Shown here: piece by piece, positions 1 through 64,000 of the stretch
Layout of the letters: each line of letters begins with the position of its first letter
Position numbering within the stretch: position 1 is the first letter of the stretch
NCBI GenBank assembly: GCA_963780895.1
Contig: CAWAEG010000011.1
Location: forward strand, 37,024-101,023
Direction of reading: 5' to 3'
Source of the DNA: an uncultured Acidobacteriota bacterium
Lineage (GTDB): Bacteria; Acidobacteriota; Vicinamibacteria; Vicinamibacterales; SCN-69-37
DNA: 64,000 bases
Made by a program: the position numbers and the translations under genes
Notes under the pieces: model-generated
Seen by the model: the letters and a program-made list of their open reading frames with translations, nothing else
What the model was told of the DNA's origin: nothing
Database searches by the model: none

Positions 1-873
1 CTCACCATGTCGATTGCTGCGGGTGTTCTGCTCGCCGTGCTCGCGTGGCGCGGCGCGCCGGCGCTCGAGAGTCCCGCCGATCCGACGGCGAGCGACTACA
101 TTCCGCGGCCCGAGTGGTACTTCCTCGGCCTCTTCCAGCTGCTGAAGTACTTTCCGGGGAAATGGGAGGTCGTCGGTGCGCTGATCGTGCCCGGCCTCGC
201 CGCGGTGTTTCTCGCGCTCTTGCCGTGGCTCGATCGCAGTGGGTCGCGCGACCCACGGACGCGCCGGGTCGTCATCGGGCTGTTCACGGCCGGCCTGGCT
301 GGCGCAGTGACGCTGACGACGCTCGGCGCGCTCGATCGTCCGCCGCAGCAGCCGCACGTCTGGACGGTGCCGGAGCAAGCGGGCGCGATTCTGATTTCGT
401 CGAGCGACCGCTGCACGAAATGCCACGCGCCGGAACGGATGGCCCCGCCAGTCGATCCGAAGCGCCAGAGCCGTCCGCCGGACTGGCTGGCGGCGCACGT
501 CGTCGATCCCGAGGTGATCGGACCCGGCATTCGAGACGTGCCGGAGGCCGCGAACGAAGCGGAAGTCTCGGCGATTCGCGCGGCCCTCACGAAAATGCGC
601 TCGGTCGATCCGCCCGCGCTCGACGAGGTGAGCCGTCGGGCCATCGTGCTCTTCAACCGCCACTGCCTGAGCTGTCACGTGATCGGATCGGTCGGCGGTA
701 CCGACGGACCCGACCTCACGCACGTTGGCGAGAAGCTCGACCCAGGCGTCATCGAGCGGCGGATCGTGAATCCGGCCGAGGTGCAGATCGACGCGAAGAT
801 GCCGGCGTTTCGTGACAAGCTCACGCCGGAAGAGATTCATTCGATCGCGTTGTGGCTGGGGCAAAGAAAATAG
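1..873 (+). CDS. Cytochrome b (C-terminal/subunit IV region) fused to a dihaem cytochrome c; 5'-partial, part of a Rieske/cytochrome b complex
   Basis: Frame is open from base 1. RPEWYF Qo-site motif, transmembrane helices, then two CxxCH motifs (CTKCH, CLSCH) and a distal MP. Confidence 0.85.
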   Translation, partial: LTMSIAAGVLLAVLAWRGAPALESPADPTASDYIPRPEWYFLGLFQLLKYFPGKWEVVGALIVPGLAAVFLALLPWLDRSGSRDPRTRRVVIGLFTAGLAGAVTLTTLGALDRPPQQPHVWTVPEQAGAILISSSDRCTKCHAPERMAPPVDPKRQSRPPDWLAAHVVDPEVIGPGIRDVPEAANEAEVSAIRAALTKMRSVDPPALDEVSRRAIVLFNRHCLSCHVIGSVGGTDGPDLTHVGEKLDPGVIERRIVNPAEVQIDAKMPAFRDKLTPEEIHSIALWLGQRK

Positions 874-1001
874 ACTCGACGGCTGTCGCGGCGGTAGAGC
901 AAGAGGGCCCGCGGCTCGGGCGCTTCTCGCGCGTGGCCGTCGTACCGACACACTTGCGGTCCAGCCGATAGCCCCGGCCGCACGGGCCTCTGGTGGTGCT
1001 G

Positions 1002-2585
1002 ATGTCAGCAACCTGCCTCAACCTCGCGTCGCTGCTCGAACATCAGGCGCGGCTGACGCCCGATCGCCTGGCCGTCGTCCTTCGCCCGTACACGTTCACG
1101 TTCGCGCAACTCGACGCGATGGCCAGCCGCGTCGCGGCGGGTCTCCGGGCGCTGGGTCTGGGGCCGGGCGACCACATCGCGTTGGCGTGTCCCAACACGC
1201 CGCACTTTCCGATCGCCTACTACGGGATCCTCAAGCTCGGCGGCGTGGTCGTGCCGCTCAACGTCCTGCTCAAGCCGCGCGAGATCGCGTATCACCTGCG
1301 CAACAGCGACGCGCGCGCGCTTCTCGTTTTCGAAGGTACGCCGGAGCTCCCGATGGCGCAGATGGCGCGGGCTGCCTGCACCGAACAGGATGCACCGGAG
1401 TGCCGCCATCTGATCGTGATGACGGTCGATCCCGCAGCGCCGAGTCCGGTAGAACGCGCACTCACGCTCGGTCAGCTCATGCACGGCCAGCCGGCTAGCT
1501 GCTTCGCGCACGCGACCGCGCCCGATGACACGGCGGTGATGCTCTACACCTCCGGCACAACGGGGCAGTCCAAAGGCGCCGAGCTGACGCACTTCAACAT
1601 GACGATGAACGCGCTGGCGTCACGCGACATGCTGCTGCCGGCGCTCGAGGCCGGCAGGGACGGCCGGAACGTCACACTCGTCACGCTGCCGCTGTTCCAT
1701 TCCACCGCGCAGACGGCGCAGATGAACGCTGCGGTTTCCGGCGGCTGGACCATCGTCATGTTGCCGAGGTTCGAGCCGGGTGCCGTCCTGCGTGCCCTGG
1801 AAACCGAAGACGTGACCTGCTGGATCGGCGTGCCGACGATGTACTGGTCGCTCCTGCAGCACGCGCGCAAGGAGCCGCTCGACGTCTCGAAGGTCGCGGC
1901 GTCGCTCCGCTGTTGTGTCTCAGGCGGCGCGCCGATGCCGCTCGCCGTGCTGGAGGACTTCGAGAAGGCGTTCAACGTCCGTGTGCTCGAAGGCTACGGG
2001 CTTTCCGAGACATCGCCGGTGGCGTGCTTCAACCAGGTCTTCAAGCCGTCGAAGCCTGGGACGGTCGGGTTTCCGATCACCGGCTGCGAGATTCGCATCG
2101 TGGACGATGAAGATCGGCCGCTCGCGACGGGCAAACGTGGCGAGGTCGTCATCCGCGGCCACAACGTGATGAAGGGTTACTACAAGGATCCCACCGCGAC
2201 GGCCGAGGCGCTCCGCGGCGGCTGGTTCCACACCGGCGACATCGGCGTCCTCGACGACGACGGGTTTCTCACAATCGTCGATCGCAAGAAGGACATGCTG
2301 ATTCGCGGCGGGACCAACGTCTATCCGCGCGAGATCGAGGAAGTACTGATGACGCATCCGGCCGTCTCGCTGGCCGGCGTGATTGGTGTACCCGACGAGC
2401 GCCTGGGCGAAGAAGTGAAGGCGTTCATCGTGCTGAGGCCGGGAGCGAATCTTACGGCCGAGGCGCTGATCGCGTGGAGCAAGGAGCAGTTGGCGGCATT
2501 CAAGTACCCGCGGTTCGTGGAGTTTCGCGAATCGCTGCCGGTCGGTGCGACGGGGAAGGTACTGAAACGGGCGCTGAAGCAGTAG
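1002..2585 (+). CDS. Long-chain fatty acid-CoA ligase (AMP-binding family)
   Basis: YTSGTTG, GYGLSE, FHTGDIG and DRKKD motifs plus the C-terminal GKVLK. ATG at 1002 (alternative GTG at 993). Confidence 0.9.
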   Translation: MSATCLNLASLLEHQARLTPDRLAVVLRPYTFTFAQLDAMASRVAAGLRALGLGPGDHIALACPNTPHFPIAYYGILKLGGVVVPLNVLLKPREIAYHLRNSDARALLVFEGTPELPMAQMARAACTEQDAPECRHLIVMTVDPAAPSPVERALTLGQLMHGQPASCFAHATAPDDTAVMLYTSGTTGQSKGAELTHFNMTMNALASRDMLLPALEAGRDGRNVTLVTLPLFHSTAQTAQMNAAVSGGWTIVMLPRFEPGAVLRALETEDVTCWIGVPTMYWSLLQHARKEPLDVSKVAASLRCCVSGGAPMPLAVLEDFEKAFNVRVLEGYGLSETSPVACFNQVFKPSKPGTVGFPITGCEIRIVDDEDRPLATGKRGEVVIRGHNVMKGYYKDPTATAEALRGGWFHTGDIGVLDDDGFLTIVDRKKDMLIRGGTNVYPREIEEVLMTHPAVSLAGVIGVPDERLGEEVKAFIVLRPGANLTAEALIAWSKEQLAAFKYPRFVEFRESLPVGATGKVLKRALKQ

Positions 2586-2598
2586 GCCGAACGGGAAT

Positions 2599-2794
2599 AG
2601 GCCCTAGGCGAAAGGCCCATGCTGCTTGCAACCATTGCGGGGCTCATCCTCACGGATTGGTGGCGTTGGGCTGGCGTCGCCCTGGTGACGCTGCCTGTTT
2701 GGCTGATCTATCGTTTCGTATCAAATCGGCGAAGTGGCCGCGCGCTGCACCGGCCATCCTCCGGCACGTAGCTTGGGCCTTTCGCCTAGGGCCT
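2599..2794. mobile_element. 196-bp MITE/REPIN-like unit with perfect 21-bp terminal inverted repeats
   Basis: AGGCCCTAGGCGAAAGGCCCA (2599-2619) is the exact reverse complement of TGGGCCTTTCGCCTAGGGCCT (2774-2794). It lies between convergent genes. Confidence 0.6.
2619..2771 (+). CDS. Putative 50-aa small membrane peptide MLLATIAGLILTDWWRWAGVALVTLPVWLIYRFVSNRRSGRALHRPSSGT
   Basis: ATG 2619 to TAG 2771 fills the space between the IRs. Hydrophobic Trp-rich N-part and basic tail. Absent from the supplied ORF track. Confidence 0.45.
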   Translation: MLLATIAGLILTDWWRWAGVALVTLPVWLIYRFVSNRRSGRALHRPSSGT

Positions 2795-2802
2795 GTCCAC
2801 CG

Positions 2803-3783
2803 TCACATCTTCAGCAGGCGCTTCGCATTCCCACCCAGGATCAGGTTCTTGTCGGCGTCGCTGATGGGCAATCCGCGAATGGCCTCCAGCATCAGCGGGA
2901 TGCTTCCGATCTGGTGCGGGTAGTCGCTGCCGGCCAGGATGTGATCGGCGCCGGCGAATTCGATCGCGAGCTTCAGCGGCCCCGCCGCGAAGTTCACCGT
3001 GTCGTAATAAAACTGCTTCTTGAGGTACGTCGTCGGCGGCTCGTCGATGTGCGCGCGGCAGTCCTTGAACGCGCGCCAGCCGCGGTCGAGACGTTCGGCC
3101 AGATACGGAATCGTCCCGCCCAGGTGGCCCAGCACCCAGCGGATACGCGGGAAACGCTTCGCGACGCCGCTGAAGACGAGCTTCGATGCTGCAAGCGTCG
3201 TGTCGAACAGAAACCCGTTGAGCGGCATCAGCCAGTACTCGCGCATGCTCTCGACGCCGACCGGATAGGTCGGGTGGATCATCATCACCGCGTCGCGGTC
3301 GTTCGCGGCTTCGTAGATCGGCCAGAACTCCTGCGCGTCGAGCCCGGTGCCGTTCACGTTGCTGAAGAGCATCGCACCGGGGAGCTTGAGTTGGTCCATG
3401 GCCCTCAGCAACTCAGTCGTGGAGGCTTTCGCGTCGTTGAGCGGCAGCGTCGCGAGCGGCACGAACCGCGTGCGGCGCTCGTCGCGCACGCGCGCGAACG
3501 CGTCGTTCGTGATTGATGCCAGTTTGGCGGCCACGGCGGGCGGATCGACGTGGGTGCCGGGCGTCGTGAGCGAGATCACCTGCACGTCAACCTTTTGCTC
3601 GTCGAGCGCTGTCTGGCGGTAGGCGATGTCACGATGCCCGCGCACCATGATGTTGTAGTCGCCTGGGTAGTGGACGACCGGGTTGCCCTCGCCGTCGTAC
3701 GTGATCTTCAGCGTGCTGCCGGACGGCCCGAGCGCGTCGAGATATTCGGGCGGGTAGTAGTGGTTGTGGAAGTCGATGACCAT
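2803..3783 (-). CDS. Amidohydrolase-2 family protein (ACMSD/decarboxylase-like)
   Basis: IDFHNH, IHP, GHLGG and GSDYP motifs. Confidence 0.85.
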   Translation of the reverse strand: MVIDFHNHYYPPEYLDALGPSGSTLKITYDGEGNPVVHYPGDYNIMVRGHRDIAYRQTALDEQKVDVQVISLTTPGTHVDPPAVAAKLASITNDAFARVRDERRTRFVPLATLPLNDAKASTTELLRAMDQLKLPGAMLFSNVNGTGLDAQEFWPIYEAANDRDAVMMIHPTYPVGVESMREYWLMPLNGFLFDTTLAASKLVFSGVAKRFPRIRWVLGHLGGTIPYLAERLDRGWRAFKDCRAHIDEPPTTYLKKQFYYDTVNFAAGPLKLAIEFAGADHILAGSDYPHQIGSIPLMLEAIRGLPISDADKNLILGGNAKRLLKM

Positions 3784-3798
3784 TCTGGAATGCACTCG

Positions 3799-3838
3799 AA
3801 GGCTGAAAGGCTCAAAGGCCAGAAGGCTCAGAGGCCTG
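3799..3838. repeat. Short tandem octamer array (AAGGCTCA-like x5)
   Basis: aaggctga aaggctca aaggccag aaggctca gaggcctg. Confidence 0.8.
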
Positions 3839-3842
3839 GAGT

Positions 3843-5210
3843 TTATGGGGAGTGTTTCGCTTCAGTTCGCCTGGTCGCTGTTCGTCGCGACCAGACAACA
3901 TACACCGGCAGCCCGAGGAGGACCATACCAAGCCCGACCAGGCTGTCGCGCGGGACGGCCATGATCTGCATCACCACGATGACCGCCGAGGCGAGGATGA
4001 AGACGATCGGCACAATCGGGTAGCCCCAGATGCGGTAGCTGGGCCGGTACGTGGCTCGTCTCCGCAGGAGCATCAATCCCGCCGCCATCGCGGCGAAGAA
4101 AATCCATTCCGTGTAGATCACGCGCGAGAACAGCGCGCCGTAGGTGTTGGTGAATGCGAGCACCGACGCCCAGATTCCCTGGATCACGATCGCGCGATGG
4201 GGCGTCCCGAACGTCGGGTGGACGGCGCCGACCCATTTGAACAGCGTGCCATCCTGAGCCATCGAGTAATACACGCGTGGGCCCATCAGGATGATGCCGT
4301 TCACCGCGCCGAAGGTGGACACCATCACGAGCACGGCCATCATCTGGGCGCCGCCGCCGGCGAACAGCACATCGGCGGCATCGGCCGCGACGCGCGTTGA
4401 CGCGCGCACCGCTTCGAGCGGCAGCAGGCGCAGGTAGATTGCGTTCAGGCCGGCATAACAGACGGTGACGATGAGCGTGCCGATGAGGAGCGCGCGCGGG
4501 AGCGTGCGCGCGGCGTCCTTCGTCTCGCCGGCGGTGTAGGTCACCATGTGCCAGCCGCCGTACGCGAACAGTCCGGCCGCGATCGCGAGAATGAATCCGC
4601 GCATCGTCACGTCGCCGGCGGCCAGGACCGCGCTGGCCGGCGCCGCGGGACCGGCGCCGCCGGTCCACACGATTCCGGCGCCGATAATGAGGCTGATGGC
4701 GAGGAGCTTCACCGCGGTGAAGACGTTCTGCACCAGGCCGCCATGCCTGACGCCGACGTAGTTCACGGCCGAGAGCAGCAGGATCACGCCCACGGCCACG
4801 ATGCGCTGATCGAGCCCCACGAACACGCTTGCGTAGCGCGCGAAGACCGTCGCGATAGCGGCGATGATGCCGGAGTGCATGCTCCAGAACATCGCCCAGC
4901 CCCAGAGAAAACCGATCGACGGCGAGTACGCTTCGCGCAGAAATACGTACACGCCGCCGGTTTTCGGAAACGCCGACGCCAGCTCGGCGCACACGAGCGC
5001 CCCGAAGAGCGTCAGCACGCCGGCCGCCAGCCAGACGAGGACGATGCCGCCGACCGACGGCATCTGGCGCGTGATTTCGGACGGCTGGACGAAAATCGAC
5101 GCGCCGATGATCGTGCCCACGACCATCGCCGTCGCGTGCGTCAGGCCGAGGGAGGGGCGGAGCTCGCCGGTCACAAAGAGTCGATCGCTCTCAGGCGCGT
5201 CAGCTTCCAC
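3843..5210 (-). CDS. APC-family amino acid permease
   Basis: GTIIGASIF, ELASAFPKTGG and FAYGGW motifs; about 12 TM helices. Confidence 0.9.
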   Translation of the reverse strand: MEADAPESDRLFVTGELRPSLGLTHATAMVVGTIIGASIFVQPSEITRQMPSVGGIVLVWLAAGVLTLFGALVCAELASAFPKTGGVYVFLREAYSPSIGFLWGWAMFWSMHSGIIAAIATVFARYASVFVGLDQRIVAVGVILLLSAVNYVGVRHGGLVQNVFTAVKLLAISLIIGAGIVWTGGAGPAAPASAVLAAGDVTMRGFILAIAAGLFAYGGWHMVTYTAGETKDAARTLPRALLIGTLIVTVCYAGLNAIYLRLLPLEAVRASTRVAADAADVLFAGGGAQMMAVLVMVSTFGAVNGIILMGPRVYYSMAQDGTLFKWVGAVHPTFGTPHRAIVIQGIWASVLAFTNTYGALFSRVIYTEWIFFAAMAAGLMLLRRRATYRPSYRIWGYPIVPIVFILASAVIVVMQIMAVPRDSLVGLGMVLLGLPVYVVWSRRTATRRTEAKHSP

Positions 5211-8200
5211 CCCCGCCCCGAGTCACCGTTCCGCGCAGTGTCTTGCCCTTGACCGGATAGGCCGGACGTTTCGGATCGGCTGGCGGAGACTTCTGAAGCG
5301 CCTGCAGCGCGACCTCGATCGCCTTCTCGAGCTGCGGATCGCGGCCGCTGATGACATCGGCGGGCGTTTGCTCCACTTCGATATCAGGCGCCACGCCTTC
5401 GTTCTCGACTGTCCAGCCCTCCTCGGGCGTCCAGATCGCGAGATTTGGCGCCGTGATGGATCCGCCATCCATCAGCACGGGAAAGCCGAGCGTGCCGACC
5501 AGGCCACCCCAGGTCCGCTGACCGACGAGCGGACCGAGCCCGAACTTCTTGAACATCCAGGGCAGCAGGTCGCCGCCCGAGCCGGCGGTCTCGTCGATGA
5601 TCATGACCTTCGGCCCCTGGATCGAGGCCGTCGGCGTCTTCAGGTCCTCGCCGTACCGCATCGCCCAGTACGAAATCAGCGGACGCCGCAGCAGATCAAT
5701 GTAGTAGTCGGCCACCTGGCCGCCACCGTTGAAGCGCTCGTCGATGATGACGGCGTCCTTGTGGGTCTGGGGAAAAAAGTACCGCTTGAAGTACGCGTGG
5801 CCCTGTGCCGCAGTGTTGGGCACGTACACGTACGCCACGCGGCCCTTGGTCGCCTGGTCGACTTTCTTCAGGTTGCGTTCGACCCAGTCGCGATTGCGCA
5901 AGGCACCCTCGTTGGCGATCGGCACGACGGAGACGGTCCGCGAACCGGTGCCGTCAGGGTTCGGGCCGACCGTCAGTTCGACGATCTTTCCCGATGTGTT
6001 CTCGAAGAAGCTGTAGACGTTGGCCGACGATCGCACGTCCTTGCCACGAACAGCCAGCAAGTACTCGCCCTCACGGACATTGACCCCGGGCTCGGTGAGC
6101 GGCGACCGAAGCTGAGGGTTCCAGTTCAGGCCGCCGTACACCTTCTTGAACCGGTAGCGGCCATTCTCAATTGAGTAGTCAGCACCCAGGAGGCCGCCCG
6201 GCACCGCGTCCCGCGTCGGAGGGCCGTCGCCGCCCCCGACGTTGTGATGACCGACCGAGAGCTCGGACGACATCCACTGCAGCACACGGTTCAAATCGGA
6301 GCGGATCGCCAGGTCTGGCAGAAACACCTCGTACTTGCGCTTCATGGCCGCCCAGTCGACGCCGTGCATGTTGGGCGCGTAGAAGTAGTCGCGATTGATC
6401 CGCCAGGCTTCGTCGAAGATCTGCTTCCACTCGGCGCGCGGATCGAACTTGACCTGAATGGCATCGATGGCAAGCCGTCCGGCCGACGCCTCGATTCGAG
6501 CCGTCGTCGCGACGATCGACCACGTATTGTTGTTCACGTAGAGCATCTTCTTGCCGTCAGCGGAGAGCGTGTAGCCGTCGATGTCCGGCAGGAGCGTCTC
6601 GTCCTTGCGTTGATTCAGGTCGTAGCGGTGGAGCTCGGTCCGTGAGTCCACCGTGCGCAGGTAGTAGATGTGCCCGGCAGCTCCGACCTGCAGGCTCGCC
6701 AGCCGGCCGGCTTGCACCGGCATGTCCAGAATCCGGGAGCCGATCCCGTCTAGATCGATCCGCACCGCCGCCGGCGGGGCAGCCGGCTCAGCAGGCCGTT
6801 CTGCTGCCGGTTTGGCCTGTTCCCCGGTGTCCTTGCCGCCGCCGCCCGGAGCCTTCTCCTCGTCGCTCTCCCTGGCAAGCGGCGAAGGCACGTCGTTTCT
6901 CAGCACGGCGAGGTAAACGTTGTGTGAGAACTGCATGTCGGCGTTCGACTGCGCGAACCAGTCCACGGCCGGCCCGGCGTCGGTCGAGCCAAAGAAATAC
7001 AGATACTTGCCGTTCCGATCGAATACCGGATCGGTGACTTCGCCCAGGCCGTCCGTGATTTGATGCGATCGGTTCTGCTCGATCGAGTACAGGTGCACAG
7101 CCGTGACGAGCGGCTGCAGATTGACGACGTAGGCGATCCACTTCGAGTCTGGCGACCAGGCGTGCCTGGGCAGCCCATTGGGCGTGTAGACGCGGTGTCC
7201 GCCGATGCGCGTCGATTTGCCGGTCGCGACGTCCATCCAGAACAGGTTCTGCGAGTTGTCCGAGTACGACACGTTCTTGCTGTCAGGCGACCAGGCGAGC
7301 TGGTCGTAGAAGCCATGACCGTCGAGCTTGATCGTGCGCGGCTCGCCTTTGCCGTCCTGACTCGTGATTCGCAACCCGTATTCGCCGCCCTCGTCGGAGA
7401 AGTACGCGACCTGCATGCCGTCCGGAGACCAGGCGGGTGACCGTTCGTGCGCAGCCGTGGTTTGCGTGAGGTTGCGCGCGTCTCCTTTCTCCGCGGGCAC
7501 GGTCACGATCTCGCCGCGGAACTCGAACGCCGCCCGGGCGCCGGTCGGCGACAGCGCCGAGTCGCGAATCCATCGCGCGCCGCTTGCGTACCGCGGACGC
7601 GTCTCGGGCAAATCGGCGGCGACGCCGATCTTCAGCCGCGTGCTTCGCGTGCTGGCCGGGTCGAACAGGTGGAGGTACCCGCCTTGCTCGAACACGATCC
7701 GGCCGCCGCCGGCCGAGGCGCTGAGGATCGGGAAGTCGTTGTAGTGCGTGAGTTGACGAACCGCTTTCGTCCGTGTGTCGTACGAGAAGAGATTGAACTC
7801 GCCGTTCCGGTCGGATCGGAAGTACACCATGTTGCCGATCCACATCGCATCGGTGTCGTTCGAGCGCGTCTCCGGCTGCGGGATCTTCATCAGTTCGCGG
7901 CCGATCGGGTCGTAGATCCAGATTCGGGAGACGGTGCCCCCCCGGTACTGCTTCCACTGAGCGAACCTGGCCGCCAGCGGGTTGTACGCGATGAGCCCGC
8001 CGGGTCCGGGCGCGGCTCGCGACGCATTGGGAATGGGGAGGGGCTCCTCGATCCCCCCGGTGACCGGCACCTTGAAGAGCTGTGTGTAGCGGGTCGTGAA
8101 CACCGCGCGGCCCGATGTGAACAGCACGGCGTTGCCGTCCGTCGTAAACGCCTGAACAGTGTCGGCGCCAGGATGCCAGGTGAGGCGCGTCGGCACGCCA

Positions 8201-8514
8201 CCTTCGACCGGCACCACGTACACGTCGGTGTTGCCCTCGTACTGCGCACTGAAGGCGATGCGGCGGCCGTCAGGCGAGAACGCCGGATTCGATTCGACGC
8301 CGTCGTCGGTCGTCAGCCGGCGAACGTCGCTGCCGTCGTGACGCGCTACCCAGAGGTCGCCGGCATACACGAACGCGACGTGGGTGGCACTCGTCGCCGG
8401 CTGGGCAAGAAGCCTGGTATCGGTGACGTCCACGCGCGCGCTCGGCGCCGCGGTGGCGGTCAGGCACAAGCAGACAGCGATGAGCAGACGCGGACGTGTA
8501 GAGCGCTGCGACAT
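5200..8514 (-). CDS. Tricorn-like S41 protease (beta-propellers, PDZ, S41 catalytic domain), secreted
   Basis: PD40/WSPD repeats, ELSVGH, IIDERFNGGG and ETAGSGGD. Start chosen at ATG 8514 with GAGGTGG SD and a signal peptide. Confidence 0.9.
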   Translation of the reverse strand: MSQRSTRPRLLIAVCLCLTATAAPSARVDVTDTRLLAQPATSATHVAFVYAGDLWVARHDGSDVRRLTTDDGVESNPAFSPDGRRIAFSAQYEGNTDVYVVPVEGGVPTRLTWHPGADTVQAFTTDGNAVLFTSGRAVFTTRYTQLFKVPVTGGIEEPLPIPNASRAAPGPGGLIAYNPLAARFAQWKQYRGGTVSRIWIYDPIGRELMKIPQPETRSNDTDAMWIGNMVYFRSDRNGEFNLFSYDTRTKAVRQLTHYNDFPILSASAGGGRIVFEQGGYLHLFDPASTRSTRLKIGVAADLPETRPRYASGARWIRDSALSPTGARAAFEFRGEIVTVPAEKGDARNLTQTTAAHERSPAWSPDGMQVAYFSDEGGEYGLRITSQDGKGEPRTIKLDGHGFYDQLAWSPDSKNVSYSDNSQNLFWMDVATGKSTRIGGHRVYTPNGLPRHAWSPDSKWIAYVVNLQPLVTAVHLYSIEQNRSHQITDGLGEVTDPVFDRNGKYLYFFGSTDAGPAVDWFAQSNADMQFSHNVYLAVLRNDVPSPLARESDEEKAPGGGGKDTGEQAKPAAERPAEPAAPPAAVRIDLDGIGSRILDMPVQAGRLASLQVGAAGHIYYLRTVDSRTELHRYDLNQRKDETLLPDIDGYTLSADGKKMLYVNNNTWSIVATTARIEASAGRLAIDAIQVKFDPRAEWKQIFDEAWRINRDYFYAPNMHGVDWAAMKRKYEVFLPDLAIRSDLNRVLQWMSSELSVGHHNVGGGDGPPTRDAVPGGLLGADYSIENGRYRFKKVYGGLNWNPQLRSPLTEPGVNVREGEYLLAVRGKDVRSSANVYSFFENTSGKIVELTVGPNPDGTGSRTVSVVPIANEGALRNRDWVERNLKKVDQATKGRVAYVYVPNTAAQGHAYFKRYFFPQTHKDAVIIDERFNGGGQVADYYIDLLRRPLISYWAMRYGEDLKTPTASIQGPKVMIIDETAGSGGDLLPWMFKKFGLGPLVGQRTWGGLVGTLGFPVLMDGGSITAPNLAIWTPEEGWTVENEGVAPDIEVEQTPADVISGRDPQLEKAIEVALQALQKSPPADPKRPAYPVKGKTLRGTVTRGGGGS

Positions 8515-8553
8515 GGATCCACCTCGGGACGAATGGGAAGTTGCGAGGGCCCG

Positions 8554-8559
8554 ATTATA
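8554..8559 (-). promoter_or_regulatory. Consensus -10 (TATAAT) upstream of the tricorn protease gene
   Basis: ATTATA on the + strand, 39 nt upstream of ATG 8514 in a GC-rich context. Confidence 0.55.
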
Positions 8560-8569
8560 GGTCTCGGGC

Positions 8570-9583
8570 TTACCTGACGACGAACTCATGGCATCCGGGC
8601 GTCACGAGCAGCCGCCCACGCCGGGTGAAAAACAGGCTCGTCGGCGACACGCTGCCGTTCGCATCGAACTGGATCGTGCGGACCTTCTCGCCGTTGCGGT
8701 CGTAGACGTACGTAAACGGCGTCATGAGCGACACCCACAGTCGGCCTTCGGGATCGACCGCAGCGGTGCGGACCATCGGGGCCACGAGAGGTTGCACCCC
8801 GGCCGCCCGCGCCGGCCAGGTCGTCGGCAGCGCTTGAATGAGCCCGTCCAGCTCGACACCCTCGATGTGCCGCTCGAACACGAGCGTGCCGTCCGCGTCG
8901 TACTTCCGGAACATCGGTCGGCCCGTCTGGAAGACGAAATAGAACCCGCCTTTCGGATCGACCAGTGGCAGGCCGATGTTGAGCGAGAGGTGCAGGTTGC
9001 GATCCGACTCCTGCGACGTCGGCCGGAGGATGCCGATTTGCCTCAGCACGGTGCCTTCGATGTCGCGCTCCAGAAACAGTCCGCCCGCGTCGGGTTCGCT
9101 CACGAGAAACGTCTTGCCGGTGAAGTGCATGGAGCCGACGCCGTTCAGCACGAGCGGACCGATGACGAGACGCGGCGCGACACGCTTCGCCAGCCAGAAA
9201 CCGCCGAGTCGCGATCCGGTGAGACTGAAGTACTGAATCCGCTCCTGGCCGCTCGGCGCGTCGGCGACGGCAACGATGTCGTCCTTGCTCAGGTCGAGGA
9301 CGCCGGGCGACAGCACGCGACCTTGCTCACCGCCGATTTCCAGGATCTTTCGGACGCTCGTCCGGTCCGCACTGACGACGTAGACCGTGTGAGCACGCTT
9401 GTCGAGGACGACGATCTCGCCGGTCGAGGTCTCTGCACAGCCGATCGGATCCTGAAGGTGCCTGAGAATCGCGGACGGGAGGCTACCGACGGCGCGGAGG
9501 GTCTCCACGTCCGAAATCCGGTCCGCGATGGGAGGTGCTGCTGCCAGACCGGCGACGACGCAAGCCCGGGCGAACCCCTTCAT
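8570..9583 (-). CDS. Secreted beta-propeller (NHL/6-bladed-like) hypothetical protein
   Basis: Signal-like N-terminus and repeated propeller-blade patterns (AVDPEGRLWVS). ATGA overlap with the kinase stop. Confidence 0.65.
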   Translation of the reverse strand: MKGFARACVVAGLAAAPPIADRISDVETLRAVGSLPSAILRHLQDPIGCAETSTGEIVVLDKRAHTVYVVSADRTSVRKILEIGGEQGRVLSPGVLDLSKDDIVAVADAPSGQERIQYFSLTGSRLGGFWLAKRVAPRLVIGPLVLNGVGSMHFTGKTFLVSEPDAGGLFLERDIEGTVLRQIGILRPTSQESDRNLHLSLNIGLPLVDPKGGFYFVFQTGRPMFRKYDADGTLVFERHIEGVELDGLIQALPTTWPARAAGVQPLVAPMVRTAAVDPEGRLWVSLMTPFTYVYDRNGEKVRTIQFDANGSVSPTSLFFTRRGRLLVTPGCHEFVVR

Positions 9584-12319
9584 TTCCCAACGCGTGCCTT
9601 GACGCTGTCCAGCCAGTGGACGATGACGGTGAGCGACGGCAACGCGTTGGCCTCGGCGTCTCCGCTGCGGACAAACACAAAGCGCTTGTCGTCGGGCGAG
9701 ATGTCAAAGGTGCGGCCTATCCCGCCGAAGCTGTACGGGGCCGAGAAGAGGACGACCGGCGTCCCGAAGGCGAACGGCGCGCCCGCGGCCACGGGAGGGA
9801 CTGGCGCGACCATGAGCCGGTCCGGCCGGTTCGCCGTGTAAAAGATCTCGCGGCCGGAGCGCGACCAGAGAGGCATTCGCCCGCCGCCTGTCGAGATCTG
9901 CCAGTGCCCGGCGTCCGTGTCTGGATACGGCCGCACGTGCACCTCTTCGGCCGTGCTTCCCTCATCGGACTGGTACAGAATCCACCGTCCGTCCGGCGAC
10001 ACCTCGCCGTTGACCTGCCTGAACGACGTCTTGAGGAAGGGCTTGAGCGCACGATCGACCAGCGATAACACGCCCAGTTTGAAGTCATCAGCCCTGACCG
10101 TGCGGACCAGTAATCCCTTGCCATCCGGCATCATCGCCAACGGCAGCTCCGAGTCCGGCGTGCTGCTCAGTCTTTCTGCGACGCCCGTGCCATCCGCCGC
10201 CCGGCGGTACACATCCGGTTGGTCGCCAGCTGTGGAGCTGTAGTAGATGTGCGCCGAGTCCTGGCTCCAGATCGGGTACGTCTCCCTATCCGGACCCGAC
10301 GTCAGCTTGGTGATCGTCTTGCGGGCCTCATCCCAGATCCAGATGTCGATGTCGTCTTCAAGTGCCGCAACCGCGATCTTCGGCCCGCCGGCCGGCGAAA
10401 TCCGTGGATGCTGATACGCGCGCGGCGGCACGGCGATGGGCTCGGCCTTTCCGAATCGATCGACCCAGACCAGCGTCAACAGCGCATCCGCGCCGGGAAG
10501 GAACACAAGCGTGCCATTGTCGGCAACGGCGAACTGACCGATGCCGGTCCCCGTCCCAACCGTAGCTGCACGCACACCCTCCTCGAGCGGTACGGGTCCT
10601 CCAGTCAGGCGGACGCGCGCGCTCGTCGAACGCTCGTCCCCAGAGCGATCCGTCGCGCCAGTAGACCAGGTAACCGGATGGCAATACCCGACCGTCAGTA
10701 CCGGCCGGGATGAGGACCTGTCGGGCACCGCCGCCGACCGGCTGCACGACGATTTCGCCCTCGTTGAAGGTGCTGTTTCGCGGCCGGACCGAATAGATCA
10801 CGTCGCGACCGGAATTCAGGAGCTGCGGGTGTCCGAGCTGTTCGCCGCTCTCCGGCGTCGCCGTCACCAGAATGCGCGGCTTGCCGCCGGTCTCGGCGAC
10901 GGCGGCAATCGACTGGCCTTGTCCGAATACGAGCGTGTCACCCTGCCAGCGCAGTCCGTTCGGCGAGACCGCCGGACTCAGCGTGACAGGCGTGCCACCC
11001 GTGATCCTGATCTTCCGCAGGGTGACGTTCGTGGGCGGTCCCTGCGGCGTCGCCGGCGTGAAAAACGCGATCTCCTGGCCGTCGGGTGAAAAGGTCAGGT
11101 CGAGCGGATCGACGTTCGTGCCGCGGATCGGCTGCGCCTCGCTCTCGTGCATCTGACGCAGGTAGATCTGGTTGTTGGCGATGTAGGCGATCTTCGTCCC
11201 GTCGGGCGAGATGGCGACGACGCGGCGGCCGCTCCGCGTGAAGGCCTGACCGGCGCCGAGCGGCATCGTAAACCGCGAGACGACATTCGTCACGACCGGA
11301 GCGGGTTTCAAGAACCAGGCGCCGCCGCCGGCCAGGGCGGCGAGTATCAGTGCGGCCCCGGCGAACATCAGGCGGTCATGCCGTTTTCGGCTCGCGACGA
11401 CTGGCGCGGGGAGACCTGCGGCCGAGCCGCCCTCGGCAATCCATTGCAGGTGCAGCCGGAGGTCGTGCGCCGTATGAAACCGGTTATCCGGGTGCTTTTC
11501 CAGGCACGTGCGCACGATCCGGCTGAGCGCGGGCGGCGTCAGCGGCTGCAACTCGGCCATCGGCGTCGGCTGCCGCTCGAGAATCGACGCGATGAGGCTG
11601 GCCTGCGATCTGCCCTCGAACGCGCGACGACCTGTGAGCATTTCGTACAGCACGCAGCCGAACGCCCAGATGTCCGTGCGCGCGTCGGCGTCCTGTCCCT
11701 CGATCTGCTCGGGCGCCATGTACTGAAAGGTCCCGAGGATGCTGCCCTGAGACGTGAGCGGCGCCGTCTGAATGCCGGGCTGTGGAGACGTAAGGAGCTT
11801 CGTCTCGATCGTCCCCTGCGCCGACGCGGCAACGAGCTTGACCAGCCCGAAGTCGAGGAGTTTGCAGACGCCAAGGCCGCCGGCGTCCTTCAGCAGGAAG
11901 ACGTTCGCCGGCTTGAGGTCTCGATGGACGATCCCCTGGCGATGCGCCTTGTCGAGCGCGTCGGCGATCTGCATCGCGTACTCGAGAGCGTGATCGGCTG
12001 GCAGCGATCCCTTCGCCAGCCGCGCGCCGAGCGTCTCGCCCTCGAGAAACTCCATGACGAGAAAGTCCGTCCCGTTCTGGCTGCCGACGTCGTAGAGCGT
12101 GCAGATGTGCGGGTGATTCAGCGCCGAGATGCTCTTCGCCTCCCGCTCGAAGCGGGCCTTGAACTCCGGGTCGGCCGCGAGCGCCGGGGGCAGGACCTTG
12201 AGCGCGACAGTCCGGTCGAGCCGCGTGTCGCGCGCCTTGTACACCTCTCCCATTCCTCCCGCGCCGATGGGACTGACAATCTCATAGGGCCCAAGACGAG
12301 TACCGGCTGTCAGTCCCAT
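9580..12319 (-). CDS. Hanks-type Ser/Thr protein kinase with TM helix and PD40/TolB-like beta-propeller; +1 frameshift near 10612-10620
   Basis: GAGGMGEVY, VALK, HRDLKPAN, DFG, YMAPE and DIWAFG motifs. ISPDG repeats continue across ORFs 10358-12319 and 9580-10728. Confidence 0.9.
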
Positions 12320-12508
12320 CGGTGCACTTGGGAATGCGCGAGGTCAGTCTGCTTCAAGAAGTAGCGCGGGGCCCCACCCCCGCGCCTGGAGCCGCGCCTC
12401 GGCTCGAAGACTCGCTCGGCGCGGCAGCCGCAGGCGCTCATGCCTCCCGCACCGATGGGCGCGAGGATTCTCGTACGGGCCGAGACGGGTCCCGGCGCTG
12501 AGAGGCAT
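12310..12508 (-). pseudogene. Duplicate kinase N-terminal fragment (MPLSAGTRLGPYEILAPIGAGGM) interrupted by a repeat; possible leader ORF
   Basis: 19/23 aa identical to the start of the adjacent kinase once one extra A near 12469 is removed. TATAAT lies 8 nt upstream. Confidence 0.7.
12364..12438 (-). repeat. GC-rich palindromic REP-like insert ending in a GCGCGGGG..CCCCGCGC hairpin
   Basis: Hairpin gcgcgggg-cccca-cccccgcgc at 12364-12385. The insert begins immediately after the GGM codons of the fragment. Confidence 0.55.
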
Positions 12509-12539
12509 CGACGGGGATTATAGGGGGCGGCCGCCCAGG

Positions 12540-14702
12540 TCAGTACTTGGCGGTCTCGAGAATCGCGGCGAGGACGTCGGCCGAGCTGGGCAGGATCTCC
12601 TCTTCGAGATCCGGGCAGTACGCGACGGGGCAGTCCATCGCGCCGACACGACGCACCGGAGCGTCGAGATACTCGAACAGATCGCTCGCGACCCGCGCGG
12701 CCAGCTCGGCGCCGAAGCCGCACGTGAGCTGATCCTCGTGCGCGATGACGATGCGGTTGGTGGCCTTGACCGATGCCGCGATCGCGTCCCAGTCGAACGG
12801 CGTGATCGTCCGCAGGTCGATGACCTTCGTGCTCACGCCGTCCTTCTCCGCCTGCTGCGCGGCGAGGATCGACCGCTGCACCAGCGCGCCCCAGGTGACG
12901 ACGACGACGTCGGTGCCTTCACGCCGGACGGCTGATTTGCCGAACGGAATCATGTAGTTCGAGCCGGGGTACTCGCTCTTGTTGTACGTCTGGCGGTAGA
13001 GGTGCTTGTGTTCGAGGAACAGGACCGGGTCGTCGCAGCGCATCGCCGTGCGCAAGAGCCCGGCGGCGTCCTGCGCGTTCGACGGATACGCGATGCGAAT
13101 GCCGGGGCAGTGCGCGAAGATGCTCTCGCCCGACTGGCTGTGGTACGGCGCGCCGCCCCGGAGGTAGCCGCCGATCGCGGTACGGATGACCATCGGGCAC
13201 GAGAAGTTGTTGCTCGACCGGTACCGCATCATCGAGACTTCGTTGCGGAGCTGCATCATCGCCGGCCAGATGTAGTCGAAGAACTGGATCTCGGCGACCG
13301 GCTTGATGCCGCGCGTCGCCATGCCGACGGCACGCCCGATGATGTTGGCCTCGGCGAGGGGTGAGTTGAACACGCGGTCCTGGCCGAACGCCTTCTGCAG
13401 TCCGTACGTAACCTTGAAGACGCCGCCCTTGCCCTGGACCTCGCTCAGGTTGCCGGCGTGCGTCGCGTCCGCGACGTCTTCACCGAAGACGATGATGCGC
13501 GGGTTCACCGCCATCTCGTCCTTCATCGTCCGGTTGATGGCCGCGACCATCGTGTCCGCCTTGCCTTCGGGCTGAGGCGCCGTGTCGAACTCGGAGGACG
13601 TCGGATCCACGTCGGGCGAGTACACCCACAGCCCGGCCGTGTGCTTCGACGGTTTTTCCGCCTTGATCGCGGCGTCGGCCGCTTCGCCGATCTCGCGGTC
13701 CACGTCCTTGGCGAGCTCGGCCAGCTCCTCGTCCGTGATGAAGTCCTGGGACTTGAGGAACGCCGCGAACTTCGGGATCGGATCGCGCTTGGCTTCCTCG
13801 GCGCGCTCGGCCGGCGTCTTGTAGAGCCGTTCGTCGTCCGAGAGCGAATGTGAATAGGGACGAATGCACGTGGCATGCACCAACGCGGGCCCTTTGCGGG
13901 CGCGGCACCAGGCCACCGCATCCTTCATCGTCCGGTAGCTGTCGAGAAAGTCTGTGCCGTCGCAGCGGGACACCGCGAGACCGGGGAACGACTCGACGAG
14001 CTTGGAGATGTTCCCGCCCGGCGTCTGGACCTCGACCGGGACCGAGATGGCGTACCCGTTGTCTTCGACGACGAAGACCACGGGAAGCTTGCGCACGCAG
14101 GCTGTCGTGAGCGCTTCCCAGAACTCGCCTTCGCTGGTCGTGCCGTCGCCGACGGAAACGTACACGACCTCGTCGGCCTTGAACCTCGAACTGCGATCGG
14201 GGATCTCCTGGACACGCTCGTAGAGCATGCCGGCCTCGGCGCATCCGATCGCCTGCAGGCACTGCGTGCCGGTCGGACTCGACTGCGAGACGATGTTGAG
14301 CTTCTTGTGGCCCCAGTGCGACGGCATCTGGCGGCCGCCGCTGTTCGGGTCGTCCTTGGCGCCGACGCCGCTCAGGAACATCTCGTACGGCGTCATGCCG
14401 AGCATCAGGCACAGCGCGCGATCGCGATAGTACGGATAGAACCAGTCGTAGGCGGGCTTGAGCGCCAGACCGGCGGCCGTCATGATGGCCTCGTGGCCCG
14501 CGCCGCTGATCTGGAAAAAGATCAGACTCTGGTTTTTGAGCTGGATTTCCTTGTCGTCGATGCGGCGCGACAGCAGCATCGTGCGGTAGAGCTTGACCAG
14601 CTCGTCCCGCGACAATCCTTCGATCGACCGTTCGGCGCCGGACCGTGGCGATGCTGGCGCGCGTTCCTCGGCTCGTGCGTTCGAGACGGCAGTGTTTCTC
14701 AT
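12540..14702 (-). CDS. Fused E1 alpha/beta 2-oxoacid dehydrogenase (branched-chain type)
   Basis: TPP motif GDGTTSEG...N, HSLSDD, then beta-subunit motifs GEDV, NSPLAE, EIQFFDY and HSQS. Confidence 0.92.
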
Positions 14703-14746
14703 GCGAGGGGGTCTGCCCGGACTTCCGGCGGCCGGGCAACCGGTCG

Positions 14747-14754
14747 ATTATACT
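14747..14754. promoter_or_regulatory. Overlapping divergent -10 elements (TATAAT on -, TATACT on +)
   Basis: ATTATACT lies between the divergent E1 and cupin genes. Confidence 0.55.
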
Positions 14755-14789
14755 CCGATGAACTGAGCCGTTTCCCTTTGAACTTTGTG

Positions 14790-15125
14790 ATGACTCGTGG
14801 CGTCTCTCAGTATTGTTGGGACGAGCTGCCACTCGACAAAGTGACAGAAATGGTCGCCCGTAAGGCGATTGTGGGCACGCGCCAGACCCTGGTGCAGTCC
14901 TACCTCAAAGCCGGCGCGATCGTGCCGCTGCACTCACATCAGGACGAGCAGATGATCTACGTGCTGCAGGGCGCGCTGAAGGTGCTCGTCGGCGGCGAGA
15001 CGGCCACGGTCCACGAGGGCGAGGTGCTGCTGGTGCCGGCCGGCGTGCGGCACCAGGCCGAGGCACTCGACGACACGTTCGTGATGACGGTGGGATCGGC
15101 GCGATCCGATCTGGAGGTTCCATGA
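14790..15125 (+). CDS. Cupin_2 domain protein
   Basis: HSHQDEQMIYVLQG...VPAGVRH cupin motifs. Start at ATG 14790 within the longer ORF. Confidence 0.85.
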   Translation: MTRGVSQYCWDELPLDKVTEMVARKAIVGTRQTLVQSYLKAGAIVPLHSHQDEQMIYVLQGALKVLVGGETATVHEGEVLLVPAGVRHQAEALDDTFVMTVGSARSDLEVP

Positions 15126-15685
15126 TTTGGATTCTGCTCGGGCTTGTCGTCCTGCTCGCGTTGTGGGGCATCACCACCTACAACCGGCTGATCGGGCTCA
15201 GGAACCAGAAAGAGAACGGCTGGCGGCAGATTGACGTGCAGCTGAAGCGCCGGCACGACCTGATCCCCAACCTCGTCAACACCGTCCGCGGCGCGATGGA
15301 GTTCGAGCGCGACACGCTGACGCAGGTGATGGACGCGCGCGCCAAGGCCATGTCGGCCAGCGGTCCCGCCGACGCGAGCCGCAAAGAAGGCGAGCTCACG
15401 CAGGCGCTCGGGCGCCTGTTCGCGCTGGCGGAGAACTATCCGCAGCTGCGCGCGAACGAAAACGTGAAAATGCTCCAGGAAGAGCTGGCGGCCACCGAAA
15501 ACAAGGTGGGCTTCGCGCGGCAGTTCTACAACGACATCGCGACCAGCTACAACATCGCGCGCGAGACGTTCCCGTCGAACCTCATCGCCAGCTCGCTCGG
15601 ATTCACGCCCGCCGAGCTCTTCGAGATCACCGACGCCGCCGAGCGTCAGGTGCCGACGGTGGACCTGTCGATGAAGAAGACATGA
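15122..15685 (+). CDS. lemA: LemA family protein
   Basis: N-terminal TM helix, QLKRRHDLIPNLV, AENYPQLRAN and RQFYN...FPSN. Confidence 0.95.
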   Translation: MIWILLGLVVLLALWGITTYNRLIGLRNQKENGWRQIDVQLKRRHDLIPNLVNTVRGAMEFERDTLTQVMDARAKAMSASGPADASRKEGELTQALGRLFALAENYPQLRANENVKMLQEELAATENKVGFARQFYNDIATSYNIARETFPSNLIASSLGFTPAELFEITDAAERQVPTVDLSMKKT

Positions 15686-15732
15686 CCTCTGAGGTCATTT
15701 CGCGATGATCGAGCGAAATGACCTCAGAGGTC
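15682..15732. repeat. Palindrome doublet ATGACCTCnGAGGTCAT (copy 1)
   Basis: atgacctctgaggtcatttcgc-9 nt-gcgaaatgacctcagaggtc. Confidence 0.85.
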
Positions 15733-15738
15733 TTCTCC

Positions 15739-16719
15739 ATGAACATCTACGAGCAGCAGGCCGCCAACCGGCGGCGCACCTGGTTGGTGATGGCGGGGTT
15801 CATCGCCTTTCTCGCCATCCTCGGCGCGGGTTTCGATCTGTTCATCATCGGCAATGGAGAGTTCTTCGCGCCCGTCGCGACGTCGCTCGCCGTGGCGATC
15901 GGCGCGGGACAGTCCTGGTGGAGCCTGCGCCACGGCGATCGCGCCGTCCTGAAGTCGAGCTCCGCCGTTCCGATCGAAGATCGTCTCGCGCAGGCTTCCT
16001 CCGACGAGGACCGTCTGCGCTACCGCCAGTTCGAGAACATCGTCGAAGAAATGGCGATCGCCGCGGGATTGCCGAAGCCCAAGGCCTATGTCATCGCCGA
16101 CGCTGATCCGAACGCCTTCGCAACGGGACGGGACCCCGAGCACGCGTCGATCGCGGTCACCGATGGGCTGCTGCGCGCCCTCAACCGCGAGGAGCTCCAG
16201 GGCGTGGTCGCGCACGAAATGGGACACGTCCGCAACCTCGACATCCGGCTGATGACGGTCGTTGCCGCGCTCGTCGGGGCGATTCTGCTCCTCGCCGACT
16301 GGTCCGGCCGCGGGATGCGGTTCGGCGGAGGGTCGTCACGCTCGAGCAGCAAGAGTAAAGACGGCGGCGGAGGCCTCGGCGTGATCTTTCTCGTGATCTG
16401 GATCGCCGCGATCATCCTCGCGCCGTTCCTCGGCCGTCTTCTCGCCACGGCCGTGTCACGGCGGCGGGAGTACCTGGCCGATGCGACGGGGGCGGAGCTG
16501 ACCCGCCATCCCCTGGCTCTCGCCAACGCGCTGGAAAAGATTGAAGGGGCGCCAGGCCCCACGCCGAGCGTCAAGCGCGGCACCGCTCACATGTGCATCG
16601 CGGATCCACTCGGGCTGAGGATCGACAACACCGAAAGCGGCTGGGCGAACCTCTGGGCGACACACCCGCCGATGGCCAAGCGCATCGCGGCACTCAAGGC
16701 CATGGCCTATCAGGCCTAG
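15739..16719 (+). CDS. htpX: HtpX-family M48 membrane zinc protease
   Basis: PNAFATG, AHEMGH (HExxH), REYLAD and THPP; adjacent to lemA. In-frame alternative ATG at 15718. Confidence 0.92.
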   Translation: MNIYEQQAANRRRTWLVMAGFIAFLAILGAGFDLFIIGNGEFFAPVATSLAVAIGAGQSWWSLRHGDRAVLKSSSAVPIEDRLAQASSDEDRLRYRQFENIVEEMAIAAGLPKPKAYVIADADPNAFATGRDPEHASIAVTDGLLRALNREELQGVVAHEMGHVRNLDIRLMTVVAALVGAILLLADWSGRGMRFGGGSSRSSSKSKDGGGGLGVIFLVIWIAAIILAPFLGRLLATAVSRRREYLADATGAELTRHPLALANALEKIEGAPGPTPSVKRGTAHMCIADPLGLRIDNTESGWANLWATHPPMAKRIAALKAMAYQA

Positions 16720-18125
16720 TCGTCGTCCACACCGGCGTTGCGGTCAGGCAGGCCCGTCCCGCGCGTTTCCGACGTCACGAATCCGAAGAGCGCCAGGTTG
16801 ATCAGGCTGAGGACCACGGTCAGATCGAGCCCCGTCACGCTGCGTTCGAACGGCAGCGGCCGGCCGTCGCCGATGCCATAAAAGACGTACATGTTGATCG
16901 CGCAGATCGCGGAGACCGCATAGAACGGCGCGCGAAACCTGCGCTCGAGTCCCGCCGCGAGCCCGAAGAAGGGCACTGCCAGGTAGAGGTGGTTCTCGTG
17001 GACCTGCGCGGCGAACATGAAGTACGCGAATATGCACCAGCCGGCCGTCGCCGCCCAGACCGACAGCGACCGCCGGGTGCCGAAGCGCCACAGCACCCAG
17101 ACAATGAGCAGCGCGACGATCCCGGAACCGATGAATTTCGGGTCGACAAAGGCGATCTCCATGAACCGCTGGCGCCCGAGAATTCGGACCGGCATCGTGA
17201 ACGCCTGGAACGGCCCCAGATGTAGGGCGTAGACCGCGCGGAGGATCCAGGTGACCAGCCACCACGCGTTCAGAGCGTAGCCCGAGAGCATGTCGTGTGA
17301 GGCCAGCCGGCTGACGGCCTGCAGCATGCTCGGCCCTGCGCCACGCAGGACGATTGGCAGCACGATGATGGCCGCCGTGACGCTGGCGCCGATCGCGAAC
17401 GACCGCAGGTTTCGCTTCGCGAGCTTGTCGAGCCGCATGAATCGCAGCGCGAGGTCTTCCTGTCTGCGCATGGCGACCAGCACGATCACCGGGGCGACGA
17501 ACAGGGCCTGCGCCTTTGTCAGCACGGCCGCGGCCGTCAGCGCCCCGGCGGCCGCCGGAAAACCACCCGCCGCGGCGACCAGCGCGAGGAGCGCCGGTGC
17601 CGCCATCTGCGCGTCGAGATAACCCAGCGCAGCGCCGTTCACGATCACGGCCGGGTTGAGCCAGATCGCGAGCGCCGTCCAGGTTGCCGCCTCCGGTCCG
17701 AACAGCCGCCGGCCCCAGACCATCAGGCCCATCACCAGCGTGATCTCCGCGATCACGCCCGGCATCTTCACGAGCGCGGTGAGGAGCGGCGTGTCGTCGT
17801 ACGCCGGATCGATGGCCCGATAGATCCGGCCGACGACGGCGAGCTCGTAGAGCGCCAGCGGCGGGTATTCGGTCGTCGATTTGATTCCGCGCCAGTGAAT
17901 GACCCGGCGCTCGGGTGGCTTGCCGCCCACGCCGTAGAGCGCGGTCGCGTCGGTGGACGCGCCGAAGCTCCAGGTTTTCCAGGAAGCGACATCGGGCGAT
18001 CCGGGCACGGGAAGGAGCACGACCCGGATGATCGCGCCCAGCGCGAAGCCGGCGATGACGAGGGCCGTTCTTACGCGCCTGGGCAGACGTGAGAACGGCC
18101 CGAGACGGCTCGCCCGCCCGGCCAT
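16716..18125 (-). CDS. GT-C fold membrane glycosyltransferase (GT87/PigM-like)
   Basis: Multi-TM protein with EYPP, LNPAVI, GYLD, TKAQ and QVHENHL. ATG 18125 overlaps the rhomboid stop. Confidence 0.7.
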   Translation of the reverse strand: MAGRASRLGPFSRLPRRVRTALVIAGFALGAIIRVVLLPVPGSPDVASWKTWSFGASTDATALYGVGGKPPERRVIHWRGIKSTTEYPPLALYELAVVGRIYRAIDPAYDDTPLLTALVKMPGVIAEITLVMGLMVWGRRLFGPEAATWTALAIWLNPAVIVNGAALGYLDAQMAAPALLALVAAAGGFPAAAGALTAAAVLTKAQALFVAPVIVLVAMRRQEDLALRFMRLDKLAKRNLRSFAIGASVTAAIIVLPIVLRGAGPSMLQAVSRLASHDMLSGYALNAWWLVTWILRAVYALHLGPFQAFTMPVRILGRQRFMEIAFVDPKFIGSGIVALLIVWVLWRFGTRRSLSVWAATAGWCIFAYFMFAAQVHENHLYLAVPFFGLAAGLERRFRAPFYAVSAICAINMYVFYGIGDGRPLPFERSVTGLDLTVVLSLINLALFGFVTSETRGTGLPDRNAGVDDD

Positions 18126-18892
18126 CAATGGATGTGGTTCTTCCAGTTGTCGTCGCGTCCGCCGCGGTGAACGTCGAAACGCCGCCGCATGCGATCCATC
18201 CGCCACTTGGTGAGCCGGTATTTCAGATCGAGACGAAGATTCGTCGGCCCCTTGAGGTAGATCCAGCCGACGATCATGCCGCCGAGGTGGGCGATCTGGT
18301 TGACCGGCCCGCCGCCGCCCGCGCTCATCGCCGAGAGAAACGCGATGGCGCCCATGATGATCGCGAAGACTTTCGCCGGGATCGGGAACAGCATCATGAA
18401 CAGGATCATTCGGTGGGGAAACACGATCGCCCACGCCAGGATCAGGCCATAGATCGCCCCCGATGCGCCGATGGTCGGCACGCTGTAGAGCGCTCTCACC
18501 GACTCGAGCGGCATCAGGGAGATGACAACCGTGGACAAGCCCGCGCCGATCCCCGTCAGAAAGTAGTACCGCGTGAACGCCTGCGTGCCCCAGCGCCGTT
18601 CGAGATCGACGCCGAACATCCAGAGCGCGAGCATGTTGAAGAGCACATGCGTCACGATCGACCGTGCAGGAACAGGTATGTGACGATCTGCCACAGCCGC
18701 CCCTGGGTCGAGGAACGCGTCAGGCGTCAAGCCGAACAGTCCGACGAGCGGGTTCAGCTGTCTCCCTCCGGGTTCGGCGAAGACCAGCACGATGAAGACG
18801 GCAATGTTCGCAATGAGGAGGAGCCGAATGGCCGGTGAAACCCCTCCTGGCCCGAACGTGATGTGCGTTCCCGACGGCGCGTACCGGCTCAC
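18125..18892 (-). CDS. Rhomboid intramembrane serine protease (with a compensating indel pair at about 18660-18712)
   Basis: HVLFNM, GASG and AHLGG. The conserved WQIVTYLFLH segment is in a shifted frame. Confidence 0.9.
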   Translation of the reverse strand: MSRYAPSGTHITFGPGGVSPAIRLLLIANIAVFIVLVFAEPGGRQLNPLVGLFGLTPDAFLDPGAAVADRHIPVPARSIVTHVLFNMLALWMFGVDLERRWGTQAFTRYYFLTGIGAGLSTVVISLMPLESVRALYSVPTIGASGAIYGLILAWAIVFPHRMILFMMLFPIPAKVFAIIMGAIAFLSAMSAGGGGPVNQIAHLGGMIVGWIYLKGPTNLRLDLKYRLTKWRMDRMRRRFDVHRGGRDDNWKNHIH

Positions 18893-18894
18893 AC

Positions 18895-18946
18895 GACCTC
18901 CGAGGTCATTTTACGCTTTTCGAAAAATGGACCTCGGAGGTCATTT
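18895..18946. repeat. Palindrome doublet ATGACCTCnGAGGTCAT (copy 2)
   Basis: gacctccgaggtcatttt...aaaatggacctcggaggtcattt. Confidence 0.85.
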
Positions 18947-20510
18947 CCGCCGCGATCACGCGCTGCATGACCTGACCAAACTCCTCGATTCTCAGCGCCG
19001 CCGCGGACACCGCCAGCGTGGCGAGCGCGATGCCGATAGCCCCGAAAACCCTGATCGTGCGCGGCAGCCACCACGGATCGGGGAGCAGCCGGTGCAGCCA
19101 CGTTTCGGCGTAGTAGGCCGCGACGCCCATCACGGCCGACGCGATCAGAATCTTCAGGAGCGAACGGGTGACGCGCGCGCCGTCCAGTCCGCCGAGCCGC
19201 CGCGACAGCAGGAACAGCAGCAGGCCCGCATTGACGTTCGCGGCGACGGCCGTGCCGAGCGCCAATCCTCGGAACTGCAGGTCCGTCGAGTTCAGCCAGA
19301 TGTTCAGCACGAGGTTGAGCAGGATGCTGACGATGCTGATCGTGGCTGGCGTCCGCGCATCCTGCAGCGAGTAGAAACCGGGCGAGAGGATCTTGACGGC
19401 CGAATAACCCAGGATGCCCGGCGCATAAAAGAAGAGCGCGCCGGCGACGAGGATCGTGGACTGCGTGTCGAACCTGCCGTACTCGAACAGGAGCTCCACG
19501 ATCGGACGCGCCAGCACCATCATGCCGACAACCGCCGGCACGCTGAGCATCAACATGAGCCGGAGTCCCCATGAGACCGTCGCGCGCATTTCGCGGAACG
19601 CCGCGCTCGCCGCATGGCCCGCGAGATCGGGAATCGCCGCCGTCGCCACCGACACGCCCACGATCCCGATTGGAACGTAGATGAGCCGGAACGCGTACTG
19701 CAGCGCCGCGGCCGCGCCGTCCTGGCCGGTGGCGAGTGACGTGCTGACGAACAGATTGATCTGCGCGGCCGCGACCCCGAGCGTCGCGGGGCCCATGAGG
19801 ATGAGCATCTCGCGCAGTCCTGGATCGCGGAAGTCGACGATCCACTGATGCCGGTAGCCCTCCTGCCGCAGCGCCGGCCACTGAATGACGACCTGAGCGA
19901 CGCCGCCGAGGAGCATGCCCGCCGAAAGCGCCATGACCGGTTCCATCCCCATCCGCGTGAAGATGGGCACGAACACGATCGTGCTGATGATGAAGACGAC
20001 GTTGTACATCGCGGGCGAGGTGGCCGGGATGAAGAACCGGCGCACCGAGTTGAGCATCCCCATGAACGCCGCCGCGACCGCGACGAGCAGCAGGAACGGC
20101 ATGTTCACGCGCGCGATGAGCGTGGTGAGCGCGATCTTCTCGGGCGTGTCGGTGTAGCCCGGGGCGTAGTTGTACGCCAGCGGTTCGGCGAACACGATGC
20201 CCAGGATGACGATCGCGCCGGTGACGAGCAGCAGCCAGTTGACGACGAGCGATCCGAGCCGCCACGCCGCGGCCTTGCCTTCGTTCTTGAGGTACCGGGC
20301 GATCGTGGGTACGAAGGCGGCACTCATCGCGCCTTCGGCGAAGAGGTCGCGGAGCAGCGTGGGGATGCGCGTGCCGACCGCGAACGCGTCCGCGGCCGCG
20401 CCGGTGCCGAAGTACGCCGCCATGACCTGATCGCGGACGAGACCGAGGACGCGGCTCGTCGTCGTCGCCAGTCCGATGAGACCGGCGGATCGCGCCAGCC
20501 GTTCCGTCAT
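18906..20510 (-). CDS. murJ: Lipid II flippase MurJ/MviN
   Basis: SRVLGLVRD, RIPTLLRDLFAEGAMSAAFVP and FYSLQDARTP. Confidence 0.95.
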   Translation of the reverse strand: MTERLARSAGLIGLATTTSRVLGLVRDQVMAAYFGTGAAADAFAVGTRIPTLLRDLFAEGAMSAAFVPTIARYLKNEGKAAAWRLGSLVVNWLLLVTGAIVILGIVFAEPLAYNYAPGYTDTPEKIALTTLIARVNMPFLLLVAVAAAFMGMLNSVRRFFIPATSPAMYNVVFIISTIVFVPIFTRMGMEPVMALSAGMLLGGVAQVVIQWPALRQEGYRHQWIVDFRDPGLREMLILMGPATLGVAAAQINLFVSTSLATGQDGAAAALQYAFRLIYVPIGIVGVSVATAAIPDLAGHAASAAFREMRATVSWGLRLMLMLSVPAVVGMMVLARPIVELLFEYGRFDTQSTILVAGALFFYAPGILGYSAVKILSPGFYSLQDARTPATISIVSILLNLVLNIWLNSTDLQFRGLALGTAVAANVNAGLLLFLLSRRLGGLDGARVTRSLLKILIASAVMGVAAYYAETWLHRLLPDPWWLPRTIRVFGAIGIALATLAVSAAALRIEEFGQVMQRVIAAEMTSEVHFSKSVK

Positions 20511-20528
20511 CGGCGCCGGAGAGTACAG

Positions 20529-20568
20529 AAAAAAAGAAGGGGCCTCAACCCCTGCGGTTGAGGCCCCT
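20529..20568 (-). terminator. Intrinsic terminator
   Basis: 13-bp stem AGGGGCCTCAACC/GGTTGAGGCCCCT, 5-nt loop, followed on the - strand by TC and a T7 tract. Confidence 0.9.
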
Positions 20569-20609
20569 GCCCGGAGGATGGATGAGAGGCTCTTTGCGTG
20601 CCTTTCACT
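20529..20609 (-). ncRNA. Candidate ~80-nt small RNA with a CU-rich seed
   Basis: ECF-type promoter upstream, CCUCUCAUCCAUCCUCC segment, and a strong terminator. Confidence 0.6.
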
Positions 20610-20613
20610 AGTC

Positions 20614-20640
20614 TTAGACGAAGCTCGTTTGAAAAAGTTT
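20614..20640 (-). promoter_or_regulatory. ECF/RpoE-like promoter
   Basis: The minus strand reads AAACTT-N16-TCTAA, compared with the RpoE/AlgU-type consensus GAACTT-N16-TCTRA. Confidence 0.6.
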
Positions 20641-20646
20641 GCGGTG

Positions 20647-21099
20647 CTATTTCGTTAACCGGGTTTTAACAAGTTCGCTCACGGTGCGTCCGTCAACGGT
20701 CAGTCCCATCAACTTTGCCATCACGGCCTTCATCACTTTGCCCATGTCCTTGGGACCGCTGGCCCCGGTTTCCGTCACGGCTGCCTCGATCGCCTGGTTG
20801 ATCGCCGCGTCGTCGGCGGCCGGCGGCAGGTACCGTTCGAGAAACACAACTTCCGCCTGTTCGCGATCGACCAGATCCTGACGTCCACCTGCGCGGAACT
20901 GTTCAATCGAGTCACGCCGCTGCTTGACGAGCGCCATCACGACCTGCGTGGACTCGGCGTCGTCCGGGGCGCGTCCCTTTTCGACTTCCTTGTTCATCAG
21001 CGCCGCCTTGAGCATGCGCAGCGGCGCCAGCGTCGCCTGATCCTTCCGGCGCATGGCGTCGGCAATGTCTTTGGTGATCTGCTCTAACAGACTCGGCAT
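20647..21099 (-). CDS. GatB/YqeY domain protein
   Basis: KQRRDSIEQF...YLP...KDMGKVM pattern. Confidence 0.93.
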   Translation of the reverse strand: MPSLLEQITKDIADAMRRKDQATLAPLRMLKAALMNKEVEKGRAPDDAESTQVVMALVKQRRDSIEQFRAGGRQDLVDREQAEVVFLERYLPPAADDAAINQAIEAAVTETGASGPKDMGKVMKAVMAKLMGLTVDGRTVSELVKTRLTK

Positions 21100-22289
21100 C
21101 AATCACCCTTACCCTTTGACTGTGACCTTCCCTCTGGTCTTTGGCCTGTGCCCTTTGCCCTTTGATATACGGCACTATACGCGCTCTCGACAGCGGCCGG
21201 CCCGAACCGTCGGTTTACCAACTCGATCGAGGACGGGCTGGCGCGCTGAGGCTGCTGGAGAGCCTCCACAATAGCGCGCGCCAGCAGGTCGGTGTTGCCC
21301 CGCGGCACCACCAGCACGTCGTCGCCGAACAGCTCGTTGAGCTCGACGCCGCCCGGATGGTCGGCCGAGACGACGGGCGTTCCCGATGCCAGCGCCTCGA
21401 CGGCGACCGTCGGCAGCGCTTCGAGGAGCGACGGCAGCACGAACAGATCGGCGACCGCGGCGTGGCGCGCCACCTCATCGTTCGAGATCAGACCGGTAAA
21501 CGTCACACGTGACTCGATGCCCGCGTCTCGTGCCTGCCGCTCGAGATCCTGGCGCAGCGGACCCGTGCCGCAGATCACCAGCCGGACGTCCTCGCGGCCT
21601 CTCGTGGCCCGCGCGAACGCGTCGATCAGGAACTTCTGGCCGGCGAGCTCGTGCAGGCGCTTCACGTTCAGCACCACCAGCGGCTCGCGGATGCCGAGGG
21701 CGGCGCGCCAGGCTTGACGTGTCGCCTCGTCGCGCGGCTGGAAGGCGGGCCCGACCGCGGGATAGATGACCGACAGGCCGGGACGATCGAGACCCAGCTC
21801 CTTCGCCCGGGCCAGCAGTCGTGCGCTGTAGAAAATGACTTCGCTCGCGCTTCGAAAGGCGCGCGTGAACGGGTCAATCGGCCAGCGCGGCCGGTAATGC
21901 CAGATCTCGGTGCCGTAGAGCGTGAGCACGAACGGCCGTTGGCGGTGACGAGCCCATGCCGCGGCCACCTCGACGATGAGTCCGTTGCTGTGAAGGTGAA
22001 GGACGTCCGCGTCGTGTGCCGTCGCGTCGAGCGCCGCGCTGATGGCTTTCGAGTGACGCCACGCATCGATCCGCAGCACGCCTCCGAGGCCCCACGCCCG
22101 GTTGCGCCGCGGCAGCCGCTTGACCTGCCCGGGCAAATCGTCCGACGCGGCCCGGCCCTGCGCCGGTTCGAGCGAGAGGAATCTCACCTGGTCTCCGCGA
22201 GCGGCCGCCCAACGGCCGAGCTCGGCGGGCAGCAGCGCGTTTGCCCCCTGGTCCGGCGGGAGATGAGGGGTGACGTGGCAAATCTTCAT
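21099..22289 (-). CDS. GT4 glycosyltransferase
   Basis: FVLPSLLEALPTVAVEALASGTPVV. Confidence 0.9.
   Translation of the reverse strand: MKICHVTPHLPPDQGANALLPAELGRWAAARGDQVRFLSLEPAQGRAASDDLPGQVKRLPRRNRAWGLGGVLRIDAWRHSKAISAALDATAHDADVLHLHSNGLIVEVAAAWARHRQRPFVLTLYGTEIWHYRPRWPIDPFTRAFRSASEVIFYSARLLARAKELGLDRPGLSVIYPAVGPAFQPRDEATRQAWRAALGIREPLVVLNVKRLHELAGQKFLIDAFARATRGREDVRLVICGTGPLRQDLERQARDAGIESRVTFTGLISNDEVARHAAVADLFVLPSLLEALPTVAVEALASGTPVVSADHPGGVELNELFGDDVLVVPRGNTDLLARAIVEALQQPQRASPSSIELVNRRFGPAAVESAYSAVYQRAKGTGQRPEGRSQSKGKGD
21106..21165. repeat. Degenerate 6-7-mer array (CCTTTG-like) inside the GT4 3' end
   Basis: cctttga ctgtga ... cctgtgc cctttgc cctttga; encodes the tail KGTGQRPEGRSQSKGKGD. 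Confidence 0.6.
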
Positions 22290-23257
22290 GGCCGCGAGTA
22301 CGTCCGGCGGAATTCGGCGAACGTCTGTGGCTCGACCCGAAGCTCGCGCGAGGCGTACTCGAAGAAGCGGCCGAGCCGGTCGAAAAAGCCGTTCAGCTCC
22401 GACTCGGTTCGGTTATAGGGACTGCCGCCGACGATCGCCTCACTCGAGTGAAAGAGAAGATTCAGCATCGGCGCGCCGCGATCGACGATCTGCCTGGCGA
22501 GCGCCATCATGTCTTCGGCCGAGCTGTACGACGGGCGCAGCCATCGCACGTGCGCGATCCTGAGCAGCCGAAGGATTCGCCGCGTCGTGTAGGGAGACGG
22601 CGCGCGGCCGTACAGACGTTCGAGCCAGCCGGGCACCCGCCGGCTGAGTGCGGCCGAGATCGGCAATTCGAGCAGGCCGCTCGATCCCGATTTCGTCGCG
22701 TCGTCGTACGCCAGGTAGTAGGGCGTCAGCGGCGCGCCGACGAAGTCCGGTCCGCCCTTGTGCTTTTCGTAGAAGAGCGGCGCGACGCTCGATTCGATCA
22801 GATAACCGGCGCGCTCGAGCGAGGAGACGTGCCTCGCCGAAAAACCGAACCGTCCGGACCGGTATGACACCGGCCGTTGTCCAACGGCCGCGTCGATCGC
22901 GTCAGTCAGGATGAGCAGCTGTTTGTCGAAACGTTCGAGCGGCAGCGACGACGCGTAGGGGTGTCGATCGAGGTCGTTCTGATCGAACGGCGGCGTTTCC
23001 CACGCGTGATGATGGGCCCCGATCTCGCAGTCGCCGCGCGCCAGGAGCGTTCGCAGCGTCTCGCCAGATCTTTCATCGCTCGCGACCGGATAGGTGATCA
23101 CGTACGTCGGCCGGACGCCATGACGCGTGAAGAAGTCGTGCAGACGGCCGAGCGCATAGATGTTGTCGAACCGCTGGTGGCGGCGGGCGTCCGCGTCCCA
23201 CTGGTTGTCGCCCTCGGTATCGATGGCGACGAGCAGCGCCGGTTTGCGAGGTGTCAT
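22286..23257 (-). CDS. Polysaccharide deacetylase-like (WalW/NodB-type) protein
   Basis: AIDTEGD, EIGAHHH, SYRSGRFG and LFHSSE. Confidence 0.8.
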   Translation of the reverse strand: MTPRKPALLVAIDTEGDNQWDADARRHQRFDNIYALGRLHDFFTRHGVRPTYVITYPVASDERSGETLRTLLARGDCEIGAHHHAWETPPFDQNDLDRHPYASSLPLERFDKQLLILTDAIDAAVGQRPVSYRSGRFGFSARHVSSLERAGYLIESSVAPLFYEKHKGGPDFVGAPLTPYYLAYDDATKSGSSGLLELPISAALSRRVPGWLERLYGRAPSPYTTRRILRLLRIAHVRWLRPSYSSAEDMMALARQIVDRGAPMLNLLFHSSEAIVGGSPYNRTESELNGFFDRLGRFFEYASRELRVEPQTFAEFRRTYSRP

Positions 23258-24297
23258 CGATCCTGATCCGAGTCGCCGAGCGTCACGTGCCAGCGGTCGC
23301 GCGCTTCATAGAAGCCGCCTGGAACCTCGACCGCGTTCACTTTGGCCACGAACTCCATCGACGACTTCCGCGTGTAGTAGCCGGACTTCCGCAGCAGCTT
23401 GCGGAACCCTTCATGCATGGCGAAGGTCCGAATCTTGTCCGAATCGGCGGCACGCGCCTCGCGATCCACCCACCGAAGCAGCGTCAGGAACCCGGTCGTG
23501 TCGGCCGGATCCGTCAGGAAATCCACGAGCAGCGTCACGCGGTCGCGCGGCTCCTGCCGATGCCGGTACACGACGTACCCGGCGGCTTCCCCTTCGCGTT
23601 CGAGGACCGCGATCGAATACCGAACGTGCGGCGCCTGGATGTATTTCCAATTCAGGTACGGCGCATCGCGGCGGATGGCGAAGCTGAAGCGGCCGCCGAT
23701 CCGCTCCCAGAGGCGGGTGAAACGCTCGTCGAAGTGGCGAATGGTGCGCACCTCGCCCTGCAGCGGCCGGGTGCGTGACACGAGCTTGATCCACGGCAGC
23801 GTGACGTACGACACGAGCTTGTTGATCGCGAGCGGCCAGTTCGGCTGCCGCAGCGCGCGGCGGCTGAGCGGCTTGACGAGGCACGGCACCGGTCCCACGT
23901 CGGGCCAGCGCATCTTCTGGAACAGCCGGTACGACGAATCGGACAACCCGAGTCCGAGCGATGCGCCGGTGTGTCGATCCCACGTTCGGAACAGCGCGTC
24001 GCCCAACCCCTGGCGCTGACGCTCCGGCGCGACCATGACGTCCATTCCCCAGGAGCCGTTGACTTCGTGGCCGTTGACTGCCAGACGCACGGGCATCGTC
24101 CCGTACTGGCCGATGATGGTCAGCCCCTCACGCGCGAGCCAGATCATCGGACCGTCCGACGGCGCGTTCGGATTGCGGTGGTACTGCCATTCCCATCGCA
24201 GCCGGTTCGCGTCGGCCATATCCGGACCGAACACGCGCCTGTACAGCGCCTCGACCTGGCGGCGGTCCTCCGGTTTATAGCGGTCGATTTCAGCCAC
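23254..24297 (-). CDS. GNAT-family acyltransferase
   Basis: DVMVAPERQRQGLG acyl-CoA motif. GTG 24297 has GGAGGT 7 nt upstream; alternative in-frame ATG at 24318. Confidence 0.8.
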   Translation of the reverse strand: MAEIDRYKPEDRRQVEALYRRVFGPDMADANRLRWEWQYHRNPNAPSDGPMIWLAREGLTIIGQYGTMPVRLAVNGHEVNGSWGMDVMVAPERQRQGLGDALFRTWDRHTGASLGLGLSDSSYRLFQKMRWPDVGPVPCLVKPLSRRALRQPNWPLAINKLVSYVTLPWIKLVSRTRPLQGEVRTIRHFDERFTRLWERIGGRFSFAIRRDAPYLNWKYIQAPHVRYSIAVLEREGEAAGYVVYRHRQEPRDRVTLLVDFLTDPADTTGFLTLLRWVDREARAADSDKIRTFAMHEGFRKLLRKSGYYTRKSSMEFVAKVNAVEVPGGFYEARDRWHVTLGDSDQDR

Positions 24298-24356
24298 TGA
24301 AATGACCTCCGAGGTCATTTTTCAAGATTCGTAAAATGACCTCGGAGGTCATTTCA
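24298..24356. repeat. Palindrome doublet ATGACCTCnGAGGTCAT (copy 3)
   Basis: Perfect 24-bp IR at 24298-24321 and 24333-24356. Confidence 0.9.
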
Positions 24357-25188
24357 CCGGCTCCAGCACGTATTCGATATTACTGATCAGCACGTCCTGG
24401 GTCAGGGCGCTGTCGCGCAGCCAGCGTCCGATGGCCGCGGGCAGCCGGCGGACCGTTCCGGTGACGTGCAGCTCTTCACGGAGCACGCGCAAACCGGCCT
24501 GCGCGATCTGCCCGCGCAGCCGTTCGACGCGGACCTTTTCGAGCAGATCGTCCTCCTTGGCGATGCCGCGCTGGGCGTCGCGGATGAACGAGTTCTCGTG
24601 GGCGGGCTCTTTCAGCGTCCACGGCGCGGATCTCGCGAGCATTCGAAAAATGCGGAACGCGGCGGCGCGGCCAATCAGCAGGTGCAGCGGCACCGGAATC
24701 CGCAAACGCGGCAAATGCGCACCGGCAAACGAGAGATACGGGGCAGTCGAGAGATAACATCGCCCGCCGGTCCTGAGCACGCGACGGCATTCCTGCAGGT
24801 ACAGGCGCGCGTCGGGTACGTGCTCGATGACCGCATGTGACAGCACCAGATCGAACGTCCCTCCGGCAAAGGGGAGCGCCATGCCGTCGGCGAGCGCGAA
24901 GTGCAGATTGGTCGCGCGCCGCTCGCGCCCGAGCGTCACGCCAGCGTTCCGGAACCGATCCAGCGGATCGATCCCCACGACCTGCGAGGCGTGTTCGGCG
25001 AGCGACAGGGGCATGCCGCCGCCGCCACATCCCGCATCGAGGATGCGTCCGCCGATCGTCACGCCGGCGCGCTCGAGAAAGGCGATGACTTTGCCGCTCC
25101 GGTAGTACTCGAACAATGCGTAATCGTATTCGGAGCGAAATCGTCGGTCGGCGTGCGACTTGATCAGGTCGTCTCTAATCTCGCGCAC
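24349..25188 (-). CDS. Class I SAM-dependent methyltransferase
   Basis: ILDAGCGGG, FDLVLSHAVIEH and LRTGG. GTG at 25188. Confidence 0.88.
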   Translation of the reverse strand: MREIRDDLIKSHADRRFRSEYDYALFEYYRSGKVIAFLERAGVTIGGRILDAGCGGGGMPLSLAEHASQVVGIDPLDRFRNAGVTLGRERRATNLHFALADGMALPFAGGTFDLVLSHAVIEHVPDARLYLQECRRVLRTGGRCYLSTAPYLSFAGAHLPRLRIPVPLHLLIGRAAAFRIFRMLARSAPWTLKEPAHENSFIRDAQRGIAKEDDLLEKVRVERLRGQIAQAGLRVLREELHVTGTVRRLPAAIGRWLRDSALTQDVLISNIEYVLEPVK

Positions 25189-26899
25189 TGGGAAATTTGT
25201 TGATGAGGGTGGCGCGATCGAGGGCCGGAGTCTCGTCGATTTCGAAGCTCGCGACCTCTCTTCGGTTCGGGTACCGCTCGAGCAGCTCGATGATGAGCCG
25301 CCCTTCGTGACCGCTTTCGTAGCCCACGCGCGGCAAAGTGTAGGTGAGTATATAGCGCACGTCATCGCGCTGCAGGCGATCGGCGTAGTTGCCAAACCCG
25401 TTGCCGATGAAGATCGGCCGGATCCGGTTTTCGAGCGCCAGCCCGTTTGCCAGCTTGCCGTGGACGAGCGTGCCGGAGTCGACGAGCCGGCCGACTTCAA
25501 TGGATGCCCGGTAGTTGTAATCGCCCGCGCGAGCGGCCCACTGGCCGTACTCGATCAGATTGAACGTGACGGCCACGGCGACGAGCGCGCCCGCGACGGC
25601 GGGCGACACGCGCGCTCGCGAGAACACCGCGTAGATCGGCGACCACCGGACGATCATCGCCAATGTCCACGCGATCGCGATGAACGCCGAGCCTCGAACG
25701 GCCGAGCGGAGGTTTGAGGCCGCGATCTCGTCGAGAAAAAGCATTCGGACGAGGCTGCCGGCGACGATGTACGACAACAGCATGAACACCGGCAGCGCGA
25801 CCCATCGCAGGGCCACGGGTGGCGCGATCGACGGCACCAGCGTCCGGCCGGATCCGGCCAGGAGTGACGCCAGCGCGATGAACGCGGGAACGAACATCAC
25901 GTAGCGGCGCTCGTTCCCCGAATCGTGCGCAATGAGCTCGAGAAAACCCAACACGACCCAGAGCGCCAGCAACCGCTCGCCTGGCTTCGCCGTCCGCCAG
26001 CCGAGCACGATCCCCATGAGCGCGATCGAACCTGCGGCCACGACCAGCCACGTGCGCGTGAACAGACCGTGGACGATCGGCAGCCACGATGCCCGATCGA
26101 CAAACGCGCCAAGCGCATAGGACGGCTTGCGCATGACCGTCATCTGCCAGTTGTAGAACTGGTATTCGGTCCAGTTGGGCAGCACGAACGCGAGTCCGAT
26201 CGCGAAGGCCGACACGCCGATACCCGCGAGCGTCCACAGGGCCGGCCGAGGGTCGGCCTCGGGCATCTCCTGCGACATCCCGGGTTGGGCCCGCGGCCGG
26301 CGCGACAGCCAGAGCGTCCAGAGTGCGTCGAGGACGAGCGCGGCCACGAAAAACGCGGCCGCCGCCTTGGTAAACCACGCGAGTACCGCAAAGAGCCCGG
26401 CCGCGAAGCCGGCCGCGGGCCGCTTGTGAGCGACCGCATACGCGCCCCAGGCGGCGACGATGAATCCGATCATCGGCGACTCGAGCAGCGCGGCCCGGTT
26501 CCACATCACGAAGACGTAGTTGGTGGCGAGCAGCACGCCGCCGATGAGCGCCACGCGCCGCCCGGCGAGCGCGTGAAGCCCGGCGACGAGCATCACGACC
26601 GCCGCGAGCCCCGTGACGACCGGCGCCACGCGCGCCTGCCACGTCCCGACGCCGAACGCTTCGAACGCGGCGTATTCGAGCGCCGTGAAGACGGGCGCGA
26701 TGAACACCGGATTCCATTCGTCGGTGCGCCAGACGTCCCAGAGCGCGCCGTTCCTCGCGTTGTGGACCCACGCGCCTTCGTCGTGCCACACGATCCCGAC
26801 ACCCTCGGTCGGCGGATCGGCGCGGAGCCACAACGTGCGCAACACGATGCCGGCAAGGAGTGCGATGAGAAGACCCGCGACGAAGGCGCGGCGCGTCAA
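25175..26899 (-). CDS. ArnT/PMT-family (GT-C) membrane glycosyltransferase; start uncertain
   Basis: WHDEG first-loop DE motif, many TM helices, RAALLES and ERRYV. Confidence 0.8.
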   Translation of the reverse strand: MTRRAFVAGLLIALLAGIVLRTLWLRADPPTEGVGIVWHDEGAWVHNARNGALWDVWRTDEWNPVFIAPVFTALEYAAFEAFGVGTWQARVAPVVTGLAAVVMLVAGLHALAGRRVALIGGVLLATNYVFVMWNRAALLESPMIGFIVAAWGAYAVAHKRPAAGFAAGLFAVLAWFTKAAAAFFVAALVLDALWTLWLSRRPRAQPGMSQEMPEADPRPALWTLAGIGVSAFAIGLAFVLPNWTEYQFYNWQMTVMRKPSYALGAFVDRASWLPIVHGLFTRTWLVVAAGSIALMGIVLGWRTAKPGERLLALWVVLGFLELIAHDSGNERRYVMFVPAFIALASLLAGSGRTLVPSIAPPVALRWVALPVFMLLSYIVAGSLVRMLFLDEIAASNLRSAVRGSAFIAIAWTLAMIVRWSPIYAVFSRARVSPAVAGALVAVAVTFNLIEYGQWAARAGDYNYRASIEVGRLVDSGTLVHGKLANGLALENRIRPIFIGNGFGNYADRLQRDDVRYILTYTLPRVGYESGHEGRLIIELLERYPNRREVASFEIDETPALDRATLINKFPSARD

Positions 26900-26915
26900 G
26901 GTCGGAACCGCATGA

Positions 26916-26923
26916 ATTATAGT
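26916..26923. promoter_or_regulatory. Overlapping divergent -10 elements (TATAAT on -, TATAGT on +)
   Basis: ATTATAGT in an approximately 30-bp gap between divergent genes; GTG 26930 is 6 nt downstream of TATAGT. Confidence 0.6.
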
Positions 26924-26929
26924 GCTCGC

Positions 26930-27697
26930 GTGACGTCGCTTCCGCAGGCCGAGGTGACGATCGTCGTGCCCACCTACAATGAACGCGATCGACTGGCCGA
27001 GCTGGTGAATGCGCTCTTCGACGCGTGCGACCAAGCCCGCCTCGCCCTCGAGCTCGTCATCGTGGACGACAACTCACCGGACGGCACCGGCGCGCTGGCC
27101 GACGATCTGGCGCGTACGCGGCGGATGCGCGTGGTGCACCGCGCGGGCAAACTCGGCCTGGGCACTGCCGTCGTCGCCGGTTTCGAGGTCGCGTCGGCGC
27201 CGCTCCTGGGCGTCATCGACGCGGATCTGAGTCACCCGCCGCAACTCGTGCCCAAGCTCGTCGCTGCCCTCCGCGCGGCCAACGCCGACCTTGTCGTCGC
27301 CAGCCGCTACATCTCCGGCGGTTCGACGTTTGGTTGGCCGTGGAGCCGGCGTCTGATGTCGAGGCTCGCGTGCGGGCTGGCAAGGCCGCTCACCCCCATT
27401 CGCGATGCGACCTCCGGGTTCTTCGTGATCCGCAGCGAGTTCGCGCGCGGCGTGGCGATACAGGCGGGCGGATTCAAGATCTGCCTGGAGCTGCTCATGC
27501 GCGGCTGGCCCATCAGCCTGGTGGAGGTGCCGTATCGCTTTGCCGACAGGGAGCAGGGGGAGAGCAAGATGAGCTGGAAGGAGGCCGCACGGTTCTTCGT
27601 CCAGCTGAAGAATCTCTACGTCCTCCGATTGACAGGACCGCGACGGGCGCCTCAGCAGCACCGCGTCTTCACGACAGCGGAAGTCGAACGGCTCTAG
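26930..27697 (+). CDS. Polyprenol-monophosphate glycosyl synthase (DPM1-like GT2)
   Basis: VVPTYNE, DDNSPDGT, DADLSHPP, SRY and GESKM. Confidence 0.9.
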   Translation: MTSLPQAEVTIVVPTYNERDRLAELVNALFDACDQARLALELVIVDDNSPDGTGALADDLARTRRMRVVHRAGKLGLGTAVVAGFEVASAPLLGVIDADLSHPPQLVPKLVAALRAANADLVVASRYISGGSTFGWPWSRRLMSRLACGLARPLTPIRDATSGFFVIRSEFARGVAIQAGGFKICLELLMRGWPISLVEVPYRFADREQGESKMSWKEAARFFVQLKNLYVLRLTGPRRAPQQHRVFTTAEVERL

Positions 27698-27707
27698 CAG
27701 GCCGCTG
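27694..27707 (+). repeat. CTAGCAGGCCGCTG repeat (left arm of the IR pair around wzx)
   Basis: Exact reverse complement of 29389-29402. Confidence 0.65.
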
Positions 27708-27715
27708 GGACTGTC

Positions 27716-29299
27716 TCAGGGTTCGGTCTTCCTGGGTTTGTCGTCGACGTCCGGCGGCCGCTCGAGCTCGGGCGCGGCGGCGACAATCTCCCCGGCCATT
27801 TCGACGGTGCCCCCGGGTTCGGGAGCAGGCAGCGCGCCGCCTGACAGCACGCGACGTCGCAGGTCCTGCAGGATCCGAATCTCGCCAGAATGGAAGAATC
27901 CGCTGGAGTACAGCACCAGGATGAAGCTGCCCGTCGAAATCGCCCCGCGGAGGAGAAGGCCGGCGACGGCTCCCGTCGACGTCGGCACGACCCAGGCCGA
28001 CACGGCATAGCCGGCGAGACCGGCGGCCACGATTCGAAGCAGCCGGCTCCACTCGTAGGGAATCGGGTAGACCTTCAACGAAAACGTCACCGTGACACAC
28101 GCCAGCGTGGCGTAGGCGAGGGCGTTGGCCCACGCGGCGCCGATCACGCCATTCCGGCGGATCAGCACGACATTGGCCGCCAGGCTCACGGTTGCCGCGA
28201 TCGCGGTTGCCACCGGGTATCGCGCCGTCCGCTTCGTGATGATGAGCCCGATCGATCCGATCTGATAGATGCCCTGGAACATCACGCCAAGCGCGATCCA
28301 GGGTGTGACGGCCGCTGCCGCGTGGAAGTCCGGTGCCGTGAAGAGGCGAATGAGGTCTGGCGAGATCGCGCAGAGACCCATGCCGAGCACGACGAGCGCC
28401 GCGACCGCGTAGGTCGAAACGGTGCTGAGGATGCGCTTGGCATCGGGTTCGCGCATCACTCCCAGGTAGAAGGGCGTCCAGGCGAATTCGAACGCGCTCA
28501 GAAAGAGCTTCAGCGCCAGCCCGAAGCTCGCGCCGATTGAGTAAAGACCGACCTCGCTCAGCGTCCAGTAGAAATTCAGGAGATACCGGTCCGCGAGGCT
28601 GATGACCTGATGGGCAAGCGAATGTGGAATCCGTGGGAGCCCGAACCGGAGGGCGTCGCGAATGACCGCATGGCTGAACATGGGTCGAATGAGCGGCGCG
28701 AACCACCGGGCGAGCAGGGCCGTGAAGGCGACCGTCACGATCACGTCGGCGTACACCACGCCTGGGACGCCCCAGCCTGCCCAGACGACCAGGACCAGCC
28801 TCGCCAGGACCGTCGCGGCTGACCGCACGAATGTCAGCGCGATGAACTGTGCGGATCGGTCGGCGATGCGCAGGACGTGGTACGGAAGGAAGAAGAACCC
28901 CGCGACGAACGTGTTCGCGATGACCCAGATGACGAGCCCCGCGAGCCTGGCCGACCCGAGGAGTTGCGCACTCAGCCATCCGGCGAAGACGAGCGAGCCG
29001 GCGACCAGGGCGCCATTGACCGCGAGCAGGAAGAAAAAGACGGTGCTGGCCAGCCGCTGCCGCGCCTGCTGATCGGTGCAGTCGTAGTAGAGCCGCATGA
29101 ACGCGGTGTCGATCCCCCACCTGAACACCACCTTGGCGACGGCTTCGACCGTCAGGAGCATCGTGATGATCCCGTAGTCCTCCTTGGTGAGATAGCGCGT
29201 GTAAACCGGCAGGAGAAGGAGATTCACGAGCGATGTCGCGACATCGCCCATGCCGTAAATCGAAAGACTTCGGACTAGATTCTTGAGGCGCTCGAGCAC
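27716..29299 (-). CDS. Wzx-type oligosaccharide flippase (MOP superfamily)
   Basis: LLLPVYTRYLTKEDYG, RFGLP, DRYLL and VGLYS. GTG at 29299. Confidence 0.88.
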   Translation of the reverse strand: MLERLKNLVRSLSIYGMGDVATSLVNLLLLPVYTRYLTKEDYGIITMLLTVEAVAKVVFRWGIDTAFMRLYYDCTDQQARQRLASTVFFFLLAVNGALVAGSLVFAGWLSAQLLGSARLAGLVIWVIANTFVAGFFFLPYHVLRIADRSAQFIALTFVRSAATVLARLVLVVWAGWGVPGVVYADVIVTVAFTALLARWFAPLIRPMFSHAVIRDALRFGLPRIPHSLAHQVISLADRYLLNFYWTLSEVGLYSIGASFGLALKLFLSAFEFAWTPFYLGVMREPDAKRILSTVSTYAVAALVVLGMGLCAISPDLIRLFTAPDFHAAAAVTPWIALGVMFQGIYQIGSIGLIITKRTARYPVATAIAATVSLAANVVLIRRNGVIGAAWANALAYATLACVTVTFSLKVYPIPYEWSRLLRIVAAGLAGYAVSAWVVPTSTGAVAGLLLRGAISTGSFILVLYSSGFFHSGEIRILQDLRRRVLSGGALPAPEPGGTVEMAGEIVAAAPELERPPDVDDKPRKTEP

Positions 29300-29388
29300 G
29301 CGGCGTAAGGCTACTGCGACACGGTCCGGTCTTGCACGCCGCAACGTTCAGTCATGGACGATCGGCCCCGAGGCTGCGGCTGGGTTTT

Positions 29389-29402
29389 CAGCGGCCTGCT
29401 AG
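29389..29402 (-). repeat. CTAGCAGGCCGCTG(AAAA) repeat (right arm)
   Basis: ttttcagcggcctgctag; contains the radical SAM gene stop codon. Confidence 0.65.
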
Positions 29403-30952
29403 GGGCGATCGAGTGATCGTGGCTGGCTGCTGGCCATCTCTGCTGACGGCACCGGGTCGGGCGTGCGCATGCGGGAACCCGCGCGTCGAAAGTCATCATC
29501 CGGGGCCGCGTCGCTCACCGGTGCGCCAAACAGCGCGCGGGACGCGACCTGCCAGACCACGTCCCACTTCGTGGTCGCGAGACGGACGACGTCCCCCGAA
29601 TGCCGCACGAGATAGCCCGGCCGCAGGTAGAAGCGGCGCTTGGCGCGGTTAATCGCGCCCATCACGGTCGGCTCGTCGAGGCCGTTGCCCCGCAGCAGGT
29701 AGTACGAATACTCCATCCGCGTCCAGTCTTCGCTCACGAGCAGGCCTTCGCGCTTGGCCTTGGCGTGCAGCTCCGTGCCGGGGTAGGGCACCGCCGGATA
29801 GAAATTCGCGAAGTCCGGATCGAGCTCGATCGCGTATTGGGTCGTCCGCTCGAGCGACGCGGGCGTCTCGCCCGGATAGCCGAAGATGAAGAAGCCGAAG
29901 GAACGAATGCCGGCGGCGCGCATATTCGCGATCGCGGCCCGGATTTTCTGTCCGTCGAGCCGCTTCATCATGTCCTTGCGCGTGTCTTCGGACTCGGTCT
30001 CGATGCCGAGCGCGAGCATCCAGCATCCCGCCTGACGAAGCCGCCGCACGAACTGCGGGTCGACGAGGTTGTCGGCCCGGGCGTTGCCGAACCATTCGAT
30101 CGGCAGCTTCCGCGCGATCAGCTCTTCGCAGAACGCGGAGAACGTCTTCACGTTGAGCGTGACCGTATCGCCCCAGAGATAGAAGAAGGTGAGACCGAGC
30201 TCCCGATACCCGCGCTCGATTTCGTCCACCAGCGCCTTGGCGCTCTTCTCGCGGAACTTGTGGCCCTGGTGGATCGGCGCCACGCAAAAGTCGCATGAAT
30301 ACGGACAACCCCTCGACGTTTCGACCAGGACGTACGACTTGTTGACGACCGGAAGCCGGTAGACGCCCATATCGAGCAGGTCCCACGCCGGATACGGTGC
30401 GGTCAGAAACCCGGTGAACGTGCCGTGGGCCCGGTGCGGAACGACCTGTCCCTGGCGGCGGAACGTGAGGCTCGGGATCGTGTCGAGCTCGCTCGGCGAG
30501 TCGAGCGCGCCGAGGGCGAGCAGGCCGTCTTCGGGCTCGCCCACGAAGAAACCGTCGACCGAGGGCGCGCGCTCGATCGACTGTTGCGGCGTGGCGGACG
30601 CGAACGCCCCGAACCCGAACACCGGCGCACCGTAGCGCGCCTTCAGCTTCGCCATCTCGGCGGCGTCGGCCTCGAGCGTGGGCGTCGTGCTCGGAAACAC
30701 AATCAGCGTGGGATGAAACTGTTCGGCGTCGAGCCTGGCGATGAGATCGTCGATCGATCGGGCGGTCGCGGTCAGGTCGTCGAGGCGGACGCTCCAGCCC
30801 CGCTCGCGGAACAGGGCGGCGCCCAGCGCCAGCGTATACGGGGGTTTCGTGGTTCCGAGAACTTCTTCCCGTTCCTGACACCGCCCTTGCCGCGTGAACG
30901 CGATGCCGCCCACGAGTGGCGGGTTCACGAAGAGCGTTTTCGCGCCAAGCAT
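29399..30952 (-). CDS. Cobalamin-binding radical SAM protein (class B methyltransferase/HpnJ/BchE-like architecture)
   Basis: N-terminal Rossmann-like B12 domain (VGEPE), SRGCPYSCDFC, GIET, FIFGYPGET and PYPGT. Confidence 0.85.
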   Translation of the reverse strand: MLGAKTLFVNPPLVGGIAFTRQGRCQEREEVLGTTKPPYTLALGAALFRERGWSVRLDDLTATARSIDDLIARLDAEQFHPTLIVFPSTTPTLEADAAEMAKLKARYGAPVFGFGAFASATPQQSIERAPSVDGFFVGEPEDGLLALGALDSPSELDTIPSLTFRRQGQVVPHRAHGTFTGFLTAPYPAWDLLDMGVYRLPVVNKSYVLVETSRGCPYSCDFCVAPIHQGHKFREKSAKALVDEIERGYRELGLTFFYLWGDTVTLNVKTFSAFCEELIARKLPIEWFGNARADNLVDPQFVRRLRQAGCWMLALGIETESEDTRKDMMKRLDGQKIRAAIANMRAAGIRSFGFFIFGYPGETPASLERTTQYAIELDPDFANFYPAVPYPGTELHAKAKREGLLVSEDWTRMEYSYYLLRGNGLDEPTVMGAINRAKRRFYLRPGYLVRHSGDVVRLATTKWDVVWQVASRALFGAPVSDAAPDDDFRRAGSRMRTPDPVPSAEMASSQPRSLDRP

Positions 30953-30962
30953 GTCCGGTTAT

Positions 30963-32144
30963 TTAAGCATGAAGGTCATCTTCATTGCTCAGTTCCACCT
31001 TGCAGCATCTTCGACAGACCGGAAAGAGGCCGCGCTCGACGAGACGCTTCCGGAGCGTGACATAGCGGTCGCCGGTCCAGACGTCCTCGAGCGACTGATG
31101 CGTGAGGTCGCCCACTTCGATGCGGATGAACGGGCAGAAGTACACCTTCCCGCTGAACGAGACGCGCCCGTAGAGAAACGGATACAGGCAGCGCCCGGCG
31201 AGCGCAGCGCCCGGCGTGTAGTAATCGTCGATGATTGACGGACCGACCTTCGGCCGCATGTCGAACCGGACTTTGCGCTCGCGGCACTTGGCGGCGAGCC
31301 GGTCCACCTGCGTGCGGACGCGCGCCGCGTCGAGCCCCGGATCGTGCGTGACGAACGTCGAGATCGCGGATCTGTCGGTGGCGCCCGTGAGACGAACGGT
31401 TTCGTCCACTTCGGCCGGCGTGCTGAACATCAGGTGGTTGAGACCGATCGCGTCCACACCGAGCTCGCCGGCGACGTCGACCATCTCGGTGAGCGACTCG
31501 AGCGTCTCGTGCGCGACGGTTGTGTTGATACTGACGCGCAGCGGCGCCCGTTTCCGTCTGGCGGCCTCCTGCAAGCGTCTGAGGCCCGCGGCCGTGCGCT
31601 CGAACGTGCCCTTCACGCCGCGGGCCCGATCGTGCAGCTCGCCGGGCCCGTCGATCGACACGCTGATGTGCTTGAGGAACCCCGCGGCCGACAGCTCCGC
31701 CAAGGCGTCCGCCCGTTCATCGCTGATGATGGTGCCGTTCGTCGTCAGATAGCCGCAGACGTAGCCCTTGTCGCGGAAGACGCCCATCACGTCGAGGATG
31801 TCCTTCCGCATGAAGATCTCGCCGCCGGTGAAACTGACCTGCAGGCCGTCCTTGTCCGGAAACGCGCGCTGGAGCATCTCGAGCGTCAGCTCCTGCCGCC
31901 AGTCGCCTTCGATGTTCAGCAGATCGCCGACGTAGCAGAACTCACAGTGCAGATTGCACCGCATCGTCGCTTCGTACACGAGCCCTGCGGGCAGCCGGCC
32001 CGCGCGGCCGTCCTTGTCGCGAAGAAAGCCTGCGATGCGTCGTTCGTATTGTCGTCGGCGGAGGCGGGCGAGGGTGTGTGTGAAAAACGGAATCCCGCGG
32101 GTCCGGCGCGCGACGGCCTCACGAATTCCTCGGCCGAGCGTCAT
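30963..32144 (-). CDS. Radical SAM protein with SPASM/twitch domain
   Basis: CNLHCEFC, FTGGE, SIDG, and C-terminal CLYPF...FCPF...CRRCC. Confidence 0.88.
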   Translation of the reverse strand: MTLGRGIREAVARRTRGIPFFTHTLARLRRRQYERRIAGFLRDKDGRAGRLPAGLVYEATMRCNLHCEFCYVGDLLNIEGDWRQELTLEMLQRAFPDKDGLQVSFTGGEIFMRKDILDVMGVFRDKGYVCGYLTTNGTIISDERADALAELSAAGFLKHISVSIDGPGELHDRARGVKGTFERTAAGLRRLQEAARRKRAPLRVSINTTVAHETLESLTEMVDVAGELGVDAIGLNHLMFSTPAEVDETVRLTGATDRSAISTFVTHDPGLDAARVRTQVDRLAAKCRERKVRFDMRPKVGPSIIDDYYTPGAALAGRCLYPFLYGRVSFSGKVYFCPFIRIEVGDLTHQSLEDVWTGDRYVTLRKRLVERGLFPVCRRCCKVELSNEDDLHA

Positions 32145-32160
32145 TCAGGACTCATTGTAC

Positions 32161-32217
32161 AAGGCAGGCTCAAAGGCTCAGGCCCTTTGGCCTTCGGCCA
32201 GTGGCCTTTGGCCTTTC
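32161..32217. repeat. Degenerate AGGC/GCCT heptamer-like array in both orientations
   Basis: aaggcaggctcaaaggctcaggccctttggccttcggccagtggcctttggcctttc. Confidence 0.6.
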
Positions 32218-32220
32218 TTT

Positions 32221-32919
32221 TCACGGCCGCACGAACCGAAGCACATTCAAGAAACACCAGCCCGGAATCGGCAGCAGCTTCGTGAGCAGGCGGTGCAGCG
32301 GCGCGAGCCGTGCCGGCGACTTGCGGATGGCGCGCGTGAGCACCGGCACGGTCGGGAAGATGCCTCGGCGCTCGACGAGCTGGAAGCCCGCCCGGCGCGC
32401 CAAATCCAGGTATTCGCCGATCGGCCGGTCGCCCGGGTGCTTGGCGGCGCTGGCCGTGCGAATGAGGCGGCCGCCGAGCGCGAAATGCACACGTGACTGC
32501 AGGTGCGCGAGATTCGGCACCGTGACGAGCAGCGATCCGCCGGGCTTCACCACCCGAAAGAGCTCCGCGAGCGCGCGTTCCTGATCGTCGAACGCGAGGT
32601 GCTCGAGGACGTCGAGGCACAGCGCGTGATCGAACGATGCGTCGGCATAGGGCAGCGCCGCGAGCGATCCTCGGCGCACGCGGTCCGAGCTGTAATTCGG
32701 ATCGATGCCCTCGATGGCCAGCCGGTTGTGGAATTCGTCGACCAGGACGCCTTCGCCACATCCGGCGTCGAGCACGCGGGCGCCGGCTGGCAGACTCGTG
32801 AGATGAGTGCGGACGCGTTCGAGCTTCGCGAGATACGTCGGGTAGTACTCCCAATCCGGCGAGAGCTCGCGATGGTAGTCGCCGCGTTCGGCGTACTCCC
32901 CCGATCGGGACACGGTCAT
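32221..32919 (-). CDS. Class I SAM-dependent methyltransferase
   Basis: VLDAGCGEG, LDVLEH and VKPGG. ATG 32919 follows TAGAAT by 7 nt. Confidence 0.88.
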   Translation of the reverse strand: MTVSRSGEYAERGDYHRELSPDWEYYPTYLAKLERVRTHLTSLPAGARVLDAGCGEGVLVDEFHNRLAIEGIDPNYSSDRVRRGSLAALPYADASFDHALCLDVLEHLAFDDQERALAELFRVVKPGGSLLVTVPNLAHLQSRVHFALGGRLIRTASAAKHPGDRPIGEYLDLARRAGFQLVERRGIFPTVPVLTRAIRKSPARLAPLHRLLTKLLPIPGWCFLNVLRFVRP

Positions 32920-33021
32920 CGGGGGCATTCTACAGGGACGTACTGGGAGAAGCGGACTCGAAGAGACGCCCTTAAAGGCTCATGTCGTACCGACGAGTGC
33001 TTTCAACTTCGGTGAGTGCGC

Positions 33022-33756
33022 TTAACTCCCCGCACTTCCCGCCGGCGGAGGTGACGTCGGCGGCGGCGGCGTGCCGCCTCGTCCAGGGGCCCCTGGAGCC
33101 GCCGGCACGGGCTGAATCGGCACGAACACGCTCGACGCCGGCACGCCCACGGACGGTGGCGGCGGCGCTGCGGGCCGGTTCGCGTTCGGGTCGGCGCCGC
33201 GCTGGGCCTGGTTCACCGGCGTCACCGGCGGGATCTCATCGTCGGGTGCTCCCGCGGTCGGCATGGGCGGCGGCATGTTGACCGGGGCAAATGAGCCCGT
33301 CGCGGTCGCGGTGCTCGTCGCCAGAATCTGGACGATCTCGAATGCGGAGGCGCCGGACGTGCGCGCCGTGCGCGGCGCGACGATGATGCCGGCCGCGGAG
33401 CGGAGGAGTGAATCGAGTACCTGCAGCTCCGGCACGTTTTCGAACTGCAGCGGCACGAGCATCGCCCGCGAGAGCTTGTCGGCGTTCGGGAAATAACAGC
33501 CGCCGAGGCGGGTCCACTCCGCGAGTATTTCTTGAAGCGTGACGCCTTGCGCAAGGAGGGTCACGTTCCCCTTGCCGTCGAAGGACAGCTGAAGCTTCCT
33601 TTCGGCGGGCGGAGGCTCCTGCGGAACGGCTGCCGGCGCCTCCTGCGGAGCGGCTGCCGGCACCCCGACGGGCACCTGCTGCTGGGCGAACCCGCCAGGG
33701 GCCCCAAAGCCCGCCAGCCCGGCCATCAATGCGACAACGGCTGATAGTGCGCGCAT
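33022..33756 (-). CDS. Secreted Pro/Ala-rich protein with a secretin-N0/STN-like central domain
   Basis: Signal peptide, then VTLLAQGVTLQEILAEW...ENVPELQVLDSLL, with low-complexity flanks. ATG 33756 follows TATACT by 7 nt. Confidence 0.6.
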   Translation of the reverse strand: MRALSAVVALMAGLAGFGAPGGFAQQQVPVGVPAAAPQEAPAAVPQEPPPAERKLQLSFDGKGNVTLLAQGVTLQEILAEWTRLGGCYFPNADKLSRAMLVPLQFENVPELQVLDSLLRSAAGIIVAPRTARTSGASAFEIVQILATSTATATGSFAPVNMPPPMPTAGAPDDEIPPVTPVNQAQRGADPNANRPAAPPPPSVGVPASSVFVPIQPVPAAPGAPGRGGTPPPPTSPPPAGSAGS

Positions 33757-33796
33757 GATCCTCAGTATAAGACGCTGCCCACCGCCTGGCGGGCGG

Positions 33797-34747
33797 TTAG
33801 TACATGAGTTTTCGGATCCAGAGCGGAGAATCTTTCTTCGGGAGGTCGCAAGACCGGCAAATCTCGGGTCCGCCATCGTCGAGGTGCTGCCGCCGGACGG
33901 CGCGATAGGCACGCGAGTTCCAGATCTGCGCAATCGTCGACGTACGCAGGTCGCCGAGGATGTGGCGGCCATCGAAATCCGCGCAGCAGAGCGAGACGCG
34001 ACCGTCCCAGAGGACGGTGAAGGTGAGCCACATCCGGTAGCACGGATAGCGGACTTCCGACTGGGTGTGGAGCGTGCCGGCCCAGTTGTGCAGGTCGGTG
34101 ACGTGGATCTTGTCGGCGATGGCGCGCCACTCCTCGATGAACGCCTGCTCTTCGGCCGAGTTGTGCTGACGGACGAACGAGAGGATGAGCTTCGGGCGCT
34201 TGCGGCCCAGGTCCCCGCGCAGCCTGGCGAGGGTCCGGACGTTGCCCGTCACGTCGTCGTAGTTCAGCTTGAGCCGTGTGCGCTCGAACGTCTCGCGTCC
34301 GCCGGCGTCCACGCTGATGTTGATCGCGTCGAGCCCCGCGTCGATCATCCCGCGCGCAAGCTCCTCGGTGATGAGCGACCCGTTGCTGATCATCCCGACT
34401 TCGGCGATGCCACGCGACTTCGCATACCGCACCTTCTCGACGAGCTGTTTGTCGAGAAAGGGCTCGCCGTAGTTGTGCATGCGCACGTGAGTGATGCCGA
34501 GCGCGGCGCACTCGTCCACGATCTTCTGGAACAGCCCCATCTCCATGACACCCTGCCGGCGGTGCATCTCGTCGCGCGGACAGAACACGCACTTGGCGTT
34601 GCAGAGGTTGGTGCTCTCGATCTGGACGATGTCGGGCAGGCGGATCGCGCGGTCGCGGCCCGTGGCAGCCATCAGGCGGCGGACGGGCCGGGCGTTGGCC
34701 AGGAGCACCCGCTCGACCGCGGATCGGACGCGGACTTTCAATGCCAC
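33797..34747 (-). CDS. Radical SAM protein with SPASM/twitch domain
   Basis: CNAKCVFC, YGEPF, and C-terminal PCYRMW...LCCAD...CRSC. Confidence 0.88.
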   Translation of the reverse strand: MALKVRVRSAVERVLLANARPVRRLMAATGRDRAIRLPDIVQIESTNLCNAKCVFCPRDEMHRRQGVMEMGLFQKIVDECAALGITHVRMHNYGEPFLDKQLVEKVRYAKSRGIAEVGMISNGSLITEELARGMIDAGLDAINISVDAGGRETFERTRLKLNYDDVTGNVRTLARLRGDLGRKRPKLILSFVRQHNSAEEQAFIEEWRAIADKIHVTDLHNWAGTLHTQSEVRYPCYRMWLTFTVLWDGRVSLCCADFDGRHILGDLRTSTIAQIWNSRAYRAVRRQHLDDGGPEICRSCDLPKKDSPLWIRKLMY

Positions 34748-34808
34748 AGACTTCGATTATCGCATTGACCCTGACAAGCGCACGGAATCGCTCGATCGCC
34801 CGCGCTTT

Positions 34809-35771
34809 TCACACTGTCTTGGTGTGTTCAATAACGCGCTTCAGGATTTCGGCGAGGTCCACGGTCGGGCGGTAGCCGATGTATTCGCCGATCTTGGTGA
34901 GATCGGGCACCCGCCTCGGCATGTCCTCGAAGCCCGCGTCGTAGGCCTTTTCGTACGGCACGAACTCGATGGTCGACCGGCTCGAGGCCATCGTCCGGAT
35001 CCGTTCGGCCAGGTCGAGGATCGAAATCTCCTCGGTGTTCCCGATGTTGAAGACCTGTCCGATCGCGCGCGGTTCCTGAGCGAGCTTGATGAGCGCGCCC
35101 ACCACGTCGCTGACGTCGGTGAACGAGCGCGTCTGCTTGCCGTTGCCGAAGACCGTGATCGCTTCGTCCGAGAGCGCCTGACGGACGAAGTTGGGGATGA
35201 CCATGCCGTAGCGTCCCGTCTGGCGAGGGCCCACCGTGTTGAAGAGCCGCGCGACGATCACCGGAAGCTTCCGTTCGCGGTAGTAGGCGAGCGCCAGAAA
35301 CTCGTCGAGGGCCTTGCTGCACGCGTAGGCCCAGCGATGTTTCGGCGTCGGCCCCAGCACGAGGTCCGCGTCCTCGTGGAACGGCACCGCGATGCTCTTG
35401 CCGTAGACCTCGGACGTCGAGAAGATGACGACGAGCCGCCCCTTTTTGCTGGCATGAGTGAGGACGACCTCGGTGCCGTGCACGTTGGTCTCGATCGTCC
35501 GCACCGGCGCCTCGACAATGAGCTTCACGCCCACCGCGGCCGCGAGATGAAAGACGACGTCGGCGCGATCGATCAGCTCGGCGACGAGCGGCTCGTTCAT
35601 CACCGTATCGATGACGTATTCGAATCCCTTGCGGCCTTTGAGGTGGACGATGTTGTCCATCGATCCCGTCGACAGATCGTCGACGACGAGGACGCTGTGG
35701 CCTTGCGCGAGAAGCGCCTCGGCCAGATGCGATCCGACGAACCCGGCGCCGCCGGTGAGAAGGGCCTTCAC
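34809..35771 (-). CDS. NAD-dependent nucleotide-sugar epimerase/decarboxylase (extended SDR)
   Basis: TGGAGFVGS, STSEVYG, YACSK and RLFNTVGPRQ. Confidence 0.9.
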   Translation of the reverse strand: MKALLTGGAGFVGSHLAEALLAQGHSVLVVDDLSTGSMDNIVHLKGRKGFEYVIDTVMNEPLVAELIDRADVVFHLAAAVGVKLIVEAPVRTIETNVHGTEVVLTHASKKGRLVVIFSTSEVYGKSIAVPFHEDADLVLGPTPKHRWAYACSKALDEFLALAYYRERKLPVIVARLFNTVGPRQTGRYGMVIPNFVRQALSDEAITVFGNGKQTRSFTDVSDVVGALIKLAQEPRAIGQVFNIGNTEEISILDLAERIRTMASSRSTIEFVPYEKAYDAGFEDMPRRVPDLTKIGEYIGYRPTVDLAEILKRVIEHTKTV

Positions 35772-35875
35772 GATCGGACCCCGGTGAGATGGAACGTGAG
35801 AACCCGGACGTCAGCAGTAGCCATGCGCGGAGAGAGCGTACACTGAAAGGCGCACCCCGTACCGAGAAGCGCTTT

Positions 35876-37691
35876 TCAGGACCGGACGAGCGATAGGATC
35901 TCGTCCGCGGCGCGAGTGGCGGCGTGGCCGTCCGCGCGCATGCCGTAGCGCGCGGTGAACCGGTCCGCGGCGCGTCCCTGCGCATCGCGGGCGGCCGGAT
36001 CATACAAAAGTGATCGCAGCGACGGCGTCAAGTCGTCGCCGCTCCGCGCCCCTGTCATCGCTCCCGCGTCGACGAACGGCTGCAGATTATTGGGCAGGCC
36101 GATGACCAGCGCCGGCAGGCCGAGCAGGAGGCCGTCGATCGCGACCGTTGAATTCATCGTCACGACGGCGTCCGATGCCGCGAGGAGGCGAGAGAGATCC
36201 GTATCGGCCGGGGCGACCGACGCGTTCGACGTGCCGGCGAGGAACGGGCGATAGAGATCCGCCGTTTCCGCCGGATGGGGCTTGATGATCAAACGGATCG
36301 GCAGCGTCGCGACAGCCGCGACGAGCGCCGGCAACTCGCGTTCGATCTCGATGAACTTTGCCGCGAGGATCGCCAGCGGCTGGTCATCGGCGACGCCAAG
36401 CTCGCGGCGGATCTCCGCACGCGCGGCGCGGAGCTCGGTGAATTGCCGCGCCAGATCGTCGAGCCGCGCGCTCCCGGTGACCCGCAGTGAATCGACCGCC
36501 AATCTGCCCGCCGTCGTCAGGTGCTCGACCGCGTACGTGTCGAACACGAGCGTACGGTCGGGAGCCGGAAAGCCGCGGTCGTCGCCGGACGATTGCATCT
36601 CGTCGGGCTCGTGTAGATAGTTCAGCCAGTGACGGTAGATGAAGCCGTGCTGCAGACCGACCGATCGGACCTGGCGGCGGCGCGCCTCGAGGACGAGCGC
36701 GCGGCCCCAGCCGCCGGCCTCGGCGTAGGTCACGACGACCGAGGGCGAGAGCGCGTCGATCGCGGCGCCGGCTTCGTCCATCGCGCGGACGGACCACGGC
36801 CATTGCAGGAGCGCGGCAGACTCGAGCTCGGCGCGAAGAATGGGCCAGAGATCGCACCCGCGAAACACGCCGGCGGCGCGGACCCCGTCGCCGGCCGTGA
36901 TGGCGCGTGAGAGCTCGTGTCGCCGGCGCCAGAGATCCATGGCGCCGTTCAGGGCCGCGCGCGGTGCGAGCTGTTCGACAGGCGTCACCGCCGGCGGGGA
37001 GGCCGCATGCGGCGCGAGCGGGTGCCACCACCGCCGCGCCCGGAAATTCTGTTTGGGACCGACGCCGACGCACACGAGCGCGTCGCGCCCGGCCCGCGTC
37101 GCGATGGCATCGAGCACCGGACCGACGTAGCCCTCCTGCTGTGGGCCGTCTGCGCCCGCGCCAATTCTCCAGAACGCGGTGTGGACGAACGCAACCACTG
37201 GCGCGGCGGCGGCGGGCGGTCGGGCCGGCCGGGATCGGACCCGCGACAGGCGCGCGGTAAGACCGATCAGATAGCTCGACCAGCTGTGACCGCGTTCGCG
37301 TGCCTGGTCCCCGTGTACCTCGATCGGCACGCCATGCGCGCGGCTGAACGCCTCCGCGGCGGTTCGGACGAGAGCGTCCGCGTCTCGAATCTCGAGTCGA
37401 GACGGCGAGTATCGCTCGCGCGCGGCTTCGAGCGCGAGGATGGTGGCGGCCGCGCGTTCGAGCCGCCGCATCTTGTGCAGATAGAGCTCCGTGAACCACC
37501 AGAGCGAGTCGCCGCGATACGTGAAGCGATCTCGCATCGACTGTTCGCCGTACCTGACGAGACGCAGCCGCTTGATCCACTGGTTGGCCTCGGCGGGCAC
37601 GGCGTCGCGCGCCTCCGGAGAGAGCAACGACGACAAAGGTCTCCTCGATCGATCGGCCCTGCGCCGTAACGGACGCGATCGTCGGCGCCAT
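35876..37691 (-). CDS. GT-B-like surface polysaccharide biosynthesis protein (QHG and KPHP motifs); +1 frameshift near 37640
   Basis: ATG 37691 (MAPTIAS) joins the long ORF after one base is removed. GLQHG, TGSARLD, IKPHPAE and NSTVAIDG. Confidence 0.65.
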
Positions 37692-38879
37692 TCAGAGCAC
37701 CGCCGGCCGTCGCGCGGGCGCCTGGTCCAGCAGGTCGAGCGCGGCTGAGACCACCGTCTCGACGCTGATGCCGTCAAGGCAATCCGGCACGTGTCCGCGG
37801 CATCGCTCCGGCGGCAGGCGCACGCGGCCGCACGGGCTGCAGGGAAGGTCGATCCGGACGACACGTTGATGGGCGGCGATCGGTCCGTAACGTTTCGGGT
37901 TCGAAGGGCCGAACAGCGCGACGATCGGCGCGCCGACTGCGGCGGCAAGGTGCATGGGTCCGGTGTCGCCCGTGATGAAGAGATCCAGCCGCGCCAGGAG
38001 CGCGGCCAGCGCTGGCAGATCCAGCGAACCGCTGACGTCGATGATCGGCAGACCCTCCAGCTCGCGCCGAACCGCGTCGACGAGCGGTCGATCGGCGGCC
38101 GAGCCGGTGAGCACAATCGTCGCGCCTTTCGATTCGGCCAGGCGACGCGCGACCGCGCCGAACCGGTCGAGGTGCCATTGCTTCGATTCACGGCCACCAC
38201 TGGCGTGGACTCCGATGAATGGCTTTCGATGTCCGTGGAGCATTCGTGCCGCCGCGGCGTCCGCTTCCGGCGGCGCGACCAATCGGGCGCTTCGTGGGCC
38301 GTCCTGAGGCGTCAGCGGTCGTCCGGCGGCCCGCGCGATCAACGCGCGCGCGTTCACGCTGACGTGCTGCAGCGGCTCGTACGCCGTCGCGTCCGTGAGC
38401 AACCCTCCGCCGCCCCCGGTCGAGTACCCGAACCGCCGCGGCGCGCCTGTCAGCCACGCGAGAAGATTGCTGCGGATATCGGGCTCGAAATTGACGACAA
38501 CGTCGTAGTGGCATTCGCGCCACTTCAAGGCTTGCCGGATCAACGCGCCGGTCGGCACCTCGGCGTCCGCGCGCGACAGCCATGGCGCGTCGGCCACTTC
38601 GATGCGAGAGATTTCCGGTATCAGCTTCGCGACTGTCAGGTTCCAGGAGCCCACGGCGAGGTCGATCTCCGCGTCCGGCCAGAACTGACGGGCGTCATGA
38701 ATCGCGTCGAGGACCATCAGCAGATCGCCGATGCGTTCGAGCCGCATCAGCAGCACACGACGAACGGGCGTCGGCTGGCGCGGCTGTCGGCGAAGCCAGG
38801 CGACCGGCCCAAGCGCCAGATCGGCAAGGCCCACCAGCAGTCGCTCGCGCGGATCGTAGATCTGGAGATGACGAAACAT
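37692..38879 (-). CDS. GT9 (heptosyltransferase-like) glycosyltransferase
   Basis: ERIGDL, KQW and TGDTGPMHLAAAVGAP...LFGPS. Confidence 0.9.
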   Translation of the reverse strand: MFRHLQIYDPRERLLVGLADLALGPVAWLRRQPRQPTPVRRVLLMRLERIGDLLMVLDAIHDARQFWPDAEIDLAVGSWNLTVAKLIPEISRIEVADAPWLSRADAEVPTGALIRQALKWRECHYDVVVNFEPDIRSNLLAWLTGAPRRFGYSTGGGGGLLTDATAYEPLQHVSVNARALIARAAGRPLTPQDGPRSARLVAPPEADAAAARMLHGHRKPFIGVHASGGRESKQWHLDRFGAVARRLAESKGATIVLTGSAADRPLVDAVRRELEGLPIIDVSGSLDLPALAALLARLDLFITGDTGPMHLAAAVGAPIVALFGPSNPKRYGPIAAHQRVVRIDLPCSPCGRVRLPPERCRGHVPDCLDGISVETVVSAALDLLDQAPARRPAVL

Positions 38880-38885
38880 CGTCAA

Positions 38886-38955
38886 GGGTCAGGTCTTGTA
38901 TTGCGACACTTGCACAAAACCGGCAGGGCAAATGTCGCAATACAAGACCTGACCC
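38886..38955. repeat. GGGTCAGGTCTTG-type REP doublet (REPIN-like), copy A
   Basis: Perfect 23-bp IR at 38886-38908 and 38933-38955. Confidence 0.85.
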
Positions 38956-38963
38956 CTTGCCCC

Positions 38964-41450
38964 TCATCGTACCTCGATCCGATCGATCATCACGCCCAGG
39001 TCGCGATCGTCGGGCAGGTTGAGCATCTGGCGCGGACTCCACACCGTCGACACGAGCCGGAGCTGTACGGGCTCGTCGATGCGGCCCGCTGCCTCGACGG
39101 CGGCAGCCGGCAGCGGGAGGGAATACGTCCGGAATCCCGGCTGCACCCCAATCGACCCGATCGATACGTCGCCGAAGAACACCTCGACCCGCGCCGGCGG
39201 CGCCGACTTCGGCCGGCCGCCGTCGTGCATGACGAACTCAACCGTCCGCTCGCTGCCCGTGAGGCCGGTGACGGCGACGAACGACTGCGTCCGCGTCCAG
39301 CGCACCGTGCGGCCTTCGCTCTGTTCCTTGGCGTGAAACCGCACGACGTTCAGATCGTCCCGATAGCCGAGGTCGAGCGCGAAGCCGCGATGCAGCGCCG
39401 GACCGGTCAGCAGCTGATAGATGCTGTAGTCGAAGTCCTTGCGCCGGACCGACCGCGGATACACGTTCCAGGGCGACGCGTCGTATTCCTGAATCTGCAC
39501 CCGGCCATCGTCGAGCGCGGCCGCGCCGATGCGGCGCGACAGCAGGTCGGTTCCTCCGCCGCCGATGAAGAGAATCCGGTCGTAGCTTGGCCGCGCATGC
39601 TCGAGAAACGCGTGGAGGCGGGCCTTATCCGGCTTGGCCGACTCGAGCACGAGGACGTTGCGCGCATAGATGTAGGCGAGCGGCAGACCGAAGACGTGAG
39701 TATCCGATCCGGCGTCTCGTGATTCGATCAGCACGAGGTCGCGGTCGCTGATCTTCCCCGCAAGCGCCTCGAGCGCCGGAATGAGGCCCGCGTATTCGAC
39801 GTGCGGCATGACGGGCGCCGCCGCCAGGAGATAGTGCTGGCCGAGGAGCGCGAGAAACGCGGCCCCCACGCCGGCGCGCAGCCACCGGCGCGGACCGGGC
39901 CGCGTGGCGAACGTGCCGAGTGCCGCGGCGCCGGTGAAGATGAGCGCCCCGGGCAGAATGACGGCGAGAAACCGGCGGTCCATCCAGAAGTGGTTCGGGA
40001 CGACCTTGATCTTGTAGAAGAGGAACAGGGCGAACGCTGTGAAGATCAGGACGAGCGCCGGATCGCGCCAGAAGTCGCGGCGCACCACGAGCACGAAGCC
40101 CAGCACCGCGGCGGCGAGGCCGGGCCACAGGAGAAAGAAATTCGTGAACGTCTTGAGGGCGTACGCGTCGTAGTCGGCCAGCTTGCCGCCGGGCGCGCGA
40201 AGGAACCACGCATACGCGGTCAGGACAACGACGGCGACCGTGAGAGCGGCGGGCACGAGCTGCCGCGCGCGATGTTCGAATCGCCCGCGCGACCAGAGCA
40301 GCACCGACAGAACGGTGATGCCGGCGGCCAGCGCGCCAATCACCGCGCCGGCCGGCAGATTCGTGAGGTAGATGCGCGGCAGCCAGAAATAGCCGCGCAT
40401 CGGTCCGGTCAGATAGAACCAGCTCAGCGCAGCGGCCACGGCTAACGGCAGCAGGAAGCCCACGCGCGGCGGCTTGCGATCGACGACCCACGCCAGGATG
40501 ACGGCCGCGACGATGCCGGCCATCGCGAGCAGCGAGTCGTATCGAAGGAACAGCAGCAGCCCGAGCAATACGCCCGCGACCGGACCAAAGAACCGATCGT
40601 CCTCCTGATGCGCGCGCGCGAACGCCAGAATCGCGGCGAACAGCATCGCCTGCATGACGACCTCGGCGTTTGGATAGCGCGCGAACCAGACCTGGATCAC
40701 GTGCAGGCTCAGCAACAGGGCGGCGGCAAAGGCGGCCGGGCGGCCGACGAACCTCGTTGCCGCGAAGAACACCGCCAGCACGCCGAGCGTGGCCCAGACG
40801 CCGACGGTCATTCGCGCGCCCGAGAGCCCGTGGAAGCCGTACCCAATCGCGATCGACGACGGAAACAGATGCGGGAACTGCCCGACGACGCGGCCTTCGC
40901 GGGCATCGAGCAGCCAGAAGCCCATGAACCGAAGACCTTCGTTACCAAGGTCGGGTTGCGGACGGTAGAACAGCTCGCCCGCCCAGTCGGGGACGCCGGC
41001 GATCACCGGGTCGCGAATCACGAGCGATCCCCGCTGGGCGATCTGGATGCCCTCGTTCATGTACGTCCCCGGATCCTTGCCACCGATGACGTATTCGGAC
41101 GACGGGAAGAATCGCCAGACGGCGAGCGCGATGAGGACGGCCGGCAAAATGATCGTCAGCGTCGGACGAGCCGCCTGGCCGCGATAGCGCAGCTTCCGAT
41201 TGCCGGCGGCCAGCAGCAGACCGCTCACGATGGCATTGGCGATGAGAAGGCGCTCGAAGCGGTACTCGTGAAGCGCCGCCAGCGCGAGCACGACCGCGAG
41301 TGACCACGAGACACTCAACATCACGGCCCAGAAGAGACGCTCTTCAGCAGCCAGGCCGGCCCGCCGAGCTCGATCGGCGACGGGCATCCGAAACAGGATC
41401 GCTCCGGGCAGGTAGGCCACGAACAGGGCGCCGAGCCACCAGCGGAGCAT
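38964..41450 (-). CDS. Large ArnT/PMT-family (GT-C) membrane glycosyltransferase with a C-terminal soluble domain
   Basis: GKDPGTY loop, WFARYPNAE, MDRRFL and many TM helices. Confidence 0.75.
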   Translation of the reverse strand: MLRWWLGALFVAYLPGAILFRMPVADRARRAGLAAEERLFWAVMLSVSWSLAVVLALAALHEYRFERLLIANAIVSGLLLAAGNRKLRYRGQAARPTLTIILPAVLIALAVWRFFPSSEYVIGGKDPGTYMNEGIQIAQRGSLVIRDPVIAGVPDWAGELFYRPQPDLGNEGLRFMGFWLLDAREGRVVGQFPHLFPSSIAIGYGFHGLSGARMTVGVWATLGVLAVFFAATRFVGRPAAFAAALLLSLHVIQVWFARYPNAEVVMQAMLFAAILAFARAHQEDDRFFGPVAGVLLGLLLFLRYDSLLAMAGIVAAVILAWVVDRKPPRVGFLLPLAVAAALSWFYLTGPMRGYFWLPRIYLTNLPAGAVIGALAAGITVLSVLLWSRGRFEHRARQLVPAALTVAVVVLTAYAWFLRAPGGKLADYDAYALKTFTNFFLLWPGLAAAVLGFVLVVRRDFWRDPALVLIFTAFALFLFYKIKVVPNHFWMDRRFLAVILPGALIFTGAAALGTFATRPGPRRWLRAGVGAAFLALLGQHYLLAAAPVMPHVEYAGLIPALEALAGKISDRDLVLIESRDAGSDTHVFGLPLAYIYARNVLVLESAKPDKARLHAFLEHARPSYDRILFIGGGGTDLLSRRIGAAALDDGRVQIQEYDASPWNVYPRSVRRKDFDYSIYQLLTGPALHRGFALDLGYRDDLNVVRFHAKEQSEGRTVRWTRTQSFVAVTGLTGSERTVEFVMHDGGRPKSAPPARVEVFFGDVSIGSIGVQPGFRTYSLPLPAAAVEAAGRIDEPVQLRLVSTVWSPRQMLNLPDDRDLGVMIDRIEVR

Positions 41451-41473
41451 CAGTGGGGAGGATATGACGAGAC

Positions 41474-41563
41474 GGTTTCGCTCGTCGGGGGTTCCGAGGT
41501 TCGCGATTCGTTCCGGGGGGCCAGTTCCGGGGTTCCGGTTTCTGGTTCCGCAGTTCTCGAGTT
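41474..41563. repeat. Degenerate GTTCCGG-like heptamer array
   Basis: gttccga...gttccgg ggttccgg tttctgg ttccgca gttctcg. Confidence 0.65.
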
Positions 41564-42669
41564 ACGCCTTTACGCTCGTCGCTTTCCAGGCATGGACGGC
41601 GGCCGCCACGAAGTCCACGTCCGCGTCCGCGAGGTTCGGATGGAGCGGCAACGAGCAGACCTCGCTCGCGATGCGTTCGGCGACCGGGCAGGGCGCACTC
41701 GGCAGGTGCCGGAGCGCTTCCTGCCGGGGAATCGACATCGGGTAGTGCACGAGCGTGCCGACGCCGGCCTGCAGCAGGTGGGCCTGCAACTGGTCACGCT
41801 CGGGCGTCAGGATCGGAAACAGGTGGTAGACGTGTCCCACGTCGACTTCGGGCGGCACGGTGACGGGCGCGTTCTCGAGCGCGTGGCGGTAGCGTCGGGC
41901 CAGCTCGCGCCGGCGGGCCGTCCAGCGTTCGAGGAATGGCAATCGCGCGCGAAGAATCGCGGCCTGCATCTCGTCGAGACGGCTGTTCACGCCGAACTCG
42001 AGGTGCCGGTATCGATCGATCTGACCGCCGTTGCGAAGCCGCTTCAGTTTGTCGGCGAGCGCCGAGTCGTTGGTCAGGATGGCGCCGCCGTCGCCGAGCG
42101 CGCCGAGGTTCTTGGTCGGATAGAAGCTGAACGCCGCCGGCCGCGCCGAACGCGCCAACCGGCCGGCCCGCAGCCGTGGCCAGGTGCGACTGACAGGCGT
42201 CCTCGACGACCGCCAGGTTGTGGCGGGAGGCGATGGCCTGAAGCGCGACCATATCGGCCGGCTGTCCGTACAGGTGCACCGGGAGAATCGCCGCCGTACG
42301 GGACGTGATCGCCGCTTCGGTCGCGGCCGGATCCATCGTGAGCCGATCCGGATCGAGATCGGCGAAGATGGGCGTCGCACCCGCCATCATGACGGCAAGC
42401 GCGGTGTAGGCGGCCGAGAGAGGCGCCGTGATCACTTCGTCGCCAGGGCCGATGTCGAGGGCGCGCAGCGAGAGCGCGATGGCGTCGGTCCCCGTGCCCA
42501 CGCCGACGGCGTGTCTGCCGCCCGACGCATTCGCGAACTCCTCCTCGAACGCCGTCAGCTCGGGTCCGAGAATGAACCAGCCGCGCGCGATCACGCGGTC
42601 GATGGCTTCACGGATCGCGTCGCTGTCCGGTCCGGGCAGGAGCGACATGAACGGCACGCGGAGTGTCAT
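41562..42669 (-). CDS. DegT/DnrJ/EryC1/StrS aminotransferase; +1 frameshift near 42140
   Basis: GTGTDA, VHLYGQ, EDACQSH, then [16 protein letters not shown] and NSRLDE in the next frame. Confidence 0.9.
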
Positions 42670-43691
42670 GAGCGCAGGGACGGCTGGGCCTCGTCGAGAT
42701 ATTGATCCAGATGTTCGCGGTAGTACGCCAGCGTCTGCTGCAGACCCTGGCGCAGCCCGACGGCCGGTGTCCATCCCGCCACCCTCGTGAACTTCGACGA
42801 ATCCGAATAGAACGACCCGATGTCGATCTTCCGCTTGTCGTCGGGCCACTCGACGAACTTCATACTGCCGCGGCCGCTCTCCTCGAGCAGGAGCTTCACC
42901 AGATCCCGATGGGCAATCGGCTCGCTGCCGCCGACGTTGAACACGTCGCCGTTGCACGCGTCGTTCGCGCCGGCGCGCAGGAACGCGTCGGCGACGTCGT
43001 CGACATGAACGAAGTCACGAATCTGCGAGCCGTCGCCGTAGATCTGGATCTCCTTCCCTTCGATCGCGAGCCGGATGAACCAGCCGATGAAGCCCTGCCG
43101 GTTGTTGCGAATGAGCTGCCGCGGGCCGTACACGTTCGTCAGCCTGAGGGAGCAGGCCCGCACGTTGAACACATTGTTGTACACGAGATGGTAGTACTCG
43201 CCGGCGGCCTTGTTGATGCCGTTGATGTCGGTCGGCCGCACGAGGTGAGTCTCGTCAACGGGCAGCCGGTCGGGCCGGCCGTAAATCTGGCGCGTGCCGG
43301 CATAGACGACCTTGGTGGCCGGGTTGTGCTGGCGGCAGGCCTCGAGAATCGTCAGCTGTCCGCGACAGTTGATCTCGAGGTCGGTGTGCGGGTCGCGCAT
43401 GCTGTCGATGTGGCTGACCTGTCCCGCGAGGTTGAAAATCACCTCACGGTCCCGCACGAGGTAGTTCATCGTCGTGTTCTGCCGCACGTCGGCGATGTTC
43501 ACCCGCAGGCGGTTCTCGATGCCGGCGATGTTGAAGAGGTTGCCGCCGTAGTCGGGCAGCAGGGAGTCCACGAGCAGGACATCGGCGCCCAGATCGACCA
43601 GGTGTCGCGCCAGATTCGATCCGATGAAACCGAGGCCGCCCGTCACGAGTACCCGACGTCCGCGATAGAAGTCGCGGTATTCCTGGCTCAT
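42666..43691 (-). CDS. NAD-dependent epimerase/dehydratase (SDR)
   Basis: TGGLGFIGS, NLAGQ, atypical NGINK in place of YxxxK, and RLTNVYGPRQ. Confidence 0.88.
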   Translation of the reverse strand: MSQEYRDFYRGRRVLVTGGLGFIGSNLARHLVDLGADVLLVDSLLPDYGGNLFNIAGIENRLRVNIADVRQNTTMNYLVRDREVIFNLAGQVSHIDSMRDPHTDLEINCRGQLTILEACRQHNPATKVVYAGTRQIYGRPDRLPVDETHLVRPTDINGINKAAGEYYHLVYNNVFNVRACSLRLTNVYGPRQLIRNNRQGFIGWFIRLAIEGKEIQIYGDGSQIRDFVHVDDVADAFLRAGANDACNGDVFNVGGSEPIAHRDLVKLLLEESGRGSMKFVEWPDDKRKIDIGSFYSDSSKFTRVAGWTPAVGLRQGLQQTLAYYREHLDQYLDEAQPSLRS

Positions 43692-44482
43692 GAAGGGTCG
43701 CGCCAGAGCATATCCTGTGCGTTCGCCGGCGTCTTCAACGGCTGCTGACGTCCCCGGCGCCTGCTCAGCAGGACGAGCTCCACCCAGAGACGGGCGACGT
43801 CGATGGCCGTGCGCGCGAGCCGCCCGAAATTGAAGAACTGGGACCGGCCGAACGCGCGATGATAGTGGTGGACCGGCACTTCGACGATGCCGCAGCCGGC
43901 GTCCTGGATTTTCTTCATCATCTCCAGGCAGATCACGCCGCTGTTCCGCCGCAGCTCGATCTTCTCGAACACCGATTTGCGCATCAGCCGGAAGTCGCAA
44001 TCGACGTCGCGGATGCGCAAGCCGAACAGCAGGCTCACCGTGTGGTGGTAGATCCGACCCAGAAGGAGGCGGTGAACCGGATCCGACCGGCTGATCTTGT
44101 AGCCGTTCACCAGCTCGATACTGTCGGTCATGCACGGCCACAGCGCCTCGAGCTCCGACGGGTCGTACTGGCCGTCGCCGTCGGTATAGAAGATGAGCTC
44201 CTTTTGCGCGCTCGCGAACCCGCTGCGCAGCGCTCCACCGTAGCCGCGATTTCGCGGATGGTGCACGACACGCACTTCCGGATACGCGCGCGCGAGCTCA
44301 TCGGCGATCTCGGGCGTCCGATCCGCGCTGCCGTCGTTCACGATGATGATTTCGTAGTCGGGCGTCAGCCGCTGCGCGGCCTTGCAGGCTGCGATCACCA
44401 TGCTCGCGATCGTCGCGCTGTCGTTGTACGCAGGGAAGAATATGCTCAACCCGGGCGGACGTTTGGTGGGGATGCCGGCCAT
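43688..44482 (-). CDS. GT2 (ArnC/DPM-like) glycosyltransferase
   Basis: FFPAYND, NDGSAD, NRGYG, DGDGQY and DVDCDF. Confidence 0.88.
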   Translation of the reverse strand: MAGIPTKRPPGLSIFFPAYNDSATIASMVIAACKAAQRLTPDYEIIIVNDGSADRTPEIADELARAYPEVRVVHHPRNRGYGGALRSGFASAQKELIFYTDGDGQYDPSELEALWPCMTDSIELVNGYKISRSDPVHRLLLGRIYHHTVSLLFGLRIRDVDCDFRLMRKSVFEKIELRRNSGVICLEMMKKIQDAGCGIVEVPVHHYHRAFGRSQFFNFGRLARTAIDVARLWVELVLLSRRRGRQQPLKTPANAQDMLWRDPS

Positions 44483-44668
44483 CGCCTTAAAAGACGCTAA
44501 CACGCTGTGCAAGGGCTCTCAGGAAGTCAGGAACTCGGCAGACTTCTCTGGCGATCGCCGAAGACTTCTGTTCATGGAAAGATTTGCAAGCCGGGCAGTC
44601 TTGAACGCCTGGAAGCCTGCGCAGTCTACTCAATTGGGGCGCGAAGGTGATCGCCTATTTTTGTGGCG

Positions 44669-44702
44669 CTAGGGCAGGCCGCTGAAAAACGCGGCCTGCT
44701 AG
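44669..44702. repeat. Hairpin GCAGGCCGC-TGAAAAAC-GCGGCCTGC bracketed by CTAG; possible terminator
   Basis: 9-bp stem directly at the GT4 stop; same family as 27694 and 29389. Confidence 0.65.
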
Positions 44703-45922
44703 GTGTTGCGCCGCGCTCGTTCGTACGCGGCTTCGAATCGCTCCGCGACGCGGGGCCAACCGAAATCCCTGATCACTTTGGCCCGGGCGGCCACGCCAAG
44801 GTCTCGCGCGCGCGCAGGATGCGACAAGAGCTCGCGGATGGCCGCGGCCAGGGCCGTCGCATCGCGTTCGACCACGAGCCGCCCGGTGACGCCATCCTCG
44901 ATCACCTGGGGAAGGCCGCCAACGCGGGTGGCGACGACGGGCGTCGCGGTGGCCAGCGCCTCGAGCGCAAAATTCGGCAAACCATCCACGTTTCCGGCGT
45001 CGTCTCTGACCGACGGCACGACGACGACGTCGGCCGCCGCGGACAGCCGGCCCACGTCGTCCTGCGATCGCAATCCGAGGAGGCGCACGCGACCCAAAGC
45101 GGCCGACTGCGATCGCGCGTCCAGCTCGTCCCGAAGGTCGCCCTCTCCGGCAATGACCACGTTGACGGTCGGGAACGCGGCGGCGAGGATGCCGGCGGCG
45201 TCGACGAGGTGCTCGAATCCCTTCTTCTTGACGAGCCGGCCCGCCGAGAAGATGAGTGGCTCGTGACCGATCCCCAGCTCCCGGCGGACGTCGTCACGAA
45301 TACGCGGGTCCGGCGCGAACCGCGTCGCATCGACGCCATAGGGCACCGTCTCAGTGCGCCCGGCGTCGGCGCCGAGATTCACGGCGCGCAGCCGCAGGTC
45401 CTCGCTGCAGGCCGTCACCCACCCGGCGCGCTGCAGCGCCGCCCGCGCGGCCGCCCGGGCCGCCGCGTTGCGCTCCGCGACGAACAGGTCGGACCCATGG
45501 ATGCTGATCACGAGCGGCAACCCCCGGGCCGCCAGGGCGGCGATCGCGCCGCCCGGGATGGCCCAGTGCGCATGGAGCACCGTCGCGCCGCGTTTCTGCG
45601 CCACGCGAAGCGTTTTCCAGGAGCCGCTCGCCATCGCGAGCGGCGCCATCATCCACGCGGCCAGGCGCAGCTGCGTGTCCGCGCGAAGCCCGCTCGCGTA
45701 GCCAAAGACGTTGAGCGGGGCGGCCGGCGCGTAGCGGAAGAAATGGAAGTGCACGCCATCGTCGACCTTCGGACGATTCAGCGCGGGATGCCAGGGGGCG
45801 ACGAGGTGGACTTCGTGTCCGCGCGCCGCGACGCCTTTGGCGATGGGTTCGATGAAGCTGCCCACGCCATCGCCCGGGAAGCGCGGGTAGGACGTCGTCA
45901 CCATGACCACGACGTGACGCAT
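44699..45922 (-). CDS. GT4 glycosyltransferase
   Basis: HAHW, HGSD, GRLVKKKG and DGLPNFALEALA. Confidence 0.9.
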   Translation of the reverse strand: MRHVVVMVTTSYPRFPGDGVGSFIEPIAKGVAARGHEVHLVAPWHPALNRPKVDDGVHFHFFRYAPAAPLNVFGYASGLRADTQLRLAAWMMAPLAMASGSWKTLRVAQKRGATVLHAHWAIPGGAIAALAARGLPLVISIHGSDLFVAERNAAARAAARAALQRAGWVTACSEDLRLRAVNLGADAGRTETVPYGVDATRFAPDPRIRDDVRRELGIGHEPLIFSAGRLVKKKGFEHLVDAAGILAAAFPTVNVVIAGEGDLRDELDARSQSAALGRVRLLGLRSQDDVGRLSAAADVVVVPSVRDDAGNVDGLPNFALEALATATPVVATRVGGLPQVIEDGVTGRLVVERDATALAAAIRELLSHPARARDLGVAARAKVIRDFGWPRVAERFEAAYERARRNT

Positions 45923-45926
45923 GGCG

Positions 45927-46670
45927 TTATCTCATTGCGGCGTTCCGTGTCGCCACGCGGTTGACCCGGCCCCTCCCCAGGACGAGGCGCCACGGCGTCC
46001 AGAGAGATTCGGCCAGCACCGACGACGATACCTTCGAGTATCCCTCTTGACGCTCCACGAAGACGATAGGGACTTCACCGATCCGGCAGCCGCGTCGAGC
46101 GGCCTGGTAGAGCATCTCGGTGAGGAAGGCGTAGCCGCTGGCGCGCGGATCGCGCAGCGACAGACTGGCAAGCGCCTCGCGGCGCCAGAGCCTGAAGCCG
46201 CTCGTGCAGTCGTTCGGGCTGAGCCCGGTCACGAGCCGGATGTAGCGGTTCGCGAACGCGCTGAGCGCAATCCGGTGGAGGGGCCAGTTCACGACGCTGA
46301 CCCCGTGGAGGTATCGCGATCCAATCACGAGGTCGTGCCGGTCCAGGGCCGCCCGCAGGTCCGGGAGGTATTTCGGGTCGTGCGACAGGTCCGCATCCAT
46401 CTGACCGATGGCGTCCACGTTCGTCGCGAGCGCGCGGGTGAGTCCGTCGACGTACGCGCGTCCGAGGCCGCGGGGTCCGGTGCGGTGCATCACCTCCATG
46501 CGGCCGGCAAACCGCGTCGCGGCGAGCGAATCGGCGATCGCCCCCGTCCCGTCTGGAGACGCGTCGTCGACGACGAGCAGACGGGCCCAGTCGTGCTGGA
46601 GAATGCCTTCGGTCACCCGCTCGATGTTCGGCCGCTCGTTGTACGTCGGCAGGACGACAAGGACGTTCAC
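45927..46670 (-). CDS. Polyprenol-monophosphate glycosyl synthase (DPM1-like GT2)
   Basis: LPTYNE, DDASPDGT, MDADLSHDP, GSRY and DCTSGFR. GTG at 46670. Confidence 0.9.
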   Translation of the reverse strand: MNVLVVLPTYNERPNIERVTEGILQHDWARLLVVDDASPDGTGAIADSLAATRFAGRMEVMHRTGPRGLGRAYVDGLTRALATNVDAIGQMDADLSHDPKYLPDLRAALDRHDLVIGSRYLHGVSVVNWPLHRIALSAFANRYIRLVTGLSPNDCTSGFRLWRREALASLSLRDPRASGYAFLTEMLYQAARRGCRIGEVPIVFVERQEGYSKVSSSVLAESLWTPWRLVLGRGRVNRVATRNAAMR

Positions 46671-47896
46671 CGGGCGCGCTCCGATTCGCGTAACGGCACG
46701 AACGCGGCGCTCGTGCAGATGATCAGCGTTGGATCGATGACGGGAATCCTGAATCGCTCCTGCGGAAAAAAGATCAGGCACGTCGCGATCGCCGAACCCG
46801 CGAGGAGCCAGAGCCCCGGCGTTCGCGATCGCCGCCGTCCGAGACGGATGAATCCGGCGACCGCGAGCGGCAGAGCCAGACCGTACGAGATGACCGACGC
46901 GCCGTAGTATCGGGTCGAGTGCAACGTGTAGGACGGTCCGATCGGGACGATCAGGTAGAAGACCTTTCGGACTTCGAGCCGGAGCCAGTCGGTCGGATGG
47001 GATCTCATCCAGCCGAGTGCTTCGCGATAGTAGACGGGCTCCATGGCTTCTTCGGAGAGCTCGGGGTGCTGCCGCCGGAGCGCCTGGCTCTCGAGCTTCA
47101 GATGCGGATTGGCGGCAAGGTCGCCTTCGCCTCGCGCCCGCGGATGATTGCCTGTCCAGAACGTCACGCCGCCTTCGGTCGCTACGGCCACGAATCGTCC
47201 GTATTCTATGGTGTTGCGGATGCTCCACGGGCTCACGACCATCGCCGCCGCCGCGCCGATCGCGATCGCCAGGGTGAACCGCCGCCGCCACGCGAGCCAC
47301 CCGAGCGCGAACGGCAGGAAGAGCAGCGTGGAGGGCCGAATCAGGATCGCGATGCCTGTCAACGCGCCGGCGACCGCGGCATGCCGCCACGCGTTGAGCG
47401 CGCCCGGCCAGACCGCGCGATCGAACGACCAGACGATCAGGAGACCGAGCGGCCACGCGATCGCTTCGCTCCAGGCGTACGCCGAGACCCAGACCAGAGG
47501 CGGATAGATCGCGGCCCCGAACGCGCCGATCGTTCCGGCGCGCGGCCCGGCCAGGCGGGCGGCCAGCAGGCCCACGAGGAACACGCCCGCCGCGCCCACG
47601 AGGGCCTGCGTGATTTTCACGGACGCGGGGACCGAAGAGGTCACCGCCCGTCCGCCACCGACCAGCGCCAGGAATGCGGGATAGCCCGGCGCCCGGCCGA
47701 ACGGATCCTGCGGACCGGAGAGGACCTCGGTGTCGTAGACGAATCCGCGGCCCGCCGCCAGTCCCCGGGCAAGCGACAGGTATTCGCGCTCGTCGCGCGT
47801 GAGCGGTTGATCGATCCAGTAGCCGAGACCGAAGGCGAGTCGAACGACGAGCCCGAGCACCGAGGCGGCGAGGAGAAGCGACCTACTTGCGCCCAT
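46667..47896 (-). CDS. ArnT-family (GT-C) membrane glycosyltransferase
   Basis: TRDEREY, RAPGYP, WSE, PWSIRN and ERFRIP. Confidence 0.8.
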   Translation of the reverse strand: MGASRSLLLAASVLGLVVRLAFGLGYWIDQPLTRDEREYLSLARGLAAGRGFVYDTEVLSGPQDPFGRAPGYPAFLALVGGGRAVTSSVPASVKITQALVGAAGVFLVGLLAARLAGPRAGTIGAFGAAIYPPLVWVSAYAWSEAIAWPLGLLIVWSFDRAVWPGALNAWRHAAVAGALTGIAILIRPSTLLFLPFALGWLAWRRRFTLAIAIGAAAAMVVSPWSIRNTIEYGRFVAVATEGGVTFWTGNHPRARGEGDLAANPHLKLESQALRRQHPELSEEAMEPVYYREALGWMRSHPTDWLRLEVRKVFYLIVPIGPSYTLHSTRYYGASVISYGLALPLAVAGFIRLGRRRSRTPGLWLLAGSAIATCLIFFPQERFRIPVIDPTLIICTSAAFVPLRESERAR

Positions 47897-48743
47897 CGAA
47901 GCGCAGGGCCGCGACCTGGTCGGAGACGAGTCCCACGAGAAACACGATCACCGCGAACATGATCAGAAGCACGGCACCGTTCGGAATCTTGCCCTGGTCG
48001 ACGATCGTGTAGATCGCGTACGCGGCGCCGGTCAGGAACGAGATCGCGGCGATCGGCAGGAAGATCCGCAGCGGACTGAAGATCGTCATGACCCGCATCA
48101 TGATCAGGACGAACTTCGGGCCGTCGCGTGACAGCCGGATCTTGGACGTGCCGACACGTTGACGCGCGTCGACCGGTTCGAACGCGACGTTGTACCCGGC
48201 GCGCAGGAACGCCATCGTGGTCGTCGTCGGCGTCGAGAAGCCGTTCGGCAGCAGGTGCAGGAACTCGAGCAGGCACTCGCGCCGCGCCGCCCGAAATCCG
48301 GACGTGAGATCGGGGATCTCGCGCTCGGTCAGGAAGCTGGCCAGGCCGTTGAGCGCAGCGTTGCCCGCGCGCCGCGTCAGGCCCGCTTGCGTGCCGGGCG
48401 CCCGGGCGCCCACGACCAGATCGTACTCCCCGAGCCGCGCCGCGATCCGCCCCGCGTCGGCCGGCCGGTGCTGTCCGTCGCCGTCGAGGATGAGGACGTA
48501 TTCGCCCGACGCGGCGCGAATCCCGGTCTTGACCGCGGCGCCGTTGCCTTTGGTGTAGGGATGCCGCACCACGCGCGCACCGGCGGCGGTGGCGCGGGCG
48601 CCCGTGTCGTCGCTCGACCCGTCGTCGATCACCAGGATCTCGCACCACGGCGCGACGCCCGAGAGTTCCCGCACGACGTCGCCAATCGCCGCCGCTTCGT
48701 TGCAGGCGGGGATCACGACCGTCACGCTGCGCGCGTCGGCCAC
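47883..48743 (-). CDS. GT2 glycosyltransferase with C-terminal TM helices
   Basis: IPACNE, DDGSSD, DGDGQH and DLTSGFR. Confidence 0.88.
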   Translation of the reverse strand: MADARSVTVVIPACNEAAAIGDVVRELSGVAPWCEILVIDDGSSDDTGARATAAGARVVRHPYTKGNGAAVKTGIRAASGEYVLILDGDGQHRPADAGRIAARLGEYDLVVGARAPGTQAGLTRRAGNAALNGLASFLTEREIPDLTSGFRAARRECLLEFLHLLPNGFSTPTTTTMAFLRAGYNVAFEPVDARQRVGTSKIRLSRDGPKFVLIMMRVMTIFSPLRIFLPIAAISFLTGAAYAIYTIVDQGKIPNGAVLLIMFAVIVFLVGLVSDQVAALRFDGRK

Positions 48744-49730
48744 CTAGGCGGCTCCCGGCCGATCGTTCGGATCGGTCACGTCGGGATCGGCGAGTTCCAT
48801 CCGCCGCACGCGATACAGGAGATCTTCGAGCAGCTTCCGCATGCCGGAAATCACGTCCGCGACGAGACCGATCAGCAGGACCTGGAAGCCGACGATCATC
48901 AGGACCGCTGACAGGATCAGGGATTGGACCTTGCCCTCGCTCTCGAACGTGAACAGGAAGTAATACAGGAACCGCATCGAGATGAGGAACCCCGCGACGA
49001 AAATCGTGGTCCCGATGTACGTGAACACCTTGAGCGGCTCGTACATCGTGTAGATGCGGACGATCGTGGCGGCCGACCGCTTGATGTAGGACAGCACGCT
49101 GCCGAAGAGCCGCGACGGCCGCGTGCGCGGGTTCGTGCTGACGGGCACGTGCGTCACCGCCATCCGTTGCTTGCCCGCCTGGATCAGCGATTCCAGCGTG
49201 TACGAAAAGTCAGACACGATCGTCATTCGGAGCGCGGCCTCGCGCGTGTACGCGCGAAATCCGCTCGTGGTGTCGGGCACGTTCGTGGCCGACACCTGTC
49301 GGACGGTCCAGCTGCCGAGGCGCTGGAGCAGCTTCCGGGGCCACGACATGTGCTCGAGATCGCGGATGTTGCGATCGCCCACCACGATGTCCGCCTCGCC
49401 CCGCAGCAGCGGCTCGAGCAGCCGTGCGATGTCCCGGCCGGCGTACTGATTGTCGGCGTCGGTGTTGACGATGTAATCGGCGCCGCGCCGGAGGCTGGCG
49501 TCGATGCCCGCGATGAACGCCGCCGCGAGCCCTTTGCGCTGCCGGAACCGGATGACGTGCGCGACGCCCTGTGCCTTCGCCACTTCCGCCGTCCGGTCGC
49601 GCGATCCGTCGTCGATGACGAGGACCTCGACGACGTCGATGCCGGGCACGGACCGCGGCAGGTCCGCCAGCGTCGCCGGCAGCGTCTCCGCTTCGTTCAG
49701 GCAGGGGATCTGGATGATCAGCTTCGTCAC
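48744..49730 (-). CDS. GT2 glycosyltransferase with C-terminal TM helices
   Basis: IPCLNE, DDGSRD, DADNQY and DTTSGFR. Confidence 0.88.
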   Translation of the reverse strand: MTKLIIQIPCLNEAETLPATLADLPRSVPGIDVVEVLVIDDGSRDRTAEVAKAQGVAHVIRFRQRKGLAAAFIAGIDASLRRGADYIVNTDADNQYAGRDIARLLEPLLRGEADIVVGDRNIRDLEHMSWPRKLLQRLGSWTVRQVSATNVPDTTSGFRAYTREAALRMTIVSDFSYTLESLIQAGKQRMAVTHVPVSTNPRTRPSRLFGSVLSYIKRSAATIVRIYTMYEPLKVFTYIGTTIFVAGFLISMRFLYYFLFTFESEGKVQSLILSAVLMIVGFQVLLIGLVADVISGMRKLLEDLLYRVRRMELADPDVTDPNDRPGAA

Positions 49731-49731
49731 G

Positions 49732-50778
49732 TCACGCTCCGGTGGCGGCTGTCATGAGCCGATCGATGACGCCGTCCCACGTAATCGTGCGCGCGCGATC
49801 GTATCCCGCTTCGCCCTGAGCCGCTGCGCGCGGGCGATCGCCGTGCAGCCGGCCGATCGCCTCCCCGATCGCCTTCGGATCGGGCGGACAGACCCAGCCG
49901 TTGACGCCGTCCACCACGAATTCGTTTGGCCCGCCGGAATCCACGGTGGTGACGACCGGTTTGTGGGCGAGAAACGCCTCGAGCGTGACGTAGCCGAAGT
50001 CCTCGTCATAGGGCGGATAAATCACCGCGAGCGCCCCTGCATAGAGCTCGATCACGTCGTCGTCGCTCACTTCGCCCAGAAAGCGCACGCGATCGGCGGC
50101 GCCGAGCGATGAGGCCAGCGTTTCGAGCGCCGCCTGCTGGGTGCCCGTGCCGACGACGATCAGCGTCACCTCGCGCGGCGCATGCGCCAGCGCGCGGACG
50201 GCGAGATCGACACGCTTCACCGATTCCAGGCGACCGACCGAGAGCACGTAGGCGCCGGCGTTTCCCGCGTGCAGGCGCGCGGCAAGCCTCGGCGGATGGT
50301 ACAGCGGCTCGGCGTCAAGCCCGTTGAAGCGCTTGACGCGCGCCGCCGTGTTCGCCGAGTTCGTGTAGAGCCGGCGGCACTCGCCGAGCATCGTGCGATC
50401 GAGCGCGATGATCCGGTCGCGCAACGCGACATCTTCCTCCGTGTGCGCGAAGTCGCTGAACGGTGTTCCCGCCAGCTCGTACGCGGCGCGATGCTGATGG
50501 ATCAGCCACGCCACCTTGCACCCGTGGCGGACGAAGTAGGTCGGGAACTTCGTGGCAATCACGAGGTCGATCACCCGGCCGTTGCTCTCGCTGAGATCCA
50601 GCATGCGCCAGGCGGCGGCATGCGTGAGGATTTCCGGCTTCGGATACCACTTGAAGGGGACGCTGACGAGCTCGGTGTCATGGCCGTGCACACGGAGCTG
50701 CCGGACCAGCTCGCGCACATGCGCCTCGGCGCCCCCCTGCACGAACGGCACCTGCGCTTCGCAGACGAGCACTGTCAT
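49732..50778 (-). CDS. GT4 glycosyltransferase
   Basis: GGAE, GRLESVKR and EDFGYVTLEA. Confidence 0.9.
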   Translation of the reverse strand: MTVLVCEAQVPFVQGGAEAHVRELVRQLRVHGHDTELVSVPFKWYPKPEILTHAAAWRMLDLSESNGRVIDLVIATKFPTYFVRHGCKVAWLIHQHRAAYELAGTPFSDFAHTEEDVALRDRIIALDRTMLGECRRLYTNSANTAARVKRFNGLDAEPLYHPPRLAARLHAGNAGAYVLSVGRLESVKRVDLAVRALAHAPREVTLIVVGTGTQQAALETLASSLGAADRVRFLGEVSDDDVIELYAGALAVIYPPYDEDFGYVTLEAFLAHKPVVTTVDSGGPNEFVVDGVNGWVCPPDPKAIGEAIGRLHGDRPRAAAQGEAGYDRARTITWDGVIDRLMTAATGA

Positions 50779-50914
50779 GGGGTCAGGTCTTGTCTGGCGA
50801 CATTCGACGCTTGCTGCCGGTCGAATCTTACAGAAGTCGTCACCGGATGAGGTTCAGTTTCGTCACGACGCCGCGGCGTCGAGCGCCGAATGTCGCCAGA
50901 CAAGACCTGACCCC
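50779..50914. repeat. GGGGTCAGGTCTTG-type REP doublet (REPIN-like), copy B
   Basis: Perfect 28-bp IR at 50779-50806 and 50887-50914, filling the intergenic gap. Confidence 0.88.
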
Positions 50915-50915
50915 T

Positions 50916-51995
50916 TCACGTGGCGTGGCGGAACGTGACCACGTCGCCGTCGGCGACCGGATACTCCTTGCCCTCGAGCCGGAGCTCGCCGTGCTCGCGG
51001 CACGCCGCGAGCGATCCGCGCGCGAGCAGATGGTCGCACCGGACGACTTCGGCGCGGATGAACCCGCGCTGGATGTCGGAGTGGATCGCGCCTGCGGCTT
51101 CCTCGGCCCGCGTGTCGCGCGGGATCGACCACGCGCGGCATTCGTCCTCGCCGACCGTGAAAAAGGAGATGTAGCCGAGCAAATCGTACGCGGCGCGAAT
51201 CACCCGATCGAGGCCCGAGTGGACGAGGCCGAGATCGGCCATGAACGCGCGGGCATCGCCCGGATCGAGCTGCGCGATCTCGAGCTCGATCTTCGCGCAG
51301 ACGCCGACGATGCCGGCGCCCGTCGCCGCCTGGAATTCCAGTAACCCGGGCATCCGCGCCGCGTGTTCGGCGTCGGCGGCCTCGCGTTCGTCCACGTTCA
51401 CCACGAGCAGCAACGGCTTGCCCGAGAGCAGCTGAAATCCGCGGAGCCGGCGCGTGTCGTCCGCCGAGAGCGCCATCGTGCGCACCGCGCGTCCGGCGTC
51501 GATCGTCTCGCGCGCGCGAAGCAGCACCTCCTGCTCCTTCTTCAGATCCGGCGAGGGATTCTTCTTCAGATCTTTTTCGAGCCGCTCGAGGCGACGCTCG
51601 ACCACGCCGAGATCCGCGAGGATGAGCTCGTCTTCGATGACGCGCGCGTCACGCGCGAGATCGATCGACTGCAGCGGATGCGGCACGGTGTCGTCACGAA
51701 ACGCGCGCACCATGTGCAGCAGCGCGTCCGCGTTGCGATACGCCGCCAGGTCGTAGAGGGCCTTGGAATCGCCCCGCGCCGCGCCGACGTCCGCGAACTC
51801 CACTGTCGCCGGCACCCGTTTCTTCGGCTGAAACAGCGCGGTCAGCTGGTCCAGGCGCTCGTCGGGAACCTTCGTCACGCCGACGTGAGCCTCGGCCTTG
51901 CCCGGGGCCTTCGGGGCGGCGTGGACGCTCGTGAGGAGCTGGAAGAGACTGGTCTTCCCCGACGAGGGAAGACCTACGAGGCCGGCACGCAACAT
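50916..51995 (-). CDS. ychF: Redox-regulated Obg-family ATPase YchF
   Basis: GLPSSGKT, VPDERL, SFFTVG, IHSDIQRGFIRAEV and RLEGKEY. Confidence 0.93.
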   Translation of the reverse strand: MLRAGLVGLPSSGKTSLFQLLTSVHAAPKAPGKAEAHVGVTKVPDERLDQLTALFQPKKRVPATVEFADVGAARGDSKALYDLAAYRNADALLHMVRAFRDDTVPHPLQSIDLARDARVIEDELILADLGVVERRLERLEKDLKKNPSPDLKKEQEVLLRARETIDAGRAVRTMALSADDTRRLRGFQLLSGKPLLLVVNVDEREAADAEHAARMPGLLEFQAATGAGIVGVCAKIELEIAQLDPGDARAFMADLGLVHSGLDRVIRAAYDLLGYISFFTVGEDECRAWSIPRDTRAEEAAGAIHSDIQRGFIRAEVVRCDHLLARGSLAACREHGELRLEGKEYPVADGDVVTFRHAT

Positions 51996-52100
51996 GTCCG
52001 GGCGCGGATGGTACCACGCCACCCATGTTTCGCTCTATTTTCGCAGAGAGAAAAAGCGGCGAAACAAAGACGTAAGTCGTGGTTTTTCTGTACTTTGCAA

Positions 52101-52165
52101 TTGACAGGTCCTGGGTGTACCTCTACCATTCGTGGACCTGGTTGGAGTCAGGTGGAGCAAAGTGC
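52101..52165 (+). promoter_or_regulatory. sigma70 dcw promoter (TTGACA-N17-TACCAT) followed by MraZ boxes
   Basis: -35 at 52101-52106 and -10 at 52124-52129. GTGG, TTGG, GTGG and GTGC at 52132, 52142, 52152 and 52162. Confidence 0.85.
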
Positions 52166-52605
52166 TTCGGGGCAGCTATTCCGCGAAAATCGACGAAAAG
52201 GGCCGGCTAAAAATCCCCAACGCCTTCAAGGCGACCGTGGAAGAGCGGCATGGTACCACCGGGCTGTACGTGACCAGCATAACGGGTGATTTCGTGCGGA
52301 TCTACCCCATGCCAGTGTGGATGGCCGTCGAGCAGCGGCTGGCCCGTATGCCGAGTACGCATCCTGCCCGCCTGAAGTTTCTCGACCGGGTCAATTTCTA
52401 CGGCCAAGTCAGCGAATTCGACGTGCAGGGCCGGGTGCTGATTCCGGTCCGATTGCGCGAGGCGGCTGCCATGAATGGCGACGTCGATGTCCTCGGGCAG
52501 GTGGAATACATGGACGTCTGGAATCACGAGCGGTTCGCCTCGAAGCTCCAGCGGGAGCCGTTCAACGATGACGACGCCCGGGCGCTGGCGGAGTTTGGGA
52601 TCTGA
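52162..52605 (+). CDS. mraZ: Transcriptional regulator MraZ
   Basis: IDEKGRLKIP and FDVQGRVLIP repeats. GTG 52162 follows GGAG. Confidence 0.95.
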   Translation: MLRGSYSAKIDEKGRLKIPNAFKATVEERHGTTGLYVTSITGDFVRIYPMPVWMAVEQRLARMPSTHPARLKFLDRVNFYGQVSEFDVQGRVLIPVRLREAAAMNGDVDVLGQVEYMDVWNHERFASKLQREPFNDDDARALAEFGI

Positions 52606-53482
52606 CGCCGGGCATGCACCGGTTCTCGCGGCTGAGGTCGTGTCGATGCTCGCGCCGCGGGCGGATGGGGTTTACGTCGATTGCACGGTCGGGCTGGGCG
52701 GCCACACCACCGCACTTCTCGAGGCAGGAGCAGGACGCGTGATTGGCATCGATCGAGACGCGGGCGCCCTGGATCGGTCGCGTGAGCGGCTGGCGGGTGT
52801 TCCTGCGGTCGAGCTCGTTCATGCCGACTATCGCGAGATTGCCGAGGTGCTGGCCTCGCGCGGCCTCTCCGAGGTTGACGGCATCGTGGCCGATCTCGGC
52901 GTGTCGTCCTGGCAGCTCGACGATCCCGAGCGCGGGTTCAGCTTTCGGCAGGCCGGGCCGCTCGATATGCGGATGGATCGATCGAAGGGCCGGACGCTGG
53001 GCGAATGGCTGGCGACCATCGGCGAAGCCGAGCTCGCCGGCGTGATTCGCGAGTTTGGCGAGGAACGGCACGCGCGGCGCGTCGCGGCCGCGATCGTTCG
53101 CGCCCGGGACGCGGGCCGTCTCCAGACCACCGGCGACCTCGCATCGGTCGTCCGGCGCGCGGCGGGCGGCGGACGCTGGCAGCGGATTGATCCGGCGACC
53201 CGGACATTTCAGGCGCTTCGGATCGCGGTCAACGACGAACTCGCCGGGCTCGACGCCTTCCTCGAACGGGCGGCCGGGTCCCTCAAACGGGGAGGCCGGC
53301 TCGCCGTGATTGCGTTCCATTCGCTCGAGGATCGCGTCGTCAAGTGGACGTTCCGGCGGCTCGCCGCGGCCGGCGCCGTCGAGGTGATCACACGACGTCC
53401 CGTCACGCCTTCGGCTGAAGAAACGTCGGCCAACCCGCGTGCCCGCAGTGCCCGGCTTCGAATCGTGGAGAAGGCGGCATGA
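52595..53482 (+). CDS. rsmH: 16S rRNA m4C1402 methyltransferase
   Basis: HAPVL, DCTVGLGGH, DLGVSS, PLDMRMD, FHSLEDR and NPRARSA. Likely TTG start at 52595. Confidence 0.95.
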   Translation: MGSDAGHAPVLAAEVVSMLAPRADGVYVDCTVGLGGHTTALLEAGAGRVIGIDRDAGALDRSRERLAGVPAVELVHADYREIAEVLASRGLSEVDGIVADLGVSSWQLDDPERGFSFRQAGPLDMRMDRSKGRTLGEWLATIGEAELAGVIREFGEERHARRVAAAIVRARDAGRLQTTGDLASVVRRAAGGGRWQRIDPATRTFQALRIAVNDELAGLDAFLERAAGSLKRGGRLAVIAFHSLEDRVVKWTFRRLAAAGAVEVITRRPVTPSAEETSANPRARSARLRIVEKAA

Positions 53483-53868
53483 ACATCGATCTCGAATACG
53501 CCATCAAGAAAGACATCCAGAACAATCCGGTCGTCCGCGAAATCGACCTCCAGCAGAAACGTGAATTCAACCGGATGGTCTGGTCGGCCGCGGTCATTGT
53601 CGGCATGCTGCTGTTCTCCGCCTGGCAGCACTTCGAGATCGTGAACAACGGCTATCAGGTCGAGAAGCTTCGCCTCGAGAAGGCGGCGGAGGAGTCGCTC
53701 AATCGCAAGCTCCGGCTGGAGCTCGAAACGCTGCGACGCCCGCAGCAGATCGAGTCCTACGCCATCAAAACGCTGCGCATGTCGCCGCCGTCTTCGGCCG
53801 ACACCATCGTCATCGAGCGGACGACCGCGTCCGCTCCGGCCCGTTCGATCGTCGCGGCACACCGGTGA
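53479..53868 (+). CDS. ftsL: Cell division protein FtsL
   Basis: Single TM helix plus coiled coil, between rsmH and ftsI. Confidence 0.85.
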   Translation: MNIDLEYAIKKDIQNNPVVREIDLQQKREFNRMVWSAAVIVGMLLFSAWQHFEIVNNGYQVEKLRLEKAAEESLNRKLRLELETLRRPQQIESYAIKTLRMSPPSSADTIVIERTTASAPARSIVAAHR

Positions 53869-55959
53869 ACGTCCTCACCCGCCTCCTCCACCCACGCCGG
53901 CAGGCTCTCGATCCGCTCCGGACCGACGATCGGCCGGATCAGGCCTTCGAATCGGGCTGGCGTCCGAACCTCAAGCGCCGGATGCTCGTCGTGCTCGCGA
54001 TCTGCGGCTGCTGGACGACGGCGATTTCCGCGCGCCTCGTGCAGCTCCAGGTCTTCCAGCACGATCACTACGTCGACCTCGCCGAACGGCAGCAACTGCG
54101 TGAGCTGAGGCCGGCTCCCAAGCGCGGGGACATCGTCGATCGTCACGGACGTCTCCTGGCGTATTCGGTGGACGCCGAAGCGGTTGGCATCGATCCGTCG
54201 GAGGTCAAGGATCCCGCGAAGACGATGGACGCCGTGTGCGCGGCGCTCGGCGACTGCACCGCCCGGGAGAAGGCCGAGTTCGTGGCCAGACTCGCGAAGA
54301 GCGATCAGCGTTTCCTGTACGTGCGGAAGGCTCGCGAGGTCTCCCCAAACCAGTCGGCCCAGCTGGCCCGTCTGAATCTTCCAGGAGTGGTGTTGCTGGA
54401 GGACACGCGCCGGTATTACCCGAATCTCGAACTGGCTGCGCACGTCCTGGGGTTCGTCGGCGACGAGAACACCGGACTGGGCGGCATCGAGTCGTCGTAC
54501 GACCCGAAGATTCGCGGCCGGAGCGGCCGTGTGTTGATTCAGAAAGACGCCCGCCGCCACCGCCTGCAGACCAGGGTCGAGGAAGAGCCGACGGCGGGCG
54601 CGACGCTCGAGCTCACGCTCGACCTGTACCTACAGCACATCGCCGAGCGCGAGCTCCGCGCGGGCGTGTTGGAGAACCGGGCGCTCGGCGGCACCGCGAT
54701 CGTCATGGACCCGCACACCGGCGGGATCATCGCGCTCGCCAACTATCCGACGTTCAATCCGAACGCGTTTGGCCGGTACACGCCGGACCAGCGCCGCAAC
54801 CGCGCCGTCCAGGATCTCTACGAGCCCGGATCCACCTTCAAGATCGTCACGGCCTCCGCCGCGATTGAAGAGGGGGTCGTCTCGCCGACCGACAGCATCG
54901 ACTGCAGCCCCGGGTTCATCAAGTTCGAGGGGCGGAAGCCGATCAACGACGTGCACCGGTACGGCGTGCTCTCGTTCGAAGACGTGATCGTCAAGTCGAG
55001 CAACGTCGGGGCGATCCGGGTCGGCCTGCGGGTCGGAGCCGAGCGGATGGGGCGGTACGTGCGCCGGTATGGATTCGGCGAGGCGCTCGGCACGGACTTC
55101 GGGGGCGAAAACGGCGGGATCGTCTACAAGCCGTCTGAGCTCGACGACAGCGGGCTCGCGTCGATGTCGATGGGCTATCAGATAGCGGTGACGCCGATGC
55201 AGATGGCGGCCGCCACGAGCGCGGTAGCCAACGGCGGCCTGCTCTTCGAGCCGCACGTCGTCCGCGCGCAGATTCGGGACGGCAAGCGGGCGCCGATCGC
55301 GCGAAAGACGCCGCGGCGCGTCATCACGCCGCAGACGGCGGCGATTCTGACGAGCATCATGGAGGGCGTCGTCGATCGCGGAACGGCCAAATCCGCGAAG
55401 CTCGATCGGTATCAGGTCGCCGGCAAAACGGGCACGGCGCAGAAGATCATCAACGGCCAGTACTCCCATACGGATTTCAACGCCTCGTTCGTCGGGTTCG
55501 TGCCTTCGCGGCGACCGGTCTACACGATCATCGTCGTCATCGACACGCCGCGCGCCGGCACGTTTTACGGCGGCAGCGTCGCCGCACCCATCTTCAAGAA
55601 GATCGCGGACGCCGCTTTGCAGCAGGGCGGCGTGGCCCCGTCAATCAACCCGATACCGCCGGTGGTCGTCGCGGAGCACGACACCGTGCCGGCCGCCCGT
55701 GTCACCCGCGCTCGTCCTGCAGACGGTGACCGACCTGACCGGCCAGCCGCTGACGCTGATGCCGGACGTCCGCGGACTGGCCGCGCGTGATGCGCTTCGC
55801 GTGCTGAGCGGCGTCGGCCTGACCGTTCGCATGACCGGATCGGGCGTGGTGGCGTCCCAGTCTCCGCTTCCCGGCCAGCCGGTCGAAGGCGGCGGGTGGG
55901 GCGTCCTCCAACTGCAACGGGTGTTCACCGCACCGCGTCCGCCGGGCGGTGACCGATGA
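53865..55959 (+). CDS. ftsI: Class B PBP FtsI with C-terminal PASTA domain; +1 frameshift near 55697-55710
   Basis: RGDIVDR, EPGSTFK, SSN and KTGT. The PASTA segment (MPDVRGL...SQSP) is in ORF 55699-55959. Confidence 0.92.
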
Positions 55960-57488
55960 CGCTCGGCGCGCTCATTGCGGCTGCGCGGACGCTCGCGCCG
56001 GATGCGCGCGCCCGAGTTGAGCAGTCCGGCCGCCAGACGGCCGCCGTCGCCACCGTCGCGCACGATTCACGGGCGGTCTCTCCCGGGTCGGTCTTCGTCG
56101 CCATCCGCGGACAGCGCGCGGACGGCGCGAAGTTCGCGGCCGATGCGGTCAAACGCGGCGCCGTCGCCATCGTCGCCGAAAGCGCCGCGCCGGCCGGCTT
56201 CCCGGTGCCGTGGATCAAGACGACGGACGCGCGCCTCGCGCTCGCGGAGCTGGCTGCCATCTTCTACGGCCGGCCGAGCGACTCCCTCACGGTCGTCGGC
56301 GTCACCGGCACGAACGGCAAAACCACGACCACCTACCTGCTGGCGTCGGTCTTCGACGCGGCCGGGATGCCGTGCGGGCGGATTGGCACCGTGACGTTCC
56401 GCATCGGATCGGGCGCGGGCGACGAGCGCGATGCCTCGCACACGACGCCGGAAGCATCCGAAATCCAGCGTCTCCTCCGGGAGATGGTCGATCGCGGCAG
56501 CAAGGCGTGCGCGATGGAAGTCTCGTCGCACGCGCTCGTGCTGCACCGCGTGGCCAACATGCGGTTCGCCGCCGCGATTTTCACGAACCTGACCCGCGAC
56601 CATCTCGATTTTCACGGCGACATGGCCCAGTACTTCGCCGCCAAGCGGCGGCTCTTCGAGATGCTGCCGGCCGGCGCGCCGGCGATCGTGAACGTGGACG
56701 ATCCCAAGGGCGCGGAGCTGGCCGCCTCGCTCCCGCGCGTGACGACCTTCGCGATCGATCGGCCGGCAGACGTTCGGGCGACCCACCTGCACTCGTCGCT
56801 CGAAGGCCTGGCTTTTACCGTCGAGACCCCGCGCGGGACGATCGACATGCGATCCCCGCTGGTCGGCCGTCCGAACGTCTACAACATCCTCGGCGTCGTC
56901 GCGGCCGCAAGCGCGCTCGACCTTCCAGCCCCCGCGATCGAAGAGGGCATCGCGCGGCTCGAGCGCGTGCCCGGGCGGTTCCAGATCGTGTCGGCCTCGA
57001 CCGACGACGTCCGCGTGGTCGTCGACTACGCGCACACCGATGACGCGCTCAAGAACCTGCTCGAGACGGCGCGACCGCTCAGCCCCGGCCGGCTCATCAC
57101 CGTGTTCGGATGCGGCGGCGACCGCGATCGCACCAAGCGGCCGCTGATGGGTGCCGTCGCGGGCCGGTTGAGCGACTTCGTCGTGCTGACCTCCGATAAC
57201 CCGCGCTCGGAGGATCCAGATCGGATCATCGAGGAAATCAAGCTCGGGCTCGCCCCGGCGCCGGAGCCGGGCGCGCCGAAGCGTCACACGACGCCGTTCG
57301 CGACCAGCCCCGATCGACGCCTGGCGATCGAGCAGGCGATCCGCTCGGCCAAACCGGGTGACCTCGTCATCATTGCCGGCAAGGGACACGAGAAATACCA
57401 GGTCATCGGCGATCGCACATTGCCGTTCGATGACGTCGAGGCCGCGCGCGCGGCGCTGGGCCAGCGCCGCGCGGCGTCGAAGGTGTGA
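55956..57488 (+). CDS. murE: UDP-MurNAc-tripeptide synthetase (mDAP-type)
   Basis: TGTNGKTT, MEVSSH, DYAHT, DNPR and AGKGHE. Confidence 0.96.
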   Translation: MTLGALIAAARTLAPDARARVEQSGRQTAAVATVAHDSRAVSPGSVFVAIRGQRADGAKFAADAVKRGAVAIVAESAAPAGFPVPWIKTTDARLALAELAAIFYGRPSDSLTVVGVTGTNGKTTTTYLLASVFDAAGMPCGRIGTVTFRIGSGAGDERDASHTTPEASEIQRLLREMVDRGSKACAMEVSSHALVLHRVANMRFAAAIFTNLTRDHLDFHGDMAQYFAAKRRLFEMLPAGAPAIVNVDDPKGAELAASLPRVTTFAIDRPADVRATHLHSSLEGLAFTVETPRGTIDMRSPLVGRPNVYNILGVVAAASALDLPAPAIEEGIARLERVPGRFQIVSASTDDVRVVVDYAHTDDALKNLLETARPLSPGRLITVFGCGGDRDRTKRPLMGAVAGRLSDFVVLTSDNPRSEDPDRIIEEIKLGLAPAPEPGAPKRHTTPFATSPDRRLAIEQAIRSAKPGDLVIIAGKGHEKYQVIGDRTLPFDDVEAARAALGQRRAASKV

Positions 57489-58888
57489 CGACCGCCGTGG
57501 GAGCGCTCGCGCTGACCGCGGACTTCGTGGCCCACGCCACCGGGGGCCGGCTCATCTCCGGCAATCCGCGAACCGTCTTCGAGAACGTCTCGACCGATAC
57601 GCGATCGCTCGGTGCGGGCGCGCTGTTCATCGCGCTCCGTGGCGAGCGGTTCGACGGCCACGCGTTCGTTCCCGAGGCGGTTGGGAAAGGTGCGGGCGGA
57701 CTGCTGGTTTCGGACGCGGTGCCTGCTCCCGGACCGGCGGCCGTCATCCAGGTTCCCGACACGCTGCTCGGACTTCAGAAACTGGCTCGCGAGGTGCGGC
57801 GCCGTTCGGTCGCCCGGGTCGTCGCCATCACGGGCAGCGCGGGCAAGACGACCACGAAAGAGATCACGGCCGAGCTGCTTGGCGCGCGGTATCGCGTGTT
57901 CCGGAACCGCGGCAACCTCAACAATCACATCGGCCTGCCGCTCTCGCTGCTCGAGCTTCGCCACGACGTGGACGTCGCCGTCGTCGAGCTCGGCATGAAC
58001 CACGCCGGCGAAATCCGAACGCTCGTTCAGATCGCCGAGCCCGACATCCGCATGTGGACGAACGTCGGCGACGCGCACATCGGCTTCTTCGGTACGCGCG
58101 AGGCGCTTGCCGACGCCAAGGCCGAGATCCTGGAACACCCGACGCCGGGCACCGTCGTGGTGGCGAATGCCGATGACGATCTCGTCATGGCGCACGTGAA
58201 CCGCTTCGCGGGCCGTCGGATCACGTTCGGCGAGAGCCGCGAGGCCACGGTGCGCGCGTCGAACATCGTGGACCACGGACTCGAGGGTTCGAGCGCGGAC
58301 GTGGAGACGCCGGCGGGCCGGCTGCGTCTGACGGCGCGGCTCCCGGGCCGCGCGCAGATGCTGAACGTCCTCGCCGGCGTGGCGGTCGCGATGGAGCTTG
58401 GCGTCGGGGTCAACGCCATCCAGACCCGCGTCGAGTCGTTCCGGCCGCTGACCCGTCGCGGGTCGATGCGGACGTCGCCGGCCGGCGCGCGCGTCGTAGA
58501 TGACTCCTACAACGCGAGTCCTGCCGCCATGCGCGCGATGCTCGCGGCGCTCGCGGCCACGCCCACCTCGGGGCGCCGCATTGCGGTGCTGGGCGAGATG
58601 CTCGAGCTTGGCGCGTCCGCCCGTGCGCTCCACGCCGATTGCGGTCGCGCGGCGGCATCGGCTCATGTGGACGAGCTGGTCGTGGTCGGCGGACCCGCTG
58701 CGGACGGGCTGGCGGAAGGCGCCGAGGCTGCTGGCGTGCCGCGCGCGCACATCCACCGGTTCGCCGACAGCGCCGCCGCGGCGTCGTTTGTCGCGCCGCT
58801 CGTCGGAGCCGACGACCTCGTGCTCGTGAAAGGATCCCGCGGGACCCGGACCGACGTGATCGTGGACCGGTTGATGGAGGCGGCCTGA
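57485..58888 (+). CDS. murF: UDP-MurNAc-pentapeptide synthetase
   Basis: TGSAGKTTTK, NNHIGLP, ELGMNH, DSYNA and KGSRG. Confidence 0.96.
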   Translation: MTTAVGALALTADFVAHATGGRLISGNPRTVFENVSTDTRSLGAGALFIALRGERFDGHAFVPEAVGKGAGGLLVSDAVPAPGPAAVIQVPDTLLGLQKLAREVRRRSVARVVAITGSAGKTTTKEITAELLGARYRVFRNRGNLNNHIGLPLSLLELRHDVDVAVVELGMNHAGEIRTLVQIAEPDIRMWTNVGDAHIGFFGTREALADAKAEILEHPTPGTVVVANADDDLVMAHVNRFAGRRITFGESREATVRASNIVDHGLEGSSADVETPAGRLRLTARLPGRAQMLNVLAGVAVAMELGVGVNAIQTRVESFRPLTRRGSMRTSPAGARVVDDSYNASPAAMRAMLAALAATPTSGRRIAVLGEMLELGASARALHADCGRAAASAHVDELVVVGGPAADGLAEGAEAAGVPRAHIHRFADSAAAASFVAPLVGADDLVLVKGSRGTRTDVIVDRLMEAA

Positions 58889-59979
58889 TGCTCTTCCATC
58901 TGCTCGCGCCGCTCGAAACGCAAATCTCGGTGATGCGCGTGTTCGGGTACATCACCTTCCGCACCGCAGCGGCCAGCCTCACGGCGCTGGCGCTCAGTCT
59001 CCTGCTCGGCCCCTGGCTCATCCGCCGGCTGCGCGAATTCCAGATCGGTCAGGTCATCCGCACGGAAGGCCCCGCGAGCCACAAGCCCAAGGCCGGGACG
59101 CCGACGATGGGCGGGCTGCTGATTCTGGCGGCGGTGTTCGTGCCGACGTTGCTCTGGGCGGACCTGCGGAATCCCTACATCTGGATCGCGGTATCGGCGA
59201 CGGCGGCGTTCGGCGCGATCGGCTTCGTCGACGACTACCTGAAGGTCACGCGGAACTCGCATCACGGGCTCTTCGCGCGTTACAAGTTCGGCGCGCAGAT
59301 GGTCGTGGGCATCGGCGTCGGCCTCGCGTTGTTGTACCTCGCCGGCCTCAATCCGCCTCCTTACAACACGCGCCTCATCTTCCCGTTCTTCAAGGGGATC
59401 ATCCCCGACCTCGGCGGCTGGTACGTCCTGTTCGCGATGTTCGTCCTGCTGAGCACCTCGAACACCGTAAATCTGACCGACGGGCTCGATGGGCTCGCGA
59501 TCAGCACGTTCGCCGTGGCCGCCGCGACGTTCACCGCACTCACGTATGTGACCGGCCACCGAGTGTTCGCGGAGTACCTGAGTCTCGTCCATTTCGAGCC
59601 CACGTCGGAGCTCACCATCTTCTGCGGCGCGCTCGTCGGCGCGAGTCTCGGATTCCTTTGGTGGAACGCGCACCCGGCCGACATCTTCATGGGTGACGTC
59701 GGGTCACTGGCACTCGGCGGCGCGCTCGGCACCGTCGCCATCCTGATCAAGCAGGAGCTGCTGCTGCCGATCGTCGGCGGCGTCTTCGTGCTCGAAGGCC
59801 TGTCCGTGATCATCCAGGTCGCGTCATTCAAGCTCACGGGCAAGCGCGTGTTCCGGATGTCGCCGCTCCATCATCACTTCGAGATCATCGGCTGGGCGGA
59901 ACCGAAGATCATCACCCGGTTCCTGATCCTTGCGATCATCTTCGCCCTGCTCAGCCTCACCACGTTGAAGCTCAGGTGA
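58888..59979 (+). CDS. mraY: Phospho-MurNAc-pentapeptide translocase
   Basis: GTPTMGG, DDY, NLTDGLDGL, FMGDVGS and PLHHHFE. Confidence 0.96.
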   Translation: MLFHLLAPLETQISVMRVFGYITFRTAAASLTALALSLLLGPWLIRRLREFQIGQVIRTEGPASHKPKAGTPTMGGLLILAAVFVPTLLWADLRNPYIWIAVSATAAFGAIGFVDDYLKVTRNSHHGLFARYKFGAQMVVGIGVGLALLYLAGLNPPPYNTRLIFPFFKGIIPDLGGWYVLFAMFVLLSTSNTVNLTDGLDGLAISTFAVAAATFTALTYVTGHRVFAEYLSLVHFEPTSELTIFCGALVGASLGFLWWNAHPADIFMGDVGSLALGGALGTVAILIKQELLLPIVGGVFVLEGLSVIIQVASFKLTGKRVFRMSPLHHHFEIIGWAEPKIITRFLILAIIFALLSLTTLKLR

Positions 59980-59983
59980 CGCC

Positions 59984-61343
59984 ATGACCTTCGACGTGCA
60001 TCGCAAACGGGTCGTCGTCGTGGGGGGAGGCCGGAGCGGCCACGCCGCGGCGGAGCTGCTCGTCTCGAAGGGCGCGCAGGTCGTCTTGAGCGACACGGGT
60101 CAGGCGCTCGACGGCGCCGACGAGCTTCGCGCGCGCGGGATCGAGGTCGAGCTGGGTCCACACCGGGCGGACCGGTTCGCCGCCGCGGATCTCATCGTCG
60201 TGAGCCCCGGTGTGCCGTTCGACCAGGAAGCGCTCGTGGCCGCCCGGGCGGTCGGCGTGCCGGTCATTGGCGAGATCGAGCTCGCCTCGCGATGGCTCTC
60301 CGGCCGTGTCATTGCGATCACCGGCACGAAGGGGAAGTCGACGACGACGACGCTTGCGGCTCGAATGCTGACCGAAGCCGGCTTCGACGTCACGGCCGGC
60401 GGCAATCTCGGCACGGCGTTGAGCGCGCAGGTGGCCGAATCGCGGCCCTCGTCGCTGCACGTGGTGGAAGTGAGCAGCTTTCAGCTCGAGGCCACCGACA
60501 CGTTCCGTCCCTGGATTGCCGTTCTGCTCAATCTGGCGCACGACCACCTCGATCGGCACGGATCGTTCGAGGCGTACGGTCGGGCCAAGGCGCGCGTCTT
60601 CGCGAATCAGACGCCTGCGGACTGGGCCGTGGTCAACGCCGACGATCCCGCGGCGCTGGAGCTGGCGCGAAACGCCCGAGCACGCCGGTTCGATTTCGGC
60701 GTGCAGACGCCGGTGACGCCGGGCGTGACGGTCGACGGCGGCCAGATTGTTCGCCGCGGCCCGACGGGCGCGACGCCGCTGCTGCCCGTCACGTCCGTAC
60801 GGCTTCCGGGCCGGCACCTGCTGGACGATGTCCTGGCGGCCGCGGCCGTCGGCACGCTCGCGGGTGTCCCGCCTGGCGGCGATGCGCCGCGCAGTGGAAG
60901 GCTTCAACGGCCTCGAGCACGCGCTGGAGCGCGTGGCCGAGATCGACGGCATCCGGTTCGTGAACGACTCGAAGGCGACGAATGTCGTCTCCGCCCGGCG
61001 CGCGATCGAAACCTTCGACCGCGGCGTGGTGGCCATCATGGGCGGCCGGTTCAAGGGCGGGGACCTCGCCGACCTGCGCGAGGCGGTCGCGCAGCGTGCG
61101 ACGGCCGTCGTGGCGATCGGCGAGGCGACGCCGCTGATTCACGAGGCGCTCGACGGCGTGACGCCGATTCATGACGCGGCGTCGATGAGCGACGCGGTCC
61201 GTCAGGCGTTCGCGCTCGCGCGGCCGCGCGGTGTGGTGCTGCTCGCGCCGGCGTGCGCGAGCTTCGACATGTTTCGCGACTACGCCGAGCGTGGCCGCGC
61301 GTTCAAGGACGAGGTGGGAAAGTTGAAAAGCGCTCCAACTTAG
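59984..61343 (+). CDS. murD: UDP-MurNAc-L-Ala:D-Glu ligase; +1 frameshift near 60875
   Basis: SPGVP, TGTKGKST, EVSSFQL, DHLDRH, then NDSKATN and PACASFD in the next frame. Confidence 0.93.
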
Positions 61344-61435
61344 AACTGAGAACTCTGAACTGAGAACTGGCGCGCCCAGGCGCGCGCCAGGGTTCCGCGT
61401 TCTCCGTTCAAAGTTCCACGTTCTGAGTTTCAAGT
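61342..61435. repeat. Inverted heptamer arrays (AGAACTG)n ... (GTTCnnn)n around a GC palindrome
   Basis: agaactg agaactc tgaactg agaactg, then ggcgcgcccaggcgcgcc, then gttccgc gttctcc gttcaaa gttccac gttctga. Confidence 0.7.
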
Positions 61436-61451
61436 GACGGAGTTTTTGGTT

Positions 61452-61527
61452 GCGGCCGGAGTGGAGCGCGCGTCGACGCGCGAGCGTAACGAAGGCCGCC
61501 AGTCGGGGTGCAGGGGTCCCCGACGAT
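61452..61527 (+). repeat. Dispersed repeat with GTCGGGG..CCCCGAC hairpin, copy 1
   Basis: Near-identical to 62795-62900. Confidence 0.85.
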
Positions 61528-61534
61528 GAATAAA

Positions 61535-61658
61535 CGAGCAGTGAACAGTCATCAGATCGGGCGCGGCGGCAAGGAGCTGGCCGCTGGGAACACAGGCCGC
61601 CCCGGCCTGTGAGGCTGAGTGTCCTGGTCCAACCCGGCTGATGACTGTTGACCGCTCG
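61535..61658. other. Structured element closed by a 21-bp imperfect IR, immediately 5' of ftsW
   Basis: 61535-61555 pairs with 61638-61658 (2 differences). Internal hairpins include cacaggcc/ggcctgtg. Confidence 0.6.
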
Positions 61659-61672
61659 GGAAATACAGATCC

Positions 61673-62792
61673 ATGGCCCGAACACTGAAGTCTGACAAAT
61701 TGCTCTTCTGGGCCACGCTGCTGCTCGTCGGCATCAGCGTCGTCATGGTCTACAGCGCGTCGGCGGTGCAGGCGCTCGACAAGAGCCAGTTCTCGGGCGC
61801 CGTCCTGTTCCGGCAGTTGACCTGGGCCGTCCTCGGCGTGGTTCTGCTGCTGGTCTTCATGCGCATCGACTACCACACGCTACCGGCAACCCGCCCTGAT
61901 CTGGACGACACTGTCGATTGCGGTGGTGCTGCTCCTGGCCGTGTTCTTCTTCCCCGAACGCAACGGCACGCAGCGGTGGATCGTGATCGAGCCGATTTCC
62001 ATCCAGCCCTCGGAGCTGGCAAAGCTGGTCGCGATCATGTTCGCGGCCGCGCTCCTCGAGCGCCGCATGCACCGCGTGAACGAAATCGCGTACACCCTGG
62101 CGCCGATTGGCATCATCACGCTGGGGCTCGCGAGCCTGATTGTCCTCGAGCCGGACTTCGGGACCGCGGCGGTGCTCGTCCTCGTCGTGACGTCGATCGT
62201 CTTCTCGGCCGGTCTGAGCTATCGCTACTTGATCGGCGCGGCGCTCCTGATGGCCCCGGTGGCGACCGCCGTGCTCGTGGCGGCGCCGTACCGCCGAAGG
62301 CGCCTGACGGCCTTCATGGATCCGTCGAGCGATCCGCTCGGCCTCAACTTCCAGCTGAACCAGTCGCTGATCGCCGTCGGGTCTGGCGGTCCGCTCGGCA
62401 CCGGCCTGATGGCCGGCATCCAGAAGCTGTACTACCTTCCCGAAGCGCACACGGACTTCATCTTCGCCGTCGCCGGCGAGGAGCTCGGACTGCTGGGCAC
62501 CGGGCTGATCCTCGTCTGCTTCGGAGTGATGGGATGGCGCGGGCTCCGCACGTCGCTGCTCGCCCCGGACCGGTTCGGATCGCTCCTCGCGCTCGGGCTC
62601 ACGATGATGGTCCTGCTTCAGGCGTTCGTGAACATGAGCGTCGTGCTGGGCCTGCTGCCGACGAAAGGGATTCCCCTGCCGTTCGTGAGCAACGGCGGAT
62701 CGTCGCTCGTGATCAACCTGGTCGCGATGGGGATCTTGCTCAACATCTCGCAGCAGTCATCGCCGACGGCGGCGGCGACGGCGGCTGCGTGA
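61673..62792 (+). CDS. ftsW: SEDS peptidoglycan polymerase FtsW; +1 frameshift near 61877
   Basis: MVYSAS, NGTQRWI, QPSELAK, EPDFGT, LPEAHTDFIFAV and PTKGIPLPFVS. Confidence 0.93.
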
Positions 62793-62794
62793 TA

Positions 62795-62900
62795 GCGGCT
62801 GGAGTGGAGCCGCCTTCGCCAAGGCTACGGCGCCCAAGGCGAGCGTCGAAGCGCGAGCGTAACGAAGGCCGCCAGTCGGGGTGCAGGGGCCCCCGACGAT
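62795..62900 (+). repeat. Dispersed repeat copy 2, carrying a 30-nt nested insert (62809-62838)
   Basis: Same core as copy 1 plus gccgccttcgccaaggctacggcgcccaag. Confidence 0.85.
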
Positions 62901-62931
62901 CAAGCAGGGAGTGCCGGTAGGGTGCGCGCGG

Positions 62932-64000
62932 ATGAGCGTGGATCGGCGGAGTCTGGCGATCGTCGTGGCCGGGGGCGGAACGGGCGGTCATCTCTATCCG
63001 GGGATTGCCGTCGCGCGCGAGCTGCTTCGCCGGATGCCGGGCGCGCGGGTCACGTTCGCCGGCACGGCTCGCGGACTGGAGGCGCGCGTGGTGCCGAAGG
63101 AGGGCTTCGAGCTCGACATGATTCGAAGCGCCGGGCTGAAGGGGAAGTCGCTGATGTCGCGCCTGCGCGGCGCCGCGCTGCTGCCGATGGGGCTGGTCGA
63201 CGCGACGCGAATCATCCTGCGGCGGAAGCCGGACGTGGTGATGGGCGTCGGCGGCTACAGCTCGGGACCGGTCGTGCTCCTCGCGGCTCTCGGCGGCATC
63301 CCGACGATGGTGCTCGAGCAGAACGCGGTGCCGGGGCTGACGAATCGAGTGCTGGCGCGATGGGTCCGCGCCGCGGCGGTCACGTTCGAGGAGACGCTGG
63401 AGCATTTTCGCGGGAGGGGGTTTGTCGCGGGCAATCCGGTTCGGCGTGAGTTCTTCGACGTGCCCGAAAGGCCGCGCGTCGACGGTCAGACGCGGAAGGC
63501 TCGGATCCTAGTCCTTGGCGGCTCCCAGGGTGCGCGCGGGATCAACCTGGCCATGGTGGCGGCGGCGCCGGAGCTGGCAAGACGGCGGCCTGATATCGAG
63601 CTCGTCCACCAGACGGGCGAGCGAGAGCTGGCGCAGGTTCGAGAGGCGTACCAGCGGGCGGGCGTGGAGGCTCGGATCGTCGCCTTTCTGGACGCCGTGG
63701 CTGACGAGATGACGGCGGCGGATTTGATCATCTCGCGAGCCGGTGCGACCGCGCTCGCGGAGCTGGCGGCGGCGGGGCGGCCGGCGATCCTCGTGCCGTT
63801 CCCCGCGGCGACCGACGACCACCAGCGCAAGAACGCGCGCCTGGTCGCCGACGCGGGTGGGGCAGTGGTGATCGACGAGTCGGAGATCTCCGGCTCACGG
63901 CTGGCGGATGTCGCCGAGAGGTTGCTCGCCGACTCGCCGAAGCTGGCCGTGATGAGCCGTGCGATGCGGGGGCTGGCGCGTCCGGATGCGGCCTCGCGGA
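62932..64000 (+). CDS. murG: Lipid II GlcNAc transferase MurG; 3'-partial
   Basis: Translated by hand from ATG 62932: GGGTGGH, GGYSS, EQNAVPG, GNPVR, GGSQGA and HQTG. Runs off the window. Confidence 0.95.
   Translation, partial: MSVDRRSLAIVVAGGGTGGHLYPGIAVARELLRRMPGARVTFAGTARGLEARVVPKEGFELDMIRSAGLKGKSLMSRLRGAALLPMGLVDATRIILRRKPDVVMGVGGYSSGPVVLLAALGGIPTMVLEQNAVPGLTNRVLARWVRAAAVTFEETLEHFRGRGFVAGNPVRREFFDVPERPRVDGQTRKARILVLGGSQGARGINLAMVAAAPELARRRPDIELVHQTGERELAQVREAYQRAGVEARIVAFLDAVADEMTAADLIISRAGATALAELAAAGRPAILVPFPAATDDHQRKNARLVADAGGAVVIDESEISGSRLADVAERLLADSPKLAVMSRAMRGLARPDAASR

What the first reader, a model, noticed from the sequence alone, without database searches (positions are those of the whole stretch)
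15682..24356. Palindrome doublet that supplies the upstream stop codon and the downstream Shine-Dalgarno at three co-directional junctions
Seen: ATGACCTC-n-GAGGTCAT occurs as inverted pairs at lemA/htpX (15682-15732), murJ/rhomboid (18895-18946) and methyltransferase/GNAT (24298-24356). The central base covaries between arms (T/A or C/G). In all three, the upstream gene's TGA is the TGA of a palindrome. The distal GAGGT lies 7, 3 and 7 nt before the downstream start. The distal ATG is in frame with htpX and the GNAT (MTSEV...) or forms a minigene MTSEVV whose stop overlaps the rhomboid GTG. Inference: a REP/REPIN-like unit that also acts as a portable translational-coupling cassette, with the SD hidden by CCTC until a terminating ribosome melts the hairpin. 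The murJ copy has one extra base that may be an error and would move that stop.
Basis: partly seen in the sequence, partly recalled or inferred. Interest (0 to 1): 0.7.

Follow-up and report, generated by a model that had tools for sequence, protein, structure and literature searches.

The report
Mobile hairpin repeat locking downstream genes
The three palindrome pairs are copies of a 47-55-base hairpin repeat found at 75 places in this genome and on both sides of a single tyrosine-transposase gene that likely spreads it; it sits right on stop codons, and at about a third of same-direction gene junctions it also hides the next gene's predicted ribosome-binding site, which would make that gene's translation depend on the gene in front.

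Summary
Observation confirmed; interpretation partly right. The doublets belong to a genome-wide family (148 GACCTC-N-GAGGTC cores; 75 doublets, 10 singles). Two doublets flank one Y1/HUH transposase gene (G000:C9, 231 aa, motifs of Quentin subclass 2.1 / TIRYT type). Its orthologues in two relatives are flanked by other variants, each dispersed mainly in that genome: a REPIN-like TIR doublet with its cognate transposase.

Copies hug stop codons (62 of 93 facing 3' ends within -3..+6 nt) but are not enriched at co-directional junctions (45 of 73; background 69%); they are enriched between convergent genes. The stops sit where relatives have theirs, the in-frame ATG (MTSEV) is at chance level and not conserved, and strains swap the element.

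At 15 of 45 co-directional junctions the start lies 0-10 nt after the distal arm, leaving its GGAGGT/AGAGGT as the only SD candidate. Folding predicts it is locked (median 25 kcal/mol to open) and freed to normal (11) by a ribosome at the upstream stop. Coupling is thus a plausible, untested by-product at a minority of copies, not the element's purpose.

The parts
15684..15732 (.). Family-A hairpin doublet (GACCTC...GAGGTC, T/A centres) between lemA and htpX
15122..15685 (+). lemA; its TGA (15683-15685) overlaps the proximal arm
   Evidence: PF04011
15726..15731 (+). AGAGGT, SD-like end of the distal arm, 7 nt before the htpX ATG
15739..16719 (+). htpX-like M48 protease; start MNI conserved in relatives, the upstream MTSEV is not
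   Evidence: (below the HtpX cut-offs)
18895..18942 (.). Family-A doublet (C/G centres) between murJ and rhomboid; G001 and G002 also carry a doublet here
18906..20510 (-). murJ; as assembled it reads through the proximal arm and stops at 18908-18906; relatives stop at the proximal TGA 18943-18941
   Evidence: (TIGR01695)
18896..18901 (-). GGAGGT, 3 nt before the rhomboid GTG
18889..18909 (-). MTSEVV minigene frame whose TGA overlaps the rhomboid GTG; no evidence of translation
18125..18892 (-). rhomboid protease gene
   Evidence: PF01694
24304..24350 (.). Family-A doublet (C/G centres) between the methyltransferase and GNAT genes
24349..25188 (-). SAM methyltransferase; TGA 24351-24349 overlaps the proximal arm
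   Evidence: PF08241
24305..24310 (-). GGAGGT, 7 nt before the GNAT GTG
23254..24297 (-). GNAT-family gene; start at GTG 24297 by orthology
   Evidence: PF13527

Best explanation
The doublets are copies of a short hairpin-forming repeat, two inverted terminal repeats head to head, that is likely spread through the genome by the single Y1/HUH tyrosine transposase gene it flanks and that sits directly on gene ends. Shown: copy number, doublet form, arm-to-arm covariation, the flanked transposase gene, genome-specific matching of flanking and dispersed variants, stop-codon abutment, and turnover at fixed junctions. Inferred: the transposase recognises the single-stranded hairpin and inserts or exchanges it next to stop codons; the TGAAATGA-like outer flank and stops in two frames make this harmless to the upstream gene; the outward-reading GGAGGT/AGAGGT lets a copy survive in tight junctions where the native SD is lost. 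Predicted, untested: at those junctions (15 of 45 co-directional ones, including all three in the window) the roughly 20-bp stem buries the SD until a ribosome ending the upstream gene covers the proximal arm, so translational coupling by RNA unfolding arises as a co-opted by-product.
For: 148 cores with a 1-nt centre against 0-7 for other centre lengths, and 0 for the reversed pattern; 75 doublets, 10 singles. Y1_Tnp gene at G000:C9:223580-224272 bracketed by two doublets forming 50-nt, 98% complementary arms. Orthologues (63% and 60%, same upstream PQQ-type gene) carry other variants at the same offsets; those exact variants number 25 in G002 and 36 in G006, 0 in G000. Covariation between arms at positions 6, 13, 17, 18 (p<=0.003), none from -1 to -3 outside GACCTC and none within the small palindrome. 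62 of 93 facing stops within -3..+6 nt, p 6e-9 against the most generous null of 0.37; the frame lacking an early stop is depleted, 12 of 77, p 4e-4. Starts 0-10 nt after the core: 13 of 45 by RBS-blind calling against 18 of 162 for five other repeat sets, p 0.008; 13 starts at 5-8 nt against 1 at 9-12. At C1:730608 and C1:1547598 G001 has its own GGAG before the start and G000 has only the element's. Energy to open the RBS: median 25.3 free, 11.3 with a ribosome at the stop (15 junctions); 120 control junctions 12.3 and 11.5. Anti-SD CCTCC present and SD use peaks at 5-7 nt.
Against: No transposition, cleavage or expression was measured. G001 holds 20 perfect copies but no orthologue of this Y1 gene turned up among its two Y1_Tnp matches. 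Strain differences at one junction could come from homologous recombination rather than transposition. The SD-range share (29-33%) equals the share of native gaps of 10 nt or less (28%), so insertion at stops alone could give it. Family A against family B is not significant (13 of 45 against 3 of 28, p 0.09), and in 2.0 of 6.2 Mb of G001 there is no difference (1 of 4 against 4 of 17). Control-family ends are fuzzy. With a ribosome modelled, GAGG is still mostly paired (P unpaired about 0.29), and two of the 15 junctions stay above 20 kcal/mol. One SD-range copy (C9:399820) lies between divergent genes with no upstream gene to couple to. Gene and start calls are from my own hexamer caller.
Confidence: 0.6

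Rival explanations
1. Same mobile repeat, but the SD-like end is incidental and no coupling results: the stem is cut (for example by RNase III), transcription restarts inside it, or the downstream gene initiates without an SD.
For: SD-range share equals the native tight-gap share; no A/B difference in G001; an RNase III domain gene is present; htpX orthologues in G001, G006 and G007 have no GGAG/GAGG at this spacing; a divergent SD-range copy has a TATAAC just before it; only about 30% of genes score an SD.
Against: The 5-8 nt peak and the excess over other families; loss of the native SD at two sites; five differently filled versions of the lemA/htpX junction all keep GAGGT 6-11 nt before the ATG; a 25 kcal/mol lock must be opened somehow.
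Confidence: 0.2
2. The copies are kept for what a hairpin does to the upstream message: 3'-end protection, termination, or E. coli REP-type ribosome stalling at a stop codon with a hairpin within 15 nt.
For: Enrichment between convergent genes and depletion between divergent ones; 77 of 93 facing stops lie in or within 6 nt of the core; junctions with this element more often hold an unrelated repeat in G001 (8 of 19 against 79 of 445, p 0.014); the stalling rule is reported for E. coli REPs (PMC12306157, passages, citing a paper I could not read).
Against: T-runs after the stem are weak (5 or more T in 9 nt at 30 of 150 ends) and the long stems were not scored as terminators; 11 of 38 orthologous G001 junctions have no repeat. 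This role can coexist with the best explanation.
Confidence: 0.12
3. One reading: the element is selected and spread as a portable stop-plus-SD coupling cassette for operons.
For: All three window copies and 15 of 45 co-directional copies fit the geometry; the stop-to-start gap of about 50 nt resembles rpmI-rplT (+52; PMC12548453, passages); folding supports the switch.
Against: No co-directional enrichment, 24 convergent copies, 30 of 45 without a start in range; stop positions predate the element; strains 98.6% alike in the flank swap the element; the less SD-like variant flanks the orthologous transposase in G002.
Confidence: 0.08

Closest known systems
TIRYT / TIRtron and dispersed TIR families (Di Nocera et al. 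2013, PMC3733652; sections 15 and 16 read whole plus passages)
   Same: Y1 HUH transposase gene bracketed by inverted repeats that are not GTAG REPs; the repeats form a moderately abundant family, often dimers, some self-complementary; acidobacterial TIRYTs are named there. That paper also reports repeat ends providing stop codons (GTAG REPs giving TAG) and lying near 3' ends.
   Different: The GGGGWSAS motif is replaced by GACCTCYG at what appears to be the matching outer position (by-eye comparison with related loci); each side of the gene carries a doublet, not a single TIR; genome-specific variant replacement and an SD-like outer end are not described in the parts I read. Figure 9 and supplements were not seen.
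REPIN-RAYT systems of groups 2 and 3 (Bertels and Rainey 2011, PMC3116915, passages; Bertels et al. 2017, PMC5581495, passages; Corneloup et al. 2021, PMC8266576, abstract and introduction)
   Same: Inverted doublet forming a hairpin as the unit, extragenic, a single-copy transposase flanked by its own repeat, several transposase/repeat pairs per genome, variants tracking the transposase.
   Different: No GTAG/GGAG foot. The transposase is distant from E. coli TnpA-REP (4er8, E 4e-4), scores 76 bits against the 80-bit RAYT cut-off, and has subclass 2.1-like motifs. Quentin et al. 2018 (PMC6006769, parts 4-5 of 10) found no REP-like sequence with that subclass; Bertels gives group 1 a mean flanking 16-mer count of 12, here 96.
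Translational coupling by RNA unfolding, e.g. E. coli rpmI-rplT and MS2 coat-lysis (review PMC12548453, passages)
   Same: A hairpin buries the downstream RBS; a ribosome on the upstream gene covers one arm; spacing about 50 nt.
   Different: There the structure is gene-specific and tested; here it is a mobile repeat and the effect is only predicted. 'Transpos' and 'repeat' occur 0 times in that review's text.
Pneumococcal BOX elements (PMC3049150, passages)
   Same: An interspersed repeat that encodes the stop codon of 36 genes without truncating them relative to orthologues.
   Different: Modular, larger, unrelated sequence; no SD provision or coupling in the passages read.

Membership tests
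TIRYT/TIRtron | Y1 transposase with HUH motif and catalytic tyrosine | tested here: met
   PF01797 over cut-off; NHFH and YVEQNA align with the HUH and Y of 4er8
TIRYT/TIRtron | Gene flanked by inverted repeats unrelated to GTAG REPs | tested here: met
   50-nt, 98% complementary arms 686 nt apart around the gene; no GTAG foot
TIRYT/TIRtron | Flanking repeat dispersed as a family, often dimers | tested here: met
   75 doublets and 10 singles
TIRYT/TIRtron | GGGGWSAS motif (present in some, not all, TIRs) | tested here: not met
   Outer end reads GACCTCYG; related loci have GGGGTCGG at the matching place; the internal GAGGTCAT is a 6 of 8 look-alike
TnpA-Y1 subclass 2.1 (RAYT group 1) | Motifs NH[YF]H, FQ, Y[IV]HLNP, median length 238, C-terminal extension | tested here: inconclusive
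   NHFH, YQGRF, YVEQNA, 231 aa with a C-terminal extension fit best; NP is NA and Pfam found no HTH.
REPIN (groups 2/3) | Inverted doublet forming a hairpin, over-represented relative to singles | tested here: met
   150 arms in doublets against 10 singles; z -7.5 to -11.9; arm covariation
REPIN (groups 2/3) | GTAG/GGAG tetranucleotide at the foot of the palindrome | tested here: not met
   Flank logos show (T/A)GA(A/G)A(T/A) outside and ATTTT inside
REPIN (groups 2/3) | Cognate RAYT of group 2 or 3 | tested here: not met
   Below the NF047646 cut-off (76 of 80 bits), weak match to 4er8, lacks DH[LF]H and W[EQ]
REPIN (groups 2/3) | Cleavage and mobilisation of the repeat by the transposase | not testable with these tools
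   Indirect only: variant matching and junction turnover
MITE of a DDE transposase | Target-site duplication | tested here: inconclusive
   No consistent direct repeat by eye in the flanks of families A and B; clean empty sites are few
Translational coupling by RNA unfolding | RBS buried in structure that overlaps the upstream ribosome's footprint | tested here: met
   Computed only: 25.3 to 11.3 kcal/mol at 15 junctions against 12.3 to 11.5 in 120 controls
Translational coupling by RNA unfolding | Downstream expression depends on upstream translation; genes co-transcribed | not testable with these tools
   RNA run X5 is held as contigs and no listed piece bridges a junction

The most novel reading that the evidence does not exclude
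A transposase-spread repeat whose ends carry stop codons inward and a Shine-Dalgarno outward, so that it can drop into junctions with no free intergenic space and in doing so installs a ready-made translational-coupling switch at about 15 operon junctions per genome, rewired between strains as variants are swapped.
Probability: 0.3. Interest if true: 0.75.

Novelty: new variant of a known kind. Interest (0 to 1): 0.45.

Why it matters
It gives a group-1-type (TIRYT) Y1 transposase a REPIN-style population whose variant tracks the transposase from genome to genome, for a subclass reported to lack REP-like partners; enzyme and substrate are small and directly testable in vitro. If the predicted lock is real, a mobile repeat would be creating coupled gene pairs wholesale, which is a concrete route from selfish DNA to post-transcriptional control and a natural panel of about 15 junctions with one shared structure for testing the RNA-unfolding model of coupling.

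Tried and rejected
Co-directional enrichment: rejected. Distal ATG or minigene as functional: not conserved as a start, in-frame share at chance; the murJ-minigene-rhomboid chain of two 4-nt overlaps depends on a frame found only in this assembly. Small palindrome as guide or lock: no covariation between inner and outer flank. Known RNA family: 0 Rfam matches at gathering score in 14000-26000. Sigma-70 promoter scan: 0 sites in 14500-26000. Order-wide doublet pattern search: my pattern lacked one base and found 0 even in G000, so it shows nothing. Expression: only contig-level RNA data, no bridging piece listed, no conclusion. Clean empty sites to fix the element's ends: few; of 29 family-A loci with G001 orthologues 7 hold A, 9 hold B, 13 neither. 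First NCBIfam scan of three Y1 loci failed on frame; only L001 was rescanned. Literature: seven answered full-text searches listed no paper on a repeat that supplies an SD and couples genes, nor on TIR families in Vicinamibacterales; I saw most hits only as listings, most subscription papers are not held, and Liang et al. 2015 could not be read.
Full report
Observation. All six palindromes are present (chance mean 0.02) and each pair folds into one stem of about 20 bp. Stops, spacings (7, 3, 7 nt) and MTSEV frames are as described. Gene names hold: LemA, HtpX-like protease, MurJ, rhomboid, methyltransferase, GNAT. The organism is likely an acidobacterium of the Vicinamibacterales; this is inferred from record titles of the nearest transposase homologues and earlier scan notes.

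A genome-wide family. G000 holds 148 exact GACCTC-N-GAGGTC cores, grouped into 75 doublets and 10 singles; 64 doublets have the C/G or T/A inward polarity and most span 47-55 nt. The perfect 17-mer occurs 78 times in G000, 20 and 15 times in the two congeners, once in G006 and in none of the other 57 relatives searched. The arms covary with each other at positions 6, 13, 17 and 18, not in the first bases outside GACCTC, and the small palindrome shows no covariation. So the conserved unit is the long stem starting at GACCTC; the AT of ATGA lies in a less conserved flank (T at -1 in 78 of 128 arms). A sister family B (GACCTCGGGTTTCGT, 49 doublets) shares the outer hexamer and inner T-run but lacks the small palindrome.

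The transposase. Three Y1_Tnp genes exist. The one at C9 is flanked on both sides by family-A doublets; the other two by GGGGAC-type inverted repeats. Its orthologues in G002 and G006 sit behind the same PQQ-type gene and carry other variants at the same offsets; these variants are dispersed 25 times in G002 (1 in G001, 0 in G000 and G006) and 36 times in G006 (18 in G001, 1 in G002, 0 in G000). Homologues at E<=1e-40 occur in 75 of 201 genomes of the order. Of 41 loci inspected (30 and 11 picked by me; one is G000's own, one redundant), 13 have an upstream doublet by automatic detection and many others show single inverted repeats by eye; six distinct other loci share the PQQ neighbour. Motifs fit Quentin subclass 2.1, which that paper equates with TIRYTs. 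G001 has copies but no orthologue among its two Y1 matches.

Where copies sit. With my own RBS-blind gene calls, 73 of 75 doublets could be classed (2 unclear, dropped): 45 co-directional, 24 convergent, 4 divergent, against 69, 15.5 and 15.5% (p 0.21, 2e-4, 0.014). An earlier pass over all 85 loci gave 53, 24, 8. Of 93 facing 3' ends, 62 stop within -3..+6 nt of the core and 15 deeper inside; 25 use the arm TGA and 17 end 3 nt before the core, where the flank consensus has a second TGA. Other families also abut stops, less tightly (B 22 of 56, GGGGAC 20 of 78, heptamers 14 of 98 and 14 of 81, a larger MITE-like family 5 of 75).

The stop predates the element. At lemA the stop codon is at the same place in G000, G001, G002 and five metagenome loci, reading TGA, TAG or TAA, while the junction holds family A, two family-B doublets (in a locus 98.6% identical upstream), other variants, or a heptamer array; a run contig shows the same 151-nt replacement length. 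Among 20 A-abutting genes with G001 orthologues 11 end at the same codon and 17 within 3 (all 1035 orthologues: 72% and 90%). At C7:397829 G001 has the stop and its own SD with no element. A more distant relative has the methyltransferase and GNAT genes overlapping with no element (read by hand from the joint). Junctions carrying A or B in G000 more often carry an unrelated repeat in G001 (8 of 19 against 79 of 445).

The SD side. The genome has the anti-SD and an SD peak at 5-7 nt. In 13 of 45 co-directional copies the called start lies 0-10 nt after the distal core; 15 after re-reading two calls that had picked the arm's ATG. This exceeds the other families pooled (18 of 162, p 0.008) but not family B alone (p 0.09), equals the native share of gaps of 10 nt or less (28%), and is not reproduced in the 2.0 of 6.2 Mb of G001 fetched (1 of 4 against 4 of 17; a looser count gave 0 of 7 against 4 of 19). 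Two sites show loss of the native SD relative to G001. Folding gives a median of 25.3 kcal/mol to open the RBS, falling to 11.3 when 15 nt before and 12 nt after the upstream stop are held open; controls give 12.3 and 11.5. For the three window junctions the values are 24.1, 27.0 and 36.5, falling to 11.3, 3.4 and 15.2. The distal arm can refold on itself, so GAGG stays mostly paired in the model. This is equilibrium folding, not a measurement.

The murJ copy. The extra base at 18929 is kept in bridging contigs of three runs, which instead have 5 more bases at 18948-18954; by my reading their murJ ends on the proximal TGA like G001 and G002. The frame change in G000 is outside the element and may be a true allele or an assembly error.

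Mechanism. Most likely a non-autonomous TIR doublet moved or exchanged by its cognate Y1 enzyme, settling at gene ends because of target preference or because only such sites are tolerated (I cannot separate these; loss of neutral spacer bases would add to it). Its SD-like outer end lets some copies replace a native SD, and the stem then predicts coupling by RNA unfolding. Rivals are processing or SD-independent initiation (RNase III domain present), a 3'-end role on the upstream message, and a selected coupling cassette.

Comparison and verdict. Works like a REPIN-RAYT pair; fails the GTAG and group 2/3 tests; meets the TIRYT/TIRtron definition except for the optional GGGGWSAS motif. Repeat ends giving stop codons are in print (PMC3733652, PMC3049150). 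A repeat that supplies an SD and predicts coupling did not appear in my searches; figures and supplements of the cited papers were not seen and may hold related TIR sequences. New variant of a known kind; interest 0.45.

Noticed in passing
window 21100-21170: Run of degenerate 7-base words (ccctttg-like) at the end of the glycosyltransferase gene before yqeY; G002 has a similar run at its cupin/lemA junction.
   Followed up: no
window 20538-20568: Strong terminator-like hairpin with a T-run on the minus strand between yqeY and murJ, so murJ-rhomboid likely starts a new transcript.
   Followed up: no
L002 (G000:C6) and L003 (G000:C1): Two further Y1 genes bracketed by GGGGAC-type inverted repeats; these repeats form about 73 dispersed transposase-free units, often directly after a stop.
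   Followed up: partly
G000 whole genome: At least ten distinct intergenic repeat families (MITE-like and heptamer arrays) coexist; unrelated families replace each other at the same junctions between sister species.
   Followed up: partly
L001 2118-2151: The transposase gene itself runs into its downstream doublet and ends in repeat-encoded residues (TSEVILRFS); the G002 orthologue does likewise with its variant.
   Followed up: no
L059 and L225: Y1 homologues at 53% identity are flanked by doublets with the same GACCTC-N-GAGGTC palindrome but in reverse polarity.
   Followed up: no
G000 family-A doublets: The base just outside the two ends is asymmetric (T at one end and A at the other in 35 of 64, A/A only once), hinting at a polarity of insertion.
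   Followed up: partly
window 16716-16719 and 18122-18128: htpX overlaps the convergent membrane-protein gene by 4 nt, and the rhomboid stop overlaps an ATG (MAGR...) that likely starts that membrane protein, an ordinary overlap-coupled junction without any repeat.
   Followed up: no

Follow-up and report, generated by a model that had tools for sequence, protein, structure and literature searches.

MicA, RybB and MicL are enterobacterial small RNAs (sRNAs) that depend on sigmaE and work with Hfq. The locus described here shares with them a sigmaE-like promoter and a predicted short RNA with a seed and a terminator (PMC9546586, PMC1312014), but its −35 element starts CAAAC, and its seed is internal and directed against the Shine-Dalgarno (SD) sequence. 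In Fusobacterium nucleatum, the 87-nt sRNA FoxI is driven by a sigmaE promoter whose motif, AAC / GTCWAA, has been tested by mutation (PMC9546586), and represses mRNAs of envelope proteins through its seed (PMC9546586, PMC11039985). Its host is described as lacking Hfq, ProQ and CsrA while having KhpA/B (PMC9546586, PMC11039985), which bind and stabilise FoxI; whether they aid pairing is reported as unclear (PMC11039985). AbcR1/AbcR2 (alpha-r15) and NfeR1 of rhizobia are described as targeting ribosome-binding sites broadly, many of them of periplasmic proteins (PMC8844928). They do so with C/U-rich anti-SD seeds, including one in the single-stranded linker between hairpins; each carries two or three such motifs, and AbcR1/2 are driven by LsrB or RpoH1 (PMC8844928). 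For all Acidobacteria, a review table gives only four Rfam sRNA families (PMC9029176), and our full-text literature search returned no paper that pairs Vicinamibacterales with an sRNA.

Here, we analyse a stretch of 64,000 nucleotides (the window) from an uncultured member of the Vicinamibacterales, in which an ECF-dependent sRNA with an anti-SD seed had been proposed on the − strand, just upstream of murJ. All the parts named in that original prediction (AAACTT-N16-TCTAA, a seed, a 13-bp stem and a U-tract) are present on this strand. They occupy the gap between two genes that lie outside the element: yqeY (20647..21099, −; PF09424), whose stop codon ends at 20647, and murJ, encoding the lipid II flippase (18906..20510, −; TIGR01695 over cut-off), which begins with the ATG at 20510. 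The promoter comprises an ECF/sigmaE-type −35 element, CAAACTTTTT, with core AAC (20632..20641, −; AAACTT at 20640-20635), and a −10 element of the same type, CGTCTAA (20614..20620, −), whose TCTAA (20618-20614) lies 16 nt from AAACTT. By sigmaE spacing (PMC1312014), the RNA would start 5-7 nt past the −10 element, at 20609-20607, and the predicted transcript of ~80 nt (20529..20609, −) would have its 3′ end at the U-tract. It would begin with a hairpin, P1 (20583..20607, −), seen in folding and alignments, in which UGAAAGGC pairs with GCCUCUCA with one A-C mismatch; this hairpin is an addition to the parts originally listed. The seed region, CCUCUCAUCCAUCCUCC (20589-20573, −), includes the single-stranded seed CCAUCCUCC (20573..20581, −), the complement of GGAGGAUGG, which is defined by conservation and folding models. 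An intrinsic terminator (20529..20568, −) follows, with a stem of 13 pairs (20568-20538) and a U7 tract (20535-20529), and a sigma70-like −10 sequence, TACTCT (20520..20525, −), stands 9 nt before the murJ start. The − strand thus folds as a weak 5′ hairpin, an open linker and a terminator (z = −3.6), and 0 of 200 shuffled sequences were equally stable. A conserved-looking envelope cluster surrounds the element on the same strand (16716-30952), with genes for a GNAT protein, a polysaccharide deacetylase, a GT4 glycosyltransferase, a rhomboid protease and an ALG6/8-like membrane glycosyltransferase as well as yqeY and murJ.

Many families of Vicinamibacterales share the cassette, with one copy per genome, and its occurrence goes far past chance. 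BLAST matched it in 29 of 41 genomes, including 23 of 24 within the source family, one of the matches being spurious; promoter, seed and terminator were in register in 28 of the 29 (28/41 overall), with a spacer that is free to vary. The sole family member that gave no BLAST match has a divergent copy. Within the order, a covariance model gave matches (E ≤ 0.05) in 60 of 141 genomes, a rough lower count since the model's terminator stem is off by one column, and each of the 60 had one copy, with one exception. The whole cassette was present in 38 of the 40 weaker matches retrieved. The exact 12-nt seed pattern is present in 51 of the 56 family genomes; the unpublished G442 is counted here, and no conclusion depends on this number. 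A scan of GTDB with a pattern gave at least 120 matches; among the 80 listed, AAC and a terminator accompany all 64 that are labelled Acidobacteriota or Vicinamibacterales, their assignment to the order being read from these labels. We rejected 14 of the 16 listed matches with other labels, which had neither a −35 element nor a strong terminator. The other two, loci L286 and L334, carry near-identical family-type copies in genomes labelled Acidimicrobiia and Solibacteraceae, for which an error of labelling or binning is likelier than transfer. Among the genomes searched, promoter plus seed was not found outside Vicinamibacterales: one pattern match in 274 genomes outside the order was rejected for want of a terminator, and 23 weak covariance-model matches were rejected for want of a promoter.

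Known RNA families do not account for the element. In Rfam 15, nothing reached the gathering threshold anywhere in the window, nothing real appeared locally at E up to 10, and the Acido-1 and Acido-Lenti-1 motifs, whose exclusion had been proposed as a check, likewise went unmatched at this E-value. The best score, 19.8 bits against a cut-off of 39, came from BjrC68 (RF02353); it is driven by the terminator and leaves the seed unaligned, so that the likeness is limited to the terminator and overall length. Titles and abstract openings in the literature yielded no description of the element, though supplements of large RNA-motif screens could hold one. The candidate is likely an undescribed sRNA, outside every Rfam family. 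No second cassette of the same kind, with promoter and terminator, was found in the source genome. In one genome (G336, locus L078), a CCATCGT/CGATCGA repeat, a long inverted structure just past the yqeY stop, replaces the cassette in the yqeY-murJ gap. A second, different conserved element occurs in family f7 (L540:1400-1600, that is G337:C1:347993-348056, −, and L075, G377:C6:1002600-1002671, −). It consists of an AAGC...CGTATAT promoter-like motif, a short hairpin, CCCACCUCCUU and a terminator, and may be a further anti-SD sRNA controlled by a different ECF.

We surveyed the anatomy of 85 copies, obtained from 91 input loci with a parser that required CCUCC. CCAU precedes CCUCC in 83-84 of the 85, whereas the letters past CCUCC vary. 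Folding leaves the nine nucleotides of CCAU+CCUCC unpaired with a probability of 0.70-0.97 and forms the 5′ hairpin in 83 copies; the seed is thus conserved and single-stranded in the folding models, a trait of sigmaE/ECF-dependent trans-acting sRNAs. In a narrow alignment of 28 copies, 94.6% of cells pair, and double changes are found at 5 of 10 terminator pairs versus 1 of 7 P1 pairs. The terminator turns over in sequence between families and retains its pairing. In a wider, model-fitted alignment, in which one row is a false match, one comes from the reverse strand and one is doubtful, double changes appear at all P1 pairs, in 1-4 sequences each; RNAalifold on a wide MAFFT alignment returned no structure. 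The common changes in P1 convert A-U to G-U and lie on its 5′ strand. The 3′ strand, GCCUCUCA, is better conserved, and it seems to be held by a second constraint. Read on the + strand, the conserved stretch is GGAGG-ATGG-ATG, which could serve a small ORF as its ribosome-binding site and start, with the − strand RNA acting as its antitoxin-like cis antisense. Yet across the 85 copies the frame that opens at either start can be as short as 2 codons or exceed 100, and indels of every size occur, so that this strand has no conserved ORF; promoter and U-tract are both oriented along the − strand. This reading is already largely refuted, and we give it hardly any weight.

The neighbours of the cassette are less constant than its seed. 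While yqeY lies upstream in 80 of the 85 copies, it is missing in five. A close murJ homologue follows in 67; downstream of the other 18 are one murJ that starts at the U-tract, six distant murJ paralogues, ten other genes and one region with no ORF. By our reading of their sequences, the ten comprise six exported FG-GAP-like proteins, two rhomboids, one transporter and one convergent ORF. The divergent copy in G337 adjoins neither yqeY nor murJ. Conversely, among 26 yqeY loci from genomes chosen for having no covariance-model match or for lying outside the order, three have divergent copies, and nine have murJ within ~100 nt and no cassette. Because the cassette persists in the absence of yqeY (5/85) or of murJ (10/85), we regard it as a stand-alone non-coding gene, and not as a UTR or leader; this speaks against the suspicion that it might be only the 3′ UTR of yqeY.

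The usual position of the element nevertheless invites a cis-acting explanation, namely that it is an ECF-driven leader or attenuator of murJ, or the mere 3′ end of the yqeY operon. Beyond the frequency of both neighbours, the RNA data lend this some support. These data are contigs from four rhizosphere runs of one study, and give neither start nor strand. One 369-nt contig (depth 2.7), identical to the window, extends unbroken from within yqeY (20897) to the last U (20529), and two contigs from related strains cross the terminator; a separate short transcript was not seen in these contigs. Furthermore, at five loci (L008 in G018, L191, L193, L197 and L199) murJ starts inside the U-tract or 6-9 nt beyond it, which leaves no promoter room and implies read-through for an essential gene. 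Against a leader speak both the constancy of the seed while the terminator sequence changes between families and the lack of an antiterminator: the upstream part pairs with the terminator in only 2 of 85 copies, so that 83 show no such alternative pairing. Nor does an attenuator or riboswitch leader fit a downstream gene that is not fixed, or copies that stand before other genes, without yqeY or, in one case, beside neither neighbour. The distance from terminator to murJ ranges from 6 to 309 nt, and 45 of the 67 murJ homologues have a −10 of their own (TAYBMT). We therefore judge action in cis to be improbable. The accompanying idea that the terminator insulates murJ, which would use its own −10, holds in the window and in these 45 copies; it fails for several copies in which murJ begins 6-22 nt past the U-tract with no −10, where read-through must presumably serve murJ, and the contigs that cross the terminator speak against it too.

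With regard to transcription, the promoter motif equals the sigmaE motif tested in F. nucleatum, AAC and GTCWAA (PMC9546586). It also resembles the E. coli sigmaE consensus, GGAACTTTT / (T/C)GGTCAAAA with a 16-nt spacer (PMC1312014). AAACTT-N16/17-TCTAA occurs once in the 5.9 Mb of the source genome. The looser AAC-N17/18-GTCTAW has 53 sites, 33 of them intergenic and upstream of a gene, whereas with ten other spacers only 12 of 94 sites are so placed, and such positions make up 4.4% of the genome. Assignment to the ECF/sigmaE-type class, as originally proposed, is thus supported at the sequence level. Across 41 genomes, AAACTTT-N12-15-CGTCTAW has 26 sites, 24 of which are the sRNA promoter, making this copy nearly the sole bearer of the full −35 T-run in each genome. 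The other 32 gene-upstream sites in the source genome precede 12 PadR regulators, 8 ADOP permeases (of which the first 400 residues were scanned), 3 ECF sigmas and 9 single proteins: TonB-C, an RND adaptor, DUF1800, CarboxypepD-reg, DUF5916, TPR, Xth, a sulfatase and an unknown protein. Several genes of this predicted regulon are nearly leaderless, with the start codon 6-14 nt past the −10. The source genome has 45 sigma-70 region-2 matches. Upstream of the first motif-preceded ECF gene, YAAC/CGTCTAA is kept in 12 of 14 orthologues; upstream of the second, GGAAC/GGTCTAA is kept in 16 of 27. The sRNA promoter is closer to the first, yet this ECF was detected in just 13 of 21 carriers, whereas the second is found in all 21. 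A role in envelope stress may be suggested by analogy of the motif and by the membrane-leaning regulon.

The comparison with MicA and RybB offered in the original prediction is apt for the promoter and not for the chaperone: Hfq turned up in none of 25 genomes from the source family. In addition, the three motif-preceded ECFs, to which this comparison was confined, score 107-133 bits on TIGR02939, below its RpoE cut-off of 236. Given the absence of Hfq from the family genomes, FoxI is a closer analogue than MicA or RybB. Within the order, Hfq is patchy, being present in 9 of 16 genomes of other families, including the carriers G025, G028, G032 and G037. ProQ was found in 0 of 5 genomes and CsrA in 0 of 1, and links to both were rejected as the genes were not found. 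KhpA was found in 5 of 5 genomes, and khpA and khpB occupy their usual neighbourhoods in the source genome. The candidate is similar in size to FoxI; FoxI belongs to another phylum, no Rfam match links the two, and they were compared by their features. AbcR1/2 and NfeR1 resemble it in the linker seed, but the alpha-r15 RNAs have anti-SD motifs in both 5′ loop and linker, whereas the candidate has a single motif, in the linker alone; its promoter is ECF-type, and no Rfam match ties it to them.

On these grounds, we consider it probable that the element is an ECF-sigma-driven, trans-acting sRNA that blocks SD/start regions, as FoxI does. An active ECF sigma would drive transcription from the cassette promoter. 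The ~80-nt RNA would nucleate at GGAGG(AU) through its open seed, and pairing would extend into the weak P1 stem, whose UCUCAU can meet an AUG plus an AGA/AGG codon. Coverage of the SD and start codon of other mRNAs would then block their translation. KhpA/B may have a part in this action. The target set would be broad, variable between genomes and tilted toward exported proteins, because the mRNAs of exported proteins use GGAGG most. The sRNA would form the repressing arm of the ECF response, with the PadR regulators and ADOP permeases in the activating arm.

We examined potential targets with gene calls and signal-peptide predictions from rough custom scripts. GGAGG is a rare SD in the source genome (~9% of called genes); it precedes 201 of 960 predicted exported genes (21%) versus 199 of 2533 cytoplasmic genes (8%). 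With an upstream gap above 60 nt, the counts are 163 of 677 and 147 of 1744, and the bias toward exported genes persists at gaps above 10 nt; no SD bias was seen among genes 10 nt or less from the preceding gene. Among 33 members of the predicted ECF regulon, two have GGAGG. The best duplex among 16,292 GGRGG sites, the RNA's own gene aside, lies at C1:377166 of the source genome, G000 (−31.3 kcal/mol). It spans both SD and AUG of a gene whose product is predicted to be exported, with all 18 conserved nucleotides paired and two 1-nt bulges; in two sets of 150 seed shuffles, 3 and 1 respectively reached this energy. The site is not retained in 36 homologous starts (best −22.7), these homologues being distant.

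Other searches pointed to no individual gene. The source genome holds no perfect complement to 11 nt of the seed elsewhere, and the extra 12-nt sites in 56 family genomes have no gene in common. In a comparison of 15 genomes, carriers have GGAGGATG-N1-3-ATG at ~2.0-2.1 sites per Mb, no denser than the 2.6 per Mb of genomes whose locus is without the cassette. Sites comprising SD and AUG recur in no gene family, one pair excepted, as far as the 88 of 201 sites covered can tell; ~40% of such sites precede signal peptides in all three genome sets. GGAGG-led exported genes pair no better than other GGAGG-led genes (p 0.96), and mean pairing across all sites was exceeded by about 1 in 10 shuffles. 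By analogy, these data would fit a short, generic anti-SD seed such as that described for AbcR1/2 (PMC8844928). Counting against such a generic seed, the conserved stretch of 18 nt is longer than it would need.

A more ambitious version is that the RNA acts as an Hfq-free, class-wide brake, in which one ECF-induced anti-SD RNA throttles the synthesis of secreted proteins while the ECF regulon escapes. Targets would be picked by their mode of translation initiation, GGAGG being rare and ~3x commoner before exported proteins, instead of by gene-specific seeds; the regulon would escape since it is often nearly leaderless and has GGAGG in only 2 of 33 members. We put this forward as a tentative and less likely idea.

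It is also conceivable, if rather unlikely, that the ECF-driven RNA binds a protein or one other RNA, for instance by imitating the 3′ end of 16S rRNA and so titrating a KH-domain protein, or by acting as a sponge. The failure to find a conserved mRNA target would suit this explanation, as would the presence of KhpA where Hfq, ProQ and CsrA were not found. In 28 of 85 copies, moreover, CCUCC is followed by U, and many of these read CCUCCUU, resembling the genome's 16S 3′ end, GAUCACCUCCUUUCU. This match, though, covers only 5-7 nt, which is required of any anti-SD sequence. Protein-decoy RNAs usually carry repeated motifs, and the candidate has a single motif without repeats. Its open C/U-rich stretch between hairpin and terminator is instead the layout of a tested anti-SD seed, aSD2 of AbcR1/2 (PMC8844928).

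Finally, the Vicinamibacterales have been little studied, and the cassette gives this order a well-delimited regulatory sRNA candidate that is open to test. The predicted ECF regulon also suggests how the PadR/ADOP expansion of acidobacteria gets switched on. If the trans-acting sRNA is confirmed, the design of an ECF sigma plus a repressing sRNA would reach another phylum. Hfq is present in some carriers and missing from the whole source family, so the cassette would offer a natural comparison for the study of chaperone-free sRNA action.
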